25,196 nucleotides of DNA from Anaerolineae bacterium (GTDB lineage: Bacteria; Chloroflexota; Anaerolineae; S140-20). How positions within the stretch are numbered: the stretch's first letter is position 1; every line of letters starts with the position of its first letter. The notes under the pieces are model-generated. The model saw only the letters and a program-made list of their open reading frames with translations. It ran no database searches and was not told the DNA's origin. The position numbers were made by a program, and so were the translations under genes. This document shows positions 1 through 25,196 of this stretch, one piece after another. The DNA lies in contig JALUTT010000147.1 of the NCBI GenBank assembly GCA_027021705.1, positions 1 through 25,196 of the forward strand. Reading direction: 5' to 3'.

Positions 1-7
1 ACATTCC

Positions 8-160
8 GGTGATTACCCATATCTTTGGAGATAGGGAGACGAGCCGTCCACGAAGGGGGCACGAATACACGAATGAGGAACCGCCCCATTCGTGCATTCG
101 TGAGAAATTCGTGGACGGCCTACCGCAGCCCATCCCCTCGCCCACTTATGGGTGATCACC
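8..160. mobile_element. Repeat family A copy 1, 153-bp MITE-like element
   Basis: 14-bp terminal inverted repeats GGTGATTACCCATA...TATGGGTGATCACC; internal palindrome of CACGAAT-like x3 / ATTCGTG x3; highly similar copies at 15458-15610 and 22225-22377. Confidence 0.85.
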
Positions 161-172
161 AGTGGGGGTGAC

Positions 173-201
173 TTGCTTAAACCTGCCAACTCTGGTATCA
201 T
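173..201 (+). promoter_or_regulatory. Putative sigma70 promoter for the ubiA-mvk-larE-larC operon
   Basis: TTGCTT(173-178), 17-bp spacer, TATCAT(196-201) with extended TG. Confidence 0.6.
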
Positions 202-267
202 CAAAGCATTGTAGCGTCCTAGGGGGTGAGCGGGTTGTGCACGTCTATGTCGGAAGGAGAGTCGTGG

Positions 268-1200
268 ATGAGCGAAAAGAGCGTTGTTCCCCACACCCAG
301 GTTCCCAGTACATCGTGGACAGGCATCGTCGTCGGCCTTCTGCGCACAATGCGCCCCAAACAGTGGACCAAGAACGGGTTTATCTTCGCGGCCCTGATCT
401 TTGACAAGAAGCTCCTCATGCCGGTTTATCTCAGCCGCACGGTGGCCGGCTTCCTTCTCTTCTGCCTCATTTCCGGGACGGTCTACTTGATCAACGATCT
501 GGTGGACGTGGAGAAGGATCGCCAGCATCCCAAGAAGCGCCTTCGCCCCATCCCCTCGGGACAGCTTCCCGTCGGCGTGGCCCGGGCGGCAGCCCTGATC
601 CTTCCGCTGTTGGTGCTCCCGTTGGGGTTCCTGCTGGATCCCATCTTCGGGGCCATCATCAGCGGCTACCTGATCCTCCAACTGAGCTACTCCTTCTACC
701 TGAAGCATCAGGTGATCCTGGATGTGCTGACCATCGCGGCCGGCTTCGTCCTGCGGGTGGCGGCAGGCGTTCCCCTGGTGGAGGCGGAGCGCTTCTCCCC
801 CTGGCTCTACGTCTGCACGACGCTGCTGGCCCTCTTCCTGGGCTTTAGCAAGCGGCGGGGGGAGCTGATCCTGTTGCGGGAGAACGCCAACAATCACCGG
901 GCCATCCTCCAGGAGTACAGCCTGCCCCTGCTCGACGAGATGATGAGCGTCGTCACCGCTACCACCGTGCTCTCCTATGCCCTCTACACCTTTGATCCCC
1001 ACAATCCGAACCTGCCCGAGAACCATACGATGATGCTGACGATCCCCTTCGTCCTGTACGGCATCTTCCGTTATCTTTACCTGGTCCATCAGAGGGGGGA
1101 GACAGCTCCTCCCGACGAGCTGTTGCTCAAGGATCGCCCCCTCCAGATCACCGTCCTGCTCTGGGGGCTGGCGGTGGCGGCGATCCTGTATCTGGGGTGA
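268..1200 (+). CDS. UbiA-family prenyltransferase, decaprenyl-phosphate phosphoribosyltransferase-like
   Basis: MRPKQWTKN, YLINDLVDVEKDRQHPKKRLRPIPSG, GFVLRV, KRRGEL motifs; many hydrophobic helices; RBS GGAAGGAG before ATG 268. Confidence 0.9.
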   Translation: MSEKSVVPHTQVPSTSWTGIVVGLLRTMRPKQWTKNGFIFAALIFDKKLLMPVYLSRTVAGFLLFCLISGTVYLINDLVDVEKDRQHPKKRLRPIPSGQLPVGVARAAALILPLLVLPLGFLLDPIFGAIISGYLILQLSYSFYLKHQVILDVLTIAAGFVLRVAAGVPLVEAERFSPWLYVCTTLLALFLGFSKRRGELILLRENANNHRAILQEYSLPLLDEMMSVVTATTVLSYALYTFDPHNPNLPENHTMMLTIPFVLYGIFRYLYLVHQRGETAPPDELLLKDRPLQITVLLWGLAVAAILYLG

Positions 1201-1218
1201 GGGGGAGGGGGGAGCGCT

Positions 1219-1304
1219 GAGGCGACAACGGAGGGCGAGGGATGAGGCAACGAGGCGATGAGGGAACGGGAGGACGAGGGACGAGGCGACGAGGTGATAA
1301 GGCA
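1219..1304 (+). repeat. Degenerate 7-8-mer tandem tract
   Basis: Units GAGGCAAC, GAGGCGAT, GAGGGAAC, GAGGGAC, GAGGCGAC, GAGGTGAT in the intergenic gap. Confidence 0.65.
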
Positions 1305-2315
1305 ATGGGGAAAGGTAGCGACGAGGGAAGGGACGAGGCCGGGAGCCCGCCGGAGGCGTGGGTGGGGACGGCCCCGGGAAAGGTGATCCTCTTAGGAGAA
1401 CACGCGGTGGTCTACGGGGAGCCGGCCATCGCGGTGCCCGTGAGCCAGGTCCGGGCCCGGGCGACGCTCACCCTGCTGCCCGCCGGCCGCGGCCTGACGC
1501 TGGAGGCGGCGGACTTGGGGCGGCGCTATCCCCTGGCCCAGGCTCCCGACGACGACCCGCTGGCCCTCATCGTCCGGCTGACCCTGGAGCACTTCCGGGC
1601 ACGGGAGCCGGACGCTCTCCTCACCATCACCTCGTCCATCCCCATCGCTGGAGGGTTGGGCAGCGGGGCCGCCGTCAGCGCAGCCATCGTTCGAGCGCTG
1701 GCCAGCTTCCTGGGTAGAAGGGTGGAGCCTGCCCTGGTGAGCCGGTTGGTCTACGAAGTGGAGAAGCTGCACCACGGCACCCCCAGCGGCATAGACAACA
1801 CCGTCATCGCCTACGAGATGCCCGTCTACTTCGTCCGCCAACCCCAGGGCTCCCCCCGGATCGAGCCCTTCACCGTGGCCCGCCCCTTCCGCCTGCTGAT
1901 CGCCGACAGCGGCATCACCAGCCCGACCCGCGAGGTGGTGGGCGACGTCCGACGAGCCTGGGAGGCAAACCGAGAGCGGTACGATCTCCTTTTCGGGGCC
2001 ATCGGGTGGATGGTCGAGAAGGCCCGCCAGGCCATCGCCCAGGGGGAGCTCGCCGCTCTGGGCCTGCTGATGGGCGGGAACCAGCAGCTGCTGCGGGAGA
2101 TGGGCGTCTCCCACCCCCGCTTGGAGGCGCTGATCCGGGCGGCGAAAGAGGCCGGTGCCCTGGGAGTCAAGCTCTCCGGGGCCGGCCGGGGGGGGAACGT
2201 CGTCGCCCTGGTGGATAAAGAGACGGAAAAAGAGGTAGCCTCCGCGCTGGCGGCCGCCGGCGCGGTCCGGGTGATCGCAACAACAGTGCGCGAAGGACAA
2301 GAGAGGGAGGTGTAG
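1305..2315 (+). CDS. mvk: Mevalonate kinase (GHMP family); start codon uncertain
   Basis: APGKVILLGEHAVVYG, PIAGGLGSGAA, HGTPSGIDN, KLSGAGRGG; GAGGTG RBS 8 nt before ATG 1305. Confidence 0.9.
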   Translation: MGKGSDEGRDEAGSPPEAWVGTAPGKVILLGEHAVVYGEPAIAVPVSQVRARATLTLLPAGRGLTLEAADLGRRYPLAQAPDDDPLALIVRLTLEHFRAREPDALLTITSSIPIAGGLGSGAAVSAAIVRALASFLGRRVEPALVSRLVYEVEKLHHGTPSGIDNTVIAYEMPVYFVRQPQGSPRIEPFTVARPFRLLIADSGITSPTREVVGDVRRAWEANRERYDLLFGAIGWMVEKARQAIAQGELAALGLLMGGNQQLLREMGVSHPRLEALIRAAKEAGALGVKLSGAGRGGNVVALVDKETEKEVASALAAAGAVRVIATTVREGQEREV

Positions 2316-2318
2316 CGC

Positions 2319-3224
2319 GTGGAACGTCAGGTACGCAGCTCTGGGAGAGGTCAGCCGATGGTCATCCCTTTGAAGACGGCCGAGGGAGGGAACGGCCGGG
2401 AGACGACAACCGTGGACTCTGCGGTGCTGGAGAGGAAGCTGGCCCACCTGCGCCAGGTCCTCCGCGATTTGGGGAGCGTGGTCGTCGCTTTCTCCGGCGG
2501 CGTGGATAGCACCTTCCTGCTCCAAGTTGCCCACGAGACGTTGGGGGACAAGGCGGTGGCGGTCACCACCGTCTCGCCCAGCGTCCCCGCTTCGGAGTTG
2601 GAGGAGGCCAAGGAGTTGGCCCGACGGATCGGCAGTCGCCACGTGCTCCTGAGGAGCCATGAGGTGGAGAACGAGCGCTATCGGGAGAACACGCCGATGC
2701 GCTGCTACTTCTGCCGCCAGGAGACTTACAGCTTGATGACGGCGTTCGCCCGACGAGAAGGGTACGCGGCTGTGGTGGATGGAGCCATCGCCGACGATGC
2801 CGATGATTACCGACCGGGGCGCCAGGCGGCTCGGGAGAAAGGGGTGCGCAGCCCCCTTCTGGAAGTAGGGTTGACCAAGGTAGAGATACGGGCCCTCTCC
2901 CGCCAGATGGGCTTGCCCACGTGGGATAAGCCTTCAATGGCCTGTCTCTCCTCCCGGATCGCCTACGGGATCCCGGTCACCGAAACGCTGCTCTCCCGCA
3001 TCGAGCAGGCGGAGCAGTTCCTGCGGCGGCTGGGGCTTCGCCAGTTGCGGGTGCGCCACCACGGCCCCATCGCCCGTATCGAGGTGGAGCCCGATGATTT
3101 CCCTGTGCTCCTGGTTCACCGGGAGGAGATCGTTGCCCGGCTGGAGGCCCTGGGCTACACCTATGTCACGATGGACTTGGCCGGCTTCCGCTCCGGCAGC
3201 ATGAACGAGGCGGGGCAGACCTGA
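2319..3224 (+). CDS. larE: ATP-dependent sulfur transferase LarE; alternative start ATG 2358
   Basis: PP-loop SGGVDS, RCYFC, DYRPG, WDKPSMACLSSRI, LRVRHHG, GFRSGSMN. Confidence 0.92.
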   Translation: MERQVRSSGRGQPMVIPLKTAEGGNGRETTTVDSAVLERKLAHLRQVLRDLGSVVVAFSGGVDSTFLLQVAHETLGDKAVAVTTVSPSVPASELEEAKELARRIGSRHVLLRSHEVENERYRENTPMRCYFCRQETYSLMTAFARREGYAAVVDGAIADDADDYRPGRQAAREKGVRSPLLEVGLTKVEIRALSRQMGLPTWDKPSMACLSSRIAYGIPVTETLLSRIEQAEQFLRRLGLRQLRVRHHGPIARIEVEPDDFPVLLVHREEIVARLEALGYTYVTMDLAGFRSGSMNEAGQT

Positions 3225-3226
3225 CG

Positions 3227-4417
3227 ATGACACAAATCGCCTACTTCGACTGCCCCAGCGGGGTCAGCGGCGATATGATCTTAGGGGCCCTCATAGACGC
3301 TGGGCTGGAGGGGGAACGCTTGCGGGAGGCCCTGGCCGGCCTGCCCATCTCCGGCTATGAGCTCCGTTGGGAGCGCGTGCGCAAGGGACCTCTGGCCGCC
3401 ACCCAGGTCACCGTCACCGTCACCCAACGGCAGCCGGAGCGTCACCTGGCCGAGATTGAAGCGGTACTGGAGGCCGCTGACCTCCCCGATCCGGTGCGGG
3501 CGGGAGCCCTGGCCATCTTCCGGCGGCTGGCCCGGGTGGAGGCCGGCCTCCACGGCACCGATCCCGAGGAGGTCCACTTCCACGAGCTGGGGGGGGTGGA
3601 CACGATGGTGGATGTGGTCGGGGCGTTGTGGGGGCTGCACCACCTGGGGATCACGATGGTCTACGCCTCGCCGCTGCCGGCCGCCCGGGGCTGGATCACC
3701 AGCCAGCACGGTCCGCTGCCCCTGCCGGCGCCTGCCACTTTGGCCCTCCTGCAGGGGGTGCCCCTGGTCCCTGCCCCCGTGGAGGGCGTGGAGTTGGTCA
3801 CCCCCACAGGCGCTGTGCTGCTCACCCACGTGGCGGCCGCCTTTGGCCCGCCGCCCCCGATGACGCTCCAGCGGGTGGGGTACGGAGCCGGACAGAAGCG
3901 GTTGATCGTCCCCAACGTCCTGCGCCTCTGGCTGGGCGAGACGTCACCCGCCGTCCACGGCACCGGCAGCCCTGCACCTCTGCGGGAGCCCCTCGTTCTG
4001 CTGGAGACCAACATTGACGATATGGACCCCCAGCTCTACGAGCACGTCGCCGACCGCCTCTTCGCCGCCGGAGCCCTGGACGTCTACCTGACCCCCGTCC
4101 AGATGAAGAAGCACCGTCCCGGTGTCCTGCTCTCCGTGCTGACCCGTCCCGAGCAGGCCGATTCCCTCATCGGTCTGCTCTTCGCCGAGACGACAACGCT
4201 AGGGGTGCGCCGCCTGCTGGTGGACCGTTACGCCCTGGCACGCACCTTTGAGACCGTCGAGACGCCCTACGGACCGGTGAAGGTCAAGGTTGCCACGTTG
4301 CCCGATGGGAGCCGGCGGGCGAAACCGGAGTACGAGGCGTGCCGCCGGCTGGCCGAGGCGGCCAAGGTGCCCTTGCAACGGGTCATCGCCGAGGCCCAGA
4401 AGGCGGTGGAGCTGTAG
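3227..4417 (+). CDS. larC: Nickel pincer cofactor nickel insertase LarC
   Basis: YFDCPSGVSGDMILGAL, VHFHELG, HGPLPLPAPAT, ELVTPTGA, ETNIDDM, MKKHRPG, KPEYE. Confidence 0.93.
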   Translation: MTQIAYFDCPSGVSGDMILGALIDAGLEGERLREALAGLPISGYELRWERVRKGPLAATQVTVTVTQRQPERHLAEIEAVLEAADLPDPVRAGALAIFRRLARVEAGLHGTDPEEVHFHELGGVDTMVDVVGALWGLHHLGITMVYASPLPAARGWITSQHGPLPLPAPATLALLQGVPLVPAPVEGVELVTPTGAVLLTHVAAAFGPPPPMTLQRVGYGAGQKRLIVPNVLRLWLGETSPAVHGTGSPAPLREPLVLLETNIDDMDPQLYEHVADRLFAAGALDVYLTPVQMKKHRPGVLLSVLTRPEQADSLIGLLFAETTTLGVRRLLVDRYALARTFETVETPYGPVKVKVATLPDGSRRAKPEYEACRRLAEAAKVPLQRVIAEAQKAVEL

Positions 4418-4437
4418 AGGTGGGGAGAGGGAGTTGC

Positions 4438-4461
4438 AGGCCGGACCCGAAGGTCCGGCCT
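4438..4461. terminator. Hairpin between convergent larC and trpB2, probable terminator
   Basis: AGGCCGGACC-CGAA-GGTCCGGCCT perfect 10-bp stem; U tract weak. Confidence 0.6.
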
Positions 4462-4488
4462 CTTGGTCGTTACAGTCCTTCGGAGGGG

Positions 4489-5862
4489 TCACGAAGCCGG
4501 CGCGTTCACCCGGGGCAGGTGCTGGATCGCCTCCGCCACCGCTTCGGACGGGTAGGCGTAGTCCTCCAGATGGCCGGCCAGGTACTCATCGTAGGCCGAC
4601 AGGTCGAAATGGCCGTGGCCGCTCAGGTTGAAGAGGATCACCCGCTCCTCGCCGGTCTCCTTGGCCTCCAGGGCCTGGTCTATGGCCGCTCGCACGGCGT
4701 GGGCCGACTCCGGCGCAGGGATGATCCCCTCCGCCCGGGTGAAGGTGACGGCCGCTTCGAAGACGGGGTTTTGGTGGTAGGCCACGGCTTCGATGATGCC
4801 GGCCTCGTGCAGGGCTGAGACGGTGGGGGCCATCCCGTGGTAGCGCAGCCCGCCGGCGTGGATGCCCGGCGGCGTGAAGGTGTGCCCCAGTGTGTACATC
4901 TTCACCAGGGGTGTCATCCCCACCGTGTCCCCCAGGTCGTAGGCGTAGACCCCCCGGGTCATGCTGGGGCAGGCCTCCGGCTCCACGGCCAGGAAGCGGG
5001 TCTCCCGGCCGTTCTTCAGCCGTTCCCGGATGAAGGGGAAGGCGAGGCCGGCGAAGTTGCTCCCCCCTCCGGCGCAGCCGATCACCACGTCGGGGTAGTC
5101 CTCGGCCAGGGCGAACTGCTTCAGCGCCTCCTCCCCGATGATCGTCTGGTGCATCAGGACGTGGTTGAGAACGCTGCCCAGGGAGTACTTGGTCTCGGGG
5201 TCGGTGACGGCGGCCTCCACCGCCTCACTGATGGCGATGCCCAAGCTGCCCGGCGAATCGGGGTTCTCGGCCAGTACTTTGCGACCCGCTTCCGTCTCCT
5301 CCGAGGGGCTGGGCGTGACGCGGGCGCCAAAGCTCTCCATCAGGATGCGCCGGTAGGGCTTCTGGTGGTAGCTCACCTTCACCATGAAGACCTGGACTTC
5401 GATGTCGAAGAAGGCACCGGCCATCGCCAGGGCGCTTCCCCACTGACCGGCCCCCGTCTCCGTCGTCAGCCGGCGCACTCCCTCCTGCTGGTTGTAGTAG
5501 GCTTGGGCAACGGCGGTGTTGGGCTTGTGGCTGCCCACCGGGCTGACCCCTTCGTACTTGTAGTAGATGCGGGCCGGCGTTCCCAGCGCCTTCTCCAACC
5601 GTCGGGCCCGGATGAGGGGCGTGGGCCGCCAGAGCCGATAGACCTCCCGCACCGGCTCCGGGATCTCCACGTAGGACTCCGGGGTCACCTCCTGCATAAT
5701 GAGGGCCATCGGGAAGAGGGGGGCCAAGTCGTCCGGCCCGACGGGCTGGCCGGTGGCCGGATGCAGCACCGGCGGCAACGGGACCGGCATGTCCGGCACG
5801 ATGTTGTACCAGGCTGTGGGCATGTCCTTCTCATCGAGCAGAAAACGGGTGTTGTGGTTCAT
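4489..5862 (-). CDS. trpB2: TrpB2, tryptophan synthase beta-like PLP enzyme
   Basis: [18 protein letters not shown] (PLP lysine), [43 protein letters not shown] before MNHN. Confidence 0.93.
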
Positions 5863-5905
5863 CGTTTCCTCCTTCCTCTTGGTCTTTATGGTCAATGGGG
5901 CAGGT

Positions 5906-6165
5906 AGTCCTCGGTCCTCGCCCCTTGCCTCTTGCCCCTTGCCCCTTGCCTCTTGCCCCTTGGCCCGTTGGTCGAGTGGTCAGGTGGTCGCGTGGTCGGC
6001 GGTCGGTTACGCCGTCCTCAGCCCTCGGTGCCTCGGCCCTCAGTGCCCCCCTTGCTCGGCGGTCGGCGGTCGGCTACGCCGTCCTCAGTCCTCAGTCCTC
6101 GGTCCTCAGTCCTCAGTCTTCGGCCCTCGGTGCCTCGGCCCTTAGCCCTCGGTGCCTCCCTTAGC
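5906..6165. repeat. Mosaic of short tandem repeats between trpS and trpB2
   Basis: About 6 x CC(C/T)CTTG, about 4 x TGGTCG-like 8-mers, runs of GTCCTCA/GTCCTCG/GCCCTCG, duplicated GGCGGTCGG(T/C)TACGCCGTCCTCAG. Confidence 0.85.
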
Positions 6166-6176
6166 CGCCCATCGGC

Positions 6177-7238
6177 TCACGCCGGCACCACCTTCGGCGG
6201 TGTGGCCTCCTGAACCCGCCGGCGAATCTGAATCCCGTACATCCCCATCGCCTCATAGACCAGGGCCATCGTCTCCCGGGCTTCTTCCTGCATTCGTCGC
6301 GTGCCCTCGACCAGGATCTCCTCGACCAGGCCGGGTTGGGCCGCGTACCGGGCGCGACGCTCCCGGATCGGGTCCAGGAAGTTGTTCAGCGCCCGGGCCA
6401 GCTTCTTCTTCACCTCCACGTCCCCCACCCGGCCCTTCCGATACCGCTCCTTCAGGTCGTTCACCTCGTCCACATCGGGGTTGAAGATGTCGTGGTAGAT
6501 GAAGACGGGGTTCCCCTCCACGGTGCCGGGGATGTCGGCCCGGATGCGCTTAGGGTCCGTGTACATCCGCCGCACCTTCTCGTTGACCGTCTGGGGATCG
6601 TCGGAGAGGAAGATGGCGTTGTTCAGCGACTTGCTCATCTTGGCCTTGCCGTCAATCCCCACCAGCGTGGGTACCTCGCCGATGAGGGCCCTGGGGATGG
6701 GGAAGACCTCCCCGTAGAGCCGGTTGAAGCGGCGGGCGATCTCCCGCGTCACCTCCACGTGGGCCTCGTTGTCCTTGCCCACGGGGACCAGGTGGGCGCG
6801 GGGGAGGAGGATGTCGGCGGCCTGGAGCACCGGGTAGCCGATCAGCCCGAAGGGGACCGCCTCCTCGTCTATCTGGGCGGCGCGGGCCATCTCCTTGATG
6901 CTGGGCAGTCGGGCCACCCGGGGCAGGGTGACCAGCATCTCGAAGATCAGGTTGAGTTCGTAGGTCTCCGGGATGGCCGACTGGACGAAGATGGTGCTGC
7001 GCTCCGGGTCAATCCCCACGGCCAGGTAGTCCAGTACCATCTCGTGGATGTTCTGCCGGAGCTCTTCGATGTGAGCCTTATCCGGTCGGGTGGTCAGGGT
7101 GTGCAGGTCGGCGATGATGAAGAAGCACTCGTACTGGTCCTGGAGGGCGACCCGGTTCTTCAGACTGCCCACGTAATGGCCCAGGTGCAGCTTGCCCGTG
7201 GGCCGATCTCCTGTGAGGATGCGTTGGGTCGTCGTCAT
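6177..7238 (-). CDS. trpS: Tryptophanyl-tRNA synthetase
   Basis: [44 protein letters not shown]. Confidence 0.97.
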
Positions 7239-7270
7239 CTCTCACCTCCGTTCCGTGATGGACATAGCTG

Positions 7271-7310
7271 GTAACTGTTCACCCTCCCGCAGGTTGGGAG
7301 GCGGGTAAAC
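7271..7310. repeat. Stub of repeat family B forming an imperfect hairpin
   Basis: GTAACTGTTCACCCTCCCGCAGGTT (7271-7295) matches 7730-7754 with one mismatch. Confidence 0.8.
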
Positions 7311-7672
7311 AAAAACGCCCATCCCCGAGGGGACGGGCGCTCTCGCGCTCGCGGTGCCACCCCACTTAGGCGGCTCGGAGGACAAAAAAACCGCCGGTGA
7401 CGGCGGAGGAAAGTGAGCCAGCCTCACTCGTTCGCAGGTACAGGAGGCAGAGGATGCCTCCGATACCCTCAGCCCTGATAACGGTGGCGGCTCCGGCCCG
7501 GACTACTCAGGCGGGGGTGTTTCTCATCAACGTTCTCCCTCAAAGTTCCCCCACCCTTTCGGCGGGCGACTCCCAGGTCCATTCAGCGCCGGCGCTGGTA
7601 TCGGGCTTCCAGCCTCAGACCCGACTCTCTGTCACCCCGCTTCGACGCCTACTCTTCCTGATCATCGTCTTT
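7307..7672 (-). promoter_or_regulatory. Trp T-box riboswitch, transcriptional
   Basis: Minus strand: GATGATCAGGAAGAGTAG, CAGAGAG, GCTGGAA, specifier GAA-TGG-A (7581-7579), GAGTAG/CCGTTA stem II region, T-box GGGGTGGCACCGCG, terminator stem 7316-7339 plus U tract. UGGC bulge fits tRNA-Trp G73. Confidence 0.93.
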
Positions 7673-7729
7673 GGGCGTATGCGGTTTTTCGCGTCTTGCC
7701 CGGCGATTTCCTGCCCAGGATGTTCCAAG

Positions 7730-7851
7730 GTAACCGTTCACCCTCCCGCAGGTTAGGCGCGTTTCCGACGTGAAACCATGCTTCAAATAGCCCATTGGGG
7801 CTGAAAGCGCCCTCGACCGGTGACCTGCGGGAGGGTAGACTGAATAGATGC
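7730..7851. mobile_element. Repeat family B copy 1, 122-bp MITE-like element
   Basis: Internal inverted repeat ACCCTCCCGCAGGT...ACCTGCGGGAGGGT, degenerate termini GTAACCGTTCA / TGAATAGATGC; reverse-complement copy at 20205-20317. Confidence 0.8.
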
Positions 7852-7857
7852 ATCCCA

Positions 7858-7882
7858 AGTATACCACGGGAGCGGAAAGCTG

Positions 7883-7886
<4 letters not shown>
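7858..7886 (-). promoter_or_regulatory. Sigma70 promoter for the T-box-trpS leader
   Basis: TTGACA(7886-7881), 17 bp, TATACT(7863-7858) with extended TG; -35 overlaps the murE stop codon. Confidence 0.85.
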
Positions 7887-9448
<1,562 letters not shown>

Positions 9449-9488
9449 CGGGCCTCGTGGGATCAGGGTTTGCCTCTTCAGCGCCCGG

Positions 9489-9518
9489 ATTATACCACGG
9501 GGGCCGGACCGACGTCAA
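9489..9518 (-). promoter_or_regulatory. Sigma70 promoter for murE
   Basis: TTGACG(9518-9513), 18 bp, TATAAT(9494-9489) with extended TG. Confidence 0.75.
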
Positions 9519-9584
9519 CGGAGGGCGAACCCGGAACGGCCCCGCTTTCTTACCAATTTCTAACCACTTTTTCAGGAAGAGTGA

Positions 9585-9593
9585 TGCTATAAT
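9585..9593 (+). promoter_or_regulatory. Extended -10 promoter for the large secreted protein
   Basis: TGCTATAAT after an AT-rich stretch; no clear -35. Confidence 0.55.
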
Positions 9594-9902
9594 GGGCAGG
9601 GCTTGCCCGATCCCTCTGCTTGCCGGGACGCTTCTGCACAGGCGCAGTGATCACTCTTCCCTGTCTCCATTCCCGCCCAGGGCGAGACGTGGTGGCTCTC
9701 CCTAGCTCTTACTGGAGGCGGGCTATGGTTGCCCTTCCTTCCTCTTCCCGTCTGCCTCCTTCGCCCTACTTCTTCCTGCTCGAAAGCTATGGGCTTTGCC
9801 GTTCATCGGGGATCAGGACCTGGATTCGGTGAACAGGCCCGTGGATCTGAAGGCTATGGTCTCCCCACCTCCGCATCTGAAACTGTTGAAGGAGGATTTG
9901 GA

Positions 9903-12900
9903 ATGAAGCGATTGGTACGTCTTCTGCTCATCCTGATCGTGGGCCTGGGCCTCGTTCTCCTGCGCTTGGCTCACGTTCCGGCTCAGGCCGACGGTGCCAC
10001 CCCGCTTCTCATCAGCGAAGTCCTCTACGATCCCCCCGGCCCTGAGCCGGATGGGGAGTGGATCGAGGTCTACAACCGTGGTGACACCACCGTGGACCTC
10101 CACGACTACAAGGTGGGTGACGACGAGAAGGTGCGCGGCGGGGCCGAGGGGATGATGCAGTTTCCCGCCGGAGCCACCCTCGATCCGGGAGAGGCGGTCG
10201 TCGTCGCCAACAAGGCTACGGCCTTCTTCAACCTCTACGGCTTCAACCCCGACTACGAGATGTACGACTCCGACCCCAACGTCCCCGACATGATCCAGTA
10301 CCTGGCTTGGAGCAACGGGGATGTCAACCTGCGCAACGCCGGGGACGAGGTCCTGCTTCTGGACAGGGCGGACAACGTCGTGGATGCCCTCTCCTGGGGG
10401 GACTCCGACTACGCTTTCGGCGACTCCCCGGCCCCGGTGGTCGCCGAAGGCCATTCCCTGGAGCGGTATCCCCCCTACCAGGATACCGACACGGCCGATG
10501 ACTGGCGAGACCAGCCATCGCCCAGCCCGGGCACCGTCCCGGCTGCTCCCACACCCACGCCGACGTCGCCTGCACCCACACCGACGCCTACGCCGACGCC
10601 CACGCCGACGCCCACCCCTGCTCCGCCCCTTGCCGAGGTCCTCATCACCGAGATCATGCAGAACCCCAGGGCGGTCAGCGACTCCAACGGTGAGTGGTTC
10701 GAGATCTACAACGCCGGCGACACCACCGTGGACCTGGAGGGGTGGACCTTCCGCGATGCCGACACCGACAGCTTCGTCATCGTCGGCTCGCTGCCCATTG
10801 CCCCCGGCGACTACCTGGTGCTGGGCCGCAACGGGGATCCCGGCCAGAACGGTGGCGTGACCCTGGACTACGTCTACGGCAGCGATATGGCCCTGAGCAA
10901 CGGGGCCGACGAGATTATCATCGAGGACGCCGACGGACGGGAGGTGGACCGCGTCGAGTACGACGGCGGCCCCGAGTGGCCCGACCCCAACGGCGCTTCG
11001 ATGATGCTCAAGGACCTGGCCCTGGACAACAACGTGGGGGCCAACTGGCAGGAGACTCCCCCCGACCTGACCTACGGCGACGGCGACCGGGGGACCCCCG
11101 GCTGCCCCAACGACGGCTGCCCGCTGGACTACACCCCCATCTACGACATTCAGTACACCACCGACCCCGGCGGCGACTCCCCCCTGGTGGGCCAGGTGGT
11201 CACCACCGAGGGCATCGTCACCGCCCGCTTCCGGTACGGCTACTTCATCGAGGACCCGGCGGGCGGGGCCTGGAACGGTCTCTGGGTCCACGACACGACC
11301 AACACCCCCGACCGGGGGGATCGGGTGCGCATCACCGGTGAGGTGGCCGAGTACTACGGCCTCACCGAGCTGGACAACCTGACCGCCTACGAGGTCGAGT
11401 CCAGCGGTAACCCCCTGCCCGACCCCGTCGTGCTCCCCACCGGCGATGTCTCCCAGGAGCAGTGGGAGGGGGTCCTGGTCCGCGTCGAGAACGTCACCGT
11501 GGTCAACGCCGACCTGGGCTACGGCGAGTGGTCGGTGGACGACGGCTCCGGTGAGGTGATCATTGACGACAAGGGGGACTACACCTACACGCCCACCGAG
11601 GGCGACGAACTCCGCTCCATCACCGGGCCGCTGGACTACCACCACGGGGCCTTCAAGATCCAGCCCCGGGACGACGCCGACATCGTGCTGCCGGCCGGTC
11701 CGGCCCCCGTCCTCATCTCCGAGATCCAGACGGGCGGGGCCACCGGCAGCGACGAGTTCATCGAGCTCTACAACCCCTCCGACAGCGAATCCTTCAACCT
11801 GAAGGGCTACCGCCTGGTCTACCGCTCCGCCTCGGGCACCACCGACTACCTGCGCTACGAGTGGACGGAGGATACCTTCATCTCGCCCTACGGCCACTAC
11901 CTGCTGGTCAACGAGAGCGGCTACGACGGCGACGTGCCCGGCGACGCCACCTACAGCCAGGGGCTCTCGGGCACGGGCGGCGGCCTGGCCCTGCGCAACC
12001 CCGACGGGGAGATCGTGGACTCGGTGGGCTGGGGGACGGCCAGCAACGACTTTGTCGAGGGGAGCCCGGCGCCGGCCCCGCCGGCCGACCAGAGCATCGA
12101 GCGGCTGCCCGGCGGCGACGAGGGCAATGGGCAGGACACCGACGACAACAGCGCCGACTTCCAGGTCATTGACCCGCCCAACCCCCAGAACACCGACAGC
12201 CCCTCCACCCCCTCGCTGGTCATCCCCATCGGCGAGGCCCGCACCCGCCCCTTGGGCAGCGAGGTGATCGTCGAGGGGACGGTCACCGTCCCGCCCGGCA
12301 CCTACAACAAGGGCTTCGCCATCCAGGACGAGACGGGCGGCATCTACGTCTACAACGACGGCGGCCTGCTCCCCTACGGCCTGGGCGACGTCCTGCGGGT
12401 GAAGGGGCCGCTGACCGAGTACCGGGGGCTGCTGGAGATCACGCCGGCCGAGGCCGACGTCACCCTGGTGGGCAGCGCCCCGGTCCCCGACCCCCGGCCC
12501 TACCACACCGGCGAGATCTCCGAGGCGACGGAGGGCTGGCTGGTGGTGATCAGCGGCACCGTGACCAGCGTCTCCGACAGCAGCTTCACCGTGGACGACG
12601 GCTCCGGCCCGGCCACCGTCTACATTGACTCCGACACGGGCATCGAGATCACCGACCTGGAGCCGGGCACCTTCGCCGAGGTCGTCGGCTTCAGCAGCCA
12701 GTACGACCCCTCCGCCCCCTACGACAGCGGCTACCAGGTGATGCCCCGCTTCCAGGAGGACCTGACCTTCACCGTGGTGCCCGTCTACCAGGGCGACTGC
12801 CCGGCCCCGGCCCCCCTCTCCACCGAGCCGACCGTCCTCATCAACCAGGTCCTCTACGACACCTGGGAGCACGGCCACGAGGAGGTGGGCGAGGCGGTCC

Positions 12901-15392
12901 AGCTCTGGAACCCCAACGACGCCGAGGTGGACCTCTCCGGCTGGGCGCTGACGGACAATGAGGGGACGGCGACCTTCCCCGCCGGCACCACCATCCCGGC
13001 CCAGGGCACCCTCTGGGTGGCGAAGGACGGGGACGACTTCACTGCCAGCTTCGGCTTCGCCCCCGACCTGACCTACGCCGAGATGACCGTCAGCGGCACG
13101 CTCCAGTTGGACAACGTGGCCGATGAGGTGGTCCTGCTGGACGGGACGGGGGCCGTCGTGGACGCGCTGGTCATCGAGGACGGCTGCGCCCTGGAGCAGA
13201 GCGGCTGGGCCGACGACCACGGTGTCTCCCCCTACCTCTTCGCCAGCTACGTTCCCGACGACGGCCAGGTCCTCTACCGCAAGCTGGACGAGGCGACCGG
13301 CCTGCCCGTGCCCGACACGGACACGGCGGCCGACTGGGCCCAGGACCCCAACGATCCGACGCTGGGCCGCCACGTCCGCTACCCCGGCTGGGACCTGGAG
13401 CAGTTCTTCTTCCCGGCCCAGGCCGAACAGGCGGCGACAACGAAGCTCCTGGTCGCCCCCGACAACATCTACGAAGGCGTGGCCGAGCTGATAGACAACG
13501 CCCAGTCCACCATTGACATCGAGCTCTACCTCTTCACCAACCCCTACCTGGCCGACCACCTCTTCGCGGCGATGGACCGAGGGGTCCAGGTGCGGGCCCT
13601 CTTCGAGGGCGAGGTCTACGGCGCGCCGGGCGGCACCTACGACGACGTCCGCTGGGTGGCCCAGGGGATCTACGAGCGGGGCGGTGAGGTCTACTGGTGG
13701 CGGGACGCTCCCGACGGTCACCCCGACCGCTACAACAACGTCCACCAGAAGTTCCTCATCGTGGACGGCACCTGGGCCTTCATCAGCAGCGAGAACCTGA
13801 CCCAGGGCTCGATGCCGGCCGACGACAAGGGGAACGGCACCTACGGCAACCGGGGGGCGGCCATCATCACCAACGCGCCCGTCGTCGTCCAGCGGTTGCA
13901 GGAGGTCTTCGCCGCCGACCTGGACCCCGACCACCACGGCGACGTGGTGCCCCACAACCCGGCCCCCTACCCCGACGGGGACGCGCCGCCGGAGGGGTAC
14001 GTGCCCGAGTACGAGGGCGACCGGGAGGGGTACACGCCCGTCAAGCCGGAGCCGCTGACGCTGGAGGGCGAGGCCACCTTCGAGGTCGTCCAGTCGCCCG
14101 AGAGCAGCCTGCGCACCTCCGACGCGCTGCTGGGGATGGTGGCCCGGGCCGATGCGGGCGACGTGGTGCTGGTGGAGCAGCAGTACGAGTACCTGACCTG
14201 GGGGCCGGAGGGGGCGGAGATGACCAACCCCCGCCTGAACGCCTACATCGAAGCGGCCCGGCGCGGGGCCACCGTCCGCGTGCTCCTCAACGGGGCCTAC
14301 GGTCTGGAGCGGAACATCGAGACGCGGGACTACTTGAACGACCTGGCGGCCGCCGAGGGGCTGGACCTGGAGGCCCGGCTGGGGACGCCCACCAGCGGCA
14401 TCTCCGGCACGGAGACGATCACCAAGCCCATCCACAACAAGATGGTGCTGGTCTACGACGGGGAGAGCGGCGGCTGGGTCCACGTGGGGAGCATCAACGG
14501 CTCCGAGAACGCCAGCCGGTACAACCGGGAGGTGGCCCTCCAGATCGGCTCCACCGAGGCCTACGTCTACTACGCCGACGTCTTCCACCACGACTGGCTG
14601 GCGGCGGGTGGGGAGCCCTTCCCCTACGCCCCGCCGGAGGCCGCCTTCACCCCCAGCGCCACGGAGGTGGTGCGCGGCGATCCCATCACCTTCACCAACG
14701 AGAGCAGCGGCTCGCCGCCGCTGAGCTACCGGTGGGACTTCGGCGACGGCGAGTTCAGCGACGAGGAGAGCCCCACCCACGTCTACCGGCGTCCCGGCGT
14801 CTACACGGTGACGCTGACGGTGAGCAACCCCCTGGGGACCGACCAGGCCCAGGCGGTGATCACCGTGCTCCCCCTGGTGGAACCGCTGGAGGAGTGGCAG
14901 GTCCGCGCCGCCGTCATCCAGTGGTTCCCGCTGCGCGATGGGCAGGGCGGCTTCGTCGCCCTGGCCCGGCTGGAGCTCCCGCCGGACTATCGGCGCGAGG
15001 ACCTGAGCGGTGAGATGACGCTGGAGCTGACCATCGGCGGCCGGACGGGGAGCGACACGGTGCACCTGATCAAGCGGCGGCGGATTTGGCGCTACCACCG
15101 CCGGCACGGCGACGGCGAGGGGGACGGCCTGGACCTGAGCCACGTGGTCATTTTCTGGCGCAACGACCGGAAAGCGCCCGTGGTCCAGTTGATGGGGCGG
15201 TTCAACCTGCCGGGGACGGGCTGGTGGACCCATCCGGCCGAGGCGACCTTCGGCATCCAGTTCCCTGTGACGACGCCGGGGCTGGCCGACCTGGTGGCCG
15301 GGGAGACGACGGTGACGTTCCGGGTGCTGGGCTTCCGCTGGGTCTACCAGGCGGGGATGCCCCGGATCCCCCGGCCCCGGCCCCTCCGGTAG
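9903..15392 (+). CDS. Secreted multidomain protein: 4 lamin-tail domains, OB folds, phospholipase D superfamily pair, PKD domain
   Basis: Signal peptide MKRLVRLLLIL...AQA; ISEV/ITEI/ISEI/INQV...E(W/F)xExYN lamin-tail repeats; PT linker; VTTEGIVT and FTVDDGSG OB folds; HQKFLIVD and HNKMVLVYD...GSIN; SYRWDFGDG...PTHVY PKD; RBS GGAGG. Confidence 0.88.
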   Translation: MKRLVRLLLILIVGLGLVLLRLAHVPAQADGATPLLISEVLYDPPGPEPDGEWIEVYNRGDTTVDLHDYKVGDDEKVRGGAEGMMQFPAGATLDPGEAVVVANKATAFFNLYGFNPDYEMYDSDPNVPDMIQYLAWSNGDVNLRNAGDEVLLLDRADNVVDALSWGDSDYAFGDSPAPVVAEGHSLERYPPYQDTDTADDWRDQPSPSPGTVPAAPTPTPTSPAPTPTPTPTPTPTPTPAPPLAEVLITEIMQNPRAVSDSNGEWFEIYNAGDTTVDLEGWTFRDADTDSFVIVGSLPIAPGDYLVLGRNGDPGQNGGVTLDYVYGSDMALSNGADEIIIEDADGREVDRVEYDGGPEWPDPNGASMMLKDLALDNNVGANWQETPPDLTYGDGDRGTPGCPNDGCPLDYTPIYDIQYTTDPGGDSPLVGQVVTTEGIVTARFRYGYFIEDPAGGAWNGLWVHDTTNTPDRGDRVRITGEVAEYYGLTELDNLTAYEVESSGNPLPDPVVLPTGDVSQEQWEGVLVRVENVTVVNADLGYGEWSVDDGSGEVIIDDKGDYTYTPTEGDELRSITGPLDYHHGAFKIQPRDDADIVLPAGPAPVLISEIQTGGATGSDEFIELYNPSDSESFNLKGYRLVYRSASGTTDYLRYEWTEDTFISPYGHYLLVNESGYDGDVPGDATYSQGLSGTGGGLALRNPDGEIVDSVGWGTASNDFVEGSPAPAPPADQSIERLPGGDEGNGQDTDDNSADFQVIDPPNPQNTDSPSTPSLVIPIGEARTRPLGSEVIVEGTVTVPPGTYNKGFAIQDETGGIYVYNDGGLLPYGLGDVLRVKGPLTEYRGLLEITPAEADVTLVGSAPVPDPRPYHTGEISEATEGWLVVISGTVTSVSDSSFTVDDGSGPATVYIDSDTGIEITDLEPGTFAEVVGFSSQYDPSAPYDSGYQVMPRFQEDLTFTVVPVYQGDCPAPAPLSTEPTVLINQVLYDTWEHGHEEVGEAVQLWNPNDAEVDLSGWALTDNEGTATFPAGTTIPAQGTLWVAKDGDDFTASFGFAPDLTYAEMTVSGTLQLDNVADEVVLLDGTGAVVDALVIEDGCALEQSGWADDHGVSPYLFASYVPDDGQVLYRKLDEATGLPVPDTDTAADWAQDPNDPTLGRHVRYPGWDLEQFFFPAQAEQAATTKLLVAPDNIYEGVAELIDNAQSTIDIELYLFTNPYLADHLFAAMDRGVQVRALFEGEVYGAPGGTYDDVRWVAQGIYERGGEVYWWRDAPDGHPDRYNNVHQKFLIVDGTWAFISSENLTQGSMPADDKGNGTYGNRGAAIITNAPVVVQRLQEVFAADLDPDHHGDVVPHNPAPYPDGDAPPEGYVPEYEGDREGYTPVKPEPLTLEGEATFEVVQSPESSLRTSDALLGMVARADAGDVVLVEQQYEYLTWGPEGAEMTNPRLNAYIEAARRGATVRVLLNGAYGLERNIETRDYLNDLAAAEGLDLEARLGTPTSGISGTETITKPIHNKMVLVYDGESGGWVHVGSINGSENASRYNREVALQIGSTEAYVYYADVFHHDWLAAGGEPFPYAPPEAAFTPSATEVVRGDPITFTNESSGSPPLSYRWDFGDGEFSDEESPTHVYRRPGVYTVTLTVSNPLGTDQAQAVITVLPLVEPLEEWQVRAAVIQWFPLRDGQGGFVALARLELPPDYRREDLSGEMTLELTIGGRTGSDTVHLIKRRRIWRYHRRHGDGEGDGLDLSHVVIFWRNDRKAPVVQLMGRFNLPGTGWWTHPAEATFGIQFPVTTPGLADLVAGETTVTFRVLGFRWVYQAGMPRIPRPRPLR

Positions 15393-15414
15393 GCCGGTTC
15401 GGCTCCGTAGCGCC

Positions 15415-15454
15415 AGGTGCGACGCCCTTCCGAAGGGCGTCGCACCTTCGTTTT
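15415..15454 (+). terminator. Intrinsic terminator or REP-like hairpin
   Basis: AGGTGCGACGCCCTT-CCG-AAGGGCGTCGCACCT perfect 15-bp stem followed by TCGTTTT. Confidence 0.75.
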
Positions 15455-15457
15455 CGC

Positions 15458-15610
15458 GGTGATTACCCATATCTTCGGAGATAGGGAGACCAGCCGTCCA
15501 CGAATGGGGCACGAATACACGAATGAAGGACCGCCTCATTCGTGCATTTGTGAGAAATTCGTGGACGGCCTGCTACGGACCACGCTCTCGCTCACTTGTG
15601 GGTAATCACC
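15458..15610. mobile_element. Repeat family A copy 2, 153 bp
   Basis: GGTGATTACCCATA...TGTGGGTAATCACC; colinear with 8-160 and 22225-22377. Confidence 0.85.
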
Positions 15611-15623
15611 GGTTGTTTTCGGC

Positions 15624-15652
15624 TTGTGCCATCGGCCCCTTTGTGGTATCCT
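15624..15652 (+). promoter_or_regulatory. Putative sigma70 promoter for the DUF4258/YgiT pair
   Basis: TTGTGC(15624-15629), 17 bp, TATCCT(15647-15652) with extended TG. Confidence 0.55.
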
Positions 15653-15691
15653 TGGGGTGTAACTGTTCACCGATGAATTGGAGAGCTTCCC

Positions 15692-16018
15692 GTGAGGCTT
15701 GAGGACATTATCGAGGCGATACGTGCTAATCGCGTGCGAATTACCGATCACGCATACGAAGAAGCCCAAGCAGACAACCTTTCCTTTGACGAGATTTTCT
15801 TCAGCGTCTTCCAAGGCGAAATCATCGAGGAGTATCCCGAAGACAAGCCATACCCCAGCTGTCTTGTTTATGGCAACACTTTCCTCGGTGAGCCTGTGCA
15901 CAGTGTTTGGGCCTATAATCGGGCTAACCGATGGGCGGTGCTGATCACGGTTTATCGTCCTGATCCGAAGCGATGGATCAACTGGCGAAAGAGGAGGCCA
16001 AGAGATGCTGCCATTTGA
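15692..16018 (+). CDS. DUF4258-family protein, putative toxin
   Basis: ITDHAYEE, GEIIEEYPEDKPYPSCLVYG, PVHSV, LITVYRPDPKRW; GTG start with GGAG RBS. Confidence 0.85.
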   Translation: MRLEDIIEAIRANRVRITDHAYEEAQADNLSFDEIFFSVFQGEIIEEYPEDKPYPSCLVYGNTFLGEPVHSVWAYNRANRWAVLITVYRPDPKRWINWRKRRPRDAAI

Positions 16019-16247
16019 TAAATGCCCTGTATGTGGTGGTGAAGTGGTGGAGAAAGACGTGGAGAAGCTACTGCGAGGGGGTATTCATACTGCTGTGGTC
16101 AGGGTGCGGGCGGAGGTATGTCTTCACTGCGGGGAGCGTCTTTACTCGCCGGAAACAATCAGGCGTTTTGAGCAAATTCGGGCCAAGTTGGAGCAGGAAG
16201 AGGTAGACGAATTCCGCCCATTGGGGCGTTCCTTTGTCGTTGTTTGA
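16005..16247 (+). CDS. YgiT-type zinc finger protein, putative antitoxin
   Basis: CPVCGG...AEVCLHCGERLYSPE; overlaps the upstream gene; RBS GAGGAGG. Confidence 0.85.
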   Translation: MLPFDKCPVCGGEVVEKDVEKLLRGGIHTAVVRVRAEVCLHCGERLYSPETIRRFEQIRAKLEQEEVDEFRPLGRSFVVV

Positions 16248-16248
16248 G

Positions 16249-16446
16249 ATGGACCGGACCAAGGAGCGGGCCGCCCTGGCCCGTGCCCTCCGGCGCCTCC
16301 TGGAGGGTGAGCGAGACCCCCAGGCCCTCGCCCAGGGGCTGGACCCGGTGGATAGGCAGGCCCTGGTTCTCACCCTGGCCGCCCTGGAGGGGGAAGAGGG
16401 CCGGGCGCTGCTGGAAGCGCTGGCCGCGGCCGGGGGAGGTGGTTAA
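16249..16446 (+). pseudogene. Short ORF, possibly an orphan C-terminal gene fragment
   Basis: Host-like high-GC codons begin right after the YgiT stop; helical LRRLLEGERDPQALAQGLDPVD; no RBS. Confidence 0.4.
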
Positions 16447-16505
16447 CGGATGGCCGGCTGCGGACGGCGGACTATGGACCGAGGACGGCGGGCCGGGGAC
16501 GGCGA
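16447..16505. repeat. Degenerate heptamer tract (GGACGGC-like)
   Basis: GGATGGC, GGCTGC, GGACGGC, GGACTAT, GGACCGA, GGACGGC, GGGCCGG, GGACGGC between convergent ORFs. Confidence 0.6.
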
Positions 16506-16508
16506 ACC

Positions 16509-16769
16509 TCAATACCCCCGCCGCTTGAGGGCCTCCTGCAGCTCCTTGCGCCCGAAGAGCTCCTTGATCCGGGGCTTGCGCTCCTCCTGCTCCCCTTCGC
16601 CCCGGGGCCGGCCGCCGCCGTGGACGGCGACGGGGGAGAAGAGGCGGCGCACCGCGTCGCTGCCGCAGGCCGGGCAGGTCACCACCGCCTCGGCCGCCGC
16701 CCGGCGGGAGGCGAAGAGGCGGGCAAAGCGCTCCCCACACCCCTCGCACCGGTACTCGTAGATGGGCAT
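16509..16769 (-). CDS. FmdB-family zinc ribbon protein
   Basis: MPIYEYRCEGCGERF...CPACGS..VRRLFS; RBS GGAGG 11 nt gap after the ileS stop. Confidence 0.9.
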   Translation of the reverse strand: MPIYEYRCEGCGERFARLFASRRAAAEAVVTCPACGSDAVRRLFSPVAVHGGGRPRGEGEQEERKPRIKELFGRKELQEALKRRGY

Positions 16770-16780
16770 CGCCCTCCCCC

Positions 16781-19700
16781 TCACGCCTTGCGGATGGCGA
16801 GGACGAGCCGGTGGCCGTTGACGGTGTACTCGCCCCGGGCCGCCCCCTCGGCGGGGAGCTCCGCCGGCACGGCGTCGCTCACCAACTCGACGCTCAGCGT
16901 CTCCCCCTGGATGTAGTCGCGCCACTCCCCGATGACGGCAGCCAGCCGGTCGTCGGCCTCGTAGAGGGTGACGATCCGGTCGTCCAGGTTCAGGCCGGCC
17001 TCCTTGCGCAGCGTCTGGACCCGCCGGACGACCTCGCGGGCCAGCCCCTCGGCCTCCAGTTCCGGCGTCAGCGTCGTCTCCACGGCCACCGTCACCCCCC
17101 GCTCGGCGGCCACCGCCAGCCCGGACCGGGGTTGGGTCTGGATCAGCACCTCGTCGGGGGCCAGCTCCACCGTCTCGCCCTCCAGCGTGAGGCGCAGCGG
17201 GTTGCCGGCCCGCAGCGTCCGCACCGCCTCCGAGGGGTCGATCGCCGCCAGGGCCGCCCGCACCTGGGGGAAGCGCGGGCCGAACTTGGGCCCCAGCTTC
17301 CGGTTGTCCGGCAGCAGCCGGTAGGTCACCAGGTCGCGCTCCTGGGCGACGAAGGCGACCTCCTTGACGTTGAGCTCGTCGGCGATGAGGCGCAGCATCT
17401 CCCCGTCCTCCCGCAGGGCCTCGGCCCCGTGGACGACGGCGCGGGCCAGGGGCTGGCGCACCTTGATGCCGGCGCCGGCCCGGGCCGAGTGGCCCAGCGT
17501 CACCACCTGGCGGACCAACGCCATCCGGTCCAGCAGCGCCCGGTCCACCCAGGCCCCGTCGGCCTCCGGCCAGCGGGTGTGGTGGACGCTCTCCGGCGCC
17601 TCCGGGTCCACCGAGCGGACCAGGTTCTGGTAGATCACCTCGGTGACGAAGGGGACGAAGGGGGCCAGCAGCCGGGTCAGCGTCGTCAGGACGTGGTAGA
17701 GGGTGGTGTAGGCGGCGTTCTTGTCGGCGTCACTGGCCTCGCTGAGGCCGGCCTTGGCCCAGAAGCGGCGGCGGGAGCGCCGGACGTACCAGTTGGTCAG
17801 GTCGTCCAGGAAAGGCTCGATGGCCATCGTCGCCCCGTAGGCGTCGTACTCGTCCAGCCGGTCCGTCACCCGGGCGATGACCTGGTGGAGGCGGGCCAGG
17901 ATCCAGCGGTCCAGGGCCGACCCCCGGAACGACGCGGCCCGGGGGCCTGAGCGCACCAGCTCCGGCGAGGGCTCCCACCCGTCAATGTTGGCGTAGGTGA
18001 CGAAGAAGCTGTAGACGTTCCAGAGGGGGATGAGGAACTGGCGGCGCACCTCATCGGCCCGGTGGTAGCCGAAGAGGAGGTCCTGCTCCGGCTTCTGGCG
18101 CAGGTAGAGCCAGCGCATCACGTCCACGCCCATCCGGTCGGCGGCCTCGTTGAACTCGATGGCGTTCCCCCAGCTCTTGTGCATCTCCCGGCCATCCTCG
18201 CCCAGGAGGGTGGCGTAGCCGAAGCAGGTGAGGAAGGGGGGGCTGTTGTCCATCACCGTCGCCATCGCCAGGAGGCTGTAGAACCAGTTGCGGAACTGGC
18301 CGGGGAAGGACTCGCTGATCCAGTCGGCCGGATACCAGGTCCGCCAGTAGTCGGGGTCGGTCCGGTAGCGGAGGGTGGAGAAGGGGACGATGCCGGCGTC
18401 CAGCCAGGGGTTGCCCACGTCGGGGATGCGGGAGACGGGGGCCCCGCAGTTGGGGCAGGCGATCTTGACGGCGTCCACGTAAGGGCGGTGGGGCGTGTGC
18501 CCCTCGAAGGTCTCCCAGCCCTCGACGGCCCGCTCCCGGAGCTCGTGCTCGTCGCCGACGACGTGGACGTGGCCGCAGGCTTGGCACTCGTAGATGGGCA
18601 GGGCCAGCCCCCAGTAGCGCTTCTTGCTGATCATCCAGTCGTGCATGTTGCGCAGCCAGTCCATCTCCCGCGCGTGTCCGAACTCGGGGATCCAGCGGAT
18701 CTGATCCACCACGTCCATGATCTGGTAGCGGAGGCTGCGGGCCTTCTCCTCCTCGGTCAGCTCTTCGCGCGGCTTGTCGTAGACCGGCCCCATACTGATG
18801 AACCACTCGTCCACCAGCCGGAAGACGAGCTCGGTGCCGCAGCGCCAGCAGACGGGGTAGCGGTGGGTGTAGTCCTCGACGTGGTAGAGGAGCCCCTTGC
18901 GCTCCAGGTCCCGGAAGATGGGCTCGGCCACCTCGTCCACCGACATCCCGGTGAGCCAGCCGAAGCCCTCGACGAAGATGCCCTCGTCGTTCAGGGGGGC
19001 GATGGCGGGCAGGCCGTGCTCCTTGCTCAACTGGAAGTCCTCGGCCCCACAGCCGGGGGCGCTGTGGACGATGCCGGTGCCCTCTTCCTCGCTCACCTCG
19101 TCCCAGGGGATGATGCGGTGGGCGGCAGGGCCGCCGGCCTCCTGCTGGGCCGGCAATTCGTCGAAGGGGCCGTCGTAGGTCCACCCCACCATCTCCTCGC
19201 CCCGGAGCTCGCCCAAGACCTCGTACTCCCCCCGCAGCATCGGGAGGGTGCCCCGGCTCAGGTAGAAGATTTCGTCGCCCTGGCGCACCCGGACGTAGGT
19301 GAGGTCGGGGCCGACGGCGGCGGCCACGTTGCTGGTCAGCGTCCAGGGGGTCGTCGTCCAGACCAGGAGCGACTCCTTCTCCCGACCGCGCAGGGGGAAG
19401 CGGAGGGTGACGCCGGGGTGGGTCAGCTCCCGGTAGCCCTCGGTCACGATCTCGTGCTGGGAGATGCCGGTGGCGCAGCGGGGGCACCAAGGCATCACGT
19501 CGGTGCCCTTGTAAAGCCAGCCCCGCTCCCAGCAGCGCTTGAGGAAGGTCCAGATCATGTAGTTGTTCTCGTTGGAGAAGGTGAAGTAGGAGCCGCCGAT
19601 GTGGGGCATCCCCAGCTCCCCGACGATCTGCTCCACGGTTCCCGTGACCGGCCCCTCGGTTCCCTGGATGGTGATCACCTGCTGGTCGTCCTCGTGCATC

Positions 19701-20167
19701 TTCTCGGCCAGCCAGCGGAGGAAGTCGGGGTCGTTCCAGTCCATCCAGTAGCCCAGCCGGATGGACTGCTCGGTCTGGATGGCGGCGTAGCGCAGGACCC
19801 GCTCCTTGCAGCGCTTGACGAACTCGGCCAGGCCGTAGGCCTCGATCTCCCGCTTGGAGCGAAAGCCCATATCCTTCTCCACCTCGACCTCAACCCACAG
19901 CCCTTGGCAGTCGAAGCCGTTCTGGTAGCGGGTGCGATACCCCCGCATCGCCTTGTAGCGATGGTAGAAGTCCTTGTAGGTGCGGCCCCACCCGTGGTGG
20001 ACGCCCATCGGGTTGTTGGCGGTGATGGGGCCGTCAATGAAGGACCACCGAGGGCCGTCCTTGCGCAACTCCACCAGCTTCTGAAAAGCCCGGCTCTCCT
20101 TCCAGAAAGCCAAGACCTCGTGCTCTTGGGCGATGAAATCCACAGGATTGGGCACCGGTTTGAACAT
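16781..20167 (-). CDS. ileS: Isoleucyl-tRNA synthetase, type 2, with non-canonical signature motifs
   Basis: FIDGPITANNPMGVHH, GFDCQGL, WTTTPWTL, GTGIVHSAP, DWMISKKRYWG, GQFRNWFYSL, EMHKSWGN, NWYVRRSRRRFW, KVRQPL type-2 C-terminus. Confidence 0.96.
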   Translation of the reverse strand: MFKPVPNPVDFIAQEHEVLAFWKESRAFQKLVELRKDGPRWSFIDGPITANNPMGVHHGWGRTYKDFYHRYKAMRGYRTRYQNGFDCQGLWVEVEVEKDMGFRSKREIEAYGLAEFVKRCKERVLRYAAIQTEQSIRLGYWMDWNDPDFLRWLAEKMHEDDQQVITIQGTEGPVTGTVEQIVGELGMPHIGGSYFTFSNENNYMIWTFLKRCWERGWLYKGTDVMPWCPRCATGISQHEIVTEGYRELTHPGVTLRFPLRGREKESLLVWTTTPWTLTSNVAAAVGPDLTYVRVRQGDEIFYLSRGTLPMLRGEYEVLGELRGEEMVGWTYDGPFDELPAQQEAGGPAAHRIIPWDEVSEEEGTGIVHSAPGCGAEDFQLSKEHGLPAIAPLNDEGIFVEGFGWLTGMSVDEVAEPIFRDLERKGLLYHVEDYTHRYPVCWRCGTELVFRLVDEWFISMGPVYDKPREELTEEEKARSLRYQIMDVVDQIRWIPEFGHAREMDWLRNMHDWMISKKRYWGLALPIYECQACGHVHVVGDEHELRERAVEGWETFEGHTPHRPYVDAVKIACPNCGAPVSRIPDVGNPWLDAGIVPFSTLRYRTDPDYWRTWYPADWISESFPGQFRNWFYSLLAMATVMDNSPPFLTCFGYATLLGEDGREMHKSWGNAIEFNEAADRMGVDVMRWLYLRQKPEQDLLFGYHRADEVRRQFLIPLWNVYSFFVTYANIDGWEPSPELVRSGPRAASFRGSALDRWILARLHQVIARVTDRLDEYDAYGATMAIEPFLDDLTNWYVRRSRRRFWAKAGLSEASDADKNAAYTTLYHVLTTLTRLLAPFVPFVTEVIYQNLVRSVDPEAPESVHHTRWPEADGAWVDRALLDRMALVRQVVTLGHSARAGAGIKVRQPLARAVVHGAEALREDGEMLRLIADELNVKEVAFVAQERDLVTYRLLPDNRKLGPKFGPRFPQVRAALAAIDPSEAVRTLRAGNPLRLTLEGETVELAPDEVLIQTQPRSGLAVAAERGVTVAVETTLTPELEAEGLAREVVRRVQTLRKEAGLNLDDRIVTLYEADDRLAAVIGEWRDYIQGETLSVELVSDAVPAELPAEGAARGEYTVNGHRLVLAIRKA

Positions 20168-20204
20168 CTTCTCCTCCCACGCTCCCAGAGTTCGTTGATC
20201 TCCG

Positions 20205-20317
20205 GTATCTATTCAGCCTACCCTCCCGCAGGTCACCGGTCGAGGGCGCTTTCAGCCCCGATGGGCTATTTGAAGCACGGTTTCGCATCGGAAACGCGCC
20301 TAACCTGCGGGGGGGTG
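20205..20317. mobile_element. Repeat family B copy 2, inverted, one terminus missing
   Basis: Reverse complement of 7730-7851 with a few substitutions; the AACGGTTAC end is absent next to the fic stop codon. Confidence 0.8.
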
Positions 20318-20326
20318 TGAAACCGC

Positions 20327-21094
20327 CTAACGGGGGGACGCCGGCTCCCCGGCCGCTGCCAGCCAGGTGTCCAGAGAGCGCTCCGTCGCCTCGGCCACCA
20401 GTCGGATGAAGGGGTCGGGGTCCCCCGCGTGGGCTGCGTCGAGGGCATCGTAGTAGACGGGACGATCCTCCACCCGGATGATGGCCGGCGGGTATCCCTC
20501 CCGCATCAGGATCAGGTTCATCAGCAGCCGCGCCGTGCGACCGTTGCCGTCGGTGAAAGGATGAATGTGCACCAGCCGGAAGTGGGCCAGCGCTGCCCGC
20601 ACGACCGGATGCAGGGAGGCCGTCTCCTCGGCGTTCAGCCAGGCGACCAATTCGGCCATCAGCCCGGGCACCGCGATGGGCTCCGGCGGTAGGTACTCCG
20701 AGCCGGTGATGCGCACTTGCCCACGGCGGTAACGCCCCGCCTCTTCGTCGTCAATGGTCCGCAGCACCAGGGCGTGGATGCTCCGCAGGGTGTGCTTGGT
20801 GATCGGCTCGTCGCTGCCGGCCAGCGTCTCGACGAATCGGATGGCGTGCTGGTGGTTGATGGCCTCCAGGTGCTCCCGCAGCGACTTGCCCCCTACCGTC
20901 AACCCGTGCTGGAGCACCAACTGGGTCTCCCGCAGGGTCAGGGTGCTCCCCTCGATAGCGTTGGAGTGGTAGGTCCACTCCACCTCGAACTGCTCCCGCA
21001 GCCGGTTCAACACCGAAGGCGACAGAGGGCGCAGGGCGTCCAGCCGAGCCTTCTTGGCGCTTACCCGTTCCAGCACCTGGGCCAGGTCGTCCAC
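20327..21094 (-). CDS. Fic-domain protein, class II-like
   Basis: Canonical HPFTDGNGRTAR; N-terminal inhibitory motif SNAIEG; GKSLREHLEAINH. Confidence 0.92.
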   Translation of the reverse strand: MDDLAQVLERVSAKKARLDALRPLSPSVLNRLREQFEVEWTYHSNAIEGSTLTLRETQLVLQHGLTVGGKSLREHLEAINHQHAIRFVETLAGSDEPITKHTLRSIHALVLRTIDDEEAGRYRRGQVRITGSEYLPPEPIAVPGLMAELVAWLNAEETASLHPVVRAALAHFRLVHIHPFTDGNGRTARLLMNLILMREGYPPAIIRVEDRPVYYDALDAAHAGDPDPFIRLVAEATERSLDTWLAAAGEPASPR

Positions 21095-21099
21095 CCGCC

Positions 21100-21816
21100 T
21101 CAGTCCTCGAGCTCGATGACCAACCGTTTGTTGATCCGCCCCTTGCTCTTGTAGTCCACGATGCGGATGCGCCCCACCTCGGAGGTGTTGGCCACGTGGG
21201 TGCCCCCATCGGCCTGGAGGTCCAGCCCCTCGATCTCCACCGTCCGCACCTGGGTGATCTGCGGCGGCAGGAGGTTGATCTTGGTGCGGATCAGGTCGGG
21301 GATCTGGAAGGCCTCTTCGCGGGGGAGGATGGCGATCTTGACGGGGCGGGCGGCGGCCACCTCGGCGTTGACCTTCTCCTCGATCTCCTGTACCAACTCC
21401 TTGCGCATCCGCTCAAACTCAAAGTCCATCCGGGCTCGGCCCGGCTGCATGTTGCCGCCGGTGACCTGAGCGCCGTAGTCCCGCCAGATGACGCCGGAGA
21501 GGATGTGGAGGGCGGTGTGGGTGCGCATGAGCTTGTAGCGGCGCTCCCAGTCCAGCCGGCCCACGACCCGGGTGCCCACGGGCGGCGGATCCCCGTCCAC
21601 CGTGTGCCAGACGGTGTCGCCCTGCTTCTTGACCCGGGTGACCGGCCAGGTCTGCTCGCCGGCCTGGAGCGTTCCGGTGTCGTGGGGCTGACCGCCGCCG
21701 CCGGGGTAGAAGGCGGTCCGGTCCAGCGCCACGGCCCTCGCCTCCGGGTCCACCGCCGTCACCGTGGCCTCGAACTCGCGCAGATAGCTGTCGGTCTGGT
21801 AGAGCAGGTCGGTCAT
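21100..21816 (-). CDS. AlaX-M-type trans-editing aminoacyl-tRNA deacylase
   Basis: LYQTDSY, TAFYPGGGGQPHDTG, MRTHTALH, ARMDF, QADGGTHV; RBS AGGAGG. Confidence 0.9.
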   Translation of the reverse strand: MTDLLYQTDSYLREFEATVTAVDPEARAVALDRTAFYPGGGGQPHDTGTLQAGEQTWPVTRVKKQGDTVWHTVDGDPPPVGTRVVGRLDWERRYKLMRTHTALHILSGVIWRDYGAQVTGGNMQPGRARMDFEFERMRKELVQEIEEKVNAEVAAARPVKIAILPREEAFQIPDLIRTKINLLPPQITQVRTVEIEGLDLQADGGTHVANTSEVGRIRIVDYKSKGRINKRLVIELED

Positions 21817-21849
21817 CGCTCCTCCTTGCGTCGTAGGCGAGAGGGGGTG

Positions 21850-22165
21850 AAGCAAACCGGCTCCCGTCCCAAAGGGACGAGAGCCGGACAGCGCTCCCGC
21901 GGTACCACCCTTCTTCCCCACAGTGTGGGGCTCTCTGTCGGCGACGCCGGGCTTCCCGGTGCCTGAAGCGGTCGGAGCCCTTGATCACCGCGTCCCGGTA
22001 ACGGGGGACGAGGCCGGCTGCGTCTACTGGGCCGGGGAGCGCCCCCGACCGTTCGGGCAGCGGCTCCGGAGGGATTTTCGACGGGGCTCGCGCGTCCGGC
22101 TCCCACCTTCCCGGACTCTCTGGGGCGCTACCTCCCGCCTACTCGTCTCCATCATCGCCTTTGGC
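21850..22165 (-). promoter_or_regulatory. T-box riboswitch, Ile (AUC) specifier
   Basis: Minus strand: GATGATGGAGACGAGTAG, CAGAGAG, GGTGGGA, GAAA-ATC-C-CTCC (ATC 22075-22073), AGTAG/CCGTTA, T-box AAGGGTGGTACCGCG, 14-bp terminator stem 21857-21887 plus TTTGCTT. Confidence 0.9.
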
Positions 22166-22182
22166 TATGTCAGGTGGGGAGT

Positions 22183-22211
22183 ATTATGCCATAGGGTGCA
22201 CAGCCTGTCAA
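22183..22211 (-). promoter_or_regulatory. Sigma70 promoter for the Ile T-box operon
   Basis: TTGACA(22211-22206), 17 bp, CATAAT(22188-22183) with extended TG. Confidence 0.85.
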
Positions 22212-22224
22212 GCGCCGGAACAGC

Positions 22225-22377
22225 GGTGGTTACCCATATCTTTGGAGATAGGGAGACGAGCCGGCCACGAATGGAGCACGAATACACGAATTAAGGACCG
22301 CCTCATTCGTGCATTTGCGAGAAATTCGTGGACGGCCTGCTATGGACCACTCTCTCGCTCACTTGTGGGTAATCACC
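22225..22377. mobile_element. Repeat family A copy 3, 153 bp
   Basis: GGTGGTTACCCATA...TGTGGGTAATCACC; colinear with the other two copies. Confidence 0.85.
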
Positions 22378-22410
22378 GCACCGAAGCGCTTGCGGGGCAA
22401 TCGTCTCCCA

Positions 22411-24660
22411 TCTGCTCAATCCGTTCTTAAGCGGATTGCTGTCAACGGATTAGGGGAGCGGATTGAACGGAACTGATGCCCCCCCATCCGCTCAATCCGT
22501 TCTCAAATCCGCTGACAGCTATCCGTTCTCAAGCGGATTGCTGTCAACGGATTCGGGGAGCGGATTGCTGTCAACGGATTAGGGGAGCGGATGGAACGGA
22601 ACTGATGTCCCCCCATCCGTTCAATCCGTTCTCAAATCCGCTGACAGCTATCCGTTCTTAAGCGGATTGCTGTCAACGGATTCGGGGAGCGGATTGAACG
22701 GAACTGATGCCTCCCCATCCGCTCAATCCGTTCTCAAATCCGCTGACAGCTATCCGTTCTCAAGCGGATTGCTGTCAACGGATTAGGGGAGCGGATGGAA
22801 CGGAACTGATGTCCCCCCATCCGTTCAATCCGTTCTCAAATCCGCTGACAGCTATCCGTTCTTAAGCGGATTGCTGTCAACGGATTCGGGGAGCGGATTG
22901 AACGGAACTGATGCCTCCCCATCCGTTCAATCCGTTCCTTAAAATCCGCTGACAGCTATCCGTTCTCAAGCGGACTGCTGTCAACGGATTCGGGGAGCGG
23001 ATTGAACGGAACTGATGCCCCCCATCCGTTCAATCCGTTCCTTAAAATCCGCTGACAGCTATCCGTTCTCGAGCGGATTGCTGTCAACGGATTCGGGGAG
23101 CGGATTGAACGGAACTGATGCCTCCCCATCCGTTCAATCCGTTCCTTAAAATCCGCTGACAGCTATCCGTTCTCGAGCGGACTGCCGTCAACGGATTCGG
23201 GGAGCGGATTGAACGGAACTGATGCCCCCCATCCGTTCAATCCGTTCCTTAAAATCCGCTGACAGCTATCCGTTCTCGAGCGGACTGCCGTCAACGGATT
23301 CGGGGAGCGGATTGCTGTCAACGGATTCGGGGAGCGGATTGAACGGAAAGGTGTGCTCCCAAGAAGGCATTCCAACCGACCAGAACCCCTGACGAAGCAC
23401 CGGCACCCCCTCAGGCGAACTTCGACGGACCGCCTACGGAGAGCTGCCGTTCCCTATCCGTTCAATCCGTTCTCAAATCCGCTGACAGCTATCCGTTCTT
23501 AAGCGGATTGCTGTCAACGGATTCGGGGAGCGGATTGAGCGGAACTGATGCCTCCCCATCCGTTCAATCCGTTCCTTAAAATCCGCTGACAGCTATCCGT
23601 TCTCAAGCGGATTGCTGTCAACGGATTCGGGGAGCGGATTGAACGGAAAGGTGTGCTCCCAAGAAGGCATTCCAACCGACCAGAACCCCTGACGAAGCAC
23701 CGGCACCCCCTCAGGCGAACTTCGACGGACCGCCTACGGAGAGCTGCCGTTCCCTATCCGTTCAATCCGTTCTCAAATCCGCTGACAGCTATCCGTTCTT
23801 AAGCGGATTGCTGTCAACGGATTCGGGGAGCGGATTGAGCGGAACGGTCATCCCCCATCCGCTCAATCCGTTCTCAAATCCGCTGACAGCTATCCGTTCT
23901 TAAGCGGATTGCTGTCAACGGATTCGGGGAGCGGATTGAGCGGAACTGATGCCCCCCATCCGTTCAATCCGTTCCTTCAAATCCGTTGACAGCCTCTCAC
24001 CCCAAGGCGGACTGCTGTCAACGGATTCGGGGAGCGGATTGAGCGGAACTGATGCCCCCCATCCGTTCAATCCGTTCCTTCAAATCCGTTGACAGCCTCT
24101 CACCCCAAAGCGGACTGCCGTCAACGGATTCAGGGAGCGGATGGAACGGAACGGTCATCCCCCATCCGCTCAATCCGTTCCTTCAAATCCGTTGACAGCC
24201 TCTCACCCCAAAGCGGACTGCCGTCAACGGATTCAGGGGGCGGATGGAACGGAACGGTCATCCCCCATCCGTTCAATCCGTTCTCAAATCCGCTGACAGC
24301 TATCCGTTCTCAAGCGGACTGCTGTCAACGGATTCGGGGAGCGGATTGAACGGAACTGATGCCCCCCATCCGTTCAATCCGTTCTCAAATCCGCTGACAG
24401 CTATCCGTTCTCAAGCGGACTGCCGTCAACGGATTCGGGGAGCGGATGGAACGGAACTGATGTCCCCCCATCCGTTCAATCCGTTCTCAAATCCGCTGAC
24501 AGCTATCTGTTCTCAAGCGGATTGCTGTCAACGGATTCGGGGAGCGGATGGAACGGAACTGATGCCCCCCATCCGCTCAATCCGTTCCTTCAAATCCGCC
24601 GACAGCTATCCGTTCTCAAGCGGACGGCCGTCAGCGGATCGGGGGAGCGGATTAAGCAGA
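22411..24660. repeat. Tandem array of 19 nested-palindromic ~101-104-bp units plus partial end units
   Basis: Consensus GCGGATTGCTGTCAACGGATTCGGGGAGCGGATTGAACGGAACTGATGCCCCCCATCCGTTCAATCCGTTCTCAAATCCGCTGACAGCTATCCGTTCTCAA; 19 GACAG right arms counted by eye. Confidence 0.95.
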
Positions 24661-25196
24661 CAGGACGATGCTGCGCCGTGAGCTCCAGGCCCGCTCCTTG
24701 GGCCCCACCGGGATGGTGAAGAGCCGCGTGCGCAGGTCTCCCTCGCCCAGCGCGGTCAGGCGCACCTTGTCGCAGCCCGGCGGCCGCTCCACCACCAGCC
24801 AGAAGTGGTACACCCCTAGGATGGGCTTCTCCTTGGCCCGTAGCTCCCAGTAGGGGGCCCGCTCCTCCTCCCCGAAGAAGCCCAGCGTGACCGGTGTCAC
24901 CTGCCCCAGATGGAGGTCGGCGCTCAACTTCCCCGGCGTCGCCTCCACCGGTCCGGCCTTCAGCCCCAGGCCGACCTCCACCCGGACGGCGGTCGGTTTC
25001 CCCTCGTAGAGGCGTTCCGGGTAGAGGGCCAACACCTGGGGCTGGACCCGGCTTCCCGGCGCGAAGAGATAGGCGCGGCACCAGGCGGCGGTGTAGGCCC
25101 ACCCCGCCTCCCGCCCCTCCGGGAGCACGTCAAACTCCATCCCCAGCCGCACCAGGTACAGGTCGCCTCGGGCCAGGGCCCCGGCCGGCGCGCCCT
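24652..25196 (-). CDS. Hypothetical protein, 5' end outside the window
   Basis: Frame stays open from the TAA at 24652 to the window edge; host-like GC-rich codons; no family recognised. Confidence 0.7.
   Translation of the reverse strand, partial: GAPAGALARGDLYLVRLGMEFDVLPEGREAGWAYTAAWCRAYLFAPGSRVQPQVLALYPERLYEGKPTAVRVEVGLGLKAGPVEATPGKLSADLHLGQVTPVTLGFFGEEERAPYWELRAKEKPILGVYHFWLVVERPPGCDKVRLTALGEGDLRTRLFTIPVGPKERAWSSRRSIVLSA

Follow-up and report, generated by a model that had tools for sequence, protein, structure and literature searches.

The window analysed here, the whole stretch of 25,196 nucleotides, carries between positions 22411 and 24660 a tandem array of 19 nested-palindrome units, which an earlier note had described from the letters of the DNA and which we recover both with Tandem Repeats Finder and by parsing at the outer-left word. 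A crude GC3 gene caller and zero Pfam matches in the array agree with its non-coding nature. The intergenic space occupied by the array is bounded at its opposite end by a T-box-like leader that precedes AlaX-like, Fic and IleRS genes (Table 1), and the window has no tRNA detectable by ARAGORN. The second hairpin family that adjoins the array is itself dispersed, with 240 BLAST matches genome-wide and further copies in the window at 43-121 and 15493-15593.

Table 1. Features of the array and its immediate surroundings, in window coordinates
Feature	Position	Strand	Basis
T-box-like leader, below threshold	22057..22164	-	RF00230, 53.5 bits against a gathering score of 93, E 3.2e-10
Second dispersed hairpin family, CACGAAT / ATTCGTG words, adjoining the array	22260..22360		BLAST
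Left outer-arm remnant of a long-form element (..GAAGCGCTTGCGGGGCAATCGTCTCCCA), leading into the array	22360..22410		Alignment, matches left outer arm of solo copies
Partial right arm opening the array	22411..22429		Unit parsing
19 full units and two 27-bp half-arms	22430..24618		Tandem Repeats Finder, parsing, folding
Full-unit starts 1-10	22430, 22559, 22661, 22763, 22865, 22969, 23072, 23176, 23306, 23502		Parsing at outer-left word
Full-unit starts 11-19	23606, 23802, 23903, 24006, 24109, 24212, 24313, 24414, 24516		Parsing at outer-left word
108-nt loop insert, copy 1	23340..23455		Recurs at 23640-23756 and in four copies on contig C151
108-nt loop insert, copy 2, within the exact 240-bp duplication	23640..23755		Sequence identity
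Terminal partial left arm; array ends at the stop codon of the adjoining minus-strand ORF	24619..24651		Unit parsing
3' portion of an ORF that runs off the window end and has no Pfam family; its stop codon adjoins the array	24652..25194	-	ORF list, Pfam scan

Tandem Repeats Finder resolves the array into periods of 102 (7.4 copies, 95% matches, 22559-23314), 103 (11.8 copies, 23452-24653) and 204 (10.2 copies, 22559-24652), and 17 of the 19 full units measure 101-104 bp. Each arm consists of three to four (A/G)(A/G)CGGAT(T) words behind a GCTGTCA boundary; CGGA occurs 87 times and TCCG 73 times within 22401-24680, and the arms are joined either by a long loop of ~14 nt or by a short CT(C/T)(A/G) linker. 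Unit parsing reproduces the stems and loop variants as first described, together with the clustering of variants in neighbouring units (CCTTAAA in units 5-8 and 10, CCTCTCACCCC in units 13-15), and adds features that had escaped the earlier description: two units of 196 bp (23306 and 23606) in which a 108-nt insert stands in place of the loop, two additional half-arms (22532 and 23279), and an exact 240-bp duplication in which 23306-23545 recurs as 23606-23845. Comparison of the junction with other abutting copies shows that two long-form elements meet in the insert, the right outer arm of one being joined to the left outer arm of the other, with one CCGG 4-mer common to both. Neighbouring units also resemble each other more closely (0.934) than units at a distance of five do (0.893), which together with the exact duplication supports the local stepwise expansion suggested at the outset; judged from its units, the array has expanded in situ as blocks of one and two units were duplicated in tandem. 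The figure of 19 units is the count of this assembly, as public short-read contigs from four DNA contig runs stop at 22253 and resume at 24569, with none spanning the array. Such arrays break short-read assemblies and probably vary in length between strains.

Regularly spaced, palindromic repeats are also the hallmark of CRISPR arrays, and the layout had been called CRISPR-like but not a CRISPR. The distinction holds: in contrast to CRISPR arrays, the sequence between the ‘repeats’ is here itself repeated, with unit parsing recovering no unique spacers, only arms and a few recurring loop variants, and no cas family is found among the 23 window ORFs scanned against Pfam, in a window that ends 540 bp past the array.

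The array belongs to a much larger population of repeats. BLAST with one unit against this and related genomes returns dispersed solo and arrayed copies and defines in the present genome a family (hereafter family A) of 98 loci and 27,723 bp, of which 95 loci are intergenic by our gene calls, 18 lie within 200 bp of a contig end, and the window locus is the largest (2,235 bp). The family-A arm spans 36-45 nt, in which a CTGTCA boundary is followed by three or four 8-9-nt AACGGATT-type words at unequal spacing (14, 13 and 9 nt); two arms in inverted orientation make a hairpin, and successive arms alternate in orientation with two types of linker. Between genomes the arms are constant, whereas the loops and the outer shells vary. 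Of 401 Anaerolineae genomes sampled, 87 contain an exact match to the 13-mer CTGTCAACGGATT (a reversed control pattern gives seven single matches in the same genomes), with at least three copies in 35 of them, where copy number ranges from 3 to the 273 of the present genome; the same-family genomes G001-G003 hold 1, 0 and 0. A 21-mer scan of 185,579 species genomes returned at least 114 stretches, and the 80 among the matches listed all come from Chloroflexota/Anaerolineae-type MAGs, while IMG/VR viral contigs contribute a single match.

Family-A arrays have locus-specific periods (101-104, 101, 111, 141-156, 140/62, 157 and 224 bp), and their mean identity is 0.83-0.97 within arrays versus 0.56-0.85 between them. 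Since each array has its own period and is more homogeneous within than between loci, amplification is local, as in E. coli BIME-2, where, according to the portion of the published account considered here, tandem copies at one locus are well conserved and loci differ in number and sequence (PMC3333891). Family A thus consists of intergenic imperfect palindromes that are dispersed, clustered in alternating orientation with two linkers and homogeneous within each locus, and the earlier proposal of an amplified BIME-like element is well founded. We conclude that family A is selfish, or at least non-coding, DNA.

The first hint of a partner gene came from clustering the flanking ORFs of about 140 loci, which brought out GxxExxY. 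The single-copy GxxExxY (PDDEXK_3) gene of this genome lies on contig C52 (449-907) and encodes a 153-aa protein with profile-search scores of 106 bits (PF13366) and 112 bits (TIGR04256); its stop codon is 16 nt from a 1.4-kb family-A array, present on one side only. All nine other genomes with an ortholog of at least 69% identity contain at least three of the 13-mers, against a base rate of 34/400, although the relatives are not independent and 9/9 overstates the statistics, and in all nine the gene is flanked by family-A arms. At full-length ortholog loci, CGGA-type word hairpins are found within 260 nt in 21 of 21 cases, on both sides in 18, and the words are those that also build gene-less hairpins, as they are on the one occupied side at C52. 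The words moreover co-vary with the lineage of the protein, each lineage having its own (as judged by eye on marked sequence): CTGTGAACGGATT flanks orthologs of 64-67% identity, GTCAACGGAGG/GGAACGGAA those of 64%, CACGGATT those of 58-59% and CACGGAGG those of 50-53%. Flanks built of a locus's own word recur at 8/8 more distant homolog loci, at 5/5 other PDDEXK_3 loci of the present genome and at 4/4 PDDEXK_3 loci in G015, G135 and G089. All these flanks were judged by eye on marked sequence, and the present genome alone had a formal control: in it, 24 of 3,163 predicted genes (0.76%), but 4 of 6 PDDEXK_3 loci, are flanked by convergent repeated 7-mers. Genome G388 is excluded from flank checks and alignments, and G175 and G212, both with an in-frame TAG, from the ortholog alignment.

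Across 18 orthologs, D76, E86 and K88 are invariant, as are the G-x-x-E-x-x-Y residues. A PDB sequence search with the C52 nuclease returned no match; an AlphaFold2 model (pLDDT 90.6) has Cas4, lambda exonuclease, RecE and Hjc as its nearest solved folds. With its intact PD-(D/E)XK motif and predicted fold, the protein looks like an active nuclease. The family is listed as ‘Unknown’ in the part of the survey by Steczkiewicz et al. (2012, PMC3424549) that we draw on.

The association of gene and repeat has its exceptions. An ortholog of at least 58% identity is lacking in 23 of the 34 other repeat-positive genomes, and G147, with 25 13-mers and ~90% completeness, has no PDDEXK_3 match at all; missing orthologs may reflect incomplete MAGs or gene loss. 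In G304, which carries ten family-A 13-mers, the words beside the 58% ortholog are nonetheless different ones. Nor is dispersal of the flanking repeat universal: in G194 it occurs only beside its gene, in G122 it has four matches elsewhere, and the flanks of two paralogs in the present genome are purely local.

We propose, as rather more probable than not, that the array is a BIME-like pile-up of gene-less family-A hairpin copies with the GxxExxY nuclease as their likely trans-acting partner. Binding, cutting and mobilisation of family A by this enzyme would proceed as follows: the C52 nuclease would presumably read the words in the manner of a restriction enzyme and cleave at, or close to, the extruded hairpin or the conserved GTCA boundary, and cutting could seed copying to new sites as well as local re-amplification, much as has been proposed for RAYT and REP/BIME. 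The pairing of repeat and nuclease points to a selfish element that is as yet undescribed. To the wider proposition, in which the array represents, in amplified and gene-less form, a hitherto undescribed class of bacterial mobile or domesticated elements whose 125-155-aa GxxExxY PD-(D/E)XK nuclease reads tandem 7-9-nt words, with protein and word diverging together across Anaerolineae and beyond, we give about even weight. Our literature search found no paper describing an element of GxxExxY gene plus word hairpins and none joining Anaerolineae with ‘repetitive extragenic palindromic’; among the matches listed, none joined ‘miniature inverted-repeat’ with Chloroflexi or Anaerolinea, and those for PDDEXK with REP, palindromic and intergenic dealt with other subjects. 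A heptamer-repeat paper (PMC4692102) was set aside, as it concerns G-quadruplex repeats and has no bearing on family A. Within the literature searched, the first impression that the unit belongs to no named family holds; the nuclease gene is on a different contig, and its link to the repeats had been missed.

An alternative that we regard as unlikely is that family A is an ordinary MITE with an internal minisatellite, whose conventional DDE transposase (e.g. of IS5 type) is missing from the draft, and that the GxxExxY genes simply share repeat-rich spacers with it. BrickBuilt of Porphyromonas gingivalis and BOX of pneumococci are bacterial MITEs with internal repeats, and family A resembles them in being non-coding, in a TIR-bounded long form with a possible 4-bp duplication and in its variable number of internal modules. 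Long-form solo copies of ~200-315 bp carry an outer TIR (TACCTCATCAA...TTGATGAGGTA), and of the three copies with both ends, two have a perfect 4-bp direct duplication (CTAG/CTAG and CTAT/CTAT) and the third matches at three of four positions, which could point to an ordinary DDE transposase; abutting copies have a single 4-mer in common, and one TIR pair surrounds two cores. The difference from BrickBuilt and BOX is that no matching transposase was found here, that most loci lack the outer TIR, and that the inner module, not the TIR, is conserved between genomes while the outer shell varies. Only ~15 left and 6 right sites have a detectable outer arm, clustering of the flanking ORFs yields no recurrent transposase, and an autonomous IS with the same ends and a transposase was not found in the present genome, a 95% complete draft. 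As candidate DDE partners, we rejected PF01609 (DDE_Tnp_1), represented by three fragments, which are on short contigs and lack the TIR, and PF13359 (DDE_Tnp_4), for which there is no match. Neither do the kilobase-spaced inverted arm pairs delimit an autonomous copy: the intervals are alike only in their repeat ends, and their interiors hold not a transposase but housekeeping genes (HrcA-GrpE) or small ORFs without a family, that of G010:C5 holding a dehydrogenase-like ORF, while G344:C28 is in fact two separate complete hairpins 6.2 kb apart. A MITE origin would also leave unexplained why the words change with the protein at GxxExxY genes.

Somewhat less probable still is a host-selected DNA platform, in which the words are recognised by a host protein that has no relation to GxxExxY, such as a nucleoid protein, gyrase or an IHF-like factor, or act as a topological insulator. 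The multivalent protein-binding platform that had been suggested for the array would fit the word architecture, since word arrays of variable spacing and orientation look like arrays of binding sites; E. coli REP/BIME bind IHF, Pol I and gyrase according to the section of the source used here (PMC3333891), and family-A loci lie nearer to gene 3' ends (median 116 nt, n=55) than to 5' ends (median 309 nt, n=51). Against host selection stand the absence of any candidate protein from our results, the patchy distribution across the class with near-absence from same-family genomes, the wide range of copy number and the co-variation with the adjacent nuclease gene, which it leaves without explanation. 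Use as a host platform is, however, not exclusive of a nuclease partnership.

The close spacing of the array hairpins allows the right arm of one to pair with the left arm of the next in a second hairpin, giving two folding registers, and the earlier observation to this effect proved correct far beyond chance (0/200 shuffles reach the energy in each case). The long-loop hairpin folds at -35.8 kcal/mol on the plus strand (z -5.45) and -40.8 kcal/mol on the minus strand (z -5.01), the short-loop hairpin at -45.9 (z -8.80) and -39.1 (z -7.87), and a 306-nt stretch folded as DNA reaches -98.5 kcal/mol (z -14.4, 0/100 shuffles). Hairpins of such stability on both strands, an array that starts at the stop codon of an upstream gene, which makes read-through transcription plausible, and ACGGA words, which we take to resemble A(N)GGA-type protein-binding motifs, might suggest a functional structured-RNA array selected at this locus (processed small RNAs, a protein sponge or a terminator/stabiliser cassette), but we consider this very improbable. 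Rfam gives no match at gathering score over the whole window, and at E up to 1 the array matches only generic models of miRNA-precursor hairpins, whose 20-33 bits fall short of the cut-offs (63-150). The array shows no sign of a strand-specific RNA nature, as orientation relative to co-directional flanking genes is the same in 13 cases and opposite in 16. Covariation is absent from 32 hairpins of other genomes, with an RNAalifold covariation term of +0.52 and double-sided change in only 2 of 22 pairs (one pair reads GU 15, AU 6, GC 5, AC 5). The arms of genome G010 form direct arrays that have no pairing partner, and the 13-mer counts of G001-G003 likewise speak against selection of an RNA. 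The earlier interpretation thus stands in part: it was right in excluding a CRISPR and in its comparison with BIMEs, while its processed structured-RNA array finds no support.

The likeness to BIMEs also raises the question of the mobilising enzyme. In the parts of the sources on which we rely, the REP clusters (BIME-2) of E. coli and their RAYT (TnpA-REP), together REPtrons (Ton-Hoang et al. 2012, PMC3333891), share with family A an intergenic location and a single-copy nuclease-type gene flanked by repeats, and the REPIN-RAYT system of Pseudomonas (Bertels and Rainey 2011, PMC3116915) shares ~100-nt hairpins in which two modules stand in inverted orientation, copy numbers in the tens to hundreds per genome and non-autonomy with a single-copy partner gene. 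By the same partial accounts, family A differs from BIME-2 in arms of 36-45 nt made of 3-4 tandem words instead of a single 20-40-nt palindrome, in a conserved boundary, (T)GTCA, instead of a GTAG/CGTC tag, and in an associated gene of PD-(D/E)XK (GxxExxY) fold instead of an HUH Y1 transposase; from REPINs it differs in its enzyme family, its word-array arms and the conservation of the arm across families of a whole class. The tag, a GTAG or CGTC tetranucleotide at the foot of the palindrome in the relevant part of Di Nocera et al. (2013, PMC3733652), is absent from family-A arms, in which the bases preceding the CTGTCA boundary vary and, within the window, CGTC appears only in a minority variant (GCCGTCAAC). 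A strict REP/BIME family spread by RAYT (a Y1 HUH transposase) is accordingly largely refuted and hardly credible: the genome does have two Y1_Tnp genes, one family-A core lies 25 nt downstream of that on C14, and the array layout fits the BIME-2 description as far as drawn on above, but the module is found at 0/22 RAYT-homolog loci in 15 other genomes, the only close ortholog (76% identity) is in G038, which has a single 13-mer and no BLAST match to the unit, RAYT-like genes are equally frequent (37.5%) in repeat-positive (3/8) and repeat-negative (12/32) relatives, without co-occurrence, and the C14 and C49 genes have other repeats, respectively a different array upstream and a different GC-rich REP on both sides.

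Should the GxxExxY nuclease and the word hairpins indeed be partners, they would constitute a second repeat-plus-nuclease partnership beside REP/RAYT, built on a different fold, and a sizeable share of the unexplained intergenic repeats of Chloroflexota and other phyla would be accounted for, including many of the ‘word-built’ and heptamer palindromes of the class. PDDEXK_3/GxxExxY being a large protein family, its members would embody a natural, readable code of protein-DNA specificity and would furnish a set of small nucleases with naturally co-varying 7-9-bp specificities that can be tested directly. A second pair with the same behaviour is seen in genome G398, where the hairpin on the flanks of the resident homolog has 72 genome-wide matches.

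The array in the window is a real BIME-like amplification of a hairpin repeat, family A, whose arms consist of a CTGTCA boundary followed by three to four short words. Parsed unit by unit, it comprises 19 full units, of which two measure 196 bp, along with two additional 27-bp half-arms and a partial arm at each end. Its period is 102-103 bp across 22559-24653 (Tandem Repeats Finder), and its stems, loops and variant clusters agree with the description in the earlier note. Both folding registers proposed there, within a unit and between neighbouring units, are stable beyond shuffled controls: single hairpins in either register reach -36 to -46 kcal/mol (z -5 to -8.8; 0/200 shuffles as stable), and DNA folding of a 306-nt array stretch gives z -14.4. 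The 108-nt 'loop insert' in both long units is the junction between two outer shells (TIRs) of the long form of the repeat. The genome is a 5.19-Mb draft of 66% G+C in 183 contigs, the window being one of them; in four public DNA runs, short-read contigs end at 22253 and restart at 24569, so that the unit count is that of the assembly.

A search with one unit places 98 family-A loci (27.7 kb in total) in the genome, the window locus being the largest and 18 lying no more than 200 bp from a contig end. Crude GC3-based gene calling, which recovers the window's Pfam-supported genes, puts 95 of them in intergenic space, and the loci lie nearer to gene 3' ends than to 5' ends (medians of 116 versus 309 nt). 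The period is specific to each long array, and identity is 0.83-0.97 inside arrays versus 0.56-0.85 across them; within the window array, unit-to-unit identity drops as units lie further apart, and one 240-bp block occurs twice without a mismatch. These patterns bear out two earlier proposals, local stepwise expansion and an amplified BIME-like element. They also resemble E. coli BIME-2, for which PMC3333891 describes tandem copies well conserved per locus, with number and sequence varying among loci and strains. The cluster is very probably a selfish or neutral one, grown in place. At the window locus it is probably junk DNA whose side effects are to separate two transcription units by a hairpin barrier and to break up short-read assemblies. 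The T-box-like leader at one border (see table) lies upstream of an AlaX-like ORF, beyond which Fic and IleRS genes run in the same direction.

Across the Anaerolineae, the arm reads CTGTCA(A/G)CGGATT, a variable spacer of 5-6 nt, (A/G)(A/G)CGGATT and GAACGGAT, to which the window arm adds a fourth word, AGCGGATT, at the front. Its exact 13-mer is present in 87 of 401 sampled genomes and, by our own count, reaches at least three copies (repeat-positive) in 35, which represent ~19 families; the reversed-pattern control gave seven single matches. In a 21-mer search over one genome per prokaryote species, all 80 loci among the matches listed were Chloroflexota MAGs; a 24-kb IMG/VR contig (L189) also carries one exact 21-mer match. 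In most genomes the element occurs as a solitary 70-110-bp hairpin whose loop is free, and outer shells differ between genomes while the arm is the conserved piece: the shell has TACCTCATCAA ends in the window's genome, follows AGCAC..CAAAGC..GGGGGAT in G344 and G212, and is a palindrome of CGCAGAG words in G015. There, a solo family-A hairpin sits inside the loop of such a palindrome, and the same words flank another GxxExxY (PDDEXK_3) nuclease gene on contig C6 (L225), so that elements of separate nuclease lineages nest mutually.

The first lead to a partner came from clustering of flank ORFs and position comparison, in which one particular PDDEXK_3 gene per genome adjoins, or sits between, family-A arms. 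The window's genome encodes it as P0003 (153 aa), with family-A repeats on a single side. Searched against 400 Anaerolineae genomes, P0003 has full-length orthologs with a conserved 25-aa C-terminal tail in 20 genomes and one further partial ortholog; one ortholog genome, G388, was left out. All nine genomes with an ortholog of at least 69% identity are repeat-positive versus 34/400 overall, the genomes being related rather than independent. By eye, as in most of the flank inspection, word hairpins lie within 260 nt of the gene at 21/21 ortholog loci (on both sides in 18), and the words shift as the orthologs diverge. Word flanks recur at 8/8 more distant homolog loci, at 4/4 PDDEXK_3 genes of G015, G135 and G089, and at each of the five other PDDEXK_3 loci of the window's genome, with a different word every time. 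The fit is looser in plasmid records of other phyla (three of five clear, two partial), in which the gene is squeezed in between housekeeping genes, fabD and fabG among them. As a control, convergent repeated 7-mers surround 24 of the 3,163 genes predicted in the window's genome (0.76%) versus 4/6 PDDEXK_3 loci. The hairpin at the nuclease homolog of G398 is likewise a dispersed family (72 matches), and those of G122 and G194 are dispersed slightly or not at all; a close ortholog is absent from 23 of the 34 other repeat-positive genomes, and G147 has no PDDEXK_3 match whatsoever. An in-frame TAG in each of two close orthologs could reflect a pseudogene, sequencing error or recoding.

PF13366 and TIGR04256 span residues 12-128 of P0003, and 18 orthologs show no variation at the GxxExxY residues or at the PD...E-x-K triad (D76, E86, K88). 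AlphaFold2 models the protein with confidence (pLDDT 90.6, pTM 0.85); among solved structures the closest folds, at modest TM-scores (0.37-0.56), are those of Cas4 SSO0001, lambda exonuclease, RecE, a Spirosoma restriction-endonuclease-like protein and Hjc. The subfamily is common in metagenomes (928 clusters at E <=1e-20), all named clusters being Chloroflexota 'GxxExxY protein'. Gene adjacency, word-protein co-variation and the conserved active site, as read from sequence comparison, lead us to favour, with some reserve, a partnership between family A and the nuclease. The nuclease would read the words, whose length is that of restriction sites, and cut either an extruded hairpin or the DNA close to the conserved GTCA boundary; such cuts may seed both tandem growth and spread into new spacers, and the two pairing registers would account for the rest, through slippage and unequal recombination between them. 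The array repeat would belong to an as yet unpublished repeat-plus-nuclease system; the literature searched gives no account of a link between GxxExxY nucleases and hairpin repeats. The value of the locus lies in a class-wide repeat apparently tied to an orphan nuclease family via co-varying words.

For the outer shell, an ordinary MITE mechanism is a less likely alternative to nuclease-driven spread: 4-bp duplications are perfect at two of the three complete long-form copies. A DDE transposase partner of family A was looked for and not found. A RAYT, the Y1 HUH transposase of REP/BIME systems, failed as the mover of family A. The structured-RNA reading of the earlier note is very unlikely. 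Rfam returned no match at gathering score, sub-threshold matches inside the array being generic hairpin models only, which dismisses a known RNA family; a strand-specific element is dismissed by balanced orientation (13 same, 16 opposite to co-directional neighbour genes at 29 loci), by the absence of covariation in 32 hairpins from other genomes (term +0.52; double-sided change in 2/22 pairs) and by G010, where the same arms form direct arrays of 36-bp period incapable of pairing. A CRISPR array, already doubted, is dismissed, as inter-arm sequence is never unique and cas families are absent from the 23 window ORFs scanned.

Several repeat families crowd the window's genome. The layout around the Y1 gene on contig C49, with its GC-rich palindromes, is that of a classical REPtron. 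A second dispersed hairpin family, of CACGAAT then ATTCGTG words, gave 240 BLAST matches across the genome, of which many are 93-97% identical, and the GxxExxY gene on contig C83 is flanked by CGCGAAT words, similar but not identical. The short intergenic tandem arrays of the window include CCTTGCC x7 and GTCCTCA x5.

Coordinates of features in the window and in the genomes compared (G000, the window's own genome; other G-numbers, further Anaerolineae; C, contigs; L, stretches cut from them)
Feature	Location	Strand	Remarks
Family-A array	window 22411-24660		
ORF without known family	window, stop codon at 24652	-	one border of array
T-box-like leader	window 22057-22164	-	53.5 bits, gathering score 93, E 3.2e-10; other border of array
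AlaX-like ORF	window 21100-21921		
1,887-aa ORF	window 9729-15392	+	four lamin-tail domains, PLD-like nuclease/phospholipase domain, PKD domain
Second hairpin family, ~100 bp	window 43-121, 15493-15593, 22260-22360		
Short tandem arrays	window 1226-1309, 5916-6166, 10575-10615		units of 6, 7, 14, 15, 21, 39 nt
P0003 gene	G000:C52:449-907		
Surroundings of C14 Y1 transposase gene	G000:C14:14609-17953 (L021), 1-1480 and 1990-3070		another ~100-bp repeat arrayed upstream over at least 1.4 kb
PIN/antitoxin-like pair	L021, as above		downstream of C14 Y1 gene; between ~135-bp direct repeats opening with family-A words
Surroundings of second Y1 transposase gene	G000:C49:16325-19669 (L022), 1230-1440, 1880-2500		GC-rich palindrome arrays (GCCCCGCCGTGGAACCGGCGGGGC) on both sides
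Nested family-A hairpin	G015:C3 (L033), 920-1100		
Fused P0003 ortholog, 263-aa ORF	G010:C4:91500-93200 (L179), 421-1212	-	N-terminal extension of ~110 aa; entire gene between convergent direct-word arrays
Orthologs with one in-frame TAG each	G175:C14:17985-18434 (L192), G212:C99:44734-45189 (L194)

Follow-up and report, generated by a model that had tools for sequence, protein, structure and literature searches.

Identical 107-nt segments in an Anaerolineae tandem array are probably seams between stacked MITE-like elements whose arms accompany a GxxExxY nuclease gene in other genomes

The window analysed here is a whole stretch of 25,196 nt, contig C147 (JALUTT010000147.1) of a 5.19-Mb, 183-contig Anaerolineae MAG (94.9% complete, 4.5% contaminated) obtained from a metagenome by short-read assembly. 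Toward its right end lies an intergenic array of palindromic repeats. To the left of the array, all on the minus strand, are a promoter-like site (22211-22183, 11/12 matches), a T-box leader (21870-22164, E 6e-17, under the gathering score of Rfam, at which the window has no match) with a terminator (21887-21857), and, downstream of both, a gene for an AlaX-like editing domain (21100-21816). The right-hand neighbour is a minus-strand ORF that has no Pfam match and ends at 24652. The orthologous T-box/AlaX locus in two genomes of the same family has no array, and its upstream neighbour differs, so it does not provide an empty site. When Rfam models were run on the array at an E-value threshold, only miRNA-precursor models responded, far under their cut-offs, as generic hairpins do.

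The array is built of 35-nt arms that alternate in orientation, the right-type arm being a near-complement of the left-type arm and both occurring in every unit. Between successive arms stand, by turns, a 20-nt linker (TATCCGTTCTYRAGCGGATT), itself palindromic, and a loop or junction. The features of the array are as follows.

22382..24655 (approximate), no strand assigned: tandem array of about 20 units, each 101-104 nt long except for two of 196 and 223 nt
23278..23341, no strand assigned: 27-nt internal duplication of the outer half of an arm; second instance at 22532-22592
23306..23545, no strand assigned: exact 240-nt block, copy 1 (repeat search and sequence check)
23606..23845, no strand assigned: exact 240-nt block, copy 2, 300 nt downstream of copy 1
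23314..23348, plus strand: left-type arm before the first long junction, GCTGTCAACGGATT-CGGGGA-GCGGATTGAACGGAA; same arm at 23614-23648 before the second
23456..23489, plus strand: right-type arm after the first long junction, ATCCGTTCAATCCGTTC-TCAA-ATCCGCTGACAGC; same arm at 23756-23789 after the second
23979..24285, no strand assigned: three units with a variant linker, CTCTCACCCCAARG standing in place of the linker half TATCCGTTCTCAAG

The 240-nt blocks are 100% identical at 300-nt spacing, and their identity breaks off exactly at both ends; such a pair is beyond chance. Each block contains the same 107-nt segment (23349-23455 and 23649-23755) in the place of a short loop. Among the 19 arm-to-arm loops of the array, 17 measure 12-13 nt and fall into five near-identical sequence variants, and two are the 107-nt segments, flanked by intact arms that are exact copies of other arms in the array. 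These observations confirm what the first-pass annotation had seen in the letters, namely two identical blocks and an insert replacing the loop between undamaged arms. The 27-nt duplication represents further mosaic variation, and the CTCTCACCCCAARG linker half is a second variant module.

The repeat family extends well beyond the window. An inner-arm motif (at most one mismatch) occurs at 483 sites in 131 clusters on 81 of the 183 contigs, and the window array is the largest in the genome, with 38 arm sites. Copy numbers inside arrays may be wrong, since the MAG is derived from a metagenome and a contig ends no more than 300 nt away from 22 of the 131 clusters; repeat arrays of this kind break assemblies. 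Across the genome we counted 105 arm-to-arm junctions, of which 87 are up to 20 nt long, eight 21-60 nt, one 61-100 nt, eight 101-115 nt and one longer, so that ten exceed 60 nt. Several of the long junctions carry the segment itself. A blastn search retrieved four more copies in C151 (96-98% identity) and a truncated one where C80 begins, and a scan for paired arms, whatever the loop between them, added diverged but related long loops in C65 and C99 (108 and 132 nt) as well as shorter loop forms in C71, C144, C92, C100, C83 and C167. With an nhmmer profile of six copies, the genome yielded 11 full-length segments (two in C147, four in C151, one in C65, three in C99 and one in C48) and about 25 half-length matches, and the same arms always adjoin. 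The 107-nt segment is therefore not a one-off but a module native to a repeat family that occurs throughout the genome.

This recurrence bears directly on the proposal in the first-pass annotation that the loop takes up foreign DNA, as a CRISPR array takes up spacers or an integron takes up cassettes. Loop content does differ between loci and genomes, and the C71 junction contains a piece of another repeat family, as capture would predict. The same segment, however, occupies 11 sites in full, 17 of the 19 window loops are near-identical 12-13-mers, and a search of the 240-nt block in distant mode against 50,697 phage and 72,556 plasmid records gave no match; of the sets named for a check at the time, the host genome thus contained copies and the phage and plasmid records none. 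No ORF of at least 80 aa, the cut-off of the ORF list, lies within 23306-23845, and Pfam scans of 16 window ORFs revealed no cas and no integrase gene. The units, about 102 nt long and palindromic, are unlike CRISPR repeats, and their loops recur instead of being unique as spacers are. We consider capture extremely improbable, and a cargo reading also fails on the structure of the segment, which splits midway into two element ends.

These ends became visible where family members stand singly. The half-length matches flank linker-centred elements in unique DNA, in the order left outer segment (LO, corresponding to the second half of the 107 nt), right-type arm, linker, left-type arm and right outer segment (RO, corresponding to the first half), a layout present at eight loci (C140, C181, C137, C34, C61, C109, C104 and C175). 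The outer tips are inverted repeats of each other, TACCTCATCAA and TTGATGAGGTA. Elements are about 200-305 nt long and non-coding. The two youngest copies, C140:14724-15028 and C181:19844-20148, are both 305 nt long and agree at 292 of 305 positions (96%) within unrelated flanks; both have perfect terminal inverted repeats (TIRs; TACCTCATCAA / TTGATGAGGTA) and are bordered by identical 4-mers, CTAG/CTAG and CTAT/CTAT, respectively. As CTAT is not self-complementary, these 4-mers are direct repeats, as expected of a target duplication. Of the five elements with both ends seen, two have identical flanking 4-mers, two more agree at three of four positions (C137, CTGG/CCGG; the first C99 element, CTAG/CCAG), and the older C34 copy is ambiguous by one alignment base. 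Other visible element ends mostly show CTAG, with some CCAG, CTAA, CTAC and CCGG. Such ends may reflect transposition with a 4-bp target duplication.

The halves of single elements end at the very position that lies in the middle of the insert, and we therefore read the window segment as RO + CCGG + LO, with the following parts.

22382-22412: left edge of the array, truncated left outer segment (3' part of LO), CACCGAAGCGCTTGCGGGGCAATCGTCTCCC
23349..23399, plus strand: segment read as the RO of the upstream element, ending ...CCCCTGACGAAGCA; second copy at 23649-23699
23400..23403, no strand assigned: 4-mer CCGG between the putative element ends, at the position of the target-site 4-mer of single elements; second copy at 23700-23703
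23404..23455, plus strand: segment read as the LO of the downstream element, starting CACCCCCTCAGGCG and ending ...GAGCTGCCGTTCCCT; second copy at 23704-23755

The array is thus probably a pile of a small, non-coding, palindromic MITE-like element, and the 107 nt are the seam of two abutting full-length copies. A full-length element would comprise an LO of about 52 nt opening with the TIR TACCTCATCAA, a right-type arm, the 20-nt linker, a left-type arm and an RO of about 51 nt ending in TTGATGAGGTA, and would sit between two CTAG-like 4-mers. Where two such elements lie head to tail, RO, one 4-mer and LO would together fill about 107 nt, with a left-type arm before them and a right-type arm after them. 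The full junctions do have a single 4-mer between RO and LO: CCGG in C147, in C65 and in all C151 copies but one, which has CTGG, and CCAG in C99. The truncated LO at the left edge of the array fits the seam; at the right edge, no RO was seen. The terminal repeats of the window subfamily have decayed, CACCCCCTCAGGCG matching the complement of CCCCTGACGAAGCA at 8 of 14 positions.

The same arms also permit an element centred on the loop, consisting of left arm, loop and right arm. The 107 nt would then be its original core, the short loops deleted cores and the half cores truncated copies. Single elements in other Anaerolineae genomes do have this form, as hairpins bounded by CTGTCA...TGACAG with loops of 12 to 149 nt, and in the window the 171 nt at 23318-23488 fold into a single long hairpin (-36.5 kcal/mol, z -4.1). 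Truncation would nevertheless have to explain why halves outside linker-centred elements stop at the same mid-core end at eight loci, with a TIR and CTAG-like 4-mers, and why the two 305-nt elements share the linker-centred layout at 96% identity in unrelated flanks. At C99:61152-61285, moreover, the two halves do not touch: 20 unrelated bases lie between them, with CTAG and CTAC as borders. We regard the loop-centred element as unlikely for this genome and retain the seam of two linker-centred elements as the preferred reading.

No empty site was found for any element, nor did a master copy come to light that combines these TIRs with a transposase; no TIR pair encloses a gene in this MAG, although at 94.9% completeness the assembly may simply lack such a copy. 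A parent insertion sequence was sought through 11-nt TIR pairs within 6 kb, which returned only the two elements of 305 nt and, besides them, three pairs attributable to chance. Single TIR matches numbered 122, most of them in coding sequence.

Under the seam reading, the short loops that dominate the array need an explanation of their own. They (CTGATGCCYCCCC) resemble the final bases of LO (GAGCTGCCGTTCCCT), and graded intermediates exist: an arm + CCGG + LO form of 56-58 nt in C144, forms of 29-31 nt joining the start of RO to the end of LO in C83 and C167, and internal loops of 23-25 nt in C140 and C181 that match the 3' part of LO. From the likeness to the LO end and these intermediates, we infer that deletion reduced full junctions to the short loops. 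Internal deletion within RO + 4-mer + LO junctions would leave loops of 12-13 nt.

For the two exact copies, the simplest history, and the one we favour, is a recent local tandem duplication of 300 nt. The duplicated stretch would consist of one 196-nt long unit and one 104-nt short unit, and unequal exchange or slippage may have produced it. An acquisition followed by duplication had been suggested in the first-pass annotation; the duplication stands, but an acquisition of foreign DNA does not, the segment being a module of the family. A second array, in C151, likewise alternates long and short units; its segments are spaced at 198, 298 and 298 nt and show differences of 2-4 bases between copies.

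The second window copy could instead be an artefact of assembly, with one long junction in reality. Short-read metagenome assembly copes poorly with exact 240-nt repeats spaced 300 nt apart, and in run X1 one Logan contig joins 22649 to 24593, a shorter form of the array. Depth in the Logan contigs points the other way. In run X1, a 167-nt contig over 23619-23785 has a depth of 388 against 71-74 in unique flanks; in run X2, a 162-nt contig over 23324-23485 reaches 17.6 against 6.5-9.0; and in run X3, segment depth is 25-39 against 8-18 in the flanks. Across the three runs, segment contigs thus exceed the depth of unique flanks 2- to 5-fold, which speaks against a single copy, the case in which the claim of a duplication would have lapsed. 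As no Logan contig spans the array, this depth indicates that the segment is multi-copy per genome and does not give the arrangement in the array. The C151 array, with its 298-nt alternation and diverged copies, indicates that the pattern is real in at least one array and not an invention of the assembler. We therefore rate an artefactual second copy as quite unlikely.

Searches beyond this genome did not retrieve the segment. Its C147 and C65 versions were not found in 400 other Anaerolineae genomes, where the search gave only chance-level matches (E ~0.005; three at E 0.004-0.007), and a metagenome scan with a junction 24-mer returned nothing beyond the contig of the window and C151. Given this absence, the outer segments look lineage-specific. 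Three other genomes of the same taxonomic family had no match even to the arms. The arms are nonetheless carried by MAGs across the Anaerolineae (Chloroflexota), including Caldilineaceae, Anaerolineaceae and Longilinea, where they form the loop-centred single hairpins described above, without outer segments. Among the papers listed in a search on repeats of Anaerolineae, none dealt with this family.

The loops of these distant hairpins revealed a gene. In a Longilinea MAG (L096:353-832), the arms surround an intact ORF of 159 aa that matches PF13366 (E 4.8e-30) and TIGR04256, GxxExxY (E 6.7e-32), and two further loci, L098 and L107, have relics of the GxxExxY gene in loops about 100 nt long, which match its 3' end (E 5.8e-5 and 6.6e-7). 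The first-pass annotation had proposed that homologous loops elsewhere be inspected for other content or intact genes, and its idea of a gene between the arms has a true core in other Anaerolineae genomes. For the window insert itself, the same idea would make the 107 nt a decayed relic of an arm-enclosed GxxExxY gene. The three loci just named show that such genes and such relics exist; against 14 long junctions of this genome, however, tblastn with 13 orthologues reached no better E than 0.057, and that in a very small database, and the nhmmer segment profile found no match in 30 gene-bearing loci or in L096. We consider this origin of the insert very unlikely.

The genome of the window has seven PF13366 matches, one of which (C52:449-907) is directly followed by a 35-site array of this repeat family. 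Judged by eye, the other PF13366 genes of this genome show inverted runs of other short motifs in their flanks. The C52 protein (153 aa) was searched against 401 Anaerolineae genomes, and 30 fetched loci were examined. In the 12 best-scoring of these 30, which have E values of at most 7.5e-65 and identities of 63-99%, come from 12 genomes of several families and have differing neighbour genes, arm motifs lie within about 250 nt of the gene in all 12. They occur on both sides in 10 of the 12, mostly as complete hairpins, and on one side in L151 (downstream) and L156 (upstream). Of the remaining 18 loci, among them L168 from the unpublished genome G388, 14 are without arm motifs. A genome-level comparison gave a related picture: among the first 40 relatives, eight have arms, and an orthologue of the C52 protein at E 3e-35 or better occurs in four of these eight (G009, G010, G013 and G025) and in none of the 32 without arms. 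Arms can persist without the gene, as indicated by G015 (99% complete), where the arms match 30 times but an orthologue is missing at E 1e-20. Of 122 stretches with arms in other genomes, 10 contain GxxExxY coding sequence, two of these being the loop relics in L098 and L107. The PD...E[IL]K motif is intact in 13 of 13 orthologues, two of which have an in-frame TAG. The arms are thus the cognate flanking hairpin repeats of one subfamily of GxxExxY (PDDEXK_3, PD-(D/E)xK) nucleases.

The nuclease may act on these arms. A more far-reaching and decidedly speculative possibility, which we think has a small chance of being correct, is that the GxxExxY nuclease drives a mobile system to which CGGATT arrays belong as non-autonomous partners, with transposition by cutting and ligation and without a transposase. 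The nuclease would recognise the iterated CGGAT motifs of the arms, make a 4-nt staggered cut at CTAG- or CCGG-like sites at the element ends, and release elements that could be re-ligated into other cut sites or to one another. If true, this would account for the 4-mer 'duplications' and for head-to-tail stacks with a single 4-mer, including both 107-nt junctions. GTA-CTAG-TAC and GTA-CCGG-TAC can be read as hexamer palindromes. Literature on GxxExxY, PDDEXK_3, PF13366 or TIGR04256 contained no description of a link between gene and repeat that we could find; the GxxExxY domain is merely named in a passage of 10.1101/2021.01.26.428298, and a table in PMC3424549 gives 'Unknown' as the function of this domain family.

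Several known systems resemble parts of this picture. In E. coli, BIMEs occur with short and long linker variants. REPs are described, in PMC2817692 and PMC3333891, as regularly spaced, in alternating orientations and with a linker of variable length. Like BIMEs, the clustered REPs of Enterobacteria, the window array has arms of alternating orientation, alternating linkers, an intergenic tandem arrangement and mosaic variants; unlike them, its arms are iterated CGGAT(T) motifs and not self-palindromic 20-40-mers, and the gene that travels with the arms encodes a PD-(D/E)xK GxxExxY nuclease and not a Y1 RAYT. RAYTs were considered as partners and rejected: the one in C14 has one element behind it and a different repeat in front, and the one in C49 is flanked by another repeat. 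In G010, G015 and G025, eight Y1_Tnp matches (two below the Pfam cut-off) had no outer-arm motif nearby at up to two mismatches.

MITEs such as Correia/NEMIS, ERIC and RUP share with the element its small size, non-coding and intergenic nature, TIRs and near-identical copies in unrelated flanks; direct 4-mers flank the element cleanly in its two youngest copies. The element differs from them in that no parent insertion sequence was found, in its head-to-tail stacking with a single 4-mer between copies, and in an inner part that is common to a nuclease gene cassette found across the whole class. A tandem repeat inside such an element has a parallel in BrickBuilt of Porphyromonas gingivalis, described in PMC4596501 as a MITE with an internal minisatellite. 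The GxxExxY (TIGR04256/PF13366) cassettes have a small PD-(D/E)xK gene flanked by hairpins of a short iterated motif that differs between paralogues; in contrast, the window array is gene-less, and its lineage has added outer segments with terminal repeats of their own.

The repeat family is undescribed, and in kind it is ordinary selfish DNA whose unusual feature is its tie to a PD-(D/E)xK nuclease gene. The array does not store foreign DNA, and a tempting but wrong reading is thereby removed. The lineage-specific outer ends, with their terminal repeats and CTAG-like flanks, offer a testable picture of how such elements may move and stack. Of modest but real value for the Anaerolineae is that a repeat conserved across the class can now be tied, gene by gene, to one function-unknown subfamily of GxxExxY proteins.

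Both in the window and on contig C151 of the same genome, the CGGATT array, a tandem palindromic array of ~35-nt arms in alternating orientation, is directly bordered on its left by a second palindromic, MITE-like element of ~155 nt.

Features in the window (and on C151 where stated)
1226-1309 and 5916-6166: intergenic short tandem repeats with periods of 7, 14, 15, 21 and 39 nt
9729-15392, plus strand: 1887-aa ORF with Pfam domains
15458-15612, 22226-22381 and C151:4675-4821: second palindromic MITE-like element
21100-21816, minus strand: free-standing AlaX-like editing-domain gene
21857-22211, minus strand: promoter-like site, T-box leader and terminator upstream of the AlaX-like gene

This element carries TIRs (GGTGRTTACCCA...TGGGTAATCACC) around an inner hairpin made up of ACGAAT motifs. 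Sequencing depth in read-assembled (Logan) contigs reached 60-170x that of the unique flank over the copy next to the array, and these contigs diverge at its end (22378-22381). The promoter-like site of the T-box leader reads TTGACA, 17 nt, CATAAT; the leader match (E 6e-17, 79.8 bits) lies under the gathering score of 93, and leader and promoter are also kept in two same-family genomes. Elsewhere in the window, the intergenic repeats include CCTTGCC (x7) and GTCCTCA (x5), and the large ORF encodes four lamin-tail domains, PLD-like nuclease/phospholipase domains and a PKD domain. Pfam gave no hit for an opposite-strand ORF of the same length, which is likely to be spurious.

The genome also encodes two IS200-like Y1 (RAYT-type) genes, each beside repeats.

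Y1 genes
C49:17783-18202: a GC-rich hairpin (GCCCCGCCGTGGAACCGGCGGGGC) forms arrays on either side
C14:16093-16506: an unrelated array with a period of ~100 nt lies in front, and a single CGGATT element lies behind

Arms of the CGGATT repeat bracket one subfamily of GxxExxY (PF13366/TIGR04256), small PD-(D/E)xK nucleases, and in several orthologues the reading frame enters the downstream arm. At four loci in other Anaerolineae genomes (L152, L154, L155 and L157, from G009, G363, G212 and G344, respectively), the repeat itself encodes the stop codon and the last residues of the protein (ELSAD or ELSTDSGN). Further GxxExxY (PF13366) genes occur in the genome of the window, at five positions.

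Further GxxExxY genes
C36:10098-10838
C83:28048-28395
C116:10814-11158
C145:131767-132120
C162:22128-22457

Inspected by eye, each is flanked by inverted runs of a short motif that differs from gene to gene (in the order listed, a CACGAT-like motif, CGCGAAT, CACAAAG, ACGCAGAG and CACGGATG), which suggests that each GxxExxY paralogue has its own private repeat.
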